A stretch of DNA of 63,953 bases, filler included, from an uncultured bacterium (lineage in GTDB: Bacteria > DAOPZR01), in NCBI GenBank assembly GCA_964637655.1. It is 12 parts of 12 records of this genome, joined end to end, with 100 filler letters (N's around TTAATTAATTAA, not from the genome) between each part and the next. Parts side by side here need not be neighbours in the genome. Positions count along the whole stretch, not along the records: positions 27,403 to 32,677 come from CAZWUZ010000263.1; 11 more parts are not named here. One strand, 5' to 3'. Below are positions 1 through 63,953 of the stretch, piece after piece. Every line of letters starts with the position of its first letter. Position 1 is the stretch's first letter. Both the position numbers and the translations under genes were made by a program. The notes beneath the pieces are model-generated. The model worked only from the letters and a program-made list of their open reading frames with translations. It was not told where the DNA came from and searched no databases.

Positions 1-1
1 C

Positions 2-589
2 TACCGCTGTAATTTCTCCACCAAGACGCCTGACCTCCTCCCGGCGCCTCTGCAGGAGGGGGGGCGCCCCGCGTTTATCTTGCGCTTAGTGCTGGCGGCG
101 ACGCTGTCGTCGGTGTACGGCATCTACAACGGCTTCGAACTGTGCGAGAACACCCCGAAGGTGCCGGGGAAGGAGGAGTACCTCGACTCGGAAAAATACC
201 AGTTCAAGGTCTGGGACTGGGACCGCCCGGGCAATATCAAGGATATCGTGGCGAAGGTCAACGCCATCCGCCGCGCCAACGCAGCGCTGCAGGAATACGA
301 CAACCTGCGCTTTGTACACAACGAGAACAACCAGGTGCTCACGTACTGCAAGATGACCCCGGACAAGAGCAACATCATCCTCGTGGCGGTCAATCTCGAC
401 TACCACAGCGCGCAGACGACCACCATGCACCTGCCGCTGGAAACGTGGGGGATTGAAGGGTGGGAAACCTACCGCGCCGAGGAACTGCTCGCGGGTACGG
501 TGCAGCAGTGGAAAGGCGGGCGGGTCTGGGGCATCACGCTTGCTCCACAGACGAACATCGCGGCCATCTGGCGCATCAGCAGACAGTAA
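2..589 (+). CDS. glgE: alpha-1,4-glucan:maltose-1-phosphate maltosyltransferase GlgE, C-terminal part (5' truncated)
   Basis: Frame open from base 2: TPDLL..LQEGGRPAFILRLVLAATLSSVYGIYNGFELCEN...EEYLDSEKYQ, typical of the GlgE C-terminus. Confidence 0.9.
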   Translation, partial: YRCNFSTKTPDLLPAPLQEGGRPAFILRLVLAATLSSVYGIYNGFELCENTPKVPGKEEYLDSEKYQFKVWDWDRPGNIKDIVAKVNAIRRANAALQEYDNLRFVHNENNQVLTYCKMTPDKSNIILVAVNLDYHSAQTTTMHLPLETWGIEGWETYRAEELLAGTVQQWKGGRVWGITLAPQTNIAAIWRISRQ

Positions 590-597
590 ACGCAAGG

Positions 598-630
598 ACG
601 GGGGGGCGCGGAGGAATCCGTGCCCCCTGT
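598..630. terminator. GC-rich hairpin between convergent genes, likely terminator
   Basis: ACGGGGGGGCGCGGA-GGAA-TCCGTGCCCCCTGT right after the glgE stop. Confidence 0.5.
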
Positions 631-632
631 TG

Positions 633-893
633 CTATTCGAGGAGGTCGGGCAGGTCGGCGTAGTAGGAAAGACCGAAGAGGAGCAGCACGAGGCCGAGGA
701 TGGCGAGCAGTTCCGCGACCGCATGCAGGGCGAATCCGGAGGAGACCTCTTCCTGCTGCCGCCCGCGCTGATGCACGAAGAGCGGGATGAAAAACATCAG
801 GATAAGGCCGAGCGACATGACCAGCAGGCCGGGGACGCCTTCCCAGCTCAGCCAGCCGTCAGCCAGCTGCGAGAAAAAGTCAGGTTCGTCCAT
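633..893 (-). CDS. small two-TM membrane protein
   Basis: ORF MDEPDFFSQLADG... with two hydrophobic segments. Confidence 0.55.
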   Translation of the reverse strand: MDEPDFFSQLADGWLSWEGVPGLLVMSLGLILMFFIPLFVHQRGRQQEEVSSGFALHAVAELLAILGLVLLLFGLSYYADLPDLLE

Positions 894-900
894 AAAAATC

Positions 901-928
901 AAAGGGAACGCCGCTAAGCGTTCCCTTT
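901..928 (-). terminator. intrinsic terminator downstream of the Lys-rich/HTH gene
   Basis: AAAGGGAACGC-CGCTAA-GCGTTCCCTTT perfect 11-bp stem, followed by GATTTTT on the minus strand. Confidence 0.7.
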
Positions 929-941
929 GTACTCCCTCCCA

Positions 942-1172
942 TCACAGCTTGCGCATCCGCGCTTTCAACCCGGCAACGAAGGTCTTGGACTTCCGCAAAC
1001 CGAGCAGGGTGGCCTTGGCAACGACGGTACTGACTGCGAAACCAAGTTTCTTTGCCACCACCTGATTCGTCGCTTTCGGGTACCAGAGGCGAAGAAGTTC
1101 GACCTTTTCCGCCGTCCATTCGATAACCGTCCGTGACGTTTTCGCGCGTGACGCGCGAGGTCGCTTACTTAC
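942..1172 (-). CDS. HTH-like domain (WTAEKVELLRLWYP..VAKKLG..V..KA..LGLRK) in the -1 frame relative to the upstream Lys-rich ORF, with no start codon of its own
   Basis: No ATG/GTG/TTG between the upstream TAA (1169-1171) and the WTAE motif; followed by a terminator. Confidence 0.65.
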   Translation of the reverse strand, partial: VSKRPRASRAKTSRTVIEWTAEKVELLRLWYPKATNQVVAKKLGFAVSTVVAKATLLGLRKSKTFVAGLKARMRKL

Positions 1173-1264
1173 TTTTTTGCCTTTTTTTTTGCGACCTTCT
1201 TGACCGCCTTCTTCACGACCTTCTTCTTTGCGACCTTCTTCGCCGCTTTCTTCTTCGTAGCCAT
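1169..1264 (-). CDS. histone H1-like Lys/Ala/Val-rich peptide MATKKKAAKKVAKKKVVKKAVKKVAKKKAKK (31 aa)
   Basis: ATG at 1264 with GAGAGGGGGT Shine-Dalgarno and a near-consensus promoter upstream; too short for the ORF track. Confidence 0.8.
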   Translation of the reverse strand: MATKKKAAKKVAKKKVVKKAVKKVAKKKAKK

Positions 1265-1314
1265 TGTGTTGTCCACCCCCTCTCAATCGAGAACTTACTG
1301 CTTGCGATTACGCA

Positions 1315-1372
1315 ATACTACCACAATTGTATTATCTTGTCAATATATTTTTTTGTTTTTTGCAAAAATATT
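1315..1372 (-). promoter_or_regulatory. sigma70-type promoter with UP-like A-tract
   Basis: Minus strand TTGACA (1343-1338), 17-nt spacer, TAGTAT (1320-1315), preceded by AAAAAACAAAAAAATATA. Confidence 0.7.
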
Positions 1373-1429
1373 TTCGCGCGGAAAAATCCGGTGCGCAGCA
1401 CGCGCGGCTTGCCTGCCGACGGGAAACGC

Positions 1430-3046
1430 TCATGGTGCGCGCAGCACGCTGATGCCGCCGGCCGTCAGCACGGTCTGCCAGCCGCGCGCGCGCAGCGCGT
1501 GCGTGACGCGATTCCCGTCGGGAAACAGCGCGAAACGGAAACCGTGGTGTGCGAGCACGCGGTCGAAATCGTCGCGCACGAAGTGCAGGGTGAGGTAGTC
1601 ATCCCACACGGGCGCCGGTTCGAAGAGATGGTTGCGCCCGTCGATAAAGACCAGCCGTTGCGGGTACGCGTGCCAGCCGAGCCGCCCGCCGAGCGCGTAG
1701 TAATTGAGCACCGCTTCGCCGTCAGGCACATGGTCCGCCAGCCAGGCGAACGCCGCGTCCTGCGCTGCGTGCCCGAGCGGATGCAACGGCAGCAGCGGTG
1801 ACGGAATCGCGAACGCGGCGACGAGCAACGCGCCGGCCAGCAGCAGCGCGGCGGCAGCACGGTGGCGCGCCACCGGCAGCAGCGACGCCAGCGCGGCAGT
1901 GACGGCAGGCACGCTGACGATGACGAAGAAGAGCAGGTTGCGGCGCGCGGCAAGGAAGGCAACGAGCAACGCGGCGATGGCGAACCGGTCGCTGCGCGGC
2001 AGCGCGCCCAGCCCGGCGAGGGTCAGCGCCACCCACAGCAGCGCCGGCCACCAGGCCGCGTCGGCAAATGCCGGCGGCAGGAAAACGTCGAGGATCTGTG
2101 TTCCCTGCGTCGTCAGCATGCTCGCCAGCGCCCCCCAGATACCGAAGCCGAGCGGATGCAGTGCCGGCGCGACGAGCGCGGCGGCAAGCAGCAGCAGCGG
2201 TGCCCGTCCGGGACGCCGCCTCGCGGTGAGCGCGGCGGCGATCTGCGCCAGCGGGAAGATGAGGGCAAGGAAGAAGGAAAGATGGCAGTTGGCCCAGAGC
2301 GTGACGAGCAGGCCGTAGAGCAGTGTCAGTCGCCAGGGCGGCAGCGGCAGCGACGGCAGCAGCCAGGCCAGCGCGAAGCACGGCACGATGCTGGTGACGG
2401 CGCGCACGGCAAACTCATCGCGCAGCAGCCAGGCAGCGGCAACGCAGGCGACGGCAAGCAACGGGGTATCAGGTACCCGCGACCGGAGGCCGCGGTGGCG
2501 ACGGGCGCGGACCAGCAGGAGAAAGGGGAAGACAAGACAGAACAACGACGTCACCCGCAGCGCCGGCCACCCGCCGATGGCGAACAGGCGATATGCGAAA
2601 AAGGCCGACAGCCACTCCTGCGGCGCCGCGTACGTACCGGGAATGCTGGCGGTGAACAGTTCCTGTGTGATAATGCCGTGTTGCGCCACGGTGCGCCCCG
2701 TATTGAGCCACCACCAGGCGTCGCCGCCGTCGTTGAGATAGCCGTTGACGAGCAGCAGAGAAAGCAGCAGGCCGGCGGCGATGAGCAGGGGCGACCCCGG
2801 TGGTGGCGTCCGGTCAGGCGCGGCCCGGCGTACCGCCCGGACACTGACGGCGACTGACGCCAGCAGCGCGAGGTAGAGCGCAAAGCGGGAGAGGAGACCG
2901 GTGGCGACCAGCAGGGCCAGCGGTACGCTGAGGCGGCGGGGCAGGCGGGGAGCAATCAGGCAGCAGCAGAACAACAGCAGGCCGAGGGGGAGCAGGTCGG
3001 CGACGGAACGGAACTGCGGCGGGTCAGTGAGGAGCGTCAGCAGCAC
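1430..3046 (-). CDS. polytopic membrane protein, GT-C glycosyltransferase-like
   Basis: About 12 TM segments; D.WW.L.TG, QEWLS, LWANCH.SF and FIDGR motifs. Confidence 0.65.
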   Translation of the reverse strand: MLLTLLTDPPQFRSVADLLPLGLLLFCCCLIAPRLPRRLSVPLALLVATGLLSRFALYLALLASVAVSVRAVRRAAPDRTPPPGSPLLIAAGLLLSLLLVNGYLNDGGDAWWWLNTGRTVAQHGIITQELFTASIPGTYAAPQEWLSAFFAYRLFAIGGWPALRVTSLFCLVFPFLLLVRARRHRGLRSRVPDTPLLAVACVAAAWLLRDEFAVRAVTSIVPCFALAWLLPSLPLPPWRLTLLYGLLVTLWANCHLSFFLALIFPLAQIAAALTARRRPGRAPLLLLAAALVAPALHPLGFGIWGALASMLTTQGTQILDVFLPPAFADAAWWPALLWVALTLAGLGALPRSDRFAIAALLVAFLAARRNLLFFVIVSVPAVTAALASLLPVARHRAAAALLLAGALLVAAFAIPSPLLPLHPLGHAAQDAAFAWLADHVPDGEAVLNYYALGGRLGWHAYPQRLVFIDGRNHLFEPAPVWDDYLTLHFVRDDFDRVLAHHGFRFALFPDGNRVTHALRARGWQTVLTAGGISVLRAP

Positions 3047-3063
3047 GCGCGGTCAGGCGCGCG

Positions 3064-4005
3064 TCAGCGCCCGCAGCAGCAGGAGGGCGCGCTCTCGGCG
3101 GTGCTGCCGCTGCAGCAGGAGGCCCCTTCGCGTGCGCGGTCGCCCTCTTCGTCCCAGCATTCGTCCTCGGGGTCGACGGCGAAGATATCCACTTCGAGTT
3201 CCCACTGATAGCGCCGGCGGCAGAGATGCCAGACCGCGAGGAAAATCGCGGCAAAGAACGCGGCCGGCAGGATGACCGAGGTGGGCATGGCCCAGGCCGA
3301 TGGTACGCAGTACGCGTAGATGAGGAAGAGTACGGTGCCGATGACCGCGGTCTTCGCGCTGCGCCAGAGGATGCGCCCGAACCAGTCGTCCTCGCTCACC
3401 ACGGTCAGTTTGGTGTGGATGAGCGCCAGCAGCCACGCCACGGAGAGCGGCAGCCACAACTGGTCGCGGTAGGCGGCAAAGTCGAGTTCAGGCCAGTCGA
3501 GCGAGCGGAAGCGCACCCAGAAAGCGAACAGCACCGCGAGATTGACGAGGATCAGTTCGGCGACATGCCAGAGGCCGTTCTCGACCCGGCGGTTGATCCA
3601 GTCGTGATTCTCGTCGGCGCGTTTGACTACCGCGCGGAATACGCCGAAAACGATGACATTGAGCACGAAGAGGAGGGGGAAAGCCAGCGCCGGAAAGGCC
3701 GCCGCCTCAGTGCGGCGCAGGAAGAAGGCGAAGACCATGGCCAGCGCCATGCCGCCCAGCGATCCTTTGAGCACGCGCAGGAGCAGGCGCAGGTAGCTCT
3801 CCTCGCGCGTGGTACGGTAGAGCCCGGCGCCGAAGAAGGCGGCCAGATGCGCGACGAGCAGCGCGAGGAGCAGCGCGCTCCAGCCGATATAGGCGGCCTC
3901 GGGATAATCGCCGAGAAAGCGCAGCGACAGCGCGTAGTACGAGGTGAACCCGAGGATGATGGCATCGACGAACATCCAGGTGATGACAACGAGCGGATCG
4001 CCCAT
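3064..4005 (-). CDS. membrane protein with two 4-TM units resembling the N-terminal membrane domain of sugar transferases/CapD, plus an acidic Cys-rich tail
   Basis: AAGGAG RBS before ATG 4005; D....A...A...R and GLY pattern; tail DECWDEE..CCSG..CCCGR. Confidence 0.6.
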   Translation of the reverse strand: MGDPLVVITWMFVDAIILGFTSYYALSLRFLGDYPEAAYIGWSALLLALLVAHLAAFFGAGLYRTTREESYLRLLLRVLKGSLGGMALAMVFAFFLRRTEAAAFPALAFPLLFVLNVIVFGVFRAVVKRADENHDWINRRVENGLWHVAELILVNLAVLFAFWVRFRSLDWPELDFAAYRDQLWLPLSVAWLLALIHTKLTVVSEDDWFGRILWRSAKTAVIGTVLFLIYAYCVPSAWAMPTSVILPAAFFAAIFLAVWHLCRRRYQWELEVDIFAVDPEDECWDEEGDRAREGASCCSGSTAESAPSCCCGR

Positions 4006-4088
4006 GGTGCGTCTCCTTGGCACGTAATGCAACAATGTTACTTACTTGTCCGGCTGCCGTCAAGAACGCGTCAGCCGCCGGCGGAAAT

Positions 4089-4448
4089 TCAGGCGTGATT
4101 CCGGTAGCCCTTTTCCCGGAGCAGGGCGAGGCGGCAGGTGTCGCCGGTAAAGCGAAATCCGATAGCGACCTGCAGGGCGCACCGGGGGCAGATGGCGCCG
4201 TGCAGCGCGGTGTCCGTCGCGCCGGCAAGGAACCCCTCCGTTTCGGCGCGGAACTTCTCCGCGAGTGCTGCCGGCAGGCCGGGCAGACGGAAGGTACGGT
4301 CGGCGGCAAACGCCGCGGCGGTGGCGCGCAACGTCGCCTCCGGGAAACGCAGGTCGTAGCCGCAGACGGGACAGTGGTAGCGCAGCGGCCATTGTGTGAC
4401 CGTGCCATCAGGTGCCGAGGCGCAGCGTTCGCCGATGAGTTTCTGCAT
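4089..4448 (-). CDS. small Zn-ribbon-like hypothetical protein
   Basis: CPVCG and CPRC pairs. Confidence 0.5.
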   Translation of the reverse strand: MQKLIGERCASAPDGTVTQWPLRYHCPVCGYDLRFPEATLRATAAAFAADRTFRLPGLPAALAEKFRAETEGFLAGATDTALHGAICPRCALQVAIGFRFTGDTCRLALLREKGYRNHA

Positions 4449-4540
4449 GCACCGGTTATAACGTGTGTTCGTGTTGCGGGTCAACGTGCGGTTGACCGCG
4501 TCTGCCGACTGGTGCTACCATCGTGGGGGAGGCGCTGAGC

Positions 4541-5227
4541 ATGCTGAAGAAACTGCTGCTTGGGGCGGGTATCCTGCTCGCCGCGCTGGTGTTGTTCTGC
4601 GTTGGCTACTGGCTGAATTATTCGCAGGGGGTCATCGCCGGGAGCAGCATCGAGACGCCCGGGGCGACGCGCTGCCTCCTTATCGCCAGCCAGGGAAGCG
4701 ACTACAAGGAGGCGCTGGTGCGGAAACTGGTCGCGCGGCTGCAGGCGGACAGCGCGTCGGTACGACTGGTGGACGTCACGCAGCTGCCGACGGTGAACGA
4801 AGCGGACTATGCTGCCGCCATCCTGATTTGCAGCATCGAGTATTATGCCGCGCAGAAAGACGTGGCGGCGTACATCGCCGCGGCGCAGCGGCCGGAGCGC
4901 ATCGTGCTGCACACCACCTCGGGCCAGGGTGACATGCGCCCGCAGCAGTGCCGCATCGACGCTCTTACCGGCGCTTCACGAAGTGAACTGCTCGACGACC
5001 AGGCGGCAGCCATTCTCGCCCGCCTGCCGCGGCAGACACCAGAAGAGGAGCAGAACATGAACGATGAACGCGATAAGCAGCCATCAGCGGAACAGCCGCG
5101 GCAGGCGGCGCAACCGGGCAGTGCGCAGGAACTCGACGACCGCGAACTGGACAAGGTGACCGGCGGCGTCGTGAATTCCGGGATACTGCAGCCGCCGCAA
5201 CCGCCCGGGTCGTTCGGCCTGCATTGA
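4541..5227 (+). CDS. membrane-anchored flavodoxin-like hypothetical protein, read in frame into a C-terminal double-Gly peptide
   Basis: GGAGG RBS, N-terminal TM helix, LIASQGSDYK...HTTSGQG. Confidence 0.65.
   Translation: MLKKLLLGAGILLAALVLFCVGYWLNYSQGVIAGSSIETPGATRCLLIASQGSDYKEALVRKLVARLQADSASVRLVDVTQLPTVNEADYAAAILICSIEYYAAQKDVAAYIAAAQRPERIVLHTTSGQGDMRPQQCRIDALTGASRSELLDDQAAAILARLPRQTPEEEQNMNDERDKQPSAEQPRQAAQPGSAQELDDRELDKVTGGVVNSGILQPPQPPGSFGLH
5057..5227 (+). CDS. putative 56-aa precursor peptide with double-glycine leader (ELDDRELDKVTGG)
   Basis: Own GAGGAG RBS and ATG; leader matches the EL.D.EL..V.GG pattern. Confidence 0.45.
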   Translation: MNDERDKQPSAEQPRQAAQPGSAQELDDRELDKVTGGVVNSGILQPPQPPGSFGLH

Positions 5228-5355
5228 CCAGCCCCGCCGGTGCCCGGGGTGCGGCGTACCGACGCGGGCCTGTGGCTGACACGGTAGTATACCGCGGTTT
5301 GACAGGATTGCCGTCGGGTGATACATATTTTCGGGGCAACTATTCAGCCAATCAG

Positions 5356-5457
5356 TCCCCTCTCCTTGGGGAGAGGGCGACGCGCAGCGCCGGGTAAGGG
5401 GATACGTCCGGCCGTGTCTGCCCTGCCGCTTCGCGGCTTCCTCTCCCGGCGGGAGAG
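5356..5457. repeat. REP-like palindromic element (CCCTCTCC-N-GGAGAGGG family) at contig end
   Basis: CCCTCTCCTTGGGAGAGGG and CTCTCCCGGCGGGAGAG hairpins. Confidence 0.7.
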
Positions 5458-5557
5458 NNNNNNNNNNNNNNNNNNNNNNNNNNNNNNNNNNNNNNNNNNN
5501 NTTAATTAATTAANNNNNNNNNNNNNNNNNNNNNNNNNNNNNNNNNNNNNNNNNNNN
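5458..5557. other. artificial contig spacer N44-TTAATTAATTAA-N44 (also at 10970-11069, 16460-16559, 21898-21997, 27303-27402, 32678-32777, 38052-38151, 43414-43513, 48752-48851, 54078-54177, 59386-59485)
   Basis: Identical 100-nt linkers with stops in all frames; genes are truncated at the junctions. Confidence 0.99.
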
Positions 5558-5559
5558 CC

Positions 5560-7347
5560 ATCCCGCTGGCTTGCAACGGGCTGGTGCGCCACTCCTTTTG
5601 GCGGCAGGGGGGCAACGTTGCCGAGGTGCGCATCAATCTACGGCCGAAGGAGGAGCGCGAGTGGCAGTCGCACGCCATCGGCATGCGGCTGCGCCCTGCC
5701 ATCGAGGAAATCGGCCGGCGGCACAAGGCCATCGTCAAGATTGTCGAGATGCCGCCGGGGCCGCCGGTCCTCTCGTCCATCGTCGCGGAAGTGTACGGGC
5801 CGCCGGGCGGCGAGTATGCGCAGCTGCAGCGCGTGGCGGGGACGGTGCGCAGTGCGTTGCAGGCGACGCCCCTGGTCAGCGATGTCGATGCCACGCTGGA
5901 AGATGACCTGCAGCGCATCGATATTGTCATCGACAAGGAGAAGGCGGCGCTGGCCGGGGTCGAATTTGCCGAGGCGGTGCAGACCGCGCGCCTGGCGCTG
6001 GCCGGCATGGACCTTGGGGGACTGCGCGACGGGGCGGACCGCGAGGCGGCGTTCATCCGGCTGCGCCTGCCGTACGCGCAGCGCGGCGACCTGCAGGCGC
6101 TGCAGGAAATCCGCGTGCGTTCGCGCAGCGGGCGCCTCGTGGCGCTCGGGGAAATCGCCTCGTGGCAGGAACGCGTCGAGGAGCAGACCGTCTACCACAA
6201 GGACCTGCGCCCGGTGGTCTATGTCTATGCCGAGCAGGTCGGCATTTCGCCCGTCGATGCCATGTTTGCCGCGCGGAAAAACCTCGTGGTGCCGGACGGC
6301 TACGAGGTGGTCTGGGACGGGGAAGGGGAGTGGAAGATCACGGTCGAGGTGTTCCGCGACCTCGGCCTCGCTTTTGCCGCCGCCATGCTCCTGATTTACT
6401 TCCTGCTCGTCGCGCAGACCGGGTCGCTCCTCGTGCCGTGCGTGCAGATGATTGCCATTCCGCTCACCATGATCGGCATCTTTCCGGGGTTCTGGCTGCT
6501 CAACCTCTTTGCCGACCCGGTGCATGGGGCGCCCAACCCGATCTTCTTTACCGCGACCGGGATGATCGGCATGATCGCGCTGGCGGGGATTGTCGTGCGC
6601 AACTCGATTATCCTCATCGATTTCATCGAGGTTCTTCGCCGGCAGGGGCTGCGCCTCGCGGACGCGGTTATCGAGGCGGGTGCTGTGCGCACGCGCCCCA
6701 TCCTGCTCACCGCGGCTGCCGCCCTCTTCGGGGCGTGGGTCATCATTCTCGATCCGATCTTCTCGGGGCTGGCGTGGAGTTTTATTTTCGGGATATTCGC
6801 CTCGACCCTGTTCACGCTGCTGGTCATCCCGCTCGTCTACTACCTGATCATGCGCGGCACGGAGAAGACGCCGGCTCCGGCAGCGGCCGGACCGGCACCG
6901 CGCCCGCTGACTGCGCAGGAACGCGACGCGCAGGCAGTTGCGGCAGCGAAGACAAAGGCAACAGCCGCGACAGCGGATGTGGCAACAGCAGCCGAGGCGG
7001 CGAGTACGGAGACAGCAGCAGTGATGGGTGCAGCATCAGTGGCTGCGCAGGTGGCGTCAGCAATTGGCGTGGCGACGGGAACTCCGGCCGCCGCGTCTGC
7101 GGTGGCATCGCCGTCTGCGGCCGGCAGTGCCGGGCGGACGCCTGCTGTGGTCGAACCTGCGCCGGTGCCGCCCCCCGCAGCGGCTGCGCCGACACCGGTG
7201 GCGTTGACGCCGGCACCCGTGGCGACCGTTGAACGCCTCGTCCCTGAATCGGGCACGCCCGACGGAGCGGGACGCAGCATCCGCCTGAAAGTCGACCCGA
7301 ATCTGCTGCGCAAACTGGGCGGCAAACCGCCGGGAGATGGCGCATGA
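5560..7347 (+). CDS. RND efflux permease (AcrB/CusA family), C-terminal half with long Ala/Pro-rich tail (5' truncated)
   Basis: GMIALAGIVVRNSIILIDF, RTRPILLTA and DPIFSGLAWS motifs. Confidence 0.9.
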   Translation: MPLACNGLVRHSFWRQGGNVAEVRINLRPKEEREWQSHAIGMRLRPAIEEIGRRHKAIVKIVEMPPGPPVLSSIVAEVYGPPGGEYAQLQRVAGTVRSALQATPLVSDVDATLEDDLQRIDIVIDKEKAALAGVEFAEAVQTARLALAGMDLGGLRDGADREAAFIRLRLPYAQRGDLQALQEIRVRSRSGRLVALGEIASWQERVEEQTVYHKDLRPVVYVYAEQVGISPVDAMFAARKNLVVPDGYEVVWDGEGEWKITVEVFRDLGLAFAAAMLLIYFLLVAQTGSLLVPCVQMIAIPLTMIGIFPGFWLLNLFADPVHGAPNPIFFTATGMIGMIALAGIVVRNSIILIDFIEVLRRQGLRLADAVIEAGAVRTRPILLTAAAALFGAWVIILDPIFSGLAWSFIFGIFASTLFTLLVIPLVYYLIMRGTEKTPAPAAAGPAPRPLTAQERDAQAVAAAKTKATAATADVATAAEAASTETAAVMGAASVAAQVASAIGVATGTPAAASAVASPSAAGSAGRTPAVVEPAPVPPPAAAAPTPVALTPAPVATVERLVPESGTPDGAGRSIRLKVDPNLLRKLGGKPPGDGA

Positions 7348-8009
7348 ACGGTCCATTGCCGCTACCGCCGGCGGAGTACATGGTACTGGTCAGCGGCGGC
7401 GGGCCTGACCTGGAAAACAATTTCCTTGCCGTCGGCCGGCAGCTGGTGCAGATGCTCGATAAGCAGGAGATGCTCGGGCCGGGGGTGCGGCTGCTCGATG
7501 TCGGCTGTGGCTGCGGGCGGCTGGCGCGGCAGTTGGCGGAGCGTACTGACCTGGTCTATTGCGGGTTCGACCGTCATGCCGGGATGATTGCGTGGTGTGC
7601 GGAACACCTGACGCCGGCCGCGCCGCACCTGCACTTCCATCATGTGGCGGTGCGCAGCGCGTATGACGCGTGGGATCGCGAACAGGGGACGCAACCGGTC
7701 GAGACCGTGCGTTTTGACTTCCCCGAAGCGCCGTTCAGCGCCGCCCTGCTCTCGTCGGTCTTCACCCACATGCCGCTCGACGAGACTGGGCATTATTTGC
7801 GCGAACTGCATCGCGTCCTGCTCCCGGCGGGCAGGGTGCTCCTGTCGGTGATGTTCACGGAGGGCGAACCGCAGGTCCTGCAGCAGCTCAATTTCCTGTA
7901 TCGCCCCGATGACTTTGCCGCGCTCGCAGCGCAGTGCGGCTTTGCCGCCACGCCGCTCAACCCGCGGGCCTACGGCCTCGCCCACAACTGGTTCCTGTTG
8001 CAGAAATAG
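7344..8009 (+). CDS. class I SAM-dependent methyltransferase
   Basis: LLDVGCGCGRLA, SVFTHM and LRELHRVL motifs. Confidence 0.88.
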   Translation: MNGPLPLPPAEYMVLVSGGGPDLENNFLAVGRQLVQMLDKQEMLGPGVRLLDVGCGCGRLARQLAERTDLVYCGFDRHAGMIAWCAEHLTPAAPHLHFHHVAVRSAYDAWDREQGTQPVETVRFDFPEAPFSAALLSSVFTHMPLDETGHYLRELHRVLLPAGRVLLSVMFTEGEPQVLQQLNFLYRPDDFAALAAQCGFAATPLNPRAYGLAHNWFLLQK

Positions 8010-8133
8010 GGGGCCATACTAGCACATTGACACATTCACGCAGGCGGAACTGCCGACTGATATATGCGTTACGCATCGACGTGAGGGCAGATGCACTACA
8101 GCACACGCGGATACCCGAACAACGGGGGAAGGC

Positions 8134-8973
8134 ATGACAGCACGACGGGTTGAGCGGACATTGAGCGGCAATCGAGTGGAAGAAGGGGCCGGGGTCTGGC
8201 TGCGCCGCAGCTTCGCGTGGCAGGAGCGCGAGCGGCTCGACCCGTTCCTGCTGTTCGATGATTTCGGCTCGAGCGACCCCAAAGAGTACCTCCCGGGTTT
8301 CCCGTGGCATCCGCACCGCGGTATTGAGACGGTCACGCTGATGGATAGCGGGCGGGTGGAACATGGCGACAGCATCGGCAATGCCGGGGTCATCGGGCCG
8401 GGTGACGTGCAGTGGATGACCGCGGGGAGCGGCATCGTCCACCAGGAGATGCCGCAAGAGGATCCGGTGCGGCTACGCGGGTTTCAGTTATGGGTCAACC
8501 TGCCGCGCAGCCACAAAATGACCGGACCGCGCTACCGCGGGCTGACCGCGGCAGAGTTACCGCAGGTGAACTTGCCGGGCGGGGTGCAGGTGACGGTCAT
8601 CAGCGGCGAATGCCACGGCACGCGCGGCGCGGTCACCGACATCGTCGTCCCGACCTTCTACCTCGATGTGCGCCTGCCGGCCGGGACGACGTTCACGCAA
8701 CCGGTTGATGCGCAGTGGCATGCTTTTGCCTACCCGGTGACCGGCACGGTGCGCTGTGGTGACACGGAACTGGCTGAAGGGAATCTCGGCATCCTGACGG
8801 ATGGTGACAGTATCACCGTGAAGGCGCCTGCGGGCGAAGCGCGCGTGCTGCTGGCGGCCGGCCAGCCGCTGCGCGAGCTCATCGCCTGGCGCGGCCCCAT
8901 CGTCATGAACACGGAAGAAGAGTTGAACACGGCATTTCGCGAGTACCAGGCGGGGACTTTCATCAGAAAATAG
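8134..8973 (+). CDS. pirin family protein
   Basis: DPFLLFD, GFPWHPHRGIETVT, QWMTAGSGIVHQEMP, QLWVNLP and GPIVMNT motifs. Confidence 0.95.
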   Translation: MTARRVERTLSGNRVEEGAGVWLRRSFAWQERERLDPFLLFDDFGSSDPKEYLPGFPWHPHRGIETVTLMDSGRVEHGDSIGNAGVIGPGDVQWMTAGSGIVHQEMPQEDPVRLRGFQLWVNLPRSHKMTGPRYRGLTAAELPQVNLPGGVQVTVISGECHGTRGAVTDIVVPTFYLDVRLPAGTTFTQPVDAQWHAFAYPVTGTVRCGDTELAEGNLGILTDGDSITVKAPAGEARVLLAAGQPLRELIAWRGPIVMNTEEELNTAFREYQAGTFIRK

Positions 8974-9024
8974 ACGGCAGAGTGCAACGTGCCGCTGTCA
9001 GCCGGCGTATATCGTTACTAAAGG

Positions 9025-9615
9025 ATGCCAATGGCGGAATTGCAGGTAGCGGCGCAACTGGCGGGGACGCGGGCGGAAGGCCCGGGCTGGCGGTACGCGG
9101 TCTGGGTACAGGGCTGTCCTCTGCGCTGCGACGGCTGCTGCAATGCCGCGATGCAGGAGTTTTCAGGCGGCACCGCGCATGACACGGCGGCGTTGGCCGC
9201 GACCATTGCTGCCACGCCCGGGATTGAGGGACTGACCCTGGTCGGCGGTGAACCGTTCGCGCAGGCGGCGGCCGGCGCCGACCTGGCGGAGCGCGTGCGC
9301 GCAGCGGGGCTGACGGTTGTCGTCTTTTCGGGCTACACGCTGGCGGAACTGCGCGGGCAGGTGAACGATGCAGAACGCCTGCTGGCGGCTACCGACCTGC
9401 TCATCGACGGCCCGTATCTCGCCGCGCAGGCCTCGCATCACCGCTGCTGGATCGGCTCGGACAATCAGCAGGTACATTTCCTCTCCGACCGCTACCACCA
9501 ACTGCGTGACGCCTGGCCATCGGGCTCGTCGCTGCTGCTGCGCGTGCAGGTTGACGGCTGCACGGCCAGCGGCGATCCCGCGCTGGTCGGGGCATGGAAG
9601 CAGCGTCATGGCTGA
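9025..9615 (+). CDS. NrdG/PFL-activase-like radical SAM (4Fe-4S) protein
   Basis: EGPG.RYAVWVQGCPLRCDGCCN, GGEPF, DLLIDGPY and GSDNQ motifs. Confidence 0.88.
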   Translation: MPMAELQVAAQLAGTRAEGPGWRYAVWVQGCPLRCDGCCNAAMQEFSGGTAHDTAALAATIAATPGIEGLTLVGGEPFAQAAAGADLAERVRAAGLTVVVFSGYTLAELRGQVNDAERLLAATDLLIDGPYLAAQASHHRCWIGSDNQQVHFLSDRYHQLRDAWPSGSSLLLRVQVDGCTASGDPALVGAWKQRHG

Positions 9616-10711
9616 AGTATCACGCGGCAGCGTGGCCGGCGAGCAGTTCTGCGCGGAACTGCTTGCCCCGCTCACCGACGGCTGGCGCCGTCTGCACGTG
9701 CAGCCGCCCGCGCGCGCCGCCCGCGGCGCCTTCCCACCCTATGCCATTACCGCGGACGAGGCGGCGCAGGCATTGCGCGAACTCGCGCGGTTCTATGTCG
9801 AGGTACTTGCCCGCGACGGCTCGCGCCCGCGTGCCTACGCGGCCGGCGGCGTCTGCGATACCATGACCCTGCTCGACGAGCGCTTGTGGCAGGCAACCGA
9901 CACGCTCCTGCGCGACGACCTCATCATGCTGCTGCGCGGGTCGGTCAGTTGCGGTGTCTGCCTGCTGGCGGGCGGCCATGCTGCCGAGGACGGCAAGCCG
10001 GTACCGCGCCATGACGGGTGGGACAGCGCGTTTCGCGCTGACCATGCGGGACTGCCTGCCCCCTCGGTGGCGGAGGCGGCGCTCGCGTTCCTGCTGCGGC
10101 TCAGCGGCTGCCCGCGTTTCTGCGGGCGGTGTACGGTGCGCGCGCGGCAGGCCGCGTGGCTGACCGCGGCGAATCCGCTCGTCGCCGTATGGTATCATGG
10201 CAGCACCACGGCGCTGCGGCAACTGCTGCAACCCTGCTGGACCCCGGTGCTCTTCGCCTGGGGCGGGGCACTGAGTGAACGCCTGCAGGCGTATGTCCGC
10301 AGTGAATGCAACCGGAGCCCCGGGGATGTCCGGCGGCACCTGGCGCCGGTGGCGGAGCAACTCGCGCTGTTGCGCGCGGCACTGGATGACCATGCGCTGA
10401 ACCGCGCGGGCGCGGCGGAACTGGCGTACCCGCTGGCGCGGGCGGCGCTGGTGCATGCTGAACACGAACTGCCGGCACTGCCGCGCGGGAGCATGGCGCA
10501 GTTGCAGGCGGCGCAGCAGGTGATGCGGGCGCTGGCGGCGGAGGGCGAGGCGCTGGCGGCGCGCATCACGCAGGCGCAGGACCGGCGGCTGCTGGAGCGT
10601 GACGCTTTCGACCGCTACCTGCTGCGGCAGGTGCGTGAAACGGACGGGGCATATGTCCCGGAAACACTGCTTGCGGCGGCGCGCACGCTGCGCGACGCCT
10701 GCCCGGAGTGA
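9608..10711 (+). CDS. hypothetical protein, possibly FtsH ternary system domain X6-like
   Basis: Overlaps the radical SAM stop; segment LARFYVEVLARDG..R....GG...RLWQ resembles recalled fvmX6 proteins. Confidence 0.5.
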   Translation: MAEVSRGSVAGEQFCAELLAPLTDGWRRLHVQPPARAARGAFPPYAITADEAAQALRELARFYVEVLARDGSRPRAYAAGGVCDTMTLLDERLWQATDTLLRDDLIMLLRGSVSCGVCLLAGGHAAEDGKPVPRHDGWDSAFRADHAGLPAPSVAEAALAFLLRLSGCPRFCGRCTVRARQAAWLTAANPLVAVWYHGSTTALRQLLQPCWTPVLFAWGGALSERLQAYVRSECNRSPGDVRRHLAPVAEQLALLRAALDDHALNRAGAAELAYPLARAALVHAEHELPALPRGSMAQLQAAQQVMRALAAEGEALAARITQAQDRRLLERDAFDRYLLRQVRETDGAYVPETLLAAARTLRDACPE

Positions 10712-10714
10712 GCG

Positions 10715-10969
10715 ATGAGCGACTGGTACCGGATCGGCCTGGAAATCCGCGAAGAGGTGGTGACCGCAGAACGCGGCGAGGTGTACGTGCAGAAACTGTG
10801 CGTGCCCCCCGTGGGCGACGCGGACACGATGCGCGCGCGGCTGCGCGCGGCGCTGCGCGCGCGCGGGTGGACAGAGCATCCCTCGGGCTTACAGCGCACG
10901 ACCGCGGATGGCAGCGTGACTGTCTGGAATGATGTGGCGAATACGCTGACCAGTTCGGCGCGCGTGGCG
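10715..10969 (+). CDS. hypothetical protein, possibly FtsH ternary system domain X5-like (3' truncated)
   Basis: MS..YRI...V...M...L...L.ARGW pattern; operonic with the two preceding genes. Confidence 0.5.
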
Positions 10970-11071
10970 NNNNNNNNNNNNNNNNNNNNNNNNNNNNNNN
11001 NNNNNNNNNNNNNTTAATTAATTAANNNNNNNNNNNNNNNNNNNNNNNNNNNNNNNNNNNNNNNNNNNNAC

Positions 11072-11281
11072 GCTTGGCCGGCCATACTGCAGAGCGCGGG
11101 GACCAAGACCCTCTGGCCGGAGAAGGCGCGCCACCTGCTCTATACCGCCGGCTGGAAGAAGTTCGAACCGTTCTGGGATCTTGTCATCCGCGCTAGACGG
11201 GTTGCCGCCTGTATCCCCGCGCTGGAACTGGTTCTGCGCGGCTTCCGCCCGGTTGACGTGGCACGCACGGGAACCGGTTGA
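11072..11281 (+). CDS. C-terminus of a probable B12-binding radical SAM protein (5' truncated)
   Basis: RHLLYTAGWKKFEPFWDLVIRARRV matches a recalled conserved C-terminal motif of this family. Confidence 0.55.
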   Translation, partial: AWPAILQSAGTKTLWPEKARHLLYTAGWKKFEPFWDLVIRARRVAACIPALELVLRGFRPVDVARTGTG

Positions 11282-11320
11282 CATCCGGTGCCGGCGTGGT
11301 ATAATCAATGTATAAACATA
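11278..11320 (+). promoter_or_regulatory. consensus sigma70 promoter of mazEF with a likely autoregulatory palindrome
   Basis: TTGACA (11278-83), 16-nt spacer ending in TGG, TATAAT (11300-05); ATGT-ATAA-ACAT just downstream. Confidence 0.8.
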
Positions 11321-11332
11321 GGGAGGTGGAGC

Positions 11333-11575
11333 ATGCAGGCACAGGTGCAGAAGTGGGGCAACAGTCTGGGGGTGCGGATTCCGCGCGCCTTTGCCGCACA
11401 ACTGGGCATGCGGTCGGGCGCGGCGGTGACCATGGAGGTGCAGCGGGGGGCGCTGCTGGTGCGGCCGCAGGCGAAACCCCGCTACCGGTTGGCTGACCTG
11501 CTGGCCGGGATCACTCCCGCCTGTCGCCATGCCGAGATTCCGACCGGGCGTGCCCGCGGGCGTGAAGCATGGTAA
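11333..11575 (+). CDS. mazE: AbrB/MazE family antitoxin
   Basis: MQAQVQKWGNSLGVRIP...YRLADLLAGIT..H.EI..G...GREAW. Confidence 0.92.
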   Translation: MQAQVQKWGNSLGVRIPRAFAAQLGMRSGAAVTMEVQRGALLVRPQAKPRYRLADLLAGITPACRHAEIPTGRARGREAW

Positions 11576-11910
11576 AGCGCGCGGTGCCGGACCGGGGCGA
11601 CCTGGTCTGGCTGGAATTTGAACCGCAGGCGGGTCACGAGCAGGCGGGGCGCCGGCCGGCGCTGGTACTTTCGCCGCGGGCCTATAACGATCGGGTCGGC
11701 TTGCTGCTCGCGTGCCCGGTCACCACGCACATCAAGGGGTATCCGTTCGAGGTGCTGCTGCCTGCAGACGGCAGCATTACCGGTGCGGTACTGAGTGACC
11801 AGATCAAGAATCTCGATTGGCGTGCACGACGGGCGAAGATCATCGCGACGGTGCCGGCCGCAGTGCTTGATGAGGTCCTGGCCAAGGTTGCGACGCTGCT
11901 CGGATCGTGA
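11569..11910 (+). CDS. mazF: MazF/PemK endoribonuclease toxin
   Basis: PDRGDLVWLEFEPQAGHEQAGRRPALVLSP, KGYPFEV and DQIKNLDWRAR motifs. Confidence 0.95.
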   Translation: MVKRAVPDRGDLVWLEFEPQAGHEQAGRRPALVLSPRAYNDRVGLLLACPVTTHIKGYPFEVLLPADGSITGAVLSDQIKNLDWRARRAKIIATVPAAVLDEVLAKVATLLGS

Positions 11911-11918
11911 CAGCATGC

Positions 11919-11978
11919 TACCAGGTCAAGCAGGTAAGGGCCATTATCATCAAGTATCGCCTGGGAGGAAAACTGTGA
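11919..11978 (+). pseudogene. hicA: 3' remnant of a hicA toxin gene
   Basis: YQVKQVRAIIIKYRLGGKL* is a typical HicA C-terminus; its stop overlaps the hicB start; no 5' part is present. Confidence 0.7.
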
Positions 11979-12187
11979 GCCACAGGTACGAAGTTATCAT
12001 CTACTGGAGCAACGAAGATAATGCCTTTATCGCCGAGGTCCCCGAACTGCCGGGCTGCATGGCGGACGGCAAAACCTATATCGCGGCACTGAAAAATGTG
12101 CAGGTTATTATCAGCGAATGGATTGCCACGGCGCGCGAACTCGGTCGGCCTATACCCGTGCCGCGCGGTAAACTGGCCTACGCCTAA
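11975..12187 (+). CDS. hicB: HicB family antitoxin
   Basis: YEVIIYWSNEDNAFIAEVPELPGCMADGKTY..AL...EWIATARELGRPIPVPRG. Confidence 0.92.
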   Translation: MSHRYEVIIYWSNEDNAFIAEVPELPGCMADGKTYIAALKNVQVIISEWIATARELGRPIPVPRGKLAYA

Positions 12188-12212
12188 GCACGATTCCGGA
12201 GCTGCAGTGCCA

Positions 12213-12285
12213 GATGCAGTGCCATACTGCAACATTGCAACATTCGAGGCACAACTGTCTACCAAGCATATTGTAATATAAGTGC
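12213..12285 (+). repeat. 73-bp direct repeat module A, copy 1
   Basis: 66/73 identical to 13749-13821 by manual alignment. Confidence 0.9.
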
Positions 12286-12289
12286 CGGG

Positions 12290-12422
12290 GTGACTGTTCA
12301 GCCACCCACGCATCTTGCAGAGCGCCCCTGCGGGCCACCCTTACCTCTCCCGCCGCAGGCGGGAGAGGGTGGTTGCTTTCCCCCTCAGCGAGGGGGACGG
12401 TTGGATGAGGGTGAATAACTGC
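12290..12422 (+). repeat. 133-bp REP/MITE-like module B, copy 1
   Basis: Highly similar to the reverse complement of 13826-13958; contains two GC-rich hairpins. Confidence 0.9.
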
Positions 12423-12569
12423 AAGGCATCAGTGCAGCGTCGCTACCGCAGTGACGGATGATAAGGCAGGCCGCGTGGGGATTACCAAACGATAACAGAA
12501 TTGACAATAGTAATACTAAATGATAACGTAGCAGCAGATAGTAATTCCCCGGAGCGGCGGGAGGTCGTG

Positions 12570-13715
12570 ATGATACAGCGGCAGTTCTGGCTTGAGCGGA
12601 TTGAACAGGCATGGCGGCGGCGTTCGATTGTCTGGCTCACCGGTGTGCGCCGGGCAGGCAAAACGTGCCTGTGCCAATCCTTTCCGGCGGTTGAATATTT
12701 CGATTGCGAACTGCCTCGCATCAGGGAGCAACTGGCGGATCCGGAAACTTTGCTGGCGAAACTGGCCGGCAAGCGCGTGGTGCTGGATGAGATCCACCGG
12801 CTGCCCAATCCCTCGGAACTGCTCAAGATCGCGGCTGATCATTACCCGCGGGTGAAGATCATCGCCACCGGCTCGTCACGCCTGAGCGCATCGCGGAAGT
12901 TCAAGGACACGCTGACCGGCCGCAAAGAAGAACTCTGGCTCCGGCCGATACTGCTGGCGGAACTGTCCGCCTTTCGCATTCCGGACGTCCGCCGGCGGAT
13001 GTTGCGCGGCGGCCTGCCGCCGTTTGTCATGGCGAAGCAGGTCCGGGAACACGACTTTCCGGAATGGATGGACAGTTATTGGGCCAAGGACATACAGGAA
13101 CTGTTCCGTCTTGAACGCCGGCAGGCATTCATACGTTTCATTGAATTGCTTCTGGCGCAGAGCGGCGGGATATTCGAGGCGACGGCATTTGCCCGTCCGT
13201 GCGAGGTGAACCGCGCCACCATTGTCAACTACCTGCGGGTGCTTGAGGAAACGCTGGTCATGACCGTGGTGCGGCCATTCAGCACGCGCCGGGCGACCGA
13301 GATTGTCGCGGCACCCAAGGTATACGGTTTCGACACCGGCTTCGTCTGTTATTACCGGGGGTGGGATACCCTGCGCACAGATGACCTTGGCCTGTTGTGG
13401 GAGCATCTCGTGCTCAACGAACTGCTCGCGGCATTGCCGTACGGCAGGATTCAGTACTGGCGGGACAAGCAGGGGCACGAAATCGACTTTGTTCTCTGCT
13501 CGCGCAGGGGGACTCCTGCCGCCATCGAATGCAAATGGTCGATGGCCGGATATGATCCAAAAAATCTGCTGATTTTCCGCAGCAGGTACCCGGAAGGCAA
13601 AAACTTCGTAGTCGCCAACGGTCTTGCCCGGCCAGTGACGAGAAAGTATGGACCGCACGAGGTCATGTTCACCGACAGTGCCGGATTGACGGCGCAACTG
13701 GGCGCCGCCGGATGA
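12570..13715 (+). CDS. AAA+ ATPase (AAA_14 plus DUF4143 restriction-endonuclease-like C-terminus)
   Basis: Walker A GVRRAGKT, Walker B VVLDEIH, ATGSS, LTGRK, KVYGFDTG and YWRDKQGHEIDF..IECK motifs. Confidence 0.9.
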   Translation: MIQRQFWLERIEQAWRRRSIVWLTGVRRAGKTCLCQSFPAVEYFDCELPRIREQLADPETLLAKLAGKRVVLDEIHRLPNPSELLKIAADHYPRVKIIATGSSRLSASRKFKDTLTGRKEELWLRPILLAELSAFRIPDVRRRMLRGGLPPFVMAKQVREHDFPEWMDSYWAKDIQELFRLERRQAFIRFIELLLAQSGGIFEATAFARPCEVNRATIVNYLRVLEETLVMTVVRPFSTRRATEIVAAPKVYGFDTGFVCYYRGWDTLRTDDLGLLWEHLVLNELLAALPYGRIQYWRDKQGHEIDFVLCSRRGTPAAIECKWSMAGYDPKNLLIFRSRYPEGKNFVVANGLARPVTRKYGPHEVMFTDSAGLTAQLGAAG

Positions 13716-13748
13716 GGGATATGATGCAGTGTGATGCAGTGCCAGCGT

Positions 13749-13821
13749 GATGCAGTGCCATACTGCAACATTGCAACATTCGCAGCGCAAGCGACTACCA
13801 TGCATATTGTAATATAAGTGC
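13749..13821 (+). repeat. 73-bp direct repeat module A, copy 2
   Basis: Same orientation as copy 1; preceded by extra GATGCAGT units. Confidence 0.9.
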
Positions 13822-13825
13822 GTGG

Positions 13826-13958
13826 GCAACTATTTCCCCTCATCCAACCTTCCCCCTCGCAGAGGGGGAAGGCAAACACCCTCTCCCGCCTGCGGCGGGA
13901 GAGGGCAGGGTGGCCCGCAGGGTCGCGCTGCAAGATGCGTGGGTGGCTGAATAGCCAC
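13826..13958 (-). repeat. 133-bp REP/MITE-like module B, copy 2 (inverted)
   Basis: Reverse-complement match to 12290-12422. Confidence 0.9.
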
Positions 13959-14082
13959 GTGCGGGGATGGTTTGGACCGTACGGAACAGGTGCGGCCGGT
14001 TGACATACATAGAAAAGCATAGTAAGTAGATATGCAGTGCGACTCGCGCCGCGGTGCACAGACGGCGAGGGGGGAGAAACGC

Positions 14083-14751
14083 ATGATCCGGAATATCGTC
14101 AGGGACGGCTATCGTGCCGGTGTTGCCCGCTATCGCAAACTTTGGTGGCTGCCGGCGGTATGCCTGCTGTTCTGCCTGCTGTTGGGCTGCGGCAAGGCGC
14201 AGCCGGTGGGCAATTACACCGTCGCGGTGACGGATCGGAACCAACGGCCGATTGCCGACGCGCTGGTGGCGGTCACCTTCGAGGTAAAGAAAGGAGAGCC
14301 GATCGATACCTACGCTTTCACTGATCCGGCCGGATTGGCACACCTGCCGACGGTCACGGTGCCGCCTGATGTGCGTGCTGCTGTTGCCTCGGCAGTGCAC
14401 CCGCGCTATCTGGAGAGTAGTGGGGCCATCATGTACGTGGCGGGCGACAAGGTCGAATTTGATACATTGGTGCTCGCCTCGCTGCATGATGTGCAGGCGT
14501 ACCGTGATGAAAATCCGCTCCGCAGAACGCCGGAGTCGGCCTGGGCGAAGTTCGCGATGTTCTTTGAATATCTGAACGTTTATCAGATACTGCGGCCGCT
14601 CCATGCCCGCGCGGCGCTCGTGGAGGAGTATCGCGCGGTATACGGGAAACTGCAGCGGGCATATCCCCTGCCGGAAGATAATGAACTGGTCCGGAAATGC
14701 CGTGCAACCATCGACGCAATGGCGATGGATACTTCCGCGGTGCGGCAGTGA
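14083..14751 (+). CDS. putative lipoprotein with carboxypeptidase-regulatory-like N-terminal domain
   Basis: GGGGAG RBS; LLGC lipobox; V.VTD...PIADALV...TD..GLA. Confidence 0.6.
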   Translation: MIRNIVRDGYRAGVARYRKLWWLPAVCLLFCLLLGCGKAQPVGNYTVAVTDRNQRPIADALVAVTFEVKKGEPIDTYAFTDPAGLAHLPTVTVPPDVRAAVASAVHPRYLESSGAIMYVAGDKVEFDTLVLASLHDVQAYRDENPLRRTPESAWAKFAMFFEYLNVYQILRPLHARAALVEEYRAVYGKLQRAYPLPEDNELVRKCRATIDAMAMDTSAVRQ

Positions 14752-14803
14752 GGTGCGTCAGGGCGGGAAGCGCTTGTGAACCATTGGGGAAAGGATAGCG
14801 GCA

Positions 14804-15163
14804 ATGGAATTTGCTGGCTTGGCGGGGCTGCTGATGGTTGTGCTTACCGGAGCGTGGATCTTTGTGTGCATCTATCGGGGTGAGAAAGAACTGCGGAATA
14901 ACCCGGGACGCAATCGCAAACTGCACATCCCGGTGATTGGCCTGGCGGCCATCGCCCTGCTGTTCGTTATGCTGGTGAAATTCGATATGCTGCAGTTGCC
15001 GATCGGAGCAATGCCGGCAGCCAGCGCTGCTGTCATCGTGTTGCTGTACTGGAACTACTCAGTGTATGGCGTGCGGACGCTGCTGCGGATGATAGTCATG
15101 ACCATCCTGCTCAGTACGGGATACATCCTGATTCTGCTACCGAGATTGAGCGAACTCAAGTGA
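14804..15163 (+). CDS. four-TM hypothetical membrane protein
   Basis: Four hydrophobic segments; AAGGA RBS. Confidence 0.6.
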   Translation: MEFAGLAGLLMVVLTGAWIFVCIYRGEKELRNNPGRNRKLHIPVIGLAAIALLFVMLVKFDMLQLPIGAMPAASAAVIVLLYWNYSVYGVRTLLRMIVMTILLSTGYILILLPRLSELK

Positions 15164-15245
15164 TTGATATGGTTGCTATCATGCGCCGCGGCGACTGCAG
15201 GCAACAAATCGACGAGCGCTCTATGCAGAGGGTAATGAGTAGGTA

Positions 15246-16430
15246 ATGAAGATTGCCCTAAGCGACTTGAAAAATGAATATGGCGAGGAAGACCCTGCCG
15301 CTGTGGTCATGAACGGGGTGCGCATTCCCCTGTCCGGCGAAAAACGGTTTTCGCGCTGGTATTATGACAAGGCGCTGAAAAGGGGAACCGAGTTATCGCG
15401 GTTCATGGATGGCTCGGCTGCCATAACCGCTTCTGAACTTCAGCGTGAATGGCCCGGTTGGGATGACGGGCAGCGCCTTGAATTCTGCCAGGCCTGTTCG
15501 TGGCTGCAGGGACAGTCAGATTTTCCGGAGATGCTCAGTTTCATTATGCGGTATGGCGGCCCGCAAGACTGGCAGGGAATAGCCCTGATAGTTGCTTCCG
15601 TACTGCCGCTTGCCGAGGCACACGAACTGCTCAATCAGGCCCTCGCAGCGACTGAACATGGATTGCGCGCAAACCTGCTGCAGGCAATTGCCTGCAGCAG
15701 GCATCCCGAGGCCGAGGCAATCCTCCGCCGGGAACTGGCTGCGCTCATGGCGCACAAGGCGACGTGGAAGAATGACAAATACTCAAACGAGATGGCATTT
15801 GATGCGACAGTCTGCGTAAAGCATCTGATCGGCGAACTTGGCGTGCAGGCGACTGAGTTTGAAGAGCAGGTGCGCAAACTATCGCAGCATGTGTGTCCGC
15901 TCAACCGCGATATCTGCCGTAATTATCTATTCACGTACTACCCGTGGATGCCGCAATCACCGTGTCCGCTGGGACGGCCGGAAAGCGCACAACCGGGGCT
16001 GCTGTCGCCGGGCAATCCGCTGTGGGGGACGAGCCGGCTATGGCACTGGTCAACGCGGATGATGGCAGCATGCGCTGTCGTTGCCATGTGCAGCCTGTTC
16101 CTGATGTTTGGCAGTGTGGCGTATCAATGTGTATCCGCTGCGCTGATGAGCGCACCGCCGGACACAGTACATATGGGCTTGCGACAACCCGTTCCCCTTG
16201 TTGCGTTGTCTGTGGCCGCGGCAGCCCTCATCCTGATGGTTGCGGCCGGTGTTGCAGGCCGCCGGTGGCGCGCCATTGGCATACTGCTGGTATTGCTCGC
16301 CTGCATCGCGGGAACGACGCTGCTGGGCATGATGTTCGTGCCATCATTGACGCATGCGCTGCTTTGGACAACCGTTGGCAGGCAATGTCCTTTGCACCCG
16401 ACGCGTCCGCACAGTGGTATCGTGCCGTGA
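15246..16430 (+). CDS. hypothetical protein with helical (HEAT-like) N-terminal region and C-terminal TM helices
   Basis: 394-aa ORF; RANLLQAIA..HPEAEAIL; three hydrophobic C-terminal segments. Confidence 0.55.
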   Translation: MKIALSDLKNEYGEEDPAAVVMNGVRIPLSGEKRFSRWYYDKALKRGTELSRFMDGSAAITASELQREWPGWDDGQRLEFCQACSWLQGQSDFPEMLSFIMRYGGPQDWQGIALIVASVLPLAEAHELLNQALAATEHGLRANLLQAIACSRHPEAEAILRRELAALMAHKATWKNDKYSNEMAFDATVCVKHLIGELGVQATEFEEQVRKLSQHVCPLNRDICRNYLFTYYPWMPQSPCPLGRPESAQPGLLSPGNPLWGTSRLWHWSTRMMAACAVVAMCSLFLMFGSVAYQCVSAALMSAPPDTVHMGLRQPVPLVALSVAAAALILMVAAGVAGRRWRAIGILLVLLACIAGTTLLGMMFVPSLTHALLWTTVGRQCPLHPTRPHSGIVP

Positions 16431-16719
16431 AAGAGCGGGACTGATGATGAGCACGGCTCNNNNNNNNNNNNNNNNNNNNNNNNNNNNNNNNNNNNNNNNN
16501 NNNTTAATTAATTAANNNNNNNNNNNNNNNNNNNNNNNNNNNNNNNNNNNNNNNNNNNNGCACGCACGCGGGCCGTTTTGACCATGCCACTGCCTTCACC
16601 ACCGGGCACTGCCTTCACCATAGCACGCAGAGAACGCGGAGCGTCTGCGCTTTGCCGGTGATCGGTTTCTCGTTCGCGCTGACAGCGGAAGAAGGTTGAG
16701 GCAATAATCAGTTTCCTGA

Positions 16720-16760
16720 CCTTCCCTCACCCTGCACCCTCTCCCCGGGGGGAGAGGGAA
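16720..16760. repeat. REP-like palindromic element
   Basis: CCCTCACCCTGCACCCTCTCCCCGGGGGAGAGGG. Confidence 0.7.
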
Positions 16761-16785
16761 CTACGCCTGCTATCCTGATCTGGTG

Positions 16786-18450
16786 CTACTGTTTGTCGGT
16801 AGCAGTCACATACGCCTGTCTGACCGCTTCGACAGCCGCGTCCACGACAGCAGGGCGCGGTAGTTTGATATTCGCCGTGCGCAGGCTGACGTCATCTGCA
16901 TGTTCATCGGCCTCGACTTCTGGTATGGGCTTGGCATCTGCTTTCGGCTCGTCTTCTGCTTTCGGTTTGGCTTCTGCTTCCGGTTTGGGTTCTGCTTTCG
17001 GTTTGGCTTCTGCTTTCGGTTTGGCTTCTGCTTCCGGTTCAACTTTATCTGCGACTTTCGGCTCATCTTTGGCTGCGGGTTTCGCTTCGGGTTTGACCGC
17101 TGTTTTGGCTTTAGGTGCGGCATCTGCTTTCGGTTCGGCTTCTGCTTCTGGTTTGGTTTCTGCTTTCGGTTCGGTTTCTGCTTTCGGTTCGGCTTCTGCT
17201 TTCGGTTTCGGCTCGGGTTTGGCCGCGGGTTGCGGTTCGATTTTGGCTTCAGTGGGATAGGGATACAGCACTGCTCGTTGGGGCGTGATGATGGTGGCGG
17301 AGGTGGCTGCACGCTGGCTCAAGTCGATGATTTCCAGGCGATGCGTCGCGTTGGGGTTGGCCGGGGATGGCCCGGCGATCAGCACCACCAAGCCCTCGGT
17401 CAATCCTTGTTTTTGCACCATGATCCTGGTCTGTTCGGTCCCATCCCCGGGACGCAGTGCCTCATGCAGCGGCTGCACACCGAAGGAAAACTGCAGGTTC
17501 TGGCAGGTCGCCGCATCGTGACTGATCGCCGTAATCCATACCGGCAGTTTGAAACGGGCGAGCATCCGCGCTGTGTGTCCCGAAACAGTGGAGACAATGA
17601 CGGCGGTCGGCGCGAGGTGCGCCACGGTCTGCTGCACGTGGTGGGAAATGATATCCGCCAGGGGAACCGTATGCTCACGATCGAAATCGGCGAAGATTTG
17701 ATGCAGGCGGCCATCAAGGCGATGCGGCTCGGTGGCGGCCGCGATCCTGACGAGCATGCTCACCGCGGCGACCGCGAACCTTCCCGTCGCCGTTTCGGCG
17801 GACAGCATGACGCCATCGGTGCCGTCGAGGATGACATTGGCCACCGCGGTGGCTTCAGCCCGCGTGGGGCGCTGATGGTCCACCATCGATTCCAGCATTG
17901 GCGTCGCGGTGATCACCGGTTTCCCCAGCAGGTTGGCCTTGTACAGCAGCTGTTTCTGGCTGACAGCACTGTTTTCCAGGGGGAGTTCCCCATCCCATTC
18001 GCCGCGCGCCATGATGATCCCGTCGACGGCCTGCAGAATCTCATTGCTGTGGTCAGACGCGCCGGCCTGTTCGATGTTGGCAAAGATGAACGGGTGATAG
18101 CCCCGTGCCGCCGCCGCCTGACGCAAGGCGTCGACCGCAAACCGGGTCTTGACGCCTGACTGGCTGACTGCATCAACCCCGCCGGCCAGCGCGGCTTGCA
18201 GGCAGGCATCGTCGTGTTCGCCCAACGCGCCGCCCCCCAGATCAGCAAGGATAGCCAGGCGTTTGCCGGCTGAGGCGGCCGCACCGCGCAGATGGTCGAT
18301 CACCCCGGCATGCCGGGAATAATCTCCACCGGCATACTTGAGGCGGGCGACATTCATCCCGGCCTGCAGCAGTTGGCGCATGATTTCGGGCGAGTCGGAT
18401 GACGGTCCAATGGTACAGACGATTTTTGTTTTGCAGGCTGCCGGTGACAT
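16786..18450 (-). CDS. pyruvate kinase homolog lacking the B domain and key catalytic residues, with a K-P-[KE]-A-E repeat tail
   Basis: KTKIVCTIGP, GMNVAR, GKPVITAT.MLESM, PTRAE and DGTDGVMLSAET motifs. Confidence 0.85.
   Translation of the reverse strand: MSPAACKTKIVCTIGPSSDSPEIMRQLLQAGMNVARLKYAGGDYSRHAGVIDHLRGAAASAGKRLAILADLGGGALGEHDDACLQAALAGGVDAVSQSGVKTRFAVDALRQAAAARGYHPFIFANIEQAGASDHSNEILQAVDGIIMARGEWDGELPLENSAVSQKQLLYKANLLGKPVITATPMLESMVDHQRPTRAEATAVANVILDGTDGVMLSAETATGRFAVAAVSMLVRIAAATEPHRLDGRLHQIFADFDREHTVPLADIISHHVQQTVAHLAPTAVIVSTVSGHTARMLARFKLPVWITAISHDAATCQNLQFSFGVQPLHEALRPGDGTEQTRIMVQKQGLTEGLVVLIAGPSPANPNATHRLEIIDLSQRAATSATIITPQRAVLYPYPTEAKIEPQPAAKPEPKPKAEAEPKAETEPKAETKPEAEAEPKADAAPKAKTAVKPEAKPAAKDEPKVADKVEPEAEAKPKAEAKPKAEPKPEAEAKPKAEDEPKADAKPIPEVEADEHADDVSLRTANIKLPRPAVVDAAVEAVRQAYVTATDKQ
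16930..17250 (-). repeat. degenerate 18-bp tandem repeats encoding the KPKAEA/EPKAET tail
   Basis: Recurrent TTCTGCTTTCGGTTTGGC-like units on the plus strand. Confidence 0.85.
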
Positions 18451-18536
18451 GGTGTTCTCCTTCATCGCATAACGCCGTAAAGCACAGTCATCCGCGTCTG
18501 CTTCGCCAGGATCCTTGCTGCGCTGGCGCGCGAACG

Positions 18537-18941
18537 CTACGCGGCGAAGTAGTGGCGCACCTTTGCCGCAACCTGGTAATTCGACAGTTTGCCGGCGGTT
18601 TCCACCGCGACGATGCGGCTGCCGTAGATCTTTTTCACCAGGCGTTTTTTCAGTTCACCCTTGGCTTCGCCGGGCCCGCAGATCATGATGGCTTCCGCCG
18701 CGCCAAGACACGCAATAACCGCATCGTAAAAGCCGTTGCGATGGGCGGTGACGATCCGCTGCCGGCGGTCGTCGGCCGGCACCTTCTGCGCTTCGTAACG
18801 TCCGTGGCGGGGTGACTCGTCGGCATGGTGACGCTGCTTTTCCGCCTGCACGACCAACACGCCTGCCTGTTCACCTTTGTCCGAAACCAGCACGACCACT
18901 GCCTTGCTGTGATCGATCCACAAACCCGCTTGTTTTTTCAT
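18537..18941 (-). CDS. eRF1 domain 2-like / host-attachment-like protein
   Basis: GLWIDHSKAVVV, FY..VI and I.ICGPGEAKGELKKRL motifs. Confidence 0.75.
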   Translation of the reverse strand: MKKQAGLWIDHSKAVVVLVSDKGEQAGVLVVQAEKQRHHADESPRHGRYEAQKVPADDRRQRIVTAHRNGFYDAVIACLGAAEAIMICGPGEAKGELKKRLVKKIYGSRIVAVETAGKLSNYQVAAKVRHYFAA

Positions 18942-19003
18942 GCTCCGCTCCTTTTGGCGTGAATGCCCGCAGCACCCGACCGCAGTTGTTCGACGCGTGC
19001 CGG

Positions 19004-19198
19004 CTATTCCGCTCCCGACACTGAGCGTCTGCCCGCGCCGGTTGCGCGGCGCGACCAGCGCTGCGTCGTTTCAGCGACGTGCCTGACCCAGCCGACTGCC
19101 TGATCGGTCTTGCCCTGCCGGCGCAACCTGCTGCTGGCGATCAGCACTCCAGTCGCCTCCTCGAGACGCCCCTTGAAAATGTCAAGTTTGCCGCGCAT
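19004..19198 (-). CDS. CsbD family protein
   Basis: GGAGG RBS; D.FKGRLEEATGVL....LRRQGKTDQAVG. Confidence 0.7.
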   Translation of the reverse strand: MRGKLDIFKGRLEEATGVLIASSRLRRQGKTDQAVGWVRHVAETTQRWSRRATGAGRRSVSGAE

Positions 19199-19462
19199 CG
19201 AACTGTTCCTCCCGTTGCCCTGCTGCGGATTGCCTGCTTCAACAGTATACGCGTGGCCTGGGATGCTCACCATTGGCAAAGCGCGCTTCTGCCTGACTCT
19301 TTTCCGCATCAGCCACCGGTCGGCGTGGAGCCGCCATGACCGGTTCGTCCGCTGCGGAACTGCGTCAGCATTTTGCGTCAAGCGCCAATGGTGTCGCCTT
19401 AGGGCTGCGGGTATACTTGGCTGGTAAACAGTTTGCCGCCATACCCGGAAGGCGATGACCCG

Positions 19463-21808
19463 ATGCAATGGTTGCGCGCGACAATAGTCATCACTACCGT
19501 TACCCTCGCACTGATAGCGGTGACACCGCTCTGCGTTAGCGCGGCGGCGGCGCCACCGCAATGTGCCGAACGCCTGCACCGGTCCGGCCTGCACATGCTG
19601 GGGCGGGTCCATGCCGGCCTCTACCGCGGCAGTGCGCCGGAGGGCGAAGATGGCTACGCAGCACTGCGCGAGCTGGGCATCAAAACCGTCATCACCCTGC
19701 GCCCGGGCAGCGGCGAACCGGAACTGGCGGCACAGTTCGGGATGGCGCACATCATCATCCCGATGTTCCCCGAACGGCCGCCGACACTGTGCCAGCAGCG
19801 GCAGTTCCTCTCCCTCGTGACCGACACCGGCTTGTGGCCGATCTATGTGCATTGCGCACGCGGACGCGACCGCACGGGCGTCATGCTGGCCCTCTACCGG
19901 GTGCGTGTTGACGGCTGGACCCGGGCGGCGGCAATCGCGGAAATGGAACGGTTCGGGCATTCGCACCGCGAATATCCGACGCTGGAGGATTTCATCAGTG
20001 TGCTGCCGGAAGATGCAACTGTCGACTGTCCGGCAGCCATGCCGCAATTGTGCGGCATCGAGTTCGTCGGGCATCGCGGCTTTTCCGCGCGCTACCCGGA
20101 AAACACGCTGCTGGCCATCGAGGAAGCGTTCCGGCGCGGTGTCAAGTATTGTGAAATCGACGTCAATGTCACCCGCGACGACGTCTATGTGCTTTTTCAC
20201 GACCAGCCGACCATGTACCGCACTTCCAGCGGACATGACTACATCCAGTTGACCCGCTATGCCGACCTGCAGCAACTTGATTTCGGCGCATGGAAGGGTG
20301 CGGAATTCGCCGGCACTCCGGTAACGACCCTGCGCGAGGCCATGCTGCTGGCGGAAAAGTACGACGCGTATCTGTATCTTGACACCAAGCGGTATCGTCC
20401 TGACCTCATGGGCATGCTGCTACGCGAGACGGGGGTCAACCCCAACCGGATATTGCCCTCGCTTTCGACCCTCGCCAAGGCCATTGAATTCAGAAAGTAT
20501 TGCCCGGACTCGCCGTGGGTCTGGTTTGGCGGACTGCCCGAAGACCCGAACGACGACAACTGGTACGCCGAGCGCATTGCCCTGGGCTGCACGATATTCG
20601 AATGTTATTATTCCAAGGCACTCGACAACAGCGATACCTTCCAGATATTCCGCACCAAGGTGCATGAGGCAGGGGCGAAAATCTGGGTTTTTGCCGTCAA
20701 TACCGAAACTGAGGCGCTGGCGCTGGCGGAAGTCGGAGTTGACGGGATAGAAACTGACAATGCGGTTACCCTGAGCAGATACTTTCAGGAACTGTGCGCG
20801 GCTGACACCTTCGCGGTTCAGCCCGCGCCGCGCCGTGCCACCGCCGAACACCTGACCACCGCCAATTATCTGTTTGACCGGCCCGACCTGTTTGGCACCG
20901 GCATCGGCAGCCAGCTCAGGCCGCTGGCCTATTATGACACGACAATCATGCAGCCCGTCGCTTTCGGGACGACTGAGCAGTTCGGCATTGCCCCGCTTGA
21001 CGGGAATATGGTGACGGTGATGGCCGTGCCGGCGTTCAATCCGCACAACGGCTTGATGCTGTTCCCGAATTTTCTGCCCTGCCTGGAAGAGGATCTGCAC
21101 TACGATTATACCGTCGTATTCGACCTGTATATCCCCGCCGGCGCGGATACCGGGATCGCCAGCCTGCTGCAAACCGATCCGGAGAACACCAACGATGGTG
21201 ATCTGTTCATTGACCGGCAAAAGGGAATTGGTATCGCCAATGAATATCATGGCACCATTGCCACAGACACCTGGTATCGCCTGGCGGTGGCGGTCAGCCG
21301 CACCGCCATCAGGAACTACCTCAACGGCACCTTTATCGGCGAGAATGCGATATCCGGCGGCAGGTGGGCGGTCTATAACACCTTCCCGGGCGGGCAGAAT
21401 CAGGGGTTTCTGCTGTTTGCCGATGACGACAATGAAACCTTCGAGTTCTATGTCCATGCCGTGCAGGTGCGGAACTATGCCATTCCGGCGCGCGAGGTGG
21501 CGCACCTTGGTCGCGCGACCGCCGCGGGTATTCCGCTCAACAACACGGGCATCTACCACGTCACCATGAGCGGGGAAACCGGCAACGGCAGCATTGTAAA
21601 CTGGGATGACCATACCATCACCACCACCTTCCCGGCGGAGTATGATGTAGCCAACGTGGCCGTTGCTTTCAGCACTTCGTATGGCGCGACTGCCTCGGTG
21701 CGTCCGGGCAGCACCATGGATTTGCGGGCGGCATCCAGCCGCATCGTTATCACCGCGCAGGACGGCATAACGCAGACCGCCTGGCAACTGCTGCCGGTGC
21801 GGCAGTAG
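19463..21808 (+). CDS. secreted multidomain protein: tyrosine/dual-specificity phosphatase + glycerophosphodiester phosphodiesterase + LamG-like + Ig-like domains
   Basis: Signal peptide; HCARGRDRTG; GHRG..ARYPENTL, EIDV..TRD..VLFHD, GVDGIETD; TWYRLAV..YLNG; ITAQDG. Confidence 0.8.
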   Translation: MQWLRATIVITTVTLALIAVTPLCVSAAAAPPQCAERLHRSGLHMLGRVHAGLYRGSAPEGEDGYAALRELGIKTVITLRPGSGEPELAAQFGMAHIIIPMFPERPPTLCQQRQFLSLVTDTGLWPIYVHCARGRDRTGVMLALYRVRVDGWTRAAAIAEMERFGHSHREYPTLEDFISVLPEDATVDCPAAMPQLCGIEFVGHRGFSARYPENTLLAIEEAFRRGVKYCEIDVNVTRDDVYVLFHDQPTMYRTSSGHDYIQLTRYADLQQLDFGAWKGAEFAGTPVTTLREAMLLAEKYDAYLYLDTKRYRPDLMGMLLRETGVNPNRILPSLSTLAKAIEFRKYCPDSPWVWFGGLPEDPNDDNWYAERIALGCTIFECYYSKALDNSDTFQIFRTKVHEAGAKIWVFAVNTETEALALAEVGVDGIETDNAVTLSRYFQELCAADTFAVQPAPRRATAEHLTTANYLFDRPDLFGTGIGSQLRPLAYYDTTIMQPVAFGTTEQFGIAPLDGNMVTVMAVPAFNPHNGLMLFPNFLPCLEEDLHYDYTVVFDLYIPAGADTGIASLLQTDPENTNDGDLFIDRQKGIGIANEYHGTIATDTWYRLAVAVSRTAIRNYLNGTFIGENAISGGRWAVYNTFPGGQNQGFLLFADDDNETFEFYVHAVQVRNYAIPAREVAHLGRATAAGIPLNNTGIYHVTMSGETGNGSIVNWDDHTITTTFPAEYDVANVAVAFSTSYGATASVRPGSTMDLRAASSRIVITAQDGITQTAWQLLPVRQ

Positions 21809-21845
21809 CCGGCTGCCCGTCGGAAACAACAACTGCTCGTATCTA

Positions 21846-21897
21846 TTCACCCTCTCCCGCTGCCTGCAGTGGGAGAGGGCAGGGGTGAGGGTGAAAA
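21846..21897. repeat. REP-like palindromic element at contig end
   Basis: CCCTCTCCCGCTGCCTGCAGTGGGAGAGGGCAGGGGTGAGGG. Confidence 0.75.
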
Positions 21898-21997
21898 NNN
21901 NNNNNNNNNNNNNNNNNNNNNNNNNNNNNNNNNNNNNNNNNTTAATTAATTAANNNNNNNNNNNNNNNNNNNNNNNNNNNNNNNNNNNNNNNNNNNN

Positions 21998-22357
21998 GGC
22001 CCAGGTGAGCGCAGTATAGTTGCGACGGGCATCGCGGGCAGCAGGATTGGCGCCGCGGTCGAGCAGCAGAAGGGCGGCGGCTTTCTGCCCGTTGGCGCCG
22101 GCATGGATGAGCGCAGTATATCCCGCGCTGTCGGTGGCGTCGGTGGCGGCACCGCGGTCGAGCAGCAGGGAGAGCGCCTCGACCTGACCGGCGCGGGCCG
22201 CATGCATGAGCGGCGTCTGCCCGGAGGCGTCACGGGCATCGATGGCGGCCGGCGCGGCGGCACGCAGGGGCCCGAGGTTGCCTTGGAAAGCGGCTTCGTG
22301 GAGCAGGGCGGCAGTGCAGCCGGCAAGCAGCAGGAGCAGCAGCGGCAGATAACGCAT
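21998..22357 (-). CDS. ankyrin-repeat lipoprotein (3' truncated)
   Basis: LAGC lipobox; GQTPLMHAA..G, GYTALIHA and LLLDRGA repeats. Confidence 0.85.
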
Positions 22358-22368
22358 GATGAACCTCC

Positions 22369-23007
22369 TCAGGGGTGCCAGACCGCGGCACAGGGCGGGG
22401 GCAGGCATTCTTTCCGGATACGGGCGCCGGCATGGCACCCCTCGATATGGTCGTTGACCATGCCCATTGCCTGCATCAGCGCATACATCGTGGTCGGCCC
22501 GACAAAACGCCAGCCGCGCGCCTTGAGGTCATGCGACAGGGCGCGCGATTCGCGTGTTTCGGTGAGACGGCGCAGGTGGGCGAGGGTGAACTGCCGCGGG
22601 CGCTTTTCCGGCAGGTAGCGCCAGAAGAAGTTGGCCAGCGACCCGCACTCGTCAGCAAGGGCACAGGCGCAGCGGGCATTGCTGATGGTAGCCTCGATCT
22701 TGCCGCGATGGCGGACAATGCCGCTGTCCAGCAGTAGGCGGTTGACCCGGGCGGGGGTATAGCGGGCAACGCGGTGGAAGTCGAAACCGGAGAAGGCGCG
22801 GCGGAAGGCCTCACGCTTGCGCAGTATGGTCAACCAGCTGAGCCCCGCCTGGAACCCTTCCAGGCAGACCTTCTCAAAGAGGCGGGTGTCATCGGTGACC
22901 GGGCGGCCCCATTCATCGTCATGATAGGCCTGATAAAGCGGGTCAGCGGCACACCAGAAACAGCGCAGTTTCCCGTCTGCCCCCTGCACCAGTCCGCGCG
23001 TTGCCAT
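22369..23007 (-). CDS. tag: DNA-3-methyladenine glycosylase I
   Basis: YHDDEWG, LFEKVCLEGFQAGLSWLTILRKRE and FVGPTTMYALMQAMGMVNDH..C motifs. Confidence 0.95.
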   Translation of the reverse strand: MATRGLVQGADGKLRCFWCAADPLYQAYHDDEWGRPVTDDTRLFEKVCLEGFQAGLSWLTILRKREAFRRAFSGFDFHRVARYTPARVNRLLLDSGIVRHRGKIEATISNARCACALADECGSLANFFWRYLPEKRPRQFTLAHLRRLTETRESRALSHDLKARGWRFVGPTTMYALMQAMGMVNDHIEGCHAGARIRKECLPPPCAAVWHP

Positions 23008-23053
23008 AAAGGGAGTATAGCATACCCCGCGGTGTGTATGGTATAGTCGCACC

Positions 23054-23647
23054 ATGCTGCTGACACTGGTGCGTCACGCGGAAGCGGATGACGCTGAGCC
23101 CAAACGCTATATCGGGGGGAAGACCGACCTGCCGCTCACTGCAGCGGGCGGGGAACAGGCGCGCCGGTTGGGGGTGCGACTGCACGGTGAGCGGTTCACC
23201 CATTACCTGAGCAGTCCCATGCAAAGGGCGCAAGCCACCATACGCGCGGTGGCCAACGGGGCCGCGGTGCAGACAGTCGAAGCGCTGCGGGAAATTGATT
23301 TCGGCGCCTACGAAGGGGTATCGTGGGGGGAAATAGAACAGAGTTTTCCTGATGCCTGGCGCCCCATGGAAGAGGTGACGGTCCCCTTTCCGGGCGGTGA
23401 AAGCGTGTTGCAACTGACCGCGCGGGTGAAGCATTTCGCAGAGACGCTCGCCACGTACCCGGCAGAGAGCCATCTGCTGATTGTGGCCCATGGCGGCTCG
23501 CTCAGGGTGCTGGTCTGCCTGCTGATCGGGCTTGATCCGGGCAAGTGGTGGAACCTTGCCTGGGCCAATACGGGGGTAAGCAGGATCTCGCTTACGGACG
23601 GGTCAGCCACCCTGCTCTGGCATAATGATACACGCCATCTTGACTGA
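23054..23647 (+). CDS. histidine phosphatase family protein (CobC/PhoE-like)
   Basis: LVRHAE, SSPMQRA, LREIDFGAYEG, PGGES and VAHGG motifs. Confidence 0.9.
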   Translation: MLLTLVRHAEADDAEPKRYIGGKTDLPLTAAGGEQARRLGVRLHGERFTHYLSSPMQRAQATIRAVANGAAVQTVEALREIDFGAYEGVSWGEIEQSFPDAWRPMEEVTVPFPGGESVLQLTARVKHFAETLATYPAESHLLIVAHGGSLRVLVCLLIGLDPGKWWNLAWANTGVSRISLTDGSATLLWHNDTRHLD

Positions 23648-23866
23648 CTAACGAAACATTTTCCGCCTGAACAACCAGCAGGATAACCTGCCACAGCAGC
23701 GTCGGTGTAGCGCTTTTCACACACGCATGAAACCTCACGCTAATACGTATCCTAATATCTACAACAAATTGATAACAAAAGAATTACAATACATCAAACA
23801 GTAAAGCACTTGAACTCTGCTGCCGATATGTCCGTCAGGAGCACCAGCGTCAGCAAGGGGCGGGTA

Positions 23867-24466
23867 ATGGCGGAATCCTGGGTACCGGTTATCGATATGA
23901 CCTGTGATGAGGGGCGTACGCGCACGGCCACGGTCGAGCTGATCGAGACGCTCATCCGTGACATCCCGCAGTTCATCCTTGACCGGGTGCGCTTTGTCTG
24001 GATCAATGACACGATTGACCGGAGCGCGCTGGAATACCTGCAGGTGCGCTACCGGGCGGCACTGCCGGTCGAGGACATCTATGGTGCGGTTATCGCGGAC
24101 GAGCAGGGGCGCTACCTCGAACTCTACTGGAACACTATAGCCAGCCCGCGTCCGAGCGCCTGGTGGCGCCGGCATGATGTGGCGGAACCGCGCCATCTGG
24201 AACTCTCCGAGCGGGTGAAACTGGTGCTCTACGACCTGCTGCTCGGGCTGCTGCGCGAGGCGATGAACGATGCGCGCGAGGATCTGCCGGCAGGGCAGGA
24301 TGACGCGGACGAACTGCTGGCGGACAATGAAGGCACTGCCGGCATCAGCCCGGAGGAGGCGGAGCAGGAACAGCCGCTCCTCCCGGTATTCGACCCGCAT
24401 CGTCACCGCAACCGTCTCGCCGGCTATTGCCAGCCCGTCAACCGCATCATCCGCTACCTCAACTGA
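23867..24466 (+). CDS. hypothetical protein
   Basis: 199-aa ORF with host-like codon usage; AAGGGG RBS. Confidence 0.6.
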   Translation: MAESWVPVIDMTCDEGRTRTATVELIETLIRDIPQFILDRVRFVWINDTIDRSALEYLQVRYRAALPVEDIYGAVIADEQGRYLELYWNTIASPRPSAWWRRHDVAEPRHLELSERVKLVLYDLLLGLLREAMNDAREDLPAGQDDADELLADNEGTAGISPEEAEQEQPLLPVFDPHRHRNRLAGYCQPVNRIIRYLN

Positions 24467-24545
24467 CCATCCGGAAAATCGCGGCCCGCTCTACCGTTTG
24501 ACCCTGCCGGCCGCCGTGTGCTATGGTGCGCGGCGGAGGCACAGC

Positions 24546-24956
24546 ATGGAAACCTACCTGGAGCGTTTCATGGCGGGGGACGCGTATGCCCGCCACTGTG
24601 GCATCGAACTGGTGAGCGCCGGCGACGGGCGGGCAGTGGCCCGGGCGGCTGTCGGGGCGCAGCACCTGAACGGGGCGGGCGCGGCGCATGGCGGATTTAT
24701 TTTCTCCGTCGCTGACCTCGCCTTTGCCGCGGCCTGCAATTCGCGCGGCACGGTGACCGTCGGCATCGACGTGCATATCGCCTATATCAGCGCTGTCAAG
24801 CCGGGTGAGACCATCACGGCGGAGGCGGAGGAAGTCAGCGCGAAAAACCACCTCGGGCGTTACCGCATTCTGGTGTACGCAGGTGAAGAACGGCGCCTCG
24901 CGGCTGAGTTCAACGGACTGGCCTACCGCACGAAGCAGCCGCATGCCGACAAGTGA
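24546..24956 (+). CDS. PaaI family hotdog-fold thioesterase
   Basis: HLNGAGAAHGGFIFSVADLAFAAACNS. Confidence 0.92.
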   Translation: METYLERFMAGDAYARHCGIELVSAGDGRAVARAAVGAQHLNGAGAAHGGFIFSVADLAFAAACNSRGTVTVGIDVHIAYISAVKPGETITAEAEEVSAKNHLGRYRILVYAGEERRLAAEFNGLAYRTKQPHADK

Positions 24957-25007
24957 CTGCCGCAGTATAACTACAGCGCCCGGCAGCGGGCGTCCCATGA
25001 AGTGCAG

Positions 25008-25036
25008 TTGACAGTGCTGTTGAAGTAAAGTAACAT
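25008..25036 (+). promoter_or_regulatory. putative sigma70 promoter of the MerR-type gene
   Basis: TTGACA, 17-nt spacer, TAACAT. Confidence 0.5.
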
Positions 25037-25064
25037 CGGGCCATCGAGTGGAGAACACAAGCGC

Positions 25065-25622
25065 ATGTCTGAGACCATCGCCCGCACCTACGGGATTGCG
25101 GAGATCAGCGAAAAACTGAAACTGCCCGACACCACGGTCCGTTACTATGAGCAGCAGTTCGCGGAGTTCCTTGAGGTGCGGCGCAGCAGCGGCAACCGGC
25201 GGCTCTTCACTGAGTCCGACCTGCGTCTGCTGACCGAGGTCGTGCGCCTCAAGCGCAAGGAGCGCATGTCGCTGGGGAGTATCCGCGACTACCTCCGCTC
25301 ACGCACCGTGGTGGCAGTGGCCGGGGTCGACCCTGAGGAACCCCGGGAGGTCGTACGCCCCAAGCCGGAACAGCCGCCCACCATGGTTGCGGCAGAACAG
25401 ATCGCCCCGCAGGAGACGGTGGTACTTGCTGACACCGGCAACCTGGCAACCAAGCAGGATATCGCGCAGTTGCGGGAAGAAATTGACAAGTGCCTCAAGG
25501 TGCAACTGGCCACCACCGAGGTCCTGAAACGCATCGGGCGCATCAATTCAGAGGTGAAGCAGCTGCTCGATATGAACCTGCTGCGCTACAATGAACTCAG
25601 CAAGAAACTGCAAAACAACTAA
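25065..25622 (+). CDS. MerR-family HTH protein with C-terminal coiled coil
   Basis: YGIAEISEKLKLPDTTVRYYEQQF..RRSSGNRRLFTESDL. Confidence 0.85.
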   Translation: MSETIARTYGIAEISEKLKLPDTTVRYYEQQFAEFLEVRRSSGNRRLFTESDLRLLTEVVRLKRKERMSLGSIRDYLRSRTVVAVAGVDPEEPREVVRPKPEQPPTMVAAEQIAPQETVVLADTGNLATKQDIAQLREEIDKCLKVQLATTEVLKRIGRINSEVKQLLDMNLLRYNELSKKLQNN

Positions 25623-26188
25623 CAAGCAAAACACAGCACAATCTCTTGTATATCAGTATTTCAGTTATTTATGCCATACATTGATTTTCCGGACTTTTGT
25701 GCAGTGAAGTTCGAGTGAATCGAAATTGAGTTTTGTGCGCCGGTATGACAGAAATTTGTTTGAGTTATGCAAGCGCGGTCGAGTTACTTGATATTGAGTT
25801 GAATGCGCAGTAAGGCATTTCGTGGTTGCTCTGGTCGCCCAAAAAACTGCTGTTGATTTACTGTAATCTGCAGTTCACATTTACAAGCGGTTGTATGTAT
25901 TGAATATATGCACTCAAATCAATCCGCTGTTGCAGAATGGCGTAGCTCGACAGAGCGCATGGCAAGCATTGAAGTGCTTTGAGTTCTGAATTGAAGTGAA
26001 GTTGTTGCTTGATTTTTTGTGGAGAAAAATGTTATTATCTATTGTGCAATTGCTGTTAGAGTTTTCTTACATGCTATTTTTCAGCAGTTAGCAATATGAA
26101 CTGAATATGACGAAAATGTGAATAAAAATTCTCGCAGTGAATTTTGCGAGGCCTATACAGCAACAGTTTGTAGAAAGTGAGGCAGGTA

Positions 26189-26719
26189 ATGCAACGTAAA
26201 AATGAAGGTGGAGACGGGCGCCTGGCGCCTCGTATCCTGAAGGATCAGCGTATCGGGGTCTTTGTCGATGTGCAGAATCTGTTCTACTCAGCCAGGTTTC
26301 TGCACAGTGCCAAGGTCAATTTCGCCAGCCTGCTCGATGACATTACCAAGGGGCGGCAACTGATCAGGGCCCTGGCCTATGTCATCCAGTCCCCTGATGT
26401 CGACCAGACAGGGTTTCTGACCGCCCTCAAGGGGCTTGGCTATGAACTCCGGGCCAAGGAACTGCGCAAGCGCGCGGACGGGTCGGCCAAGGGCGACTGG
26501 GACATGGGACTGGCCATCGATGCGGTCAGCATGATGTCGCGCCTCGATGTCGTCTGTATCATCAGCGGTGACGGCGACTTTGTCGACCTGGTCAACATGC
26601 TGCGCGCCCATGGGGTGAAGGTTGAGGTCTACTCGTTCCCGGGGAGCACCTCCGACCTGATCATCGAGGCGGCCACCGAGTACTACCCGCTGGGCGAAAA
26701 GCACCTGATCAGGCAGTAA
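26189..26719 (+). CDS. NYN domain protein (LabA/DUF88)
   Basis: VFVDVQNL, KGDWDMGLAIDA, SGDGDFVDLV and G.KVEV motifs. Confidence 0.92.
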   Translation: MQRKNEGGDGRLAPRILKDQRIGVFVDVQNLFYSARFLHSAKVNFASLLDDITKGRQLIRALAYVIQSPDVDQTGFLTALKGLGYELRAKELRKRADGSAKGDWDMGLAIDAVSMMSRLDVVCIISGDGDFVDLVNMLRAHGVKVEVYSFPGSTSDLIIEAATEYYPLGEKHLIRQ

Positions 26720-26864
26720 AGCGCATTATCGTATCCCCTGAAGCGGTTTCTCAGGGGGGGCAGGCGCAGCGGAATCTCTGAAGCAGGGCGGGGCGGGAAC
26801 GAAACAACGTGCCCGACTCCTGCTGCGGATGAGGCAACAGATATTCGTCAGGAAGAGCAAAATT

Positions 26865-26899
26865 AAACCCCCTCCCCCGTATCGCGGGGAGGGGGTTTT
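26865..26899. terminator. bidirectional terminator-like hairpin
   Basis: AAACCCCCTCCCC-CGTATCGC-GGGGAGGGGGTTTT between convergent genes. Confidence 0.6.
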
Positions 26900-26918
26900 G
26901 TTGCGTGTTGCGGAAGCG

Positions 26919-27302
26919 CTACCGCGTCCACTGCTCCGCGAGTTCAAACCCGTTCAGGCCTGTCTCCATGAGGTTGCCCTGCGCATCATACACGATGATC
27001 GCCGGGATGGAGGACAGGTTGTACTGACGCGCCAGGGGCGACTGCCAGTCAATCCCCTGCACTCCCTTGCGGTTGATATCAACCTTGCGCACGACCACGT
27101 CGGGGCGGCTGACGGCCATTTTTTCCAGCAGCGGTGACAGGCGGCGGCACGGGGGGCAATACTCGGAATACATCTCGAACACCGTGATCTGCCCGGGGAC
27201 CGAATGCGCGGAGAGGTCGAGCGGGAGGCCCGGGTCGTGAAAGAGCTTGTTGAAAACTCGATCGACGCCGTTGCGGCCCGAATCGAGATAACCGTCGAGC
27301 AT
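26919..27302 (-). CDS. thioredoxin-like protein (5' truncated)
   Basis: YSEYCPPC, VRKVDI and SIP motifs. Confidence 0.8.
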   Translation of the reverse strand: MLDGYLDSGRNGVDRVFNKLFHDPGLPLDLSAHSVPGQITVFEMYSEYCPPCRRLSPLLEKMAVSRPDVVVRKVDINRKGVQGIDWQSPLARQYNLSSIPAIIVYDAQGNLMETGLNGFELAEQWTR

Positions 27303-27402
27303 NNNNNNNNNNNNNNNNNNNNNNNNNNNNNNNNNNNNNNNNNNNNTTAATTAATTAANNNNNNNNNNNNNNNNNNNNNNNNNNNNNNNNNNNNNNNNNN
27401 NN

Positions 27403-27920
27403 ATCAGTTCCATTTCTTTGGCCACCAGAGTGTCGAGCGCTTCACGCGCCTGCTGTGCGGCAAGACGACATTCACCCTCCTGCAGCGCATAGGCCTCGGC
27501 ATCACGATTCTCTTTGGCCAGCGCGATGATCCGGTCTATGCTCGCGCGATAGGTCTTGCGGGTCTCCTGGAAACGGGCAAGCAGTTCCCTGATCTCCGGT
27601 TCATCGATTTTTGCCTCGTACTCCTGCAGCAGTTCGCCGACCTTCTTCGACTGGTCGTTCAGCCCCTGCTCCTGCTTGGCGATGTCCGCAGGTGATTCCG
27701 CGCGGATGATGTCACGTAACTGCACCCGGAACAGCTGATACTCAGTGCGTACTTCCTGGATCGTCTTGATCGGCCCCATGAGGTCATCGAGCATGCCGGT
27801 ATAGTCGGCATTGGCCGTTTTCAACTCGTACGTCCCGTAGCCGCCAACTAGTGCGGTGAGCAATGCGACCAGCAGAAATCCACCAGTCAGTTTCTTCCCA
27901 ATCGAGATATTGTCCAGCAT
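27403..27920 (-). CDS. methyl-accepting chemotaxis protein, N-terminal TM1 and four-helix-bundle sensor (3' truncated); in frame with the upstream carbonic anhydrase
   Basis: MLDNISIGKKLTGGFLLVALL...Y.GM...L..I... is a typical 4HB_MCP start; own AGAGGGGG RBS; lies in a che operon. Confidence 0.8.
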
Positions 27921-28811
27921 GGCATTTCCCCCTCTGTGAAGCGCAATATGCCGGTCGCAGGCGGCCGGTTGTGCAACGGGTACTGCACGGCGCTGGCGCC
28001 AGAGCACGACGCCCAGCACCAGCAACAGCACGATTGCTCCTGTATACCCCCACGCGCGATGCCGCGCGGCGATCGTAAGGTCCTCTCCGAGCGTCTCGGG
28101 GTCAGCCATGGCCGCGACTGAGTGCCCGTCATAAACGACTTTGACCTCACCGCTCGCCAGGTGATAGCGCGCGCCGACGATGCCGATTTCTCCGCGTTGC
28201 AGCATCGCGCGAAGCGGTTCGCTGCGCGAGAGGATGCTGCGGATAACTTCCTCCAGGTTGGCATCGATACAGGCGGAAATATGTTCTGCTTCGTCGCCAT
28301 GCGCCGCGGTGCGCGCGACCGCCGGGCGGATGGCACTGACGATGGCCCCGATACTCCCCTCGTCACCGCCATGTCCACCATGCCCCTCCGCCGCCTGCAC
28401 GGAAGCGGTCACCGCCCCGCAGGCATCATGGGCGAGCACCACCAGCAGGCGCGACCCGGTATGTTCCATGGCATATTCGAGTGATCCGAGTGCCACCGGT
28501 GAGACGATGTTGCCGGCCGTGCGCACGACAAACAGGTCGCCCAGCCCGCGATTGAACAGCAGTTCCGGCGGCACCCGCGAATCGGCGCAGCCAAGCACGG
28601 CAACCGGCGGCTGCTGACCGGCGGTCAGTTCCGCACGGCGGGCAGGCGTACGGTGTCCGGCTGCCGTCCCGGCACGGAAGGCCTCATTATCAGCGAGTAG
28701 CGCTGCCAGCAGTTCGTCAGGCGCAGGGCCGCCGGCATGACCGCCGGTGGAGGAAGCGAAAGCCGGCAGTACCGCCAGCATCATCAGGACCAGCAGGGTG
28801 ATGGGCTTCAT
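27921..28811 (-). CDS. secreted, membrane-anchored beta-carbonic anhydrase; no stop codon before the MCP
   Basis: Signal peptide; LGCADSRVPPE, VVRTAGN, GSLEYA and HDACGAV motifs; C-terminal TM helix. Confidence 0.88.
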
Positions 28812-29509
28812 GCCGGTCCCCCTGTCATTGCCGGCGCAGCAAGCGGGACAACCGTGCCGGTGGCCAGCTCGTAGCGCGCCCCGATGATTTTGATTGAATT
28901 ATGCGCCTGCAGGTCCCGTATCGGCCGGCTGCGTTTGAGTATGGTGCTGATTACCGTGCGAACATTCTCATCCACGCATTGTGCGACATGTTCCTGCTCG
29001 CTGTGCCCTGCCCGCGGGATACGACGCACCACCGGCAGAATTTCTTCAACGACAGAGCCCAGATTGCCCGGAATACCGGTAGCGCTGCCGGCGGCAATTG
29101 TCGCTTTGACCGCGCCGCACTCGCTGTGTCCGAGCACGACCAGCAGCGGTGCCTGCAGGTGCACCAGCCCGTATTCCAGCGACTCGAGTTCAACCGGCGA
29201 GACAATGTTGCCCGCGGAGCGGACCACAAACACGTCACCAATCCCCTGGTCGAAGATGATTTCCGGCGGCACCCGCGAATCGGCGCAGCCCAGCAGCACC
29301 ACCTGCGGATGCTGGCCCGCGACGACCTCCGCACGACGGGCCGCGTGGTTCCGCACCCGGAACGTGCCGGCAACAAAACGTGCGTTCCCCTCTGCCAGTG
29401 CCAGCCAGGTGTCATCCGCACCGGGGGGAGGAGCGGCGCCTGCCAGCAGTGCCAGCGCCAGCAGGCAGCTGCCTGTGAGCACGCCGATGACGTGTCGACG
29501 TTCAGGCAT
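28808..29509 (-). CDS. secreted beta-carbonic anhydrase
   Basis: Signal peptide; L.EGNARF, LGCADSRVPPE, VVRSAGN and GHSECGAV motifs. Confidence 0.92.
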   Translation of the reverse strand: MPERRHVIGVLTGSCLLALALLAGAAPPPGADDTWLALAEGNARFVAGTFRVRNHAARRAEVVAGQHPQVVLLGCADSRVPPEIIFDQGIGDVFVVRSAGNIVSPVELESLEYGLVHLQAPLLVVLGHSECGAVKATIAAGSATGIPGNLGSVVEEILPVVRRIPRAGHSEQEHVAQCVDENVRTVISTILKRSRPIRDLQAHNSIKIIGARYELATGTVVPLAAPAMTGGPA

Positions 29510-29513
29510 GGTG

Positions 29514-29996
29514 TTATTCCTTGCCCTGGCGCATGCCGGCCAGCACGTTCATTTCCGCGCCGGTCAGCACCTTGTCGATGTCGAGCAGCATGCGCACCTT
29601 GTTCTCCGACTTGCCGATGCCGAGGATGTAGGCGGTATCGATCCCCGCCCCGAACTCCGGCGGCGCCTCGATATCCGCGGTGCCGATGTCCGAGACCTCC
29701 GACACACGGTCGACGATGATGCCCATTTCGAGCCCCTGCGTCTTGACGACGATGACACAGGTCTCCTCCGTCTGTTCCTTGGCCGGCATCGCCAGTTTCG
29801 CGCGCAGGTCGATGACCGGGATGATGTGACCGCGCAGGTTGATAACCCCTTTGATAAAGTCGGGCATGCGCGGCACCGGGGTAATGGCCATCATCCCGAT
29901 GATTTCCTGCACCTTCAATATCTCGATGCCGTACTCCTCCTCAGCGAGAAAAAAAGTCAGGAACTTCCCCCCCTGTATCGCTGCTGTCTCCGCCAT
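29514..29996 (-). CDS. cheW: chemotaxis coupling protein CheW
   Basis: FLTFFLAEEEYGIEILKVQEI, GVINLRG.IIPVIDLR and GIIVDRVSEV motifs. Confidence 0.95.
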   Translation of the reverse strand: MAETAAIQGGKFLTFFLAEEEYGIEILKVQEIIGMMAITPVPRMPDFIKGVINLRGHIIPVIDLRAKLAMPAKEQTEETCVIVVKTQGLEMGIIVDRVSEVSDIGTADIEAPPEFGAGIDTAYILGIGKSENKVRMLLDIDKVLTGAEMNVLAGMRQGKE

Positions 29997-30044
29997 AACC
30001 GCCTCCTTGTTATGCATTTCCTGTATGGTCACGCGTCGTGCGCG

Positions 30045-32180
30045 TCATCTGTCCTGCTGCGGGGCAAGCGCACGCGGATCGAGGATCAGGCCGACATTGC
30101 CGTCCCCGAGGATGGCGCCGCCCGACACCCCATCGACTTTGCCGATCCCTTCGCCCAGCGACTTGGCCACCACCTGCACCTGCCCGAGCAGTTCGTCAAC
30201 CAGAATGGCGAAATTAGCCTGCCCTTCGTTGATGAGCATGAGCAGCCCGTCCGTAAGCGCCTCGCAGGCGCCCGGCAGGCCGAAGTGACGGTGCAATCGC
30301 ACCACGGGGATGAGTTCGTCCTGAAAGCGAACCATTTCGCCACGCCCGGCGATGGTCGACAGCATGTCCGGCTCCGGCTTGAGCGTGGTGCGGATGGCGA
30401 GCAACGGCACGACATAGCGCTGGTCAGCCACGCGCACGACCATACCGTCAGTGATGGCCATGGTGAGCGGCACGCGGATAATGAAGGTGCACCCCTGTCC
30501 GGGACGGTTGCGGATCTCGATGAGGCCGCGCAGCCCCTCAATGGCACGTTTGACCACGTCCATGCCGACCCCGCGTCCCGAGACGTCAGAGACGACCTCC
30601 GCGGTGGAGAACCCCGCGGCGAAGATGAGCAGGTTGACCGCGTCGTCGGACGGTTCCTCGTCCGCCGCCACCATCCCGTTCTTCCGCGCCTTGGCGAGAA
30701 TACGGCCGCGGTCGAGCCCCGCCCCGTCATCCTCGATTTCGAAAACGACGTTGCCGCCGGCGTGGTAGGCGGAGAGTTTCACCGTCCCCGCCTCCGGCTT
30801 GCCGCGCTGTGTGCGGACATCAGGCGCCTCAACCCCGTGGTCGCAGGAGTTGCGTACCATGTGCACCAGCACGTCGTTGATGGCTTCGACCATGTTGCGG
30901 TCGATCTCGGTGTCCTCGCCTGAGGTGACGAAGCCGATATTCTTGCCGCTCTTGCGCGACAGGTCGCGCACGAGACGCTGCATCTTCTGGAAGGTCTGGC
31001 GCAGCGGCACGAGGCGCATCGCCATGCCGAGCGTCTGCAGTTCGCGCACGATCTTTGCCGACTGCTCCACCTTGCGCAGCAGTTCGTAGTGCTGCCCGTC
31101 CGTGGCGGTCGGGTCGGCGTCGAGCATCGACTGGGCGATGACCAGCTCCCCGACAAGATTGACCAGGCGGTCGAGCCGGTCGGTGCGCACCCGCGTGGTC
31201 GCTTCCGCCGTTGCGGTCGCCGCCGCTTCCGGTTTCCCCTGCTGCTGGCGCAGCGCCTGCCCGACTTCGCTGGCCGAGGCGACCTGCGCGCGCACCAGCG
31301 CCTCGCCGATTGGGGCGTCGCCCTTGCTGGCGGCCACCGCCTCGATCTCCTCGGCCGTCGCCGTACCCTCGGCAACGAGGATGTCCCCCAGGCGCTGTGC
31401 GCGCCCGGCGGGCACCGTGGCGGCCCCGGCGACGAGGTCGAGGTTGCGCAATTTGTGCATCTGCCCGTCGAAGGCTTCCGGCTTGCGCACCGGACTGCCG
31501 CCCAGCGCGTCCTGTATCCCCTGTACCAGTTCCTTCATCAGGTCGACCGAGGCGAGCGCCAGGTCGGCATAGGCGGGGGTATAGCGGATTTCCCCCTCGC
31601 GCACGCGCGAGAGGAACGACTCGGTGTGGTGCGCCAGTTCCGAGACCATGCGGAAACCGAGGAAGGCAGCCATCCCCTTCATCGTGTGGAAGGCACGGAA
31701 GATGGTGTTGATCGCCTCCTTGTCGTCCGGGTTGGTTTCGAGCGTGAGGAGCGAGCCCTCGGCAAAGCCGATGTTGTCGCGGCTCTCCGTGATGAAATCC
31801 GCCATCATGCCGGCGTCAAGATCGGCAGGAAGCACTTCCTCCGGCGGGAAGACCTCCATGTGCGCGGGTGCCGCCGGCGCGGCCGCGGCTGCCGGGGCGG
31901 GCGTGGCTGACGAGGGGAGAGGCTCCTCCGCCTCGGTTTCCGCCACCTGCTGCGCCGTCTCGATGAACATGCCCGCCACCGTCAAGGCCATGGCATCGCC
32001 GTCGACGCATTCCGCGACGGCGTTGCGCGCCTGGGTCAGCCGTTCGCCGACGCGGACACTGACACCGCTGCCGGCCAGCAGCGTGTCGAGCGACGCGAGC
32101 AGCAGCCGCAGGTGTTCCGGGTTGTCGGCATCCGCCTGGACCAGCAGTCGCGCGATGTCGTGCAGGGTCGGGTTGTCCAT
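30045..32180 (-). CDS. cheA: chemotaxis histidine kinase CheA
   Basis: Hpt IFRAFHTMKG, LVNLVGELVI, HMVRNSCDHG, DDGAG, GFSTA..VSDVSGRGVGMDVV and a CheW-like domain. Confidence 0.95.
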   Translation of the reverse strand: MDNPTLHDIARLLVQADADNPEHLRLLLASLDTLLAGSGVSVRVGERLTQARNAVAECVDGDAMALTVAGMFIETAQQVAETEAEEPLPSSATPAPAAAAAPAAPAHMEVFPPEEVLPADLDAGMMADFITESRDNIGFAEGSLLTLETNPDDKEAINTIFRAFHTMKGMAAFLGFRMVSELAHHTESFLSRVREGEIRYTPAYADLALASVDLMKELVQGIQDALGGSPVRKPEAFDGQMHKLRNLDLVAGAATVPAGRAQRLGDILVAEGTATAEEIEAVAASKGDAPIGEALVRAQVASASEVGQALRQQQGKPEAAATATAEATTRVRTDRLDRLVNLVGELVIAQSMLDADPTATDGQHYELLRKVEQSAKIVRELQTLGMAMRLVPLRQTFQKMQRLVRDLSRKSGKNIGFVTSGEDTEIDRNMVEAINDVLVHMVRNSCDHGVEAPDVRTQRGKPEAGTVKLSAYHAGGNVVFEIEDDGAGLDRGRILAKARKNGMVAADEEPSDDAVNLLIFAAGFSTAEVVSDVSGRGVGMDVVKRAIEGLRGLIEIRNRPGQGCTFIIRVPLTMAITDGMVVRVADQRYVVPLLAIRTTLKPEPDMLSTIAGRGEMVRFQDELIPVVRLHRHFGLPGACEALTDGLLMLINEGQANFAILVDELLGQVQVVAKSLGEGIGKVDGVSGGAILGDGNVGLILDPRALAPQQDR

Positions 32181-32212
32181 GCCGTGCCTCAATGCGACGC
32201 GATCGGCGTCGC

Positions 32213-32590
32213 TTATTTCCAGCGGTCGATCTTGGCGTTCAGGTGCTTCACTTCGTCCACAAGTTCCTGCATCGAGCGGAACGGCTTGGTGAAGTAGTCG
32301 GTCGCCCCCTGCCCGAGGCAGTGCACGACATTGTCCATCGAGGTGAACCCGGTGATCATGACGATATTGACCAGCGGGTTGTATTCCTTCAGGCGCACGA
32401 TGAGGTCCTTGCCGTCGACGTCAGGCAGGCGGATATCGCAGAGCACGATATTGTGCAGTTTCGCGCGGTAAAGGTTCAGCGCCGCCTCACCGGTCATGGC
32501 GGTCTCCACCGGGAAGCCCGCCAGTTTCAGGTAGCGGGCCAGCAGTTCGAGGATGGCCTCTTCGTCGTCGATAATCAGCACCGATTCCAT
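32213..32590 (-). CDS. single-domain response regulator
   Basis: LIIDDE, LCDIRLPDVDG, MITG and DYFTKPF motifs. Confidence 0.9.
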   Translation of the reverse strand: MESVLIIDDEEAILELLARYLKLAGFPVETAMTGEAALNLYRAKLHNIVLCDIRLPDVDGKDLIVRLKEYNPLVNIVMITGFTSMDNVVHCLGQGATDYFTKPFRSMQELVDEVKHLNAKIDRWK

Positions 32591-32601
32591 GTTTCCTGAC
32601 C

Positions 32602-32676
32602 TCATGCCTCAGCCGTGGCGAGCACGGTTTTCTTGAACTCCGCCCGCGAGCGGAAGGGTTTGGTGACAAACGCCGC
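32602..32676 (-). CDS. C-terminus of a receiver-domain protein (5' truncated)
   Basis: AAFVTKPFRSRAEFKKTV. Confidence 0.55.
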   Translation of the reverse strand, partial: AAFVTKPFRSRAEFKKTVLATAEA

Positions 32677-32777
32677 GNNNNNNNNNNNNNNNNNNNNNNN
32701 NNNNNNNNNNNNNNNNNNNNNTTAATTAATTAANNNNNNNNNNNNNNNNNNNNNNNNNNNNNNNNNNNNNNNNNNNN

Positions 32778-33102
32778 GGATGGCGCCGTCCATCTGCGCC
32801 GCGCCGGTGATCATGTTCTTGATGTAGTCGGCATGCCCCGGGCAGTCGACGTGCGCATAGTGGCGTTTTTCCGACTCGTACTCGACGTGTGACGTCGCAA
32901 TGGTGAGGATCTTCGTCGGGTCGCGCCGCCCCTGCGACTCGGACGCCTTGGCGATGTCATCGTAGCTCTTGAACGTCGCCAGGCCCTTCGTCTCCAGCAC
33001 CTTGGTCAGCGACGCCGTCAGCGTCGTCTTGCCGTGGTCGACGTGGCCGATGGTGCCCACATTGACGTGCGGCTTGGTCCGGTTGAACTTTTCCTTTGCC
33101 AT
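32778..33102 (-). CDS. tuf: elongation factor Tu (3' truncated)
   Basis: [29 protein letters not shown] and [25 protein letters not shown]. Confidence 0.98.
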
Positions 33103-33210
33103 AATCCTGCATCCTCCTAAAAGGTTTTTTTCTACTGCCTGGCGGACAGCGCCGCGCGTCCCGCGGCCGGCCGTCCCCGTCACCTGTGTATCGCCACGTC
33201 ACCCCGTGCG

Positions 33211-35262
33211 TCAGGTGACCATCGTTTTTGCCACCGCGTCCGGCAGCGGCGCGAACTGCGCGAACTCCATCGTGTACGTCGCGCGCCCCTGCGTCAGCGA
33301 GCGCAGTTCGTTAGCATACCCGAACATCGCCCGCAACGGCACCGTCACGTCGATCACCTGCGCCGTGCCGTGCGCCGTCATGCCGCTCACCGCGCCCCCG
33401 CGACTGCTCAGCGACCCGAGCACCGCCCCGAGAAACTCCTCCGGGGTCTCCACCGCGACCCGCATCACCGGTTCGAGCAGCACCGGCTGCCCGTCCTTCA
33501 CCGCCGCGCGCAGCGCGCGCCCCGCGGCAATCGCATAATCTGCCGGCTCGCTGCCGTCCTTCCCCTGCGCCGCGACCAGCGTCACCGCCAGCCCGCTCAG
33601 CGGGTAGCCCGCCAGCGGCCCCGCGCTCTGCGCCCCGCGCACCCCGTCTTCCACCGCCTGCGCGATGGCCGGCGTCAGCGTCACCGCGCTGCGCCAGGTC
33701 AACCCGCCGCCGGGCCCGGGGGCAACCGCCAGCGTCACGCTCGCATAGTGCAGCGTATCGCCCAGCTGTCGCTCATACTCCGCGGTGTGCGTCACCGCCG
33801 CCGTTACCGTCTCCTGGTACGCCACCTGCGGCTGCCCGACATTGGCGGCGACCTTGAACTCGCGCCGCAGGCGGTCCACCTTGATATCGAGGTGGAGTTC
33901 CCCCATGCCGCCGATAATCGTCTGCCCCGTCTCCGCATCCACCTGCACGCGAAACGTCGGATCCTCATCCGCCAGCCGCGCCAGCGCCTTCGCCAGTTTC
34001 TCGCGCTCGGCCTGCGTGCGCGGCTCGATGGCGATGCTCACCACCGGCTCGGGAAACCGCAGCGCCTCGAGCACCACCGGGTGCTCCCGGTCGCACAGCG
34101 TGTCGCCCGTCGCCACCTGCTCGGCCCCGACCACGGCAATGATGTCGCCGGTCGCCGCCTGCGCCAGTTCCTCGCGGCGGTTGGCATGCAGGCGGAACAG
34201 TTTCTGCAGGCGGACCTTGCGTCCGGTGCGGCCGTTTACCACCGCCGCCCCTGCCTTGACCGTTCCCGCATATACCCGCACATACACCAGCCGATCCGTA
34301 TGCTGATCGCTGTCGATCTTGAAGACCAGCGCCGTGAACGGTTCCCCGTCCGCGGGCCGGCGCTCGCACCGTTCCTCAGTCGCCGGGTGGAGGCCCACCA
34401 CGGGCGGCAGGTCAAGCGGTGACGGCAGGTAGCGTACGATGCCGTCGAGCAGCGGCTGTACGCCCCGGTTCCGGAAGGCCGCGCCGAAGTAGGTCGGCGT
34501 TACGGCCTGTGCCAGTGTCGCTCGGCGTATTCCGTTGTGAATCTCCTCCTCCGTGATGCCTGCTTCATCCTCGAGAAACTTCGCGAGGAATTCGTCGTCA
34601 TGTTCCGCCAGGCGTTCCAGCATCGCCGCCCGCGCCGCCTGTGCCGCACCCGCCAGTTCCGCGGGCACGTCCTCTGCCGCGACGGTCCGCCCGTCACCCT
34701 CACTCCACGTCAACAGCCGCATGGTGATCAGGTCGATCACTCCGCGGAAGTCCGCCTCCCGCCCCACCGGCAGCTGCAGCGCCAGGGGCACCGCCCCCAG
34801 TTTCTCGCGCATCTCCCGCAGGCAGCACTCCGGGTCCGCCCCGAGCCGGTCGAGCTTGTTGACGAACGCCAGCCGCGGCACCCCGTAGCGGTTCGCCTGC
34901 CGCCAGACCGTCTCGCTCTGCGGCTGCACGCCGCCCGCGGCGCAGAAGACGCCGACCGCCCCGTCCAGTACCCGCAGTGACCGTTCCACCTCCGCGGTGA
35001 AGTCGACGTGCCCCGGGGTATCAATCAGCGCCAGCGTGTGTTCCTGCCACTGGCAGGTGATCGCCGCGCTGACGATGGTGATGCCGCGCTCCTGCTCCTG
35101 GACCATCCAGTCGGTGACGGTATTGCCGTCGTCGACGTTGCCCAGCCGGTGCGTGCGCCCCGTGTAGTAGAGTATCCTTTCCGTCAGTGTCGTTTTGCCC
35201 GCGTCAATGTGCGCGATGATACCGAAATTGCGCAGGCGCCCTATCTCGCCCTCGCGGGCCAT
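33211..35262 (-). CDS. fusA: elongation factor G with divergent domain IV
   Basis: [27 protein letters not shown] and GMGELHL motifs; str operon position. Confidence 0.93.
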
Positions 35263-35284
35263 TGCTGCCGTCCGTCCGTGCTGC

Positions 35285-35758
35285 TTACCAGCGGTAATGC
35301 GCGAACGCGCGGTTCGCTTCCGCCATCTTGAACGTGTCTTCCTTCTTCTTGATCGCCCCGCCCTGGTTGTTGTAGGCGTCGAGCAGTTCGCCCGCCAGGC
35401 GCTTCGCCATGCCCGGTTCCTTGCGGTCGCGCGCATAGCCGATCAGCCAGCGGAAGGCCAGCGTCAGCCGCCGCTCCGGGCGCACTTCGACCGGCACCTG
35501 GTAGTTGGCGCCGCCAACGCGACGCGAGCGGACCTCGAGCACCGGCTTGACATTCTCGACCGCCTTCTCGAACACCTCGAGCGGGTCCTTCTTCGCCTTC
35601 TCCTTGATGATGGCAAAGGCGTCGCTGACGATCTTCTCGCACGCTGCCGCCTTGCCCGCCCACATCATCGTGGTGATGAACTTGCCCAGCAGTTCGTTGT
35701 GATAGACCGGATCGACGCGGCGGGCGCGCGCGAAACTTTTGGTTTTCTTCCGTGGCAT
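35285..35758 (-). CDS. rpsG: 30S ribosomal protein S7
   Basis: [15 protein letters not shown] and [13 protein letters not shown]. Confidence 0.98.
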
Positions 35759-35773
35759 GGTCCTGGCTCTCCT

Positions 35774-36151
35774 CTACGCGCCCTTCGGCCGCTTCGTCCC
35801 GTACTTCGACCGGCTCTGTTTCCGGTCGGCGACGCCCTGCGTGTCGAGGGTGCCGCGCAGCAGGTGGTAGCGCACGCCCGGCAGGTCCTTCACGCGCCCG
35901 CCGCGCACCAGCACGATGCTGTGCTCCTGCAGGTTGTGTCCCTCGCCCGGGATGTACGCCGTCACCTCGTAGCCGCTGGTCAGGCGCACGCGCGCCACCT
36001 TGCGCATCGCCGAGTTCGGCTTCTTCGGGGTCACCGTGTACACGCGCGTGCACACGCCGCGCCGCTGCGGACACGCCTTCAGCGCGGGGGCCTTCGTCTT
36101 GCTGCGCACCGGCTGCCGGTTGCGCTTGATCAACTGGTTCGTCGTCGGCAC
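35774..36151 (-). CDS. rpsL: 30S ribosomal protein S12
   Basis: GTG start [24 protein letters not shown] and [12 protein letters not shown] motifs. Confidence 0.98.
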
Positions 36152-36264
36152 TGCTCTCTCCTTGAGACCGCGGCACACACACCGTCCGCCCCGCGGACGG
36201 CGCACACCCGGCGCCGCAATTCGCGTATACTACCATACTCTACAGCCACTGTCAAGTCCCCCGG

Positions 36265-38051
36265 CTACTTTTCTTCCGGGGCGTCGCCACCGTCGGCGGC
36301 GGCTGCTGGCGCCGCGGCCGCCGCCGGACGCAACGGCGCCGGCCGCGGGGGCGGCTCCGGCGGCGGCCTCAGGGGCCCGCGTGGGGTTTGAAGCGCGCCG
36401 TAATTCGTGTTGCGGTCGTGATAGACCGACTTGCCCGTGCCCGCCGGGATGAGATGCCCGATGACCACGTTTTCCTTCAGGCCGCGCAGCGTGTCCTCGG
36501 CACCGCGGATGGCCGCCTCGGCGAGGATGCGCCGCGTCTCCTGGAACGACGCCGCGGAAATAAAGCTCTCCGTCGCCAGCGACGCCTTGGTCACCCCCAG
36601 CAGCGTGTCCTCGTACTCCGCCGGGATTTCCCCCTTCGCCTTGAGCACCGCGTTGCGCTTCTGCACCGCCTGCCGGTCGACCAGTTCCCCGACGAGGAAC
36701 GGCGTGTCGCCCGAGCGCGTAACCAGCACCTTGCGCAGCATCTGGCGGATGATCACCTCGATGTGCTTGTCGGCGATGGTCACCCCCTGGCCGCGGTACA
36801 CTTCCTGCACCTCGTTGAGCAGGTACTTCTGCAGTTCCGCCACCCCGCGCACCTTGAGGATGTCATACGGGCTGACCGGCCCGTCGGTGAGCGCCGTGCC
36901 CGCCTCGATATGGTCGCCATCCTGCACCTTGAGGTGCAGCCCGAACGGCACCTTGTACTCCTTCTTCTGCGCCTTCCCCTGCACGGTCACCAGCCGGTAG
37001 GGGGAGCGCTCCGCTGCCAGCGAGCCCTTCTTCACCCCGCGCCGCGGCCGGTCCGGGTTGCGGTTGATCTTCACCGCCCCGTCGATCTCCGCCACCTGCG
37101 CGCGGTCGGCGCGCTGCCGCGCCTCGAACAGGTCCTCGACGCGCGGCAGGCCGCCGGTGATGTCCTTGGTCTTGGACAGCGCCTTGGGGATCTTGGCGAA
37201 GATGTCGCCCGCCCGGTAATGCTCGCCGTCCTTCACCATCAGCTGGCACTGGTAGGGGAGGTCGTAGATATCCTCCGCCTCCTCGCCCCGCACCTTGAGC
37301 ACCAGGCGCGGCTGCAGTTCCTTTTCCTTGTCCTCGGTGATGACGCGCACGCTCATGCCGGTGTTCTCGTCGACATCCTCGCGCAGCGTCCGCCCCGGGC
37401 GGATGTCGGCGAACGCCACCTTGCCGCTGCGGCGGCAGAGGATGAGTTCGTTGAACGCGTCGAACTCGGCGATCTTGGTGCCCGCCGGCACCAGCTGGTC
37501 GTCGCCGACCAGCAGCTTGGTCCCCGTCGGCAGCAGGATGCGCTGTTCGCGCCCCAGCACCAGCAGCTGGTTCTTCGCCTCGTGGAAGTGCAGGATCCCC
37601 TCGGCCGGCGCCGGCACGCGCTCGCGCTTGCCGTCCCCGCCCTTGATCTCCATGATCGGGTCACCCGCCGCGACAAACACGCCGCCGGCGAGGATGCGCG
37701 CCCCCTCGGGCACCTTGAGCTGCGCCCGCACGCTGCGGAAGGTCAGCTCGGACTGCTGCATGACGACGATGTCGCTGTCGCACTTGACCGTGCGTGACGG
37801 CACCTCGCTGATGTAGACCGGTTCCTCGTAGCTCGCCTCCTTGAAGCCGCCCGAGCCCAAGGCGATGCCGCCGACGTGGAAGGTGCGCATCGTCAGCTGC
37901 GTGCCGGGTTCGCCGATCGACTGCGCCGCGATGATGCCGACCGGTTCCCCCTCCTCCACCAGCCGCCCGGTCGCCATGTTGCGCCCGTAGCAGAGCACGC
38001 AGACCCCGGTGTCCGCCTCGCAGGTCAGCACCGTGCGGCTCTTGACCTTCT
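36265..38051 (-). CDS. rpoC: RNA polymerase beta' subunit, C-terminal part (5' truncated)
   Basis: [42 protein letters not shown] and [17 protein letters not shown] motifs. Confidence 0.98.
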
Positions 38052-38321
38052 NNNNNNNNNNNNNNNNNNNNNNNNNNNNNNNNNNNNNNNNNNNNTTAAT
38101 TAATTAANNNNNNNNNNNNNNNNNNNNNNNNNNNNNNNNNNNNNNNNNNNNAAGTTGTGCGGACTAGCACCAGCATCATCGAGCCGGACACTGCAGAGTC
38201 GGTTTCATTCGCTCCGCCTATGTATGATTTAGTTTGCTGCCACACACACTATCAAATATTACCTATCATTGTCAAGTCACATCCCGTACGCACCGCGGAA
38301 ACCCGCCAATCAGCCGCACAG

Positions 38322-38693
38322 TCACTTGCCGGCCGCCTTTCTTTTCTTCTGCGGCTGTCCGTCCCCCTGCTTTACCTTGTTGTAGCACGCGATGAACTCG
38401 CTCAGCTTGCTGTCCATCAGGGCGGCCGCCTCGCGCCCCTTCTTCGTGACGGAATAGAACTTGCGCGGATGGCCCGGGCTTTTCAGTTCCCAGCGGACAA
38501 TCACCAGCCCATCCTCCTGCAGGCGGTTCATCAGGGGATAGAGCGTCCCCTCGATGATTTCAATCGCGAACTTGTCCCGCAGGCAGGCAAGAATGTCCAG
38601 GCCGTACTTCTCGCCCTCGTTCATGAGCAGCGTCAGTATCACAAGCTCGAGGTTTCCCTTGCGCATCTGGGATTCCCAGCGTCCCAAGTCCAT
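38322..38693 (-). CDS. PadR family transcriptional regulator
   Basis: SQMRKGNLEL, YG..I, EGTLYPLMNRL and PRKFYSVT..G motifs. Confidence 0.92.
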   Translation of the reverse strand: MDLGRWESQMRKGNLELVILTLLMNEGEKYGLDILACLRDKFAIEIIEGTLYPLMNRLQEDGLVIVRWELKSPGHPRKFYSVTKKGREAAALMDSKLSEFIACYNKVKQGDGQPQKKRKAAGK

Positions 38694-39110
38694 CCTCAGC
38701 TCCTCGCAGCCCTTGCTTCAGCTGTTGTCCCCGTCACTTCCCAGTGGCCGGAATGGCCTCCGAACGGGATGTGCCCGCCGCTCGCCAGCTTGGACCCCGC
38801 CCTTCGTGGCACGGTTTCAGCGGGAATCATCCATTGTTTCGGCGACTCGGCCATGTCATGTCATGCCCCGATACCTCAAGGATATCTCAAGCGCGCAATG
38901 GCGCCCATATGGCGCTTGCGCTCATCAATTTCTTGTTATGGCTGATATTTTGTATCTGGAATATACCCTACGGCCGGAGGCTTGTCAAAGCGTGGAGCAG
39001 GTCTTACGGAGGCGCGCCGTCAGCATGTCCATTAACCCGGCGAATGCCTGCCGCAGACCGGGCAGGCATGACGTCAGGACCAGCGTGATGCCAAGGGCAT
39101 AGAATTCCCG

Positions 39111-40121
39111 TTACGCGCCAAAATACTTGCGCAGCTTGCGCATAAAGCCAAACTCCAGATTGTCTATGGCGCGCGCCATCGCCGCCGAGACGTTCATGTA
39201 GCCTATTTCCCCGAGATAGCCGTAGAACAGCTTGAGGGCCGGCGGCCAATCGACGTATTCCTGCGGCTTGCCGTGCAGCTTACGCAGGAGGAAGTCCTCG
39301 AAAAACTCCTCGAAATGCGCGGATGACACGTCGCGCAAGGTCAGCTCATCGTCGTGGGTATACGCGTAGACGAAATCGAAGTAGATATGCAGGCACTCCG
39401 ATAGCCGGACGAACTCCGGAGCCACCCCCTTGTCGGTCAGCCATTTTTTGAAGCACCGCTCCGCCAAGTCCTTCACCGGTTCCAGCAGGCGCTCGTATTC
39501 TTCGTAGGCACTGCCTTCCAGAATATGGCGGTCAAGCGCGCGAATCTGTTCGAGCAACTCCCGGTCGTCGGCATCCGGCTGAATCGCGGCCGCGTTCGGG
39601 GTCAGCTTGCCGTAGGGAAACGGCGCAATCTCGACATTCAGCTCGTTCCGGATTACGATGAACGGCTGCGTCCTCTCCGCCGGCTGCACCGCCGCCGGGA
39701 ACAGATGCCAGTAGCGCTTCACCATCTTCTGGCGCAGTTCATCCGCCGCCTGGGGTTCCAGCTTGAACGCCGTCGCCAGCGCCTTGATGGTTTCCGCCGC
39801 TTCCATGCCCGTCGCTTCGCGTTCCCCGACATTCATCGCATGGTTCCACAACATGCTGGCCATCTTGAAGGCCGTGTCGAACCCTTGCATGCTGTCATCG
39901 GAGTAGGCGCGGAGCGGCTCGCCGTATTCCATCATCGCCTGCGCCATGCCGACGTGTCTGAACCCCTTGGGCGCTTCCATTTCCGATATTCCAGGACGAT
40001 AGATTATCTGGGCAGGCGCCTGGCGGCGCAGTTGGGCAGCCTTAGTCTTGCGCCGTACCCGCTTCTTTTGCGCCTTCTGGGCGTGGCGTTTGTGAACATT
40101 CTGTTTTTTATTCCTTCTCAT
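39111..40121 (-). CDS. hypothetical protein with basic N-terminus and integrase SAM-like C-terminal helices
   Basis: 336-aa ORF; FEEFF.DFLLRK...ALKLFYGYL.E.GY. Confidence 0.65.
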   Translation of the reverse strand: MRRNKKQNVHKRHAQKAQKKRVRRKTKAAQLRRQAPAQIIYRPGISEMEAPKGFRHVGMAQAMMEYGEPLRAYSDDSMQGFDTAFKMASMLWNHAMNVGEREATGMEAAETIKALATAFKLEPQAADELRQKMVKRYWHLFPAAVQPAERTQPFIVIRNELNVEIAPFPYGKLTPNAAAIQPDADDRELLEQIRALDRHILEGSAYEEYERLLEPVKDLAERCFKKWLTDKGVAPEFVRLSECLHIYFDFVYAYTHDDELTLRDVSSAHFEEFFEDFLLRKLHGKPQEYVDWPPALKLFYGYLGEIGYMNVSAAMARAIDNLEFGFMRKLRKYFGA

Positions 40122-40222
40122 ATTTGCCCCCGTTTACTACCTATCTATCGGGATGTTGCGCACCCCGGAGACTACATTATTCACCACGAGGTGACAATGC
40201 TTGGTTGTCTTTCAATCTCTTG

Positions 40223-40981
40223 TCACGGGAAAAACTGCGGGCCAACAACCGCATTATGCTTTATCGCCTTTCCCAAATCTTTCCAAAACTCAATCATATC
40301 AGCAAGCACAAACGCAATAAATTCACGCGATAACTCGATTTGGTTAACCGCATTTTCAGATATGCCAAATCTTTTAAGCCCCTTGATGGCATCGCTAATT
40401 TTAATACGACTTCTTTCACTCATCATTGATATATCACCACCCGCATGAACAAAACAATCCCGAATCGTGTAGTAATCGATAACCCTCGACCATAACGGGT
40501 GTTCACGAAGACAGACTCCAATGTTTATGCGGAGGAAATATTCGCCACGGCGGATGCCCTTATATTCCGTCATACTATCCCAACCACACAAATCAGGGAA
40601 TTTTTGTTTTTCAATTCCCTTACAAAGGTTAGCAAGGGCGGTTTCAAAGCGTGAGCAAGCTGCGATTAACACCGTAGACCGTATTGTGTTAGGAAATGAC
40701 GAATGCCATCTCTCATATTCGTCTTGATGAAACACATAATACTCCTCACTCTCTTGTTCTGAGAGCTTCTGCGCCTTAACCGCGTTATCTATGCGTTCAT
40801 GGAACTGTCCGGTGCCTGTTTCGATAAATGTTTCTACGACAAAAAGGTATTCTTTGAGGTCGTATATTTCACCTTCGGTACCTATCAGCGACAACGGCGT
40901 CGAAAAGTTAATAAAATTCTGCTCGGTTGGCGGGGTTGCTCGTGGTCTCTGGTTTATGATATTTTCTATTCGTATCGTCAT
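40223..40981 (-). CDS. low-GC hypothetical protein with HEPN-like Rx4H motif
   Basis: GGAGG RBS; S.LI..CSRFE..L..LC and IRDCFVHAGG. Confidence 0.6.
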   Translation of the reverse strand: MTIRIENIINQRPRATPPTEQNFINFSTPLSLIGTEGEIYDLKEYLFVVETFIETGTGQFHERIDNAVKAQKLSEQESEEYYVFHQDEYERWHSSFPNTIRSTVLIAACSRFETALANLCKGIEKQKFPDLCGWDSMTEYKGIRRGEYFLRINIGVCLREHPLWSRVIDYYTIRDCFVHAGGDISMMSERSRIKISDAIKGLKRFGISENAVNQIELSREFIAFVLADMIEFWKDLGKAIKHNAVVGPQFFP

Positions 40982-41051
40982 TGCGTACCTCCCTCCTGAT
41001 GTATTCGAAGATTTCCTTGCTTTGCCTACAGCATTTCGGGACGCCTCATAA

Positions 41052-41999
41052 TCACATTGTCCACCACAACGGAGTAAATCCCGGCAAGGTCGCCTTCTCA
41101 GATTGCACCGCCAAATTGACTGTTCCGCCACAATCGATGTTCCTAGCGATAATGCAGCCGCTGATGTCCCCGCTGCCGGTAATGGTCAACGTACCACGAC
41201 ACACAATCATCCCGGTCAGCTGCGACCCCGGTGCGAGATTAATCAACATGTCACCATTTGCGAACAGCAGCGGCAGTCCCTCCCGTGCTGTCGCAATGGT
41301 CTTCCCCTGCACCGTAATCGTGCCGTCGGCTATCCACGATACATTGTTCATCACGCCCTGGTCCAGGGTAAGCGTTCCCGCCTTGTAGAGGAACCTGTTC
41401 TCGATGCGATAGTCGCGCAGATAGCCCTCAAGGATGCGGTCAGGCCTTCGGGCAAGAAAGTCTTCCAGCTTTGGCAGTTCCGCCCTGTGCATGGCTGCCG
41501 GATAGGTGTCGAGCCACGTGCCATCCGGCAGGGCGCCACTGAATTCCTTGCCGGCATAGACCATGCCGCTGATTGAACCCGACGTGTGCACAGTGAGCTT
41601 TTCCATCGCATACAACGCGTATCGCGTCGGCGAGGTCGTAACGAAGGTGCGCGTGACCATCTGCCCCGTCGTCCCGACCTTTCCCTCCGACGTCACGGCA
41701 TAGCTGATACCGTCCCGGTTCGGGATAACCCGCACCTCGTATCGCCAATCGGGCAGTTCGCGGACCAGCAGCGGGCGCGAATCGCTGCCGTCAGCGTACC
41801 AGGTCGGGTCCTGCTGCAGGTGATACAAGGCTTCCTCAAGCCCGGATTCCGCCGCAGCCTGGGCCTGCAGGCGCTCACCACGCTGCCGGCTCGCAGCCAG
41901 GCGCGACGTGGCAAGATGGCTCAGGCTCAGACCCAGTATGGCCAGCGCGGCGATGAAAATCAGAGCGTTGACCACCGCCGAACCCCGCTGGCTCTTCAT
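41052..41999 (-). CDS. PilX/GspK-like minor pilin
   Basis: QRGSAVV hydrophobic N-terminus; QAQAAAESGLEEAL; VTSEGKVG. Confidence 0.8.
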   Translation of the reverse strand: MKSQRGSAVVNALIFIAALAILGLSLSHLATSRLAASRQRGERLQAQAAAESGLEEALYHLQQDPTWYADGSDSRPLLVRELPDWRYEVRVIPNRDGISYAVTSEGKVGTTGQMVTRTFVTTSPTRYALYAMEKLTVHTSGSISGMVYAGKEFSGALPDGTWLDTYPAAMHRAELPKLEDFLARRPDRILEGYLRDYRIENRFLYKAGTLTLDQGVMNNVSWIADGTITVQGKTIATAREGLPLLFANGDMLINLAPGSQLTGMIVCRGTLTITGSGDISGCIIARNIDCGGTVNLAVQSEKATLPGFTPLWWTM

Positions 42000-42508
42000 G
42001 GCGTGTTCTGCTCTGCCAAAGGATACGGCTTGGCCAGCGCCGAAGCCCCGCCGACCGGCAACGTGCAGCACAGGCTCGGCCGGTTCGCAATCCTGCATGT
42101 CACAATCACGGCAGCGTTATCGCTGCCCTTCGCGAATGACATTTCCGAAACTTCAGCCCGCAGGACGGTTTCTTCGTAGTCACGGCGCCGTATCAGGCGC
42201 GGGGAAGGTGCCTGCTGAAACTCGTACACGAGCAATTCCTGATGTTCGCTGCCGTCGTCGCCGATTGCCGTCCGGCGCAGGCCCAGCCGGTTCTGCTCGG
42301 CGAAATCAATCGTTTTGGCGGTTCGCAGGTCTTCGGCAAGCATCGACATCACCATCTCGCCCTGGTCTGTCTGCTCCTGCCGCTCGCGGTATTTCGTATA
42401 GGCAAACACCCCGCTGCGATACAGAGAAAGCGTCGCCATCATCACCATCGCCAGAATGGTCGCCGCGAGCAGCAGCTCTATCATGGTCATCCCGCGCGCG
42501 TTCTTCAC
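41996..42508 (-). CDS. prepilin-type (PilW/GspJ-like) protein
   Basis: RG-MTMIELLLAATIL N-methylation motif; LAEDLRTA. Confidence 0.85.
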   Translation of the reverse strand: MKNARGMTMIELLLAATILAMVMMATLSLYRSGVFAYTKYRERQEQTDQGEMVMSMLAEDLRTAKTIDFAEQNRLGLRRTAIGDDGSEHQELLVYEFQQAPSPRLIRRRDYEETVLRAEVSEMSFAKGSDNAAVIVTCRIANRPSLCCTLPVGGASALAKPYPLAEQNTP

Positions 42509-43047
42509 TGAAGATAGCACTCCCAGCGCACGGTGCGCAGCCACTGCAGGACGTACTCTTCGCCTTCGGTGCTCGTCACCCGGATGCGGCACAGCACGAA
42601 GTCGGACTGCCCGGCCGGCACTTCCTTCGAGAAGTCGTCCTTGTCCACGTACATGATTTCCGTCGCCAGCGTGTAGGCGGCGAGGGCCTCGCTGGGCCGC
42701 CCGCTTTCGTCGGTCGGGGAACCGCTCCAGCCGGCGTAGTCGTCGAGGTCGTCGAAAGTGCTCCGGTCGTCGCGCCATTCCCCCGCCTCAGGGCCAAATG
42801 TCGGGGTCTGGTTCGGGTCGACCACCGGCAACCTGTCCATCTCGGTCTTCAGCGAGGTAGCCAGCCAGCGCGAGTAGTACTGCGCCTCGTGGCGTGCCGT
42901 CACCGTTCCTGCCACATCGAACGCCCGCAGCAGGGACACAGAGGCAATGGCGGTGATGGCCGCCGCCACCAGCAGTTCTACCAGGGTATATCCGGATTGG
43001 CCGCTTGCGCTGTTTGTCTTCTGGGGTTGTGCTTCGTTCTCGCGCAT
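42505..43047 (-). CDS. prepilin-type (PilV/GspI-like) protein
   Basis: SG-YTLVELLVAAAI; RSTFDDLDDYAG. Confidence 0.85.
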   Translation of the reverse strand: MRENEAQPQKTNSASGQSGYTLVELLVAAAITAIASVSLLRAFDVAGTVTARHEAQYYSRWLATSLKTEMDRLPVVDPNQTPTFGPEAGEWRDDRSTFDDLDDYAGWSGSPTDESGRPSEALAAYTLATEIMYVDKDDFSKEVPAGQSDFVLCRIRVTSTEGEEYVLQWLRTVRWECYLQ

Positions 43048-43057
43048 CTGCTTGCGC

Positions 43058-43413
43058 TTAGCGGCTGATACTGACCGTATCAGTGACAACATTCGGCGGC
43101 GCCGGAATGCCATCAATCGCCAGATGCGGGGTGATGTAGAACACCAGCTCACTCTGGCGTTCCGACTCGCGGTGCGTGGTGAACAGCGCGCCAAGAAGCG
43201 GAATGCGACCGAGCACCGGCACGCGGTCCTCGGTCAGCGAAGTGCGCGATTCGATGAGGCCGCCGATGACGATGGTCTGCCCGTCGCGCACCGCCAGCTC
43301 CGTGGTCGCGTTGCGGGTCGAGATGGCCGGCAATCCCTCGGCGTTCACCTGTCCCGGGGAGCTTACCTCCGCCTTGACCTTCACCGTGATGCGGTCCGCG
43401 CCTTCGCTGCTCC
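43058..43413 (-). CDS. type II secretion/type IV pilus secretin, C-terminus (5' truncated)
   Basis: VRDGQTIVIGGL, VPVLGRIPLLGALF and ELVFYITP motifs. Confidence 0.9.
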
Positions 43414-43513
43414 NNNNNNNNNNNNNNNNNNNNNNNNNNNNNNNNNNNNNNNNNNNNTTAATTAATTAANNNNNNNNNNNNNNNNNNNNNNNNNNNNNNN
43501 NNNNNNNNNNNNN

Positions 43514-44752
43514 AGCGGCATTTTCCGCCGTAACTCGACCGCCGATCTGCTCACCCATGATCACGTACTCGGTCCATTGTACTTCATCCAGCGCCGGCCA
43601 GAGGAAATGCATCCGGAGCGGATACGCCACCACCGTGCCTAGGCAAAGCACCAGTACCGGGACAAGCGCATACCACCCGAGCAGCCGTTCCCAACCCCGG
43701 GCAATCAGTATTCCGGCCAACGGGGCCAGGAAGACAACGTGACGATGACTGTAGGAAACCGGGTCATAGCCGTTATCCATGCCCGGAACATACCGCAGGA
43801 GCATCACCGCCGCCAGATGCAACACCCCGAACAGCAGGATACCACCGGCCAGCATATCCCCCGGGCAACTTTTCCGTCCGCGCCGCGCCAATACGAGCAA
43901 CAGCAGCACAACCGCGACCGCGAGCATCAGGGTATGCAACATGGCGAGAACCGGAGGAAGGTCCAGTCCGGTCATCCAGGTGACACCCAACCGCTGCAGG
44001 AGCACCCCGGTTTCCTGCCAGGAGAATCCCGCAATACCAATTGACTGGTTGTGCACCAGCCAGAACAGCTGCACCTCTCCCGCGGCAGCCGCCACCAGCA
44101 CTCCCGTCGCCAATCCCACCAGCAGGCTGCGCCATGCGTGCCTGCCGCTGGTCACCGGCATGAATATCCCGAGGACCGGCAACAGCAGCAGAAATCCGCG
44201 GTAGAGCACACAGGCGTACACAACAAATGCGGTTAGTACTGCCAGACGCCAGCCGGGGCGATGGAACCCATACGCCAGCAGACAGGCGAGCAGGGCGAGG
44301 CACAAGCTCCCGTTCAGCATGCGTTCGTCGCAGTACCACGACAGCTGGGCATATGCCGGCGTGGTTGCCAACAGTAGCAGCCCGGCCGGCAGGACAGTCC
44401 GCCGCCCCCACAACCGGTTGACAGCGAGCAGCCAGCAGATGAACCAGAGGAGGTTGCGCGCCAGACAGTAGGCGAACACCGGCAGAGGTGATTCCCCGAG
44501 AAGACGGATAGCACCAGCCATAAGCAGTAATTCGGGCTGTGTGAGGTCTGTGTTCTGGTATTCCGACAGGTCCCGCCAGGCGACGGCCCCGCGCAGGTAT
44601 TCGGCGACTGTCGCGGGAAACACTAGCGTCTCCTCGTTCCATGCCTCGGCAGGGAACGCTCGCAGCAGCAGCAGCTGAAACGCCACAAACGCCAGACAGA
44701 AGACCGTTATATACAGCGTCGGGCAGTGCCCTTTCCGCGCGATAATCGTCAT
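43514..44752 (-). CDS. polytopic membrane protein, possible GT-C glycosyltransferase (3' truncated)
   Basis: More than 10 hydrophobic segments; located in a glycosyltransferase/radical SAM cluster. Confidence 0.55.
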
Positions 44753-44837
44753 ACCTACTCCCCGTTCACTATAGCATCGCGTCTTTCATCCGGTCGAGAT
44801 TGCGCGGTATCTCCATACAGCCCGCACATCGCGTCAG

Positions 44838-45974
44838 TCACGGCAGCAGGCTGCGAACCATGCCAGCAGCCGTATGCGCCCCAAGCCGCGCAAGACCGAT
44901 ACCGGTATGCAGGATCTCGCTGGTCAGCGCACATTCCCACGTGCAAGCGCAAGCCGTTCCGGCACGCCAGTTCAACAGGGTGCATGCCTGCTCTGATTCG
45001 AGCAGATGCGCGAGATTGCAGTTGAAATCGTGCAGATTACCCAGCCCCCCTGGGGGCGGCGGGACGGCACAGCGGTATGCACCGGATGCGGCCAACGGCT
45101 CACACGGGTAGACATCGCCATTGGCATAGATAACCACGAGGTGTGTCCCCGCGCAACAAACGACATTCGACCGCTGCCCCGTTGCTACCGCAGTTACTGC
45201 CGCACAGTGCTGGCCGGCAATCGCATCCTGGATTCTCGTGTATGGGTTCCGCCCGCCACGGGCGCGCATGCCGGTCCGCCGCCAGGCGTGCATCGCTTGA
45301 TACGCGGTAATAGGAAATTCACCAGCGGTGGAATCGCGATACGGAGGTCGTGCGTAGGCGATAGCCAGCGGTGCCGCAGGAAACCTGCTTTCCGCCAATT
45401 CTACTATTTCCCGATACTTCGCCTGGTTGAACGCCGACACGACACAGTTGAGCACGCAGGAAACGTTGGGATGACTGCGGCAGAACCGGGTGATGGCGGC
45501 ATACGTCAGACAGAGTTGTGCATAGCTTCCGGGGACCCCCATGGTAGCATCATGCAACGCTTCCCCGCCATGCAACGGCAAGCAGAGATTGAGAAAACCC
45601 CAGGGGCAGAGGGCGACAAACTCCCGCATCAACCGCATCACGCGCTCGGGATGCAACGCATTGGTCGGCACGGTGATGAAGCGGGTGCCGGCCTGCTCAT
45701 AGAACAGCCCGATAATCCGATGCACATCCTCACGCAGTAGCGGTTCTCCTCCGGAAAGAGTCAGTTGCGGGATTGGTCCCATACTGCGGGTCAACAAATC
45801 GATCTGGGCGAGCGTAAGCGGCGGCGCCATACGCGCCTGCGGTCGCGGCGCCGCCGTGCAACACATGCGGCAGCGGGCGTCGCATGCCGTCAGCACATGC
45901 AGAATCAAATACCGCGGCGTCCCGCGCCTGATTGCACGGAAGTACTGTGCCGCCGCTGCAAAGTGTCGGCGCAT
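44838..45974 (-). CDS. radical SAM protein with SPASM/Twitch domain
   Basis: CDARCRMC, LSGGEPLLR, C.AG...IYANGDVYPCE and CACTWEC motifs. Confidence 0.88.
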   Translation of the reverse strand: MRRHFAAAAQYFRAIRRGTPRYLILHVLTACDARCRMCCTAAPRPQARMAPPLTLAQIDLLTRSMGPIPQLTLSGGEPLLREDVHRIIGLFYEQAGTRFITVPTNALHPERVMRLMREFVALCPWGFLNLCLPLHGGEALHDATMGVPGSYAQLCLTYAAITRFCRSHPNVSCVLNCVVSAFNQAKYREIVELAESRFPAAPLAIAYARPPYRDSTAGEFPITAYQAMHAWRRTGMRARGGRNPYTRIQDAIAGQHCAAVTAVATGQRSNVVCCAGTHLVVIYANGDVYPCEPLAASGAYRCAVPPPPGGLGNLHDFNCNLAHLLESEQACTLLNWRAGTACACTWECALTSEILHTGIGLARLGAHTAAGMVRSLLP

Positions 45975-47029
45975 CAGCGTCGTGGCTCTGCCGAGTTACG
46001 TGGGCGAAAAGCGGTGCTCGCTGCGACCCACAAACCGTGAACACCACCGGCCATGATCACGGGCGAGGATAGCAGGTGCACACTAAAACACCACAGCAAG
46101 AAAGCGCCGTTGCCGTCACTCCAGCTCCAGGCCTGGCGGAGAAACCGTCGCAGGCAGCAGCCATACACCGCCACCATGGTCAATCCGGCCGCCGCGGGCA
46201 ACGCCCTCCCCGGAAAGGGCAGCAGACATGCCAGCAGCAGTATGCACCCGGTCCCGCCCCAAAGCCGCAAGAGCGCTTCACGGCGCGAAACTTGCGTGGC
46301 ATCCAACGGCGGACGACGTTTCAGGTAGTATGGGACAAACAGTGCGGTACGCAGATAGTAATTGCGCATGAGCCGCAAAACCGATTCCGGAAAGGCATGG
46401 TACGCGTACGGCGTTCGGGTAATAGCGCATCTGCAGTGTGCGCTCAGCCGCTTGCCGAAATCGTAGTCCTCATGGGCATTGGTGGCATAGCCCGGATCGA
46501 AGCCGTTCACGGCAATAAACGCCGCGCGCCGCACCGCGCCGTTACGGGTTGTGAATCCGCTATGCCTTCCGCTGTCCACGCCGGGGGGCAGCAGACCGGA
46601 AAACCAATAGTGTTCTATCGCCGCACCAAAATTCCTGATGGGATTATCCCCGGCGGAATACGGCTGGCTAAAAAAGGAAACCGCCTGCAGCACCGGGTCG
46701 GCGTTCATCAAGGCAAGGGCTTTTTCCGCCATGCCGGGAGCGTATTCCACGTCCGCGTCAAGAAAAAACAGCACCTCGCCACGCGCCGTTGCAGCCGCGG
46801 CGTTGCGCGCCGCCGCCGGGCCGCGACTCCGCGTCGATCGAAGGCATCTTGCACCGTATGCGGCAGCGCAGGCAGTCAGATCTTCGCGGGAACCGTCGTC
46901 CGCGACAATTATTTCGCAAGGTACGGCCGCCCCCACATGCGCGTTCAGGCAGTCCAGCAACCGTTCCAGTCTCACCCGGGCATCGCGGACCGGAATGATA
47001 AATGAAACGAGGATACCGGAAACACTCAT
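45974..47029 (-). CDS. family 2 glycosyltransferase
   Basis: SFIIPVRD, ADDGS, GPAAARN, FLDADV, GFD and EDYDF motifs. Confidence 0.92.
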   Translation of the reverse strand: MSVSGILVSFIIPVRDARVRLERLLDCLNAHVGAAVPCEIIVADDGSREDLTACAAAYGARCLRSTRSRGPAAARNAAAATARGEVLFFLDADVEYAPGMAEKALALMNADPVLQAVSFFSQPYSAGDNPIRNFGAAIEHYWFSGLLPPGVDSGRHSGFTTRNGAVRRAAFIAVNGFDPGYATNAHEDYDFGKRLSAHCRCAITRTPYAYHAFPESVLRLMRNYYLRTALFVPYYLKRRPPLDATQVSRREALLRLWGGTGCILLLACLLPFPGRALPAAAGLTMVAVYGCCLRRFLRQAWSWSDGNGAFLLWCFSVHLLSSPVIMAGGVHGLWVAASTAFRPRNSAEPRR

Positions 47030-47292
47030 GTCCGTTGTTGTTCCCCTTTTCCGCAGCCTGCATGTCAGAGTGTCGGGAGCCGTCACATTGCTACGACGAC
47101 CACCTTCCACCCAGCCACCGCCGAGCGCTGCGAGTAGCCTCGCTACCTTGTCAATCGTAGCACCCGCTTTCCCCGGCGTCAACAACACCATGCTAAACGC
47201 CATACGTTATTCAGGCAGCTTCTATGTGAGGCAACGGCCCACCTTTCGAGTAGATATTTCATGAGGCATCACGAATTACGCGGTATTTGGAT

Positions 47293-48751
47293 TCAGTCGC
47301 GCCCGGCCGTCGACCGCAACCAGCGTCCGGCCTCGCCGGCATGGCTGAGCGCAAGCCGCAGGGTTGCGACGGGGCAACGCCCGCCCGCGACCCGCAGCGC
47401 CAGCATTGGCCGCAGCAGCCAGCCGGCGGCGAACACCACCCGCAATAGCATCCTGCCGGCCACTCGCCCACGCCCGCGCCAAAGTCGCGCCGCCCAGCCA
47501 CGGGGCAACAACGCCGACAGCAGCAAGGCGCGGTTGCGGTCTGTGATGGCCACCCGATGATAGTTTGCGTAGTCAAGCAGGCGGTGCGGCAGCGGCGGCG
47601 AAACCACCGCCAGGTGCCGCAGCAGCGGCGTGCCCGGATAGGCCTTGAGCGAATAGGGAAAGACCGCGTACGGGCGTGGTACCCGGTCGAGCACGGCGAG
47701 AGTCGTCGCCACATCGTCCTCATCCTCCCAGGGGTTGTCGAGGATGATGTGGAGTACCAGTCCGATACCATGTTCATGCAGTAGTCGGCAGGCGGCGATG
47801 AACCGGTCGGATGAAAACGCCCGCCCGTACAGTCGGTTGCTGCGCACACTACCCGACTGCAGTCCCAGCGAGACGTAGCGCAGCGGAATGCCGCGCCACA
47901 GCATGCAAACCTCGGGGTTCACGCTCTCCGGGAATGCCGCCACGTTGAGTTCACGCCCGACTTGCGCACGATAACCGTCCGCAAACTGTCGCAACCAGTC
48001 GCGTCCGTGGGCGAAGAAGTCGTCATCGAGCAGGGAAATGCGGAGCAGGCGCGGATTATCTCGCACCGCCTGTCGCAGCTCTTCCACCACCCGCTCCGGT
48101 GACGGCCGGCGCACGCGGTGCCAGCCGTCGTCGAGTTTTCGGAAACAGGCGTGCCCGCAGTAGGTGCATGCCTGCGGGCAGCCGCGGGCGAAAGCCCGCT
48201 GGTAGCGGTAGCGTTCATGGGGGTACAGCGAATAGTAGGTCTCGGCCGAGACAGGCCGCAGCCCCGTCGCCGTCACCAGGTAATGGTCGGCGGTGAACAA
48301 CCGCAGCGGCGGCAGTCGGTCAAGATCGTCGCATAATGCTGCCCGCTCCGTGTGCCTGACTGCTGTTCCCTGTCGGTACACCAGATTCGGTGCGGTACGC
48401 CATTCCTCCGCCGCCGCGAGGCGGGCGGAAACCGCAAGTACAGTTTCCTCGCCCTCGCCAGTGCACACGGCGTCGCAGAAATCAAGACATGTTTCCGGGG
48501 CCATTGATGGATGTGCACCGCCGGCGAGCACCGGCAATCGGGGAAACCGGCGACGCAGTTCGCCAGCCAGCGCCCGCACCGTAGGCAGGGAGTGCGTGGC
48601 GAAGCTCAAGCCGCACCAAACCGGCGGTTCGCGATCAAAATCGGCAAACAGCGCCGTCCGCGCGGCCGGGGTGTCGCGCAGGAAGAACAGCAGGCGCGCG
48701 CGATAACCGGCCCGCACCAGCACCTCGTAGAGGACGACCGTCCCCCGGTTG
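47293..48751 (-). CDS. B12-binding radical SAM protein (5' truncated)
   Basis: GGAHPS, GEGE, RGCPQACTYC, DDDF and GLQSGS motifs. Confidence 0.9.
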
Positions 48752-48851
48752 NNNNNNNNNNNNNNNNNNNNNNNNNNNNNNNNNNNNNNNNNNNNTTAAT
48801 TAATTAANNNNNNNNNNNNNNNNNNNNNNNNNNNNNNNNNNNNNNNNNNNN

Positions 48852-49074
48852 GTACGCGGCGGGCGAGGCGCCCATCGCGGGGGTGAGCAGCGACCTGATC
48901 GAAACGGAACTGCGCGCCGCCGGCGTGGCGGTGACGCGCGCGGACAAGCAGACGGTGGCGGATGAACTGGCGGTGCAGGCGGCGGACGGCACGCTGGTGC
49001 TGACGCTGGGCGCCGGCGACGTCTACAAGTGCGGGGAGCGACTGGTGGACAAACTGAGGCAGGCGACGCGATGA
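48852..49074 (+). CDS. murC: UDP-N-acetylmuramate--L-alanine ligase, C-terminus (5' truncated)
   Basis: YAAGEAPIAGVSS...LVLTLGAGDV; dcw cluster context. Confidence 0.85.
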
Positions 49075-50000
49075 CGGACCTCAAGCAGCGGCCGGTGGCG
49101 GTGCTGTACGGCGGCCTGTCGGCGGAACGGCCGGTATCGCTGCGCACGGGCGCGGCCATCATCGAGGCGCTGCGCGCTGACGGCTACACGCAGGTGGTGC
49201 CCATCGATGTCGACCGCACGGTGACGGACAAGCTGCAGGCGGCGCGGCCGGCGGTGGCGCTGCTGGCGCTGCACGGGCGCATGGGCGAGGACGGCACCAT
49301 CCAGGGCGTGCTCGAGTATCTCGCCATTCCCTACACGGGGTCGGGCGTGCTCGCTTCGGCGCTGGCGCTTGACAAGGTGCGCAGCAAGCAGGTGTTCATG
49401 GCCGCCGGGGTGCCCACCCCGCCGTGGCAGGTGGCGGAGCGCGGGCAGCCGGCACCGGCGGTGACGGCTTTTCCCGTGGTGGTCAAGCCGGCGCTGGAAG
49501 GGTCGAGCATCGGCATGTCGCTGGTGCATGACGCGGCGGCGCTGCCGGCGGCGCTGGAACGCGCCTTCGCCTGCGACCGCGTCGCGCTCATCGAACCGCT
49601 GGTGCGCGGCCGCGAGATCACGGTGAGCATCATCGGCACCACGCGGCTGCAGGTGCTGCCCGCGGTGGAAATCGTGCCCGGCAATGAGTTCTTCGATTAC
49701 GAGGCAAAGTACACGAAGGGGAAAACGGAGTATCTGGTGCCGGCACGGCTGACCGACGCGGAGCGGCAGGCGGCGGACGCGGCAGCGGTGGCGGCGTACC
49801 GCGCGCTCGGCTGTCGCGGCCTCGGGCGGGTCGATATCATCATGCAGGCTGACGGCAGCCCGACGGTGCTCGAAGTCAACACGCTGCCGGGGATGACCGC
49901 GACGAGTTTGCTTCCGAAGGCGGCGGCGGCGGCGGGGATCGGCTTTGCCGCCCTGCTGACCACCCTGCTGGAACTGGCCCTGACGGGCAATGAGGGATAG
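49071..50000 (+). CDS. ddl: D-alanine--D-alanine ligase
   Basis: GGLSAERPVSL, LHGRMGEDGTIQG, EGSSIG, FDYEAKY and LEVNTLPGMT motifs. Confidence 0.96.
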   Translation: MTDLKQRPVAVLYGGLSAERPVSLRTGAAIIEALRADGYTQVVPIDVDRTVTDKLQAARPAVALLALHGRMGEDGTIQGVLEYLAIPYTGSGVLASALALDKVRSKQVFMAAGVPTPPWQVAERGQPAPAVTAFPVVVKPALEGSSIGMSLVHDAAALPAALERAFACDRVALIEPLVRGREITVSIIGTTRLQVLPAVEIVPGNEFFDYEAKYTKGKTEYLVPARLTDAERQAADAAAVAAYRALGCRGLGRVDIIMQADGSPTVLEVNTLPGMTATSLLPKAAAAAGIGFAALLTTLLELALTGNEG

Positions 50001-50003
50001 GCG

Positions 50004-50981
50004 ATGAAAGTATTCAGCGGATTTACCCGCGGGAAGAAAAAGCGGGCGTCGGGCAACCGGCGCACCGGCCCGGGGCGTACTCTGGCGTCGCGGGTGGCGG
50101 CAAAACCGGCGCGCAGCGGCGGCGGCGTACGGCGCAAAACGCGCTCCGCCCCGCGCGGCAAAGGCGTGCTGCGGACGCTGGCCGGGGCGCTGGGCGGCGG
50201 CGGCCGGCACGAGGGGTTTTTCGCGCTGGTGACGGGGGTGGCGCTGCTCGCGCTGCTGCTCGGGCTGGGGGTGGCGGGCGCGGAACTGCGCGCCTTCTGC
50301 CGCGACACCGACTACTGGCAGGTGCGGGAAGTGACGGTACACGGCACGCAGCGCCTGCCGGAAACGCAGGTGCGTGACACCTACGACGCCTACGTGCAGC
50401 AGGCCGGGCTGGGCACGGCCCCGAACGTGTTCGACCTCGACCTGGCCGCGCTGCGGCAGTACCTGCTGGCGCAGCTGACCGGACTGGCGGAGGTGCGGGT
50501 TACGCGACAGCTCCCCGGCCGGCTGACCATCGCGGTGACGGAGCGGGTGCCGGTGGCGCTGGTGCGGCTGGACGGGCAGGTGGCGTACCAGCTCGACGCG
50601 ACGGGGACGGTCTTCCCGCTGGCGCGGCCTGATGACTGCCGCTACCCGGTGCTGACCGGCATTGACGCGGGGCAACTGGTGCTCGGGCAGCCGAGCGACC
50701 TGCCGCAGGTGCGCGCGGCGCTGGCGCTGCTGGCGGCGCTCGACCCGTCGTGGGGGACGCGGCTCGCCGAGATCAACGCGGCTGACCCGCACAACCTCGT
50801 GGCCTACGTCGACGGGCACAAGCTGCTGCTCGGCGAGGGGGGATACCGCGAGAAGTTCACGGCGCTCGAAGGCCTGCTGCCGCAGCTGCAGGGGCGGCGG
50901 GTGGAATATATCAATCTGCGCAGCGCGTTGCGCCCGGCGGTCAAGCCGCTGGGAGCGGGCGCGGCGACAGCAACACACTGA
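50004..50981 (+). CDS. ftsQ: cell division protein FtsQ/DivIB
   Basis: Basic N-terminus, one TM, POTRA V.R.LPG.L.I.V.ER.PVA, YINLR; lies between ddl and ftsA. Confidence 0.85.
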   Translation: MKVFSGFTRGKKKRASGNRRTGPGRTLASRVAAKPARSGGGVRRKTRSAPRGKGVLRTLAGALGGGGRHEGFFALVTGVALLALLLGLGVAGAELRAFCRDTDYWQVREVTVHGTQRLPETQVRDTYDAYVQQAGLGTAPNVFDLDLAALRQYLLAQLTGLAEVRVTRQLPGRLTIAVTERVPVALVRLDGQVAYQLDATGTVFPLARPDDCRYPVLTGIDAGQLVLGQPSDLPQVRAALALLAALDPSWGTRLAEINAADPHNLVAYVDGHKLLLGEGGYREKFTALEGLLPQLQGRRVEYINLRSALRPAVKPLGAGAATATH

Positions 50982-51018
50982 ACCCGCGTGCAGCGGGAGA
51001 CAAGGGGGGTGAGAACGG

Positions 51019-52266
51019 GTGAGTGAACAGATAGTAGTGGGTCTGGATATCGGCAGCAGCAAGGTCTGCGCCCTGTGCGGGATGAAACGCGAGGACGGGC
51101 AGATCGAAATCATCGGCATCGGTCAGTCGGACTCGAACGGGTTGCGCAAGGGCGTGGTGGTGAACATCGAGGCGACGGCGAAGTCGATCGAGAAAGCCAT
51201 CGACGAGATGGCGACGATGGCCGGGGTCGAGGTGGACTCGGTCTATGCGGGCATCGCCGGCGGCCACATCAAGGGGATGAACAGCAAGGGCGTGGTCGCC
51301 ATCTCGAACCCGACGCGCGAGATCGCCAAGGCCGATGTGCAGCGGGTGATCGACGCGGCGAAGGCGGTGGCCATTCCGCTCGACCGCGAGGTGATTCACG
51401 TCATCACGCAGGAGTACAAGATCGACGGGCAGGACGGGATCAAGGATCCGGTCGGCATGTCGGGGGTGCGGCTCGAGGCGGAGGTGCACATCGTCACGGG
51501 CGCGGTAACCTCGGTCAAGAACATCATCCAGTCGGTGCAGAAGGCGAACTACGAGGTGGACGATTTCGTGCTGGCGCCGCTGGCCTCGGCCTACGCCACG
51601 CTCAATAACGACGAGCGGGAACTGGGCGTGGTGCTGGTGGACATCGGCGGCGGAACGACGGATATCGCCGTGTTCGTCGACGGCAGCATCTGGCATACCG
51701 AGGTGCTGGCCATCGGCGGGGAGCACATCACGCGCGACCTGTCGATGGGGCTGCGCACGACCAAGGATGCGGCCGAGGAGTTGAAGTGCACGCAGGGATG
51801 CGCCCTGGCCCGGCTGGTGCCGGACGAGGCGCTGATCGAGGTGCCGAGCGTCGGCGGACGGCAGTCGCGCCCGCTGAAAAAACTCGACATGGTTAACATC
51901 ATCCAGCCGCGCGTCGAGGAGATCTTCCAGCTGATCAACCGCGAAATCAAGCGGAGCGGCTACGAGGACCTCGTCGCGGCAGGGGTGGTGCTGACCGGCG
52001 GCAGCGCGGCGCTGCCCGGCATGGTGGAACTCGGGGAGGAGATCCTCGACCTGCCGGTGCGGGTGGGCATGCCGCAGGGAGTGAGCGAACTGACCGACGT
52101 GGTGAGCAACCCGAAGTACGCGACGGCGGTCGGGCTGGTGCTGTACGGGTTCGAGAAGGAGGCGGGACAGAGCGGTGAGGAGAAGCCGCAGCGGTTCGCC
52201 GCGGGCGACAACCTGTTCCGCGCGGTGATGAAGCGCATGACGGGCTGGTACGACGAGTTTTTCTGA
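51019..52266 (+). CDS. ftsA: cell division protein FtsA
   Basis: GLDIGSSKV, PVGMSGVRLE, DIGGGTTD and GVVLTGG motifs. Confidence 0.97.
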   Translation: MSEQIVVGLDIGSSKVCALCGMKREDGQIEIIGIGQSDSNGLRKGVVVNIEATAKSIEKAIDEMATMAGVEVDSVYAGIAGGHIKGMNSKGVVAISNPTREIAKADVQRVIDAAKAVAIPLDREVIHVITQEYKIDGQDGIKDPVGMSGVRLEAEVHIVTGAVTSVKNIIQSVQKANYEVDDFVLAPLASAYATLNNDERELGVVLVDIGGGTTDIAVFVDGSIWHTEVLAIGGEHITRDLSMGLRTTKDAAEELKCTQGCALARLVPDEALIEVPSVGGRQSRPLKKLDMVNIIQPRVEEIFQLINREIKRSGYEDLVAAGVVLTGGSAALPGMVELGEEILDLPVRVGMPQGVSELTDVVSNPKYATAVGLVLYGFEKEAGQSGEEKPQRFAAGDNLFRAVMKRMTGWYDEFF

Positions 52267-52308
52267 GCACACTAACGGCGGCCGCGGGCCGTCACGGGAG
52301 GGGATGCA

Positions 52309-53571
52309 GTGGACATGATCGAATTTGCCGAACAGGAAGTGAGCACGCCGACGCGCATCCGCGTTATCGGCGTGGGCGGGGGCGGCAGCAACGCCGTCAA
52401 CCGGATGATCGAGGCCGGCGTGGCCGGGGTGGAGTTTCACATCGTCAACACGGACGTGCAGGCACTGAAGAAGTCGGCCTGCACCTCGCGCCTGCAGATC
52501 GGGGCCCGGCTGACGCGCGGCATGGGCGTCGGCTCGATTCCCGAGCAGGGGCAGCGGGCTGCCAACGAGGACCGCGAGCAGCTGCGCGCGCTCGTCGAGG
52601 GGGCGGACATGGTCTTCCTCACCGCGGGCATGGGCGGCGGGACGGGGACGGGTGCCGTCCCGGTGCTGGCGGAACTGGCGAAGGAAGCGGGGGTGCTGAC
52701 GGTGGCAGTGGTGACGCGCCCGTTCGACTTCGAGGGGAAGCGGCGCAACGCGCAGGCGGATGAGGGACTGCAGGAACTGCGCAAGCACGTCGACACGCTG
52801 ATCGTCATTCCCAACGACCGGCTGCTGACCATCGCCGACGCGACGATGCCGATCATCGAGGCGTTCCGCAAGGCGGATGATGTGCTGCGCAAGGGCGTGC
52901 AGGGGATCAGCGGGCTGATCGTCGAGGAGGGGATCATCAACCTCGATTTCGCCGACATCCGCACGATCATGCGCGAAACGGGCGACGCGCTGATGGGTAT
53001 CGGCGTGGCGTCAGGCGAAAACCGCGCCATCCGCGCGGTCGAGGCGGCGATGAACAGCGAACTGCTCGAAGGGCAGAGTCTGCAGGGGGCGCGCGGCATC
53101 CTGCTGGCGTTCGCCGGCGGTCCGTCGCTGGCCGCGCACGAGGTGCAGCAGGCGGCGCAGATGGTCAAGCAGTACTGCGTCGAGGATGACCACACCATCA
53201 TGGGGCTGCGCATCGACGAGTCGCTCGGTGAGAGTGTCATGGTGACCCTGGTGGCGACCGGCATGCCGGCGCTGGCAGCGGCGAAGGCGGTGCCGGCGGC
53301 ACCGGTGCAGATGGCGGCCGCGGCGCAACCGGTGGCGGTACCGGTCACGCTGCCGCGTACGGAACGGCGGCAGGGGACGGTGGCGTTCAGCGAGTACCGC
53401 AAGGACCTTGAGGGTGATCTGCGGCGTCCGACGTTCCGGCGGCAGCAGCAGGCGCAGGCCCAGGCAACCGCGGCGCAGGTGGCCCCGGAAGCACAGCAGG
53501 AGTTCGAGGAGGACCTGAACATCCCGACGTTCATCCGCCGGCAGAACAAGCAGCAGCCGCAGGGGCAGTAG
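52309..53571 (+). CDS. ftsZ: cell division protein FtsZ
   Basis: [29 protein letters not shown] and C-terminal LNIPTFIRR. Confidence 0.98.
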
Positions 53572-53574
53572 ACC

Positions 53575-54077
53575 GTGCGGGCGGTGGAACTGATCCGGCG
53601 CGAACTGCGCGCCGACGCGGCGGCGCTGACGGCGCTGGCGCGGCCGGCGGCGGCGGGGAAAACGGCGGCGGCGGCCGCGGCGGTGGCGGAGTGCTACCGT
53701 CGCGGGGGGAAACTGCTGGCATTCGGCAACGGCGGCAGCGCGGCGGATGCGCAGCATCTCGTGGCGGAACTGGTCGTGCGGCTGCGGCGTGACCGGCCGG
53801 CGCTGCCGGCGCTGGCGCTGACGGTCAACACCTCGCTGCTCACCGCGGCAGCCAATGACTTCGGCTACGACAGCGTCTTTGTCCGCCAGGTCGAGGCACA
53901 CACCGCCGCGGGCGACATCGTCGTGGCGATCAGCACGAGCGGTACCTCGACCGGGGTGGTGAAGGCGGCGGCGACGGCACGGCAGCGCGGCGCCGTCGTC
54001 ATCGGCCTGACCGGGCGCAGCGGCGGGACGCTGCGCCGGCACTGCGACCACTGGCTGGGCGTGCCGGTGGCGGGGAC
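53575..54077 (+). CDS. gmhA: phosphoheptose isomerase (SIS domain; 3' truncated)
   Basis: GNGGSAADAQHLVAEL, ND.GYD.VF.RQV and ISTSG motifs. Confidence 0.88.
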
Positions 54078-54178
54078 NNNNNNNNNNNNNNNNNNNNNNN
54101 NNNNNNNNNNNNNNNNNNNNNTTAATTAATTAANNNNNNNNNNNNNNNNNNNNNNNNNNNNNNNNNNNNNNNNNNNNG

Positions 54179-56494
54179 ACAACCTACCCGCTGCGCGGCA
54201 CCCACGTGAACGTCCTCGAACGCCGGAAAGTGGTGCTCACCAACGAGGATCCCGCCACGCACCGCACGCGGATCGTCAGCGCCTCGCTCGACGCCCGCGG
54301 CGAGTCCGTCCTGACCAGCGCCGAGAATCTTGGTATCGAGGTGCGCGGACCACGCCCGGAGTTCAAGGTAGAAGGCGCAGGCTACGGGCAGACTGACACG
54401 GACGCCGGACCCTATGATGGACGATATGCTCCAGTGGGCACGTACAACGGCGAGGCGATGTACTCCAACGGCTACGGCTACATCTACTGCACCAACCCGT
54501 CCGGGCCTGATTGGGGCATCGGGCCGGGGCCTCCGACCGACCCGTACTATGAGCAGACAATGGGCGGGCCGGGCGGCAGCTATCTCGTCAACACAACCAG
54601 CTACAACGACGACATAATCGACGCGGTGACAGGGCGAAGGCAGTTCAGCGGGCTGCTCGGTTATGGCATCGGTCCTGCCGTCACCGCCGACACCGGCGAG
54701 GCTATCAGCGTAGACAGCGACCTCGCGACGCCGGGCTTCAACCACGACGGGACATTCATCTTCGACGCTTGGCCGCTGAGTGCCACGAGCCGCGACGGCG
54801 GGCAGTACATGACGGACGTGTGCCGCTTCGAGGTGGACGCCAACATCGGCATCTACGCCGACGCGCACACGCACGAGGACTGGGTAGGCACGAACTGCGG
54901 CACGCCTACAGCGGGCGGCGAGTTCACTGTCGGAGCGGGCGGTGGTTCGCTGGCCCTCGCTCTAGCCTGCAACTACCCTGCGCGGCAGGCGGCCGTGGGA
55001 GATGTTGACGCGATACCAGTGCCGACAGCATACCTCACTCGCAGGCACGATATCCTGTTCGGCACCGGCAACCCTGTCGAGGCACGCGAGGCTGTCTGGG
55101 ACTGGCGCGGCAGGTACCTCACGCAGTCATTCAAGGACCTGTCTCTGCCCTGTGACTTGACCTGCCGCATCGTCTACTATGACGACCTCGACGGCTGCTC
55201 CGACAATCACAAGTCGGATAGCACCCGGCAGACCGAGTACTCCTACAGCGCGGGTGACGCCTACACGCTGGAGCGCACCATCACCATCAGCTATGCAGAC
55301 GGCAGCGGCTGGTCGCCAGTGCTCATCGACCTGTATGACGAGCAGAACGGGCACCCGCTGGCCCGCGTGGAAAGCATCGAGTGGGAGTTCCCGGACGCTG
55401 GCACCTACACCATGACCGAGCCGACGCTGATTGTGGACAATGGCGACAGGCAGGAGGTTGCATCGGGCACACCGGGCTATCGCGAGGCACCGACGAACAA
55501 CGGTGCGCAGGTGAAGGTGGACGAAAGCTGGCGGTACGCGCAGGGCGTTGTATCGGCACACGTCAACGGCTATTGCGACGCGGTGATGTGCGCGCCGGAC
55601 CGCGCCAAGGCAACGCTCATCGAGCGGTGCATGGACACGCTGGCAGTACTCATCGGCGCAAAGACCGGACAGGATATGACCACCTGCTATAGCCTCGGCG
55701 CTTGGCCGGTTGCCAATGCAGGCGAGGCCTGGGACTTCATCCACAGCAGCGGCAACGAAGCGATGCACATGAAAGACAGTGACGATGCGGTGCTGAAGAC
55801 GTTAGCTGTTTCCGACATCTGCCCGGTAGTGGCAGAGGGCGAGACCGGCAGCAGCGGCATACTACTGGACGTGGCGGTGCGCTGCTACAGCGTTACCTGT
55901 GTGCGCGGTCTACACTACGCATTCGCAGGCACAAAGTACGTCGGCGGGCGCGGGCACGGCATGGTCGTGCGCAACGGCAGGCAGGACTACCCGCGCGCGC
56001 GCGGCGGCAAGGGCGGTGGGCTGTACCGCAGGCACCTGGGCAGCAGCGACCCGTGGCAGGGCGTAGAGGCGGCGCTCACAGGCGATGAGCACGGGCACTG
56101 GAGCAGCGCGGCGTGGGAGATTGCCGACACGGACGCGGCGCGCACGCTCTGGGAGTACGCGGCAGGCGGCGTGCTCATGGGCCGGTGGGCCACGCGCGAG
56201 TTCGCCCTGGCGCAGATATTCGAGCTGCTGCGCAAGCAGCCGGACCTCGCGGAGGACAAGTTCGGCAGGCCGGTCGTGGTGTACGTCCACGATGGCGACG
56301 TGTGGTGCTCGAGGATCGAGACGCTGGCGGGCATGCCGGAGGTGCCGGTGATGGTGGTGGACGCCGACGACGCGATACACCCGGCGGTGGAACTCATGGA
56401 TGACGGCCTGCTGGTAGTGACGTGGACGGACGGCGGCGCGGCCTACATGCGGCACAGCACTGACGGCGGGCAGACGTGGGTGGATGTGGTATAA
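54179..56494 (+). CDS. large hypothetical, probable phage virion/tail protein (5' truncated)
   Basis: Gly/Thr/Tyr/Asp-rich beta-type composition; BNR-like HSTDGGQTW at the C-terminus; tight overlap with the next gene. Confidence 0.55.
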   Translation, partial: TTYPLRGTHVNVLERRKVVLTNEDPATHRTRIVSASLDARGESVLTSAENLGIEVRGPRPEFKVEGAGYGQTDTDAGPYDGRYAPVGTYNGEAMYSNGYGYIYCTNPSGPDWGIGPGPPTDPYYEQTMGGPGGSYLVNTTSYNDDIIDAVTGRRQFSGLLGYGIGPAVTADTGEAISVDSDLATPGFNHDGTFIFDAWPLSATSRDGGQYMTDVCRFEVDANIGIYADAHTHEDWVGTNCGTPTAGGEFTVGAGGGSLALALACNYPARQAAVGDVDAIPVPTAYLTRRHDILFGTGNPVEAREAVWDWRGRYLTQSFKDLSLPCDLTCRIVYYDDLDGCSDNHKSDSTRQTEYSYSAGDAYTLERTITISYADGSGWSPVLIDLYDEQNGHPLARVESIEWEFPDAGTYTMTEPTLIVDNGDRQEVASGTPGYREAPTNNGAQVKVDESWRYAQGVVSAHVNGYCDAVMCAPDRAKATLIERCMDTLAVLIGAKTGQDMTTCYSLGAWPVANAGEAWDFIHSSGNEAMHMKDSDDAVLKTLAVSDICPVVAEGETGSSGILLDVAVRCYSVTCVRGLHYAFAGTKYVGGRGHGMVVRNGRQDYPRARGGKGGGLYRRHLGSSDPWQGVEAALTGDEHGHWSSAAWEIADTDAARTLWEYAAGGVLMGRWATREFALAQIFELLRKQPDLAEDKFGRPVVVYVHDGDVWCSRIETLAGMPEVPVMVVDADDAIHPAVELMDDGLLVVTWTDGGAAYMRHSTDGGQTWVDVV

Positions 56495-56793
56495 TGGCGG
56501 CAACGGACGGCCTGCAACTGGTAGCACTGCACGAGCGGCAGGGGCTGCTCGTGATTGCCGGCGAGAAGGACGGCGACTGCGTGTTCCGCTGGAGCGTTGA
56601 CGGCGGCGCGAACGCGCAGACCATACCGGGCACGGCGAGCATAGAAGTGGTCGTCACCGAGATGGATGAGGAGCAGCCCGCGATACTGCTGACACCGACG
56701 CACCAGGTACTGATAGCACTCACCAACGGCGGCGACCTGGAGCTGTGGGTTTCGCAGCGCGCCGGGTTCGCCGCATGGACGCAGATACTATGA
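56494..56793 (+). CDS. hypothetical protein, phage-like
   Basis: TAATG coupling upstream and ATGA coupling downstream; WSVDGG BNR-like motif. Confidence 0.6.
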   Translation: MAATDGLQLVALHERQGLLVIAGEKDGDCVFRWSVDGGANAQTIPGTASIEVVVTEMDEEQPAILLTPTHQVLIALTNGGDLELWVSQRAGFAAWTQIL

Positions 56794-58907
56794 GGTTCCC
56801 GCGCGCGACGGTGACGGTGGACGACCCGCGCAAGCTCGGGCGGCATACCTCCCTGGGGTATGCGGAGGACTTCCCCTGGGTGCCGCCGGAGGGCGGGTTC
56901 GCGCAGCTCTGGCAATTCGACGACTGCGAGTACATCCCGTCGCAGCAGGCGGTCGGGCCGCGCGGTACGGCGACGCGACCGGACATGGACCTGAGCGAGT
57001 GGACAGTAGCGGCGGGGTCGTGGACGGACAGGGCGCGGCTGGCGATGACGCCGCGCACGTTGTGGTTGTGGAACTACAACACGCTCGAGACCGCGGCGGC
57101 GGGCATCCGCAGTGATAACGACTACCCGGCGCAGGTGTGCGTGTGGGCATCGGTCGCGGCGGCGAACGAGAGCAGCACGGTTACGAGCAAGTACATTCAG
57201 ATTATCCTGGTGGGGACCGGCGGCACAGATCCGGCGTGGGGCATCGAGATACCGACAGGGCCGGACAGCTACAAGTTCCCGCGGCTGCTGTACTACGATG
57301 CGGGCGTCTACACGGTGACGCCACAGGTAGTGTCCGAGTACGACGAGTGGGCGGGCGGCGGCGAGGCAATGTCGAGCGCACGCGACTTCATGGTGTGGAT
57401 CGAGCCGACGGCGACGCAGTGGATTATCGGGCTCGCGGTCAACGGCAACTTCGGCACGCGGCCCTGGGTCTACCAGCCGCCGGGGTACACGCTGGCAGAC
57501 GCTCTGACTGACCCGTTGCAGGTTCCTGGACCGATACAGTTGCAGTCGAGCGGGCAGGCGGCGCTGTTCGCCGTTGCGCCCATCGTGTACCCTGCAGAGA
57601 GCACGGCGCGGACGCGGGCATATTACACGGTTGACGCGGCGCTGGGCGCGGCGGGGGACGCCTACTGCTCACCACTGATATGGCAGCCTGTCGGCACGAC
57701 GGTGACGCCCACCACACAGGTGAGCGGCACAGCCGTGCGCCCGGTGGTGACACTGGAGACCACTACCCCGTTCCACACGCGCCCGCTGGTGGGGGCTACG
57801 GCGCTGTGTATCGACGCCGTGATCGGCGACGTGACGACGAGCGCATGGAGCAGCGCGAGCCGCGCGAACAGTCTGCTGGGGGCTGTGACCTACACACGCC
57901 GCACAAGCTGGAAGGGCAACAGTGTACGAGCCACGGTGCACGACACCGAGGGCCTGGACTGGCGCGGGAACAACGTCGTGCAACTGCTCTGCGCATGGTA
58001 TGAGACGGGCAGCCCGGAGCCCGTGCAGGAGGTCCTGTTCACCGGCATGCTGGTGGCACCGGAGGGTGCAATGGCGACGGAGCTTGCCTACCGCAATATC
58101 GAGATCGAGGCATTGGACTGGGCCGAGACGCGCGGCAAGAAGATGCACATGGCGAACATGCGGGCGATGGGGGGACACGCATTCGCCGATATGTTCGGCG
58201 ACCTGGCGAACCGGGCCGGGTTCGCCAACACTGCCATCGACATCAACGCCGGGCACGGCAGCCACCAACTCAGCTACTCGAATATCATGGGGGAGCGCAC
58301 GTTCGTGTTCCGCGACGATGCGCTGATCGCGGAGGCGCTGGACGCAATCTGTGCCGACATCGGTTGGCGCTGGGGCATCAGGCCGAACGGCGACATATTC
58401 ACCGAGCCGTATCCCGCGTACAGTGCGCCTGCCGACTACGTGCTCGACGCTGACGTGCAGGATGACGATACCTGGTACGAGGACATTGTGGTCAGGCGCG
58501 ATATGGAGCACTATGCGAACGTGGTGTTCTCGTACTGTGGCGCGCACCCACGCTACCGGGGGAGTGGGCTGGCCTACTCATTCGAGGCGGTCAGCGACCC
58601 GGCATCGCGGTTCTTCATGGGCGGCGTGCTGAGCCACGTCATCCAGACTGACACATTCGCGACCGACGCTGTGGCGGCGGCGCTGGGGGGCCGCGAGCGT
58701 GATCGACGGCTGCCGGTGGCGCGGACCATCGAGTTCAGTTGCGCGCGGCAGGCGGCGCTGGCACCAGATGCGTTCGTGAGCGTGAGCAACGTTGACGGCG
58801 TAGACGACGAGACGATATTCATGGTGGTCGAGGAGCAGGGCACCATCGACCTGGACGGGCTCGACTGGACGCAGAAGATAGTCATGGTGGAGGTTGACAC
58901 CAGTTGA
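56790..58907 (+). CDS. probable phage tail/baseplate hub-like protein
   Basis: C-terminal LFTG...IEALD...EALDAIC..IGWRWGIRPNGDI...YANVV pattern typical of tail hub proteins. Confidence 0.55.
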   Translation: MRFPRATVTVDDPRKLGRHTSLGYAEDFPWVPPEGGFAQLWQFDDCEYIPSQQAVGPRGTATRPDMDLSEWTVAAGSWTDRARLAMTPRTLWLWNYNTLETAAAGIRSDNDYPAQVCVWASVAAANESSTVTSKYIQIILVGTGGTDPAWGIEIPTGPDSYKFPRLLYYDAGVYTVTPQVVSEYDEWAGGGEAMSSARDFMVWIEPTATQWIIGLAVNGNFGTRPWVYQPPGYTLADALTDPLQVPGPIQLQSSGQAALFAVAPIVYPAESTARTRAYYTVDAALGAAGDAYCSPLIWQPVGTTVTPTTQVSGTAVRPVVTLETTTPFHTRPLVGATALCIDAVIGDVTTSAWSSASRANSLLGAVTYTRRTSWKGNSVRATVHDTEGLDWRGNNVVQLLCAWYETGSPEPVQEVLFTGMLVAPEGAMATELAYRNIEIEALDWAETRGKKMHMANMRAMGGHAFADMFGDLANRAGFANTAIDINAGHGSHQLSYSNIMGERTFVFRDDALIAEALDAICADIGWRWGIRPNGDIFTEPYPAYSAPADYVLDADVQDDDTWYEDIVVRRDMEHYANVVFSYCGAHPRYRGSGLAYSFEAVSDPASRFFMGGVLSHVIQTDTFATDAVAAALGGRERDRRLPVARTIEFSCARQAALAPDAFVSVSNVDGVDDETIFMVVEEQGTIDLDGLDWTQKIVMVEVDTS

Positions 58908-59385
58908 GCACACTGGTATCGCGCGACCAATCGGGTGTGTTGCAGGCGCAGCGTGGGGAGACCGAGGACCTGCGGACTCGCGGCTGCAAGCGGTGGCTCG
59001 TGCGCGAGAACGCGGACGGGACGAAGACGTATCGGGTAGGCGCAAGCATCGGGCCGATACACTACCGCGAGGACCCATTCGACGAGCGCGCCGACTGGCA
59101 CGAGATAGACCTTGACCTGGAGGCCGCGCCCGCTGCTGATAGCTGGGACTGGCAATGCTTGACCAACGGCTATCAGGTGCGCGTGTGGCAGGACGGGTAC
59201 GCGGCAGAGTTCCGGCGCGCCAGACAATACGTGCGCATGCGTCCGGCTGCGTTGGCGTGGATGAACGCGGCAGGCAAGCGGCAGGCGATCGCCAAGCCGA
59301 CTGCGGGCATCAAACCCAACATCGACAACGAGCAGCACTTCATCGAGTGGGCCGACCTGTTCGGCAATGGTCTGGACTTCCGCTA
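58904..59385 (+). CDS. N-terminus of a large protein resembling DNRLRE/WapA-type N-terminal domains (3' truncated)
   Basis: TTGA coupling; LRT...K.W..NADGT.T....GPIHY......W.EID.DL. Confidence 0.5.
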
Positions 59386-59485
59386 NNNNNNNNNNNNNNN
59401 NNNNNNNNNNNNNNNNNNNNNNNNNNNNNTTAATTAATTAANNNNNNNNNNNNNNNNNNNNNNNNNNNNNNNNNNNNNNNNNNNN

Positions 59486-59551
59486 CCCTCGCGGAAGGGG
59501 AAGGCAACCACCCTCTCCCGCCAGCAGCGGGAGAGGGAAGGGTGAGGGTGG
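59486..59551. repeat. REP-like element (partial module B) at contig start
   Basis: GGAAGGCAACCACCCTCTCCCGCCAGCAGCGGGAGAGGG is nearly identical to 13866-13905. Confidence 0.8.
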
Positions 59552-59630
59552 TCGAACAGTTGCCACCGAAGCAAGTGTAGCAGGCGACGCCGGCATGGTC
59601 AAAAGCGGCGCGGGATGCTATCCTGCGCGT

Positions 59631-60686
59631 ATGACTGACTGCATGCTCGCGACGGGCGGGCTGAAATACGGCCCGCTGGCGTTGTGCGACGGGAAGATCA
59701 TCAGCGATACGGCGCAGCCGCGCGACGAGCGCGCCGTGGAACAGGCGCTCGACGCCTTTCGTGCGCGCCTCGCGGCGGACGGCTGTGCGGTGACGCGTAT
59801 CGCCTGCGACAATCATCCCGATTATGCGACGACGCGCTGGGCACTCGCGCAGAAACTGCCCGTCGTGCGCGTGCCGCACCACTTTGCGCATGCGCTGGCA
59901 GCGCTCTGGCCGGATGCCGGCGGCGAGGCGCTGGCGGTGACGTTTGACGGCACGGGGCTCGGCGAGGACGGGACGGTCTGGGGCGGGGAATGGCTGCGCC
60001 TGCATGATGACGGCTATGCGCGCATCGGCGCACTGCAACTGCTGCCGCTGGCCGGCGGCGAGGCGGCGATACGCGACCCCTACCGCCTGCTCGCGGGCTA
60101 CTGTGCCGCCCTCAAACTGGAATTGCCGGCAGACGTTCCGGTGGCAGAGGAACTGCGCGCCAACCTGCCGGCGCTGCTGCAGGCAGGCATCAACGCCCCG
60201 CTGACCAGCAGCGCGGGGCGTCTTTTCGATGCGGTGGCGGCGTTGTGCGGGTGCGCCTCGCAGTCGTGGAGCGAGGGGGCGGCGCCGCGCGCGTTGCAGG
60301 CGCTGGCGGAAAGCACTGACGGGGAAACCGCGCTCTCCGCCGGCGAATGGCAGGCAGGAAAGCCGGCGCGGCTCAACCTGTTGCTGCTCTTCCGGCAGTT
60401 GCTCCGCGTGCGGGAACTGCGGACGGAGCCGGCATCCATCGCACGCGGTTTCCACCGCTGGCTGGCGCGCGCAACCGCGGACGGGCTTGCCCGCGCGGGT
60501 GCGACTGCGACGACGCGGATTGTGGTGGCCGGCGGGGTATGGCACAATGCGCTGCTGCGGCGGATGCTGCAGGAGGAGTGCGCGACGCGCGGCTGGACGC
60601 TGACCGTGCCGCCGCCGGAGCGGCTGGATGACCGCGGCCTGGCATATGGTCAGTTAGCAACAGCGGCTGTTTCCGGTAGCGGATAA
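59631..60686 (+). CDS. hypF: truncated hydrogenase maturation carbamoyltransferase HypF (Kae1-like domain only)
   Basis: CDNHPDY, HHFAH, FDGTGLGEDGTVWGGE, TSSAGRLFDAVAA, GGV..N and DDRGLAYGQ motifs. Confidence 0.85.
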   Translation: MTDCMLATGGLKYGPLALCDGKIISDTAQPRDERAVEQALDAFRARLAADGCAVTRIACDNHPDYATTRWALAQKLPVVRVPHHFAHALAALWPDAGGEALAVTFDGTGLGEDGTVWGGEWLRLHDDGYARIGALQLLPLAGGEAAIRDPYRLLAGYCAALKLELPADVPVAEELRANLPALLQAGINAPLTSSAGRLFDAVAALCGCASQSWSEGAAPRALQALAESTDGETALSAGEWQAGKPARLNLLLLFRQLLRVRELRTEPASIARGFHRWLARATADGLARAGATATTRIVVAGGVWHNALLRRMLQEECATRGWTLTVPPPERLDDRGLAYGQLATAAVSGSG

Positions 60687-60734
60687 CTGGTGCACATTCG
60701 CAGCAGCACGGATTGACACTATCGACAACTATGA

Positions 60735-60755
60735 AAATGGGGACTGTCCCCATTT
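60735..60755. repeat. perfect palindrome AAATGGGGAC-T-GTCCCCATTT (REP-like)
   Basis: 10-bp perfect inverted repeat between hypF and hypC. Confidence 0.65.
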
Positions 60756-60771
60756 ATTTCGGGAGGCGTGC

Positions 60772-61005
60772 ATGTGCCTGGCGATACCGATGCGGCTGGT
60801 GAGCATCGACGGAACCACGGGAACGGTGGAGCATGCGGGGGTGCGGCTGCAGGCCGACCTTTCCTGCATCGAGACACCGGCCATCGGCGATTATCTCATC
60901 ATTCACGCGGGGATGGCCATCAGCCGCGTCGACGAGGAGGAGGCGAAGGAGACGCTCGATCTCTTTGCGCAACTCCGCGGAATGGAACATGGCGGAAACG
61001 CTTGA
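60772..61005 (+). CDS. hypC: hydrogenase maturation chaperone HypC
   Basis: MCLAIP, GDYLIIHAGMAI and DEEEAKETL motifs. Confidence 0.96.
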   Translation: MCLAIPMRLVSIDGTTGTVEHAGVRLQADLSCIETPAIGDYLIIHAGMAISRVDEEEAKETLDLFAQLRGMEHGGNA

Positions 61006-62044
61006 GCAGGCGCTGCAGCGCCTGACTGTCGCGGCAGGCAAACGCCGGCTGCGCGTGATGGAAGTGTGCGGCACGCACACGCATGCGCTGGCGCGCTCGG
61101 GACTCAAGCAGCGCGTGCAGCAGCAGGTGGAACTCCTCTCGGGGCCGGGGTGCCCGGTCTGCGTGACGGATGACGGCTACCTGCATGCGGCGCTTGACGC
61201 GGCGCAGCGCGATTTCGCCCTCGTCAGTTTCGGCGACATGCTGCGCGTCCCCTCGGCGCGCGGGTCGCTGCAGGAGGCGCGGGCGCGCGGGGCGCGAGTT
61301 GAAACGGTCTATGCGCCGCGCGACGCGGTGGCACTGGCGCAGCGCGAACCGGAAACGCGGTTTGTCTTTCTCGCGGTCGGTTTTGACACCACGGCACCGG
61401 CCATTGCGGCGGCGGTGCAGCAGGCGCCCGACAATCTTTATTTCCTCAGCGGGGTCAAGGCGGTCATGCCCGCGCTGCAGGCACTCTTCAGCGGCGCGGA
61501 CAAGCCGGCCATCGACGGGCTGCTGCTCCCCGGGCATGTCAGCGCCATTATCGGTGCAGACGCCTACCGCGCGTTCGCGCAGGCCCATCGCCTGCCGTGC
61601 GCGGTTGCCGGGTTTACCCCGGACGGGATGGCGCAGGCACTGGCTGATGTGGCGGAGCGCATTGCGGCGCAGGATTTCTCCGTCGGTAATGCCTATCGCG
61701 CGGTGGTGAGCGACACGGGCAATACCGCGGCGCAGCGTTTGCTGACCGAGGTGTTCGAACCTGGTGACGCGCACCTGCGCGGATTGGGGACGGTCCCCGG
61801 CGGCGGCCTTTGCCTGCGCGGGAAGTGGCAGGCACGCGCACTGGCGGCAGTCGCGCCCGACCTCGATCCGCCAGCGGCGGCAGAGCCGCTCCCGGGCTGC
61901 CGCTGCGGCGACGTGCTGGCGGGGCGCTGCACCCCGGCGCAATGCCCGCTCTTCGGCAAGGCCTGCACGCCCGCCGCGCCACGCGGCGCGTGCATGGTAT
62001 CCAACGAGGGGAGTTGTGCGGCGGCGTTCGCCTACGGAGCGTGA
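60989..62044 (+). CDS. hypD: hydrogenase maturation protein HypD
   Basis: MEVCGTHT, GPGCPVCVT, GFDTTAP, PGHVS and GCRC...CPLFG..CTP..GACMVSNEGSC motifs. Confidence 0.96.
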   Translation: MAETLEQALQRLTVAAGKRRLRVMEVCGTHTHALARSGLKQRVQQQVELLSGPGCPVCVTDDGYLHAALDAAQRDFALVSFGDMLRVPSARGSLQEARARGARVETVYAPRDAVALAQREPETRFVFLAVGFDTTAPAIAAAVQQAPDNLYFLSGVKAVMPALQALFSGADKPAIDGLLLPGHVSAIIGADAYRAFAQAHRLPCAVAGFTPDGMAQALADVAERIAAQDFSVGNAYRAVVSDTGNTAAQRLLTEVFEPGDAHLRGLGTVPGGGLCLRGKWQARALAAVAPDLDPPAAAEPLPGCRCGDVLAGRCTPAQCPLFGKACTPAAPRGACMVSNEGSCAAAFAYGA

Positions 62045-62045
62045 C

Positions 62046-63023
62046 ATGGACGGACTGATCAATCTCAATCACGGTGCGGGTGGCGAAGCGACGCAGCAGC
62101 TCATCGCCTTCGTGCGCGACTGTCTTGGCAGCACGGCGCCGCTTGACGATGCGTTTACCTTCACCACGTCCGGCGAGATGGCGCTGACCACCGACGGGTT
62201 CGTGGTGACCCCGCGCTTCTTTCCGGGTGGGGATATCGGGAAACTCGCGGTCTGCGGCACGGCCAACGACCTCGCCTGCCTCGGGGCGCAGCTGCAGCAC
62301 CTGGCACTCGCACTCATCATCGAGGAGGGGCTGCCGGCGGAGGAACTCGGGCGTGCACTGCGCTCGCTTGGTGCCACCGCGAAAGGCATCGGAGCGCAGG
62401 TGGTGACGGGCGACTGCAAGGTGGTCGGGCACGGGCAGGCGGATGGTTTGTTCATCGTCACGACGGGGTGTGGGCCGGTGCGCTGCCGCGTGCGCGCCCC
62501 GCTGCAGGCGGGTGACGCGGTCATCCTCAGCGGCACGGCGGGTGACCACGGCATGGCCATCATGACGCGCCGGGCCGGGCTCAACCTGCAGAGCGACATT
62601 GCCAGCGACTGCGCCCCGCTCTTCCACCTTGTGCAGGCGGCGGCGCGGGCGGGGACGGTGAAATTCGTGCGCGACGCGACGCGCGGCGGCGTGGCGGCAG
62701 TGCTCGACGAACTGGCGCGCGCGGAGCGCTGCGGGCTGAGCGTCAGCGACCACGCGCTCCCGGTGCATGACGATGTGCGTACCGCCTGCGCGCTGCTCGG
62801 GCTCGACCCGTGGCATATCGCCAACGAGGGGAAACTCGTGCTGGTGGTGCCTGCGACGGATACCGACGCGGTGCTCACCGCGCTCGGGCAGCATCCCGAG
62901 GGGCGCGACGCGGCGGTGATCGGCGCGGTGACGAAGGAACAGGGGGTCTGGCTGACCACCCCGGCCGGCACGCAGCGCCGCCTGCTGCCGGTGAGCGGCG
63001 AGCCGCTCCCCCGCATCTGCTGA
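62046..63023 (+). CDS. hypE: hydrogenase maturation protein HypE
   Basis: HGAGG, FFPGGDIGKLAVCGTANDLA, RDATRGG, ANEGK and C-terminal PRIC. Confidence 0.96.
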   Translation: MDGLINLNHGAGGEATQQLIAFVRDCLGSTAPLDDAFTFTTSGEMALTTDGFVVTPRFFPGGDIGKLAVCGTANDLACLGAQLQHLALALIIEEGLPAEELGRALRSLGATAKGIGAQVVTGDCKVVGHGQADGLFIVTTGCGPVRCRVRAPLQAGDAVILSGTAGDHGMAIMTRRAGLNLQSDIASDCAPLFHLVQAAARAGTVKFVRDATRGGVAAVLDELARAERCGLSVSDHALPVHDDVRTACALLGLDPWHIANEGKLVLVVPATDTDAVLTALGQHPEGRDAAVIGAVTKEQGVWLTTPAGTQRRLLPVSGEPLPRIC

Positions 63024-63156
63024 GGAGGATGACCATGGCCAATACGCATCACTCAGCGCAATTGCCTGTTGCACGGATCCAGAGCGATTCCGCTCGCTTT
63101 CAATCATGCCACGATACCACGTGTGCAGCATGTAGTGGAAGTCGCGGTGCCCGCTG

Positions 63157-63953
63157 ATGAAAAGCATGCGGCGCTGGGTGCATGCAGGCGAAACGGAACG
63201 GGTGGAGTTCAAGCAGGCGGTGAACGATGGCCTGTTCAATACTCTGGCTGCGTTTGCGAGCAATGGCGGCGGCACGGTGTTGCTGGGGGTGGCGGATGAC
63301 GGGCGTATTATCGGGGTTGAGGCAACGACGGAATATTTGGAACGACTGATCAATCGCATTGTCAGCGCGCTCGGTATTTATCCCAAGGTGCAGGTCAAGG
63401 GTGTAGGGAGGGGACGGGTCATCTTTCTGACGGTGACTCCTGCCCTGCACCCTGTGTCGTACGAGGGACGCTATTATCAGCGGGTGGGAAATACCACGCG
63501 CGAAATGACAACCGAGCAACTGAAGCGGGTGCTGCTGCACGGCCAACCCTGGGATGCGATGAGCGATTGCTATTCCGTCGGCGAAATCAGCGTTGCCGCG
63601 GTGCGGCGGTTTATCGCCCTGGCGGCAGCGCGAGGGCGGCTGCCCGCGGATGCGGTGGCGGATGAAGCGAAAGTGTTCCTGCAGCGGATGGGCCTGTGCA
63701 AGGGCAATAAGATTACGAATGCGGCGGGATTGCTCTTTGGCAAGAGCGCGCAGAAACGTGAATCGAATTGCTGCGTGCGTATCGGCAGGTTCCGTTCGCA
63801 GACCACGATTATTGATGACAAATGGGTGCGCGGTAATCTGCTGGAGCAGATCGAAGGCACCTTGGCGGTGCTCAAGCAGCATATCGCGGTGCGCTACCGG
63901 ATCCGCAACGCGCAGCGCGAACAAGTCACCAGCAGCGTCCGGTGGGCGGAGTC
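63157..63953 (+). CDS. AlbA_2 (Schlafen-like) domain protein, probably with a downstream HATPase_c_4 domain (3' truncated by window end)
   Basis: GETERVEFK...LAAFASNGGGTVLLGVADDGRIIGV, YYQRVGNTT and TNAAGLLFGK; missing from the ORF track because it has no stop in the window. Confidence 0.85.
   Translation, partial: MKSMRRWVHAGETERVEFKQAVNDGLFNTLAAFASNGGGTVLLGVADDGRIIGVEATTEYLERLINRIVSALGIYPKVQVKGVGRGRVIFLTVTPALHPVSYEGRYYQRVGNTTREMTTEQLKRVLLHGQPWDAMSDCYSVGEISVAAVRRFIALAAARGRLPADAVADEAKVFLQRMGLCKGNKITNAAGLLFGKSAQKRESNCCVRIGRFRSQTTIIDDKWVRGNLLEQIEGTLAVLKQHIAVRYRIRNAQREQVTSSVRWAE

Follow-up and report, generated by a model that had tools for sequence, protein, structure and literature searches.

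A small bacterial gene in which programmed −1 recoding probably joins a lysine-rich tail to a GcrA-type helix-turn-helix domain

Ribosomes are known to slide on poly-A. In dnaX, two ways of changing frame have been described, namely a −1 ribosomal frameshift at A_AAA_AAG in E. coli and transcriptional slippage at a run of nine A residues (A9) in Thermus thermophilus (PMC3711429, available text). Among non-mobile genes, slippage has been proposed or shown at 9-nt A/T runs in Shigella mxiE and S. aureus mapW (PMC1088944, available text), and mxiE is a transcription activator according to the reference list of PMC3711429. Among the 7 conserved 9-A cases in the available text of Baranov et al. 2005 (PMC1088944), 6 are IS elements. 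The same text regards long A/T runs in GC-rich genomes as suggestive of positive selection. In the available text of Antonov et al. 2013 (PMC3711429), slippage sites are A-runs of more than 7 or T-runs of more than 8, and the same shift direction among orthologues serves as a frameshift criterion.

The gene reported here has several features in common with these systems. Like dnaX, it contains the slip motifs A_AAA_AAG and A9, is predicted to give two products with a common N-terminus, and carries the same ambiguity between ribosomal and transcriptional shifting (PMC3711429, available text). In contrast to dnaX, where the shifted product is the shorter one, the shifted product here would be longer and domain-bearing; the proteins are unrelated, and no conserved downstream stimulator was found here. 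Like mxiE and mapW in the available descriptions, it has a short upstream ORF whose fusion with a downstream ORF at a 9-nt homopolymer would give the full-length product, but the protein families and taxa are different, and its upstream ORF is a low-complexity polycation which is perhaps a product of its own. The −1 fusion, overlapping ORFs, A-rich motifs and a 9-A pattern conserved in homologues are also found in OrfA-OrfB of the IS3 and IS630 families (PMC1088944, available text). Unlike these, the present gene is not a mobile element: it is single-copy, its chromosomal surroundings are syntenic, and a Pfam search gave no transposase domain.

The two parts of the gene have known counterparts as well. 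The downstream domain has the same predicted fold as the DNA-binding domain of Caulobacter GcrA (PDB 5yiv/5yiu), but it belongs to a separate family, in which single proteins can also contain arrays of as many as 9 matched stretches (among the best 150 of 806 matches). The upstream peptide has a Lys/Ala-rich, repetitive basic sequence like the H1-like proteins Hc1/Hc2, AlgP and Streptomyces DdbA; because no Pfam family matched the 31-aa peptide, this resemblance is compositional only. In DdbA, as far as the available text describes it, a Lys/Ala-rich segment is joined to a regulatory domain, but none of these proteins was found reported there as joined by a frame change. When the open-access literature was searched by words, no description of a gene joining a Lys tail to a GcrA-like helix-turn-helix (HTH) by frame change was found. 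The proposed expression mechanism is of a known kind, and the gene is outside the dnaX, mxiE and IS OrfAB families.

The gene lies on the minus strand of the window, by which we mean the whole stretch of DNA that was analysed (63,953 bases). The window consists of about 12 contigs of decreasing length with eleven N44-TTAATTAATTAA-N44 linkers, the first at 5458-5557 and then at a spacing of about 5.4 kb, and its source is probably a fragmented MAG. Since it was joined from separate contigs, the genomic context of the gene is restricted to contig 1..5457. The gene and its signals are as follows.

1315..1343, minus strand: sigma-70-type promoter TTGACA-17-TAGTAT with TG before the −10, 10/12 matches
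1265..1307, minus strand: 5' leader with Shine-Dalgarno site GAGAGGGGGTGG (1284..1273), read from the sequence
1169..1264, minus strand: zero-frame Lys-rich ORF, 31 aa plus TAA, ATG at 1264 and stop at 1171..1169
1182..1190, minus strand: A9 run, candidate slippage or ribosome-sliding site, followed by G1181
1172..1178, minus strand: second in-frame heptamer A_AAA_AAG, abutting the TAA stop, read from the sequence
1142..1158, minus strand: 7-bp GC hairpin of doubtful role, 13 nt past the second heptamer, z −1.2 to −1.4
942..1172, minus strand: −1-frame ORF, 76 aa, basic linker and GcrA-like helix-turn-helix, stop TGA at 944..942
990..1118, minus strand: core three-helix DNA-binding domain, W19 to K61 of the −1-frame ORF, helices predicted by AlphaFold2
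900..929, minus strand: intrinsic terminator, 13-pair stem and T-run, also kept in the orthologue

The layout given by the sequence-only reading held up: the near-consensus promoter, the ribosome binding site, the 31-aa Lys-rich peptide ending GCA AAA AAG TAA, the A9G run just upstream of the slip heptamer, and a 76-aa −1 frame which runs to a terminator and lacks a start before the domain are all present. The first canonical start codon of the −1 frame past the slip site is GTG at residue 38, within the domain. The promoter is the sole promoter-like site within 600..1700 (mean of 0.2 in shuffled sequences), and the leader start at about 1307 was inferred from the −10 position. A tblastn search with the domain gave no paralogue in the window. 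The Rfam search of the region gave nothing relevant; the one match, to P26 and below threshold, is at 826-882 and does not touch the gene. Between GlgE and the gene there is a small hydrophobic ORF, at 633-902 (minus strand, 89 aa) in the window and at 3618-3878 (minus strand, 86 aa) in the orthologous contig, and the window copy had no NCBIfam match.

Relatives were reached through the C-terminus of the neighbouring GlgE: a relative was encoded in 561 of 600 pattern stretches, of which the best 80 were retained. The best match was a contig (L001) of an uncultured-bacterium MAG (G001) with 74% identity, and the next was a Candidatus Hydrogenedentes MAG with 65%, which gives a weak hint of the taxonomic affiliation. 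In L001, the order GlgE, 86-aa membrane protein, frame-slip gene and 547-aa membrane protein is syntenic with the window. Between the two, identity is 74% for the GlgE C-terminus, 66% for the domain and 72% for EF-G, and because EF-G is only 72% identical, the two organisms are well separated; the RpoC fragment of the window had no match in the incomplete G001 genome, and EF-G was used for the distance. The promoter of the orthologue (TTGACA-17-TAGAAT, 11/12 matches) aligns with that of the window, its Shine-Dalgarno site is the same, and its leader is strongly conserved. Its Lys-rich ORF has 38 aa, and its domain, also encoded in the −1 frame, is part of an 85-aa open frame that is followed by a terminator. 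A domain profile found 1 match in G001, so the gene is single-copy there. The JGI metagenome contig L092 is the same as L001 over the gene and its flanks when both are read, and it may share data with L001. The frame break is thus seen in two diverged lineages only, and it is −1 in both. As a separate observation, the promoter and the leader of about 45 nt (1265-1343, minus strand) are nearly as conserved against L001 as the coding sequence, while the intergenic DNA further upstream diverges fast, as seen in a groundwater contig (X7, below). The leader may carry a regulatory element.

Run lengths across the slip region were checked in other samples, as the sequence-only reading had advised. 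Logan contigs from four runs of four studies (three DNA libraries and one RNA library), chosen among runs with a share of at least 0.2, were aligned to 700-1700; these are assembled contigs, in which minority run lengths are hidden.

X1, wastewater: covers 862-1417, identical to the window
X2, landfill: covers 700-1214, 11 mismatches and 0 gaps
X7, groundwater: covers 858-1700, 56 mismatches and 18 gap letters
X9, wetland RNA library: covers 936-1292, 4 mismatches and 0 gaps

The contigs of all four runs have the same A9 run and the same frame break. In X7, the sole indel within the gene is a 15-nt in-frame insertion behind 1184, which in our reconstruction would duplicate a Val-Ala-Lys-Lys-Lys unit, and A9-GGC-A6G-TAA is intact. 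The X9 contig covers approximately the predicted transcript span with a consensus run of A9, though it could derive from contaminating DNA in the RNA library. X1 may come from the source sample of the window itself and L092 may share data with L001, so the independent observations are perhaps fewer than they appear. In X9, the summed contig depth over the Lys-rich repeats (1176-1277) reached 65-206. This was rejected as expression of the present gene, because it comes from many short contigs with 4-8 mismatches which run into unlike sequence, and they appear to be Lys-rich (AAGAAGGC-type) genes of other organisms that seem abundant in that library.

These data bear on two alternatives to recoding. 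First, the break might be a sequencing or assembly error, the main alternative named by the sequence-only reading, with a true run of A10 (or A7) and a plain in-frame ORF. The break does sit exactly at homopolymers, where indel errors concentrate; however, identical run lengths were found in contigs from 4/4 runs and in two assemblies of the diverged, syntenic orthologue, so six identical miscalls would be needed. We therefore reject the error as extremely improbable. Second, the run might vary in the DNA itself, with A9 as OFF (short peptide only) and A10 as ON (fusion). DNA polymerase also slips on poly-A tracts (Antonov et al. 2013, PMC3711429, available text), minority alleles are hidden in contigs, and ON cells arising regularly would also maintain selection on the domain. 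Such phase variation nevertheless seems unlikely, since A9 is found in every covering DNA contig (window, X1, X2, X7, L001 and L092), and no in-frame close orthologue was found among predicted proteins, either by word search or among the best 150 of 806 HMMER matches, none of which exceeds 42% identity. To the best of our knowledge, a DNA-binding regulator is also not a typical phase-variable surface function, which speaks against this alternative.

The slip region itself supports the preferred reading of programmed −1 recoding. The A9 run is the only homopolymer of at least 8 in the 63,953-base window, where about 0.03 would be expected from base composition; for comparison, the 3.6 Mb G001 genome has 11 runs of at least 9 A/T, found as 15 overlapping matches. 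Together with G1181, the run forms an in-frame heptamer A_AAA_AAG at 1187..1181 which the sequence-only reading had overlooked, so the window has two tandem A_AAA_AAG heptamers. The Lys/Ala/Val ORF ends GTC GCA AAA AAA AAG GCA AAA AAG TAA in the window and GTC GCT AAA AAA AAA GCG AAA AAG TAA in L001, that is, A9-GGC-A6G in the window against T-A9-GCG-A5G in L001, and in the DNA alignment the spacing from GTCGC to TAA is 19 nt in both. Compared with the window, L001 lacks the first A of the A9 run, where GCA has become GCT, and has an additional A at the other end, where AAG has become AAA. Because both changes are synonymous and compensate each other, the run length stays constant while its codon phase moves: nine residues are kept in X7, L001 and L092, and the run lies one base over in L001 and L092. 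The second heptamer is less constant. The change of GCA to GCG in L001 shortens the second run and turns the A_AAA_AAG by the stop into G_AAA_AAG; because L001 reads G_AAA_AAG TAA, only A_AAG-TAA is conserved there. The earlier view of the heptamer adjoining the stop as the essential site is accordingly unsupported. Slippery heptamers in the zero frame are still found in both genomes, two A_AAA_AAG in the window and A_AAA_AAA within the A9 run in L001.

Codon use in the Lys-rich ORF also changes at this end. In both genomes, its Lys codons are AAG almost throughout and AAA at the slip end: in the window, AAA makes up 3/5 of the last Lys codons against 1/12 of the first (Fisher p 0.053), and in L001 4/5 of the last against 0/15 of the first (Fisher p 0.001). 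Elsewhere in the window (31 ORFs), AAA accounts for 33% of the Lys codons and GCA for 13% of the Ala codons. The position of the shift can be narrowed with the orthologue, in which the −1 frame is interrupted by a TAA bordering the A9 run on its 5' side, so that only shifts within the 17 nt from the run to the stop would be productive. In the window, the −1 frame is open 5'-ward to TTG at 1286, giving a 114-aa ORF. This ORF was rejected as a real gene on three grounds, as the TTG overlaps the Shine-Dalgarno site and is TCG in the orthologue, the same TAA closes the frame in L001, and it is the zero frame in which substitutions of the Lys-rich part are synonymous.

When substitutions between the window and L001 were compared, each part of the gene showed the pattern of its own frame. 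In the domain (W19 to K75, 57 codons), 42 of 171 positions differ, 24 of the 42 at third positions (binomial p 0.0013). By the Nei-Gojobori method, the −1 frame of the domain has dS 0.82, dN 0.185 and omega 0.22, while its other two frames have omega 1.4 and 3.3. This pattern points to purifying selection on the domain in its −1 frame. Of the codons in the Lys-rich ORF, 29 could be aligned without ambiguity; read in the zero frame, they carry 6 synonymous changes and 1 non-synonymous change, which likewise speaks for purifying selection, and the X7 point changes in this ORF (1229, 1232 and 1241) are at third positions and synonymous in the zero frame. Between the window and L001, the Lys-rich part has an indel of 21 nt and the linker has two, of 6 and 9 nt; each length is a multiple of three. 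The substitution pattern in both parts implies that both frames are read, each in its own part.

The selection data weigh directly on a further alternative, in which one A was lost from a gene that was originally in frame, leaving the short peptide as the sole product and the domain in decay. In-frame homologues do exist, and such ORF pairs are usually annotated as pseudogenes (Baranov et al., PMC1088944, available text). However, the break is common to both sides of a dS 0.82 divergence, yet the domain has a dN/dS of 0.22, no stop and only indels of multiples of three, and compensating changes maintain the A9 run. In X7, the 202-nt domain core (947-1148) has no listed change against about 10% in the neighbouring gene, with 17 of the 56 differences not displayed. 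We regard the broken-gene explanation as largely refuted and highly improbable. The X7 core is also peculiar in that its divergence is below what protein-level constraint alone predicts, for which recent recombination or a constraint at the nucleotide level are possible explanations.

The match of the downstream domain to Pfam GcrA (PF07750) is weak (E 0.024; 15.4 bits, below the cut-off of 26.9) and covers profile positions 2-52 of 155; the −1-frame ORF ends 14 residues past the HTH, and the rest of the GcrA profile is absent because the protein ends one helix after it. An AlphaFold2 model on a 16-row alignment has a mean pLDDT of 82, about 90 over the three-helix core, with helices at 21-30, 36-43 and 47-57. 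In the PDB, the model comes closest to 5yiv_A, the DNA-binding domain of Caulobacter GcrA, with 36% identity, an rmsd of 1.7 A across 45 residues and a TM of 0.82 on the target; the Foldseek E-value of this match is only 0.15 because the domain is short. According to the model, the domain is a GcrA-type HTH; lacking the rest of the GcrA profile, it is not a GcrA. Searching 1.84 billion representatives with HMMER gave 806 matches at E<=1e-3 and 92 at <=1e-10. The best 150 of the 806 have identities of at most 42% and are mostly long proteins with 2-9 matched stretches each, and six of these best 150, when compared with Pfam, matched assorted HTH families (Sigma70_r4, GcrA, Myb and HTH_50). In these proteins (P0003-P0152, up to 1069 aa), a unit of about 50 aa with the pattern W-x2-E-x3-L-x3-Y...LGL-K occurs in 2-9 stretches per protein, and no dedicated Pfam family scored clearly. 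This unit may represent an undescribed repeat family of DNA-binding modules.

The combination of a basic tail and this domain was searched for separately. The word-based protein search with the domain gave 0 matches, and scans for the 76-aa domain gave none in 600 pattern stretches of genome contigs and none in 595 of metagenome contigs. Among the best 150 of the 806 HMMER matches, 11 proteins are shorter than 180 aa, none with a histone-like tail before a single domain, and no protein has more than 9 Lys in any 20-aa stretch. When the domain profile (A2) was run against 400 relatives of G001, it matched 9 places in 6 genomes at E<=1e-6, one of them G001 itself. Six of the matched places (L084, L085, L086, L089, L090 and L091, from 3 of the 400 relatives) are short ORFs in which an N-terminal tail rich in K or R precedes a single domain in the same frame, some also with a basic C-terminal tail, and L087 and L088 are longer proteins that lack such a tail. 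The 95-aa ORF of L082 led to the database proteins P0153-P0156, all 4 of which have a basic tail and a single domain. We define this family by a K/R-rich N-terminal tail followed by one W-x2-E-x3-L-x3-Y...LGL-K domain in about 90-150 aa, and the present gene has this architecture only if the −1 shift is made. The sequence-only reading had offered two outcomes for relatives, in-frame fusion or a kept stop, and each applies in part: the orthologue L001 keeps the stop and the frame break, and the distant homologues are in-frame. The RpoC C-terminus of the genomes with in-frame homologues is 46-50% identical to that of the window's organism. Since these homologues are in distant genomes, the architecture is an old one, and the frame break is peculiar to the lineage comprising the window and G001; since their tail and domain are in one frame, the fusion is the expected functional product.

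These homologues also bear on the alternative that two separate products are made with no frame change, the domain being translated by termination-reinitiation or from a non-canonical start near the Lys-rich stop. The stop does overlap the −1 frame, in L001 an ATT overlaps the TAA, and the window has an ATC two codons before W19. However, no candidate start is common to both genomes, neither has a Shine-Dalgarno site before it, and the conserved A9 run and the AAG-to-AAA codon switch would be left unexplained. Moreover, a domain lacking the basic tail would be unusual among the homologues, which have this tail in frame. Reinitiation is therefore judged very unlikely.

RNA structures near the slip region were considered as possible stimulators of recoding. 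The 7-bp GC stem described by the sequence-only reading does exist at 1158..1142, 13 nt after the heptamer, but a stimulatory role for it is not supported, as it is not conserved and its z-score is only −1.2 to −1.4. In X7, this hairpin is changed in the loop only, and L001 has a different 5-bp hairpin downstream (z −0.2 to −0.7); no conserved downstream stimulatory structure was found between the window and L001. Directly upstream of A9 there is a weak hairpin, with −4.7 kcal/mol and z −2.3 in the window and −3.7 kcal/mol and z −0.75 in L001. It has the form GCGGU(C)-loop-(G)GUCGC (window 1191-1207, L001 4192-4209, both minus strand) and ends at the 5' edge of A9. This upstream hairpin is built of repeated Lys-Val-Ala codons and may be incidental.

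Based on these results, we propose that a single gene is probably subject to programmed −1 recoding and gives both a free Lys-rich peptide and a fusion of about 107 aa. The two products suggested by the sequence-only reading are thereby supported through the conserved frame break, the A9 run, the dN/dS of 0.22 and the in-frame homologues. In the proposed scheme, one small, independently transcribed chromosomal gene would give two products. Standard decoding would yield the free 31-aa Lys/Ala/Val-rich polycationic peptide, which ends at the TAA. In a fraction of events, the frame would shift in the 19-nt A-rich region (A9, GGC and A6G) before the stop, and in the resulting product of about 107 aa the Lys-rich segment would become the N-terminal tail of the GcrA-type HTH domain. 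The fusion would then bind DNA, with the tail as an unspecific DNA-binding arm. We infer the occurrence, site and efficiency of the shift. The ORF organisation and the 9-A pattern are conserved in non-identical homologues, which is the criterion of Baranov et al. 2005 (PMC1088944, available text).

Two routes to the fusion are considered. First, RNA polymerase could quite plausibly insert one additional A at the A9 run. This run is conserved in length and not in phase, and no conserved RNA stimulator was found and none is required, all of which would fit transcriptional slippage. Second, and with somewhat less likelihood, the ribosome might slip −1 on A_AAA_AAG, on A_AAA_AAA or on the A_AAG by the stop. 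The presence of heptamers in both genomes and the conservation of A_AAG directly before the stop would fit such a ribosomal shift. Both routes would produce fusions of equal length that differ at one residue (Gly or Ala at position 29). Both changes between A9 and the stop are synonymous in the zero frame and not in the −1 frame, a weak hint that the majority of ribosomes have not yet left the zero frame at this point.

In conclusion, conserved recoding is uncommon in non-mobile bacterial chromosomal genes, and the present gene adds an example in which the basic tail and the folded domain of a small DNA-binding protein are encoded in different frames. The slip tract is upheld by compensating synonymous changes across a deep divergence. 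The finding also matters for annotation, as a domain ORF that has no start is overlooked by gene callers or would be taken for a pseudogene; the ORF was absent from the protein collections searched (word search, and the best 150 of 806 matches among the HMMER representatives). A further and rather speculative thought, which we consider improbable at present but worth stating, is that the slip region is a regulatory ratio device and not a fixed leak, so that the share of frame changes follows the cell state, with charged tRNA-Lys, nucleotide pools or the basic products themselves as possible inputs. If this were true, the device would balance a polylysine-like peptide against a tail-anchored GcrA-type protein and would act as a nucleoid/transcription switch in an uncultured lineage.

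Follow-up and report, generated by a model that had tools for sequence, protein, structure and literature searches.

A probable carbonic anhydrase-chemoreceptor fusion in a bacterial chemotaxis operon: a candidate CO2/bicarbonate sensor

A chemotaxis operon in a metagenome-assembled genome (MAG) carries two beta-carbonic anhydrase (CA) genes, the second of which very probably runs in frame into a chemoreceptor (MCP). We assign a probability of about 0.55 to the reading of these genes as a dedicated chemosensory operon (receiver, cheY, cheA, cheW) with an enzyme-coupled sensor for its receptor, acting through CA-derived HCO3-/H+. As judged from the genes, the cells would probably steer by CO2, by bicarbonate or by the acid formed from them.

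Results

The chemotaxis operon

The window, that is, the whole stretch of DNA analysed (63,953 nucleotides), is made up of 12 contigs of the MAG, with 100-base N/TTAATTAATTAA spacers between them; its source is an uncultured bacterium from wastewater. Positions 27403-32677 are exactly one whole contig (C263, 5275 bp), on which an ORF scan gave the gene order receiver tail, cheY, cheA, cheW, CA1, CA2::MCP, all on the minus strand. The first gene is represented by its 3' end (32602..32677; 23 codons and a stop, reading ...AAFVTKPFRSRAEFKKTVLATAEA*), and this tail (AAFVTKPF...) is a receiver by motif alone, the piece being too short for a Pfam test; KPF motifs are typical of receiver domains. Its TGA overlaps the ATG of cheY (ATGA), which encodes a single-domain response regulator of 130 aa (32213..32605; Response_reg 2.8e-26, residues 9-119). 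The histidine kinase gene cheA (30045..32192) encodes 715 aa from a TTG, with an alternative ATG 12 nt downstream, and its product has Hpt, dimerisation (H-kinase_dim), ATPase (HATPase_c) and CheW-like (CheW) domains in Pfam; its match to NCBIfam CheA (9.9e-131) falls under the equivalog cut-off. For cheW (29514..30032; CheW 3.9e-40 in Pfam), translation more likely begins at the ATG at 29996, which is preceded by AAGGAGG. CheA, CheW and CheY are clustered with the receptor gene on this contig, and no CheB or CheR was found on it.

The earlier note had described the order receiver-receiver-cheA-cheW-CA1-CA2/MCP, tightly packed. The coordinates agree with the packing, with a gap of 4 bp between cheW and CA1 and an overlap of 4 bp (ATGA) between CA1 and CA2, and Pfam bears out cheY, cheA, cheW and the CA genes, the first receiver being the 23-codon piece named by its motif. 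Elsewhere, the MAG carries seven flagellin-type matches, FliG and a second cheA. Given these flagellar genes, the output of the pathway is likely swimming.

The two carbonic anhydrases

CA1 (28808..29509, minus strand) is a free beta-CA of 233 aa (Pro_CA 3.5e-37), and the catalytic domain of CA2 occupies residues 23-226 of the fusion (28134..28745, minus strand), as judged by Pfam, a PDB match, a fold match and a residue check. Pro_CA (PF00484) gave 128.5 bits for CA1 and 119.7 bits for CA2 against a curated cut-off of 25.7, and the match in the fusion ORF covers residues 71-223 (1.8e-34). The two share 49% identity across 201 residues. The intact zinc ligands ascribed to both enzymes earlier are indeed kept in each: Cys75, Asp77 and Arg79 (CxDxR, here CADSR at 75) and His128 and Cys131 (HxxC at 128). 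Among solved structures, CA2 is closest in sequence to Rv3588c (9.2e-31). In the AlphaFold2 model of the fusion ORF (mean pLDDT 75), the CA2 part has a pLDDT of 80-95 and was matched by Foldseek to 2A5V_C (E 2.4e-14, target-normalised TM-score 0.88, 34% identity), so that model and search both give CA2 the beta-CA fold.

A hydropathy scan detected an N-terminal hydrophobic segment in both CA1 (7-25) and CA2, from which the two enzymes are predicted to be probably exported. The signal peptides proposed for them in the earlier note thus stand as N-terminal hydrophobic segments, the peptide itself being judged by hydropathy alone. In CA1, the N-terminal MPERRH and the hydrophobic stretch could be a twin-arginine signal. 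A third paralogue with predicted export, CA3, lies elsewhere in the genome and adjoins a 2-oxoacid:ferredoxin oxidoreductase-like gene. In the CA tree, CA1, CA2 and CA3 fall in a single unresolved group. We rejected CA1 and CA2 as orthologues of domains 1 and 2 of tandem-CA proteins, in which the tandem domains pair within their own protein.

Architecture of the fusion ORF

The CA2::MCP fusion ORF (27403..28811, minus strand; ORF scan and Pfam) comprises 469 codons, its 3' end being lost at the contig end. After the CA domain comes an extra membrane helix, TM0 (residues 253-271; 27999..28055; hydropathy 2.05), which lies within a model helix at residues 244-275 and is followed by RQRR. A short basic loop, inferred to be cytoplasmic, occupies residues 272-297 (27921..27998), with pLDDT below 50 at residues 272-299. 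Residues 301-464 (27420..27911) then form TM1 and a four-helix-bundle sensor (4HB_MCP_1 7.7e-32, profile positions 1-164 of 181), which also matches TarH (1.5e-10); hydropathy places TM1 at residues 304-322, and the model helices of the sensor span residues 304-370, 374-401, 405-434 and 438-468. TM1 and most of the bundle are present, and TM2 lies past the contig end, HAMP and the signalling domain also being absent from C263.

No MCPsignal domain was found on C263, the seven MCPsignal matches of the MAG all being on other contigs, and a comparison of contig ends at k = 15-55 gave no overlap between C263 and the rest of the MAG. An N-terminally cut MCP (C473) was ruled out as the continuation, as it has about 80 residues ahead of its TM2. 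One public contig extends 555 nt past the C263 end. The earlier identification of the downstream part as an MCP agrees with Pfam, which assigns a 4HB chemoreceptor sensor, and with full-length relatives of like plan, which end in HAMP and MCPsignal. Likewise, the argument that CA2, continuing through a membrane helix and linker into TM1, would sit on the same outer side as the sensor holds for this architecture.

Fused and che-linked CAs in other genomes

A search for Pro_CA plus MCP architectures, as suggested earlier, recovered the fusion across many database proteins. The plan of signal, CA, extra TM, loop, TM1, helical sensor, TM2, HAMP and MCPsignal is shared by at least 12 further database proteins, either with one CA (SP-CA-TM0-loop-TM1-sensor-TM2 in P0001-3, P0068, P0077, P0116, P0121 and P0132) or with two (P0019, P0024, P0025, P0031 and P0034); P0004 and G036 instead carry the CA as an insertion within the sensor. 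The order of hydrophobic segments is common to the C263 fusion and 13 relatives with an N-terminal CA, although the KD scan did not pick up the first segment in 4 of these 13 or a single later helix in P0001 and P0003, and TM0 is present in every other N-terminal CA-MCP protein scanned. The design is a rare one, occurring in 2 of the 401 genomes sampled. In the CA tree, the 'MCP-fused' label changes at least three times on starred branches, as gains or losses. A metagenome scan with the fusion as its single query returned no close relatives, a near-length protein search gave no MCP domain among the best 120 of 209 matches (identity at most 49%, over the CA part alone), the ESM Atlas returned nothing but generic 4HB clusters (all scores below 0.9), and none of seven long CA-bearing frames from the sampled genomes had MCPsignal similarity.

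The earlier note knew of no described system of this layout. This is true of the literature searched, in which no description of a CA-chemoreceptor fusion was found, but not of the public databases, where such proteins already stand, one of them auto-named 'methyl-accepting chemotaxis protein/carbonic anhydrase' by JGI. PMC3543383 was rejected as a precedent, CA and chemoreceptors appearing in unrelated passages of that article.

Linkage of CA to che genes, likewise anticipated, was found in other phyla. Unfused cheW-CA-MCP or cheA-CA-MCP operons occur in MAGs of Nitrospirota, Acidobacteriota and Planctomycetota. The loci comprise cheW-CA-MCP (L024), cheA-cheW-CA-MCP-cheB-cheR (L025), cheA-cheW-MCP-CA.CA (L070) and cheA-CA-MCP (L172), with L024, L025 and L070 in three different phyla. 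Among close CA relatives, che-linked loci number 3 of 80 and 2 of 80, and most are without linkage. The sole same-family genome has a 4HB MCP directly after cheW and gave no Pro_CA match.

One unlikely alternative to the enzyme-coupled reading is that the CA domain is itself a ligand-binding module, in which CO2, bicarbonate, another anion or a pH change at the zinc alters the CA dimer and is relayed via TM0 or by docking to the bundle, catalysis being unneeded. The proteins with a CA within the periplasmic helical domain (P0004, G036) make direct coupling plausible, the nearest solved relative, Rv3588c, has a described pH-dependent switch, and the CA is the constant element among helical sensors whose sequences are not conserved in the alignment. 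However, the linkers of the N-terminal type vary from about 13 to 88 residues and are low-complexity and of low model confidence, so that they would transmit force poorly and fit with a tether; the full catalytic set (C75, D77, R79, H128, C131) is unchanged in every one of the 9 CA-MCP proteins aligned, which is what a need for turnover would predict; and free or unfused CAs in che operons (CA1, L024, L025, L172) cannot signal mechanically.

Less probable still, in our estimate, is that the CAs are housekeeping periplasmic enzymes of carbon acquisition or pH buffering (for example, holding the periplasmic CO2/HCO3- pair in balance to spare other signals from distortion) parked in a che operon or in receptor arrays, CO2 not being the cue. 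Most relatives stand alone or bear wall or membrane anchors (LysM, SPOR, Porin_O_P or a C-terminal TM), the third exported paralogue has the oxidoreductase-like gene for a neighbour, and SulP-CA fusions show a frequent tie of CA to bicarbonate transport. Against this, covalent fusion to a chemoreceptor has a history of three or more gains or losses and comes in two different geometries, and CA genes are placed exactly between cheW or cheA and an MCP in three other phyla, a repeated fusion and placement that are hard to explain without a signalling role.

The junction between CA2 and the receptor

The ORF scan showed no stop in frame from CA2 into the MCP. The segment 27920-28412 is identical and free of indels in public contigs from runs X1 and X2, and contigs of both runs cover the loop (27921-27998) without difference, in keeping with the earlier claim of a frame with no stop. 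Read support is thin, with a depth of 2-6, and comes from one study, maybe the MAG's own source; nothing bridges 27625-27920, no public contig covers 27625-27846 and no record spans the entire stretch. GC at the three codon positions is 0.77/0.50/0.70 in the linker, TM0 and loop vs 0.78/0.53/0.70 in the CA domain.

The MCP was also said to have its own ribosome-binding site and ATG at 27920, and the ATG and a candidate site are indeed present. The internal ATG (Met298; 27918..27920, minus strand) begins the canonical MCP N-terminus MLDNISIGKKL (compare the unfused MCPs in L024, L025 and G001), with a Shine-Dalgarno-like AGGGGGA (27927..27933) 6 nt upstream, and the same heptamer recurs at 28817-28823, 5 nt ahead of the CA2 ATG. 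An internal start at Met298 may therefore also yield an unfused receptor.

We consider the fusion very probably real, because the linker encodes a membrane helix without which the topology would not work, public contigs of two runs show the junction unchanged and the plan recurs in many independent database proteins, which also argues against a sequencing artefact. Least probable of the alternatives is that the proteins are separate here, CA2 being a C-terminally membrane-anchored enzyme and the receptor starting at Met298, with the continuous frame due to an assembly or sequencing error or the internal start alone in use: the motif shared with the CA2 start, the normal MCP N-terminus, the many database tandem CAs that stop just past a single TM and the low coverage of a fragmented MAG would favour it, but the open frame, the indel-free junction in X1 and X2, the codon-position GC matching that of the CA domain and the at least 12 fused proteins of like plan all count against it. 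Even with separate proteins, the functional link between CA and receptor would stand.

Discussion

In the mechanism that we propose for the enzyme-coupled sensor, the signal peptide would place CA2 in the periplasm, TM0 would bring the chain back to the cytoplasm and TM1 would lead out again. CA2 would then hang on a flexible tether, alongside the periplasmic four-helix bundle of the receptor dimer to which it belongs, with CA1 as a free periplasmic partner. Without catalysis, CO2 is hydrated over seconds to tens of seconds, whereas a swimming cell makes its temporal comparisons over roughly one second; the uncatalysed reaction is therefore too slow for such a cell. A tethered CA would let local HCO3- and H+ track ambient CO2 within milliseconds, and the 4HB domain would sense HCO3- or H+ and control CheA. 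The likeliest predicted function of the CA is thus to let HCO3-/H+ in the periplasm keep up with CO2 at a pace that chemotaxis can use. Because the sensor sequences of CA-MCP proteins are unconserved, they point to no shared site for bicarbonate or protons.

A fuller version of this reading, which we hold tentatively and at somewhat less than even odds, is that of a dedicated CO2-taxis pathway in which CA1 and CA2 form a working dimer (a split CA-CA-MCP), the internal start governs how many receptors in the array carry the enzyme relative to those without it, and the whole is an enzyme-coupled chemoreceptor convergent with animal CO2 sensing and was invented several times in bacteria.

To our knowledge, there is essentially no known mechanism by which motile bacteria detect CO2 or bicarbonate. 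A receptor bearing the enzyme that makes CO2 'visible' is a concrete and testable mechanism and would add a class of enzyme-coupled chemoreceptors. The C263 locus offers a compact test set, in which CAs in free and tethered form are combined with a 4HB sensor and a dedicated CheA, CheW and CheY. In sludge, sediments and hosts, gradients of CO2 are a sign of respiration, fermentation and niches for autotrophs, and a CO2 sense could therefore shape where these organisms live.

Comparison with known systems

The C263 receptor resembles Tar/Tsr-type chemoreceptors in having TM1 followed by a periplasmic four-helix bundle (4HB_MCP_1/TarH) and in that its gene adjoins cheA and cheW, but a predicted exported enzyme and an additional membrane helix stand ahead of its TM1. 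Sensitivity to pH is known for Tar and Tsr as well. Rv3588c (CanB) of Mycobacterium tuberculosis (PDB 2A5V/1YM3) is the best sequence and fold match to the CA part and has the same CxDxR/HxxC zinc site; it is free-standing and has no receptor, whereas the C263 CAs have N-terminal signal-like segments and one is receptor-fused. In SulP-family anion transporter-beta-CA proteins (P0005-P0007, by NCBI/UniRef names; L018), a beta-CA is likewise covalently linked to a membrane protein acting on the enzyme's product, but the CA lies at the C-terminus of those proteins and is paired with a transporter rather than a sensor. Animal CO2 chemosensation employs Car4 in sour-taste cells and CAII in GC-D olfactory neurons; there too a CA turns CO2 into HCO3-/H+ and a nearby receptor detects the product, although neither the proteins nor the signalling chains are related to those here, and the enzyme is a separate polypeptide from the receptor. 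Finally, TlpA of Helicobacter pylori, the one reported bicarbonate receptor, whose mechanism is not known, has been described as a chemoreceptor for arginine and bicarbonate, that report leaving unsettled whether bicarbonate itself or the resulting pH is the cue (PMC5245789). Compared by description, TlpA is similarly a bacterial MCP tied to bicarbonate attraction, but no CA figures as a part of the receptor in the passages on bicarbonate (PMC5245789).

The operon and its carbonic anhydrases

The finding occupies the whole of contig C263 (27403-32677) and no more. All of its genes lie on the minus strand in an ORF scan, and Pfam identified cheY (32213-32605), cheA (30045-32192; Hpt, dimerisation, ATPase and CheW-like domains), cheW (29514-30032), the beta-carbonic anhydrase (CA) gene CA1 (28808-29509; Pro_CA, 3.5e-37) and a 469-codon ORF open at the contig end (27403-28811), in which a second CA, CA2 (Pro_CA, residues 71-223, 1.8e-34), is followed by the four-helix-bundle (4HB) sensor of a chemoreceptor (MCP; 4HB_MCP_1, residues 301-464, 7.7e-32). 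The tight packing described in the earlier note was reproduced, with cheW and CA1 lying 4 bp apart and CA1 and CA2 overlapping by ATGA. Its first receiver gene stood only in part: the ...TKPF... end is receiver-like by motif alone, but just 23 codons are left upstream of cheY. CheA has ~125 residues N-terminal of its Hpt domain, including an Ala/Pro-rich stretch, and its residues 266-286 weakly matched the NCBIfam model of an MshE-type c-di-GMP-binding motif, below threshold (E 1.2e-4; 21.8 bits against a cut-off of 38).

CA1 and CA2 are 49% identical across 201 residues, and the zinc-ligand motifs are intact in both (Cys75, Asp77, Arg79, His128, Cys131). The nearest solved structure is Mycobacterium tuberculosis Rv3588c (2A5V/1YM3; 9.2e-31), and an AlphaFold2 model of the fused ORF (mean pLDDT 75.2; CA part 80-95) superposed on 2A5V with a TM-score of 0.88. 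A hydropathy scan detected a hydrophobic segment at each N-terminus, from which we infer export of both enzymes; MPERRH of CA1 could be a twin-arginine signal. A third paralogue in the same genome (locus L183, G000:C115:5670-6644), with a hydrophobic leader and ~50% identity to CA2, sits between a Flp/Fap-pilin-like ORF and a POR_N/PFOR_II 2-oxoacid:ferredoxin-oxidoreductase-like gene; a glycosyltransferase is also nearby, and no che genes were found near it.

Evidence for an in-frame fusion

The frame runs from CA2 into the MCP without a stop. Hydropathy and the model place ~27 residues after the CA domain, followed by a hydrophobic helix (residues 253-271; TM0) and RQRR; a basic loop of 26 residues leads from there to Met298 and an ordinary MCP N-terminus, which comprises TM1 and four helices. 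A periplasmic enzyme can only be linked to a receptor's cytoplasmic N-terminus through an extra helix such as TM0. Chance read-through of an intergenic spacer is disfavoured because such a spacer would supply no membrane helix. At the three codon positions, G+C in the linker, TM0 and loop (0.77/0.50/0.70) matches the values for the CA domain (0.78/0.53/0.70).

The junction itself was recovered in public data: Logan contigs from two runs, spanning 27920-28076 and 27924-28412, show zero differences or indels, and 27625-27846 is uncovered. Contig depth is only 2-6 and both runs come from one study, possibly the source of the metagenome-assembled genome (MAG) itself, so this support is weak and non-independent. 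The public runs holding pieces of C263 are wastewater and activated-sludge metagenomes. A 636-nt contig among them (run X2, record 8) matches the final 81 bases of C263 (27403-27483) and extends 555 nt past its end; the TM2/HAMP region that C263 lacks should lie in these public data.

The MAG has 485 contigs and 3.99 Mb (completeness 90.6%, contamination 3.6%), with G+C of 65.5% vs 64.4% for C263. The window's 12 contigs (C258-C266, C268, C269 and C298) are length-ordered, non-contiguous DNA separated by 100 bases of N with TTAATTAATTAA at the centre, and ORFs reaching into these spacers are artefacts.

The putative internal start of the MCP has AGGGGGA 6 nt ahead of the ATG at 27920. The same motif lies 5 nt ahead of the CA2 ATG, C263 holds a third copy within cheA, and the window as a whole has 15 copies where 5.2 would be expected. 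From Met298 onwards the sequence resembles the unfused MCP N-termini of loci L024 and L025 and of the same-family genome G001, and three of nine fused proteins have Met at this alignment column; Met298 is therefore a relic of an ancestral start, which may or may not still be in use.

Recurrence in other proteins and genomes

Recurrence is the strongest argument for a real fusion. A search of longer proteins (8000 candidates scored) gave seven matches at E <= 0.001, of which four combine Pro_CA with MCPsignal, the other three being SulP-CA fusions. Exhaustive searching of 1.84 billion representatives yielded 654 matches at E <= 1e-30; Pfam was applied to the 74 proteins of >= 340 aa among the best 150, and 9 of these 74 combine Pro_CA with MCPsignal, either with two CA domains (P0019, P0024, P0025, P0031, P0034) or with one (P0068, P0116, P0121, P0132). 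P0077 has Pro_CA and 4HB and is probably a cut sequence, and most of the remainder are tandem CA-CA proteins. The JGI automatic name of P0003 reflects the CA-MCP architecture, which is thus already visible in databases. By hydropathy scan, the N-terminal-CA forms are all alike (leader, CA domain or domains, TM0, short loop, TM1, helical sensor, TM2), whereas in P0004 and genome G036 the CA sits within the periplasmic helical domain. When nine proteins of the N-terminal type were aligned, zinc ligands and Asp-Arg dyad proved invariant and the sensor domains barely alignable. Taken together, the original observation of a CA-chemoreceptor fusion in a che operon is confirmed, and we put the probability that the fusion is real at about 90%.

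Other relatives carry different partners. P0023 and P0038 (976-988 aa) join tandem CA-CA to a Porin_O_P-like C-terminal half, and Pfam assigned LysM (P0113), SPOR (P0131) and BACON_2 (P0115) tails, so envelope anchoring of exported beta-CAs seems to take several forms. About 27 tandem CA-CA proteins (P0021, P0041, P0060 and ~24 others) have one hydrophobic helix beyond the last CA domain, in most <= ~45 residues from the C-terminus. These could be enzymes anchored by their C-terminal end, a stage that has TM0 but no fusion, or genes truncated where contigs end. Top matches to the CA part included two multi-domain beta-CA proteins of 750-765 aa (P0159, P0163), from a dinoflagellate (NCBI name Durusdinium trenchii) and an MMETSP transcriptome.

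Linkage without fusion was found in 3 of 80 loci taken as best CA matches from species-representative genomes, the CA adjoining an MCP inside a che cluster: cheW-CA-MCP(4HB)-cheW-MCP-cheR in a Nitrospiraceae MAG (L024; CA-MCP gap 33 bp, CA without TM anchor), cheA-cheW-cheW-CA-MCP-cheB-cheR in an Acidobacteriaceae MAG (L025) and cheA-cheW-MCP-CA.CA in a Planctomycetia MAG (L070). All MCPsignal ORFs of the 80 loci fall in these three, a rough sign that CA placement is non-random. The two L024 cheW genes (202-693 and 4136-4627) are identical across 163 aa save near the C-terminus, each with an MCP one or two genes later, as if a cheW-(CA)-MCP module had recently been duplicated. Among 80 metagenome CA loci (median length 3.6 kb), L172 reads cheA-CA-MCP and L112 cheW-CA.

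In a broad sample, 145 of 401 genomes had a Pro_CA match (E <= 1e-10); among the 150 matches listed (29 further matches exist), a CA within an MCP frame occurred only in this MAG and G036, and seven other long frames with a C-terminal CA showed no MCPsignal similarity. In a quick maximum-likelihood tree built from 101 CA domains, 13 changes were needed to account for the MCP-fused label, at least three forced by starred branches, and five for the five che-linked rows. The three CAs of the MAG grouped with P0042, P0001/P0003 and P0068 (SH-aLRT 94, not starred), and the two domains of tandem proteins paired within one protein, not across proteins. The fusion is rare but polyphyletic. In G001, the only same-family genome (90% complete), a cheW 60% identical to that of C263 is directly followed by a 4HB MCP and no Pro_CA match was found; the C263 CA genes therefore reflect lineage-specific addition or loss. 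In place of cheA, a receiver-histidine-kinase hybrid precedes this pair (L020, G001:C313, 1764-2636); in BLASTP it resembled neither Hpt nor CheA.

Proposed function and comparison with known systems

The analysis shows the architecture, the catalytic residues, the operon setting and the recurrence; export, topology, enzyme activity, cue and output are predictions. CA-coupled CO2 sensing is a plausible reading of these sequences, which we hold slightly better than even. Tethered CA2 and free CA1, if active, would hold periplasmic HCO3-/H+ in fast equilibrium with CO2, and the 4HB, predicted to lie on the same side, would sense one product (HCO3- or H+) and drive the operon's own CheA/CheW/CheY. 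The genome also has flagellin genes, FliG and another cheA cluster, and the C263 system would therefore be a second, dedicated motility input. The variable, low-confidence linkers of the N-terminal-CA type argue for proximity over mechanical coupling; the CA-inserted type (P0004, G036) leaves room for direct coupling.

Full-text searches of the literature outside subscription journals turned up no paper describing a bacterial chemoreceptor with a CA attached or as its partner; the passages of PMC3543383 were irrelevant. According to PMC5245789, TlpA is reported to sense bicarbonate through a mechanism not yet known.
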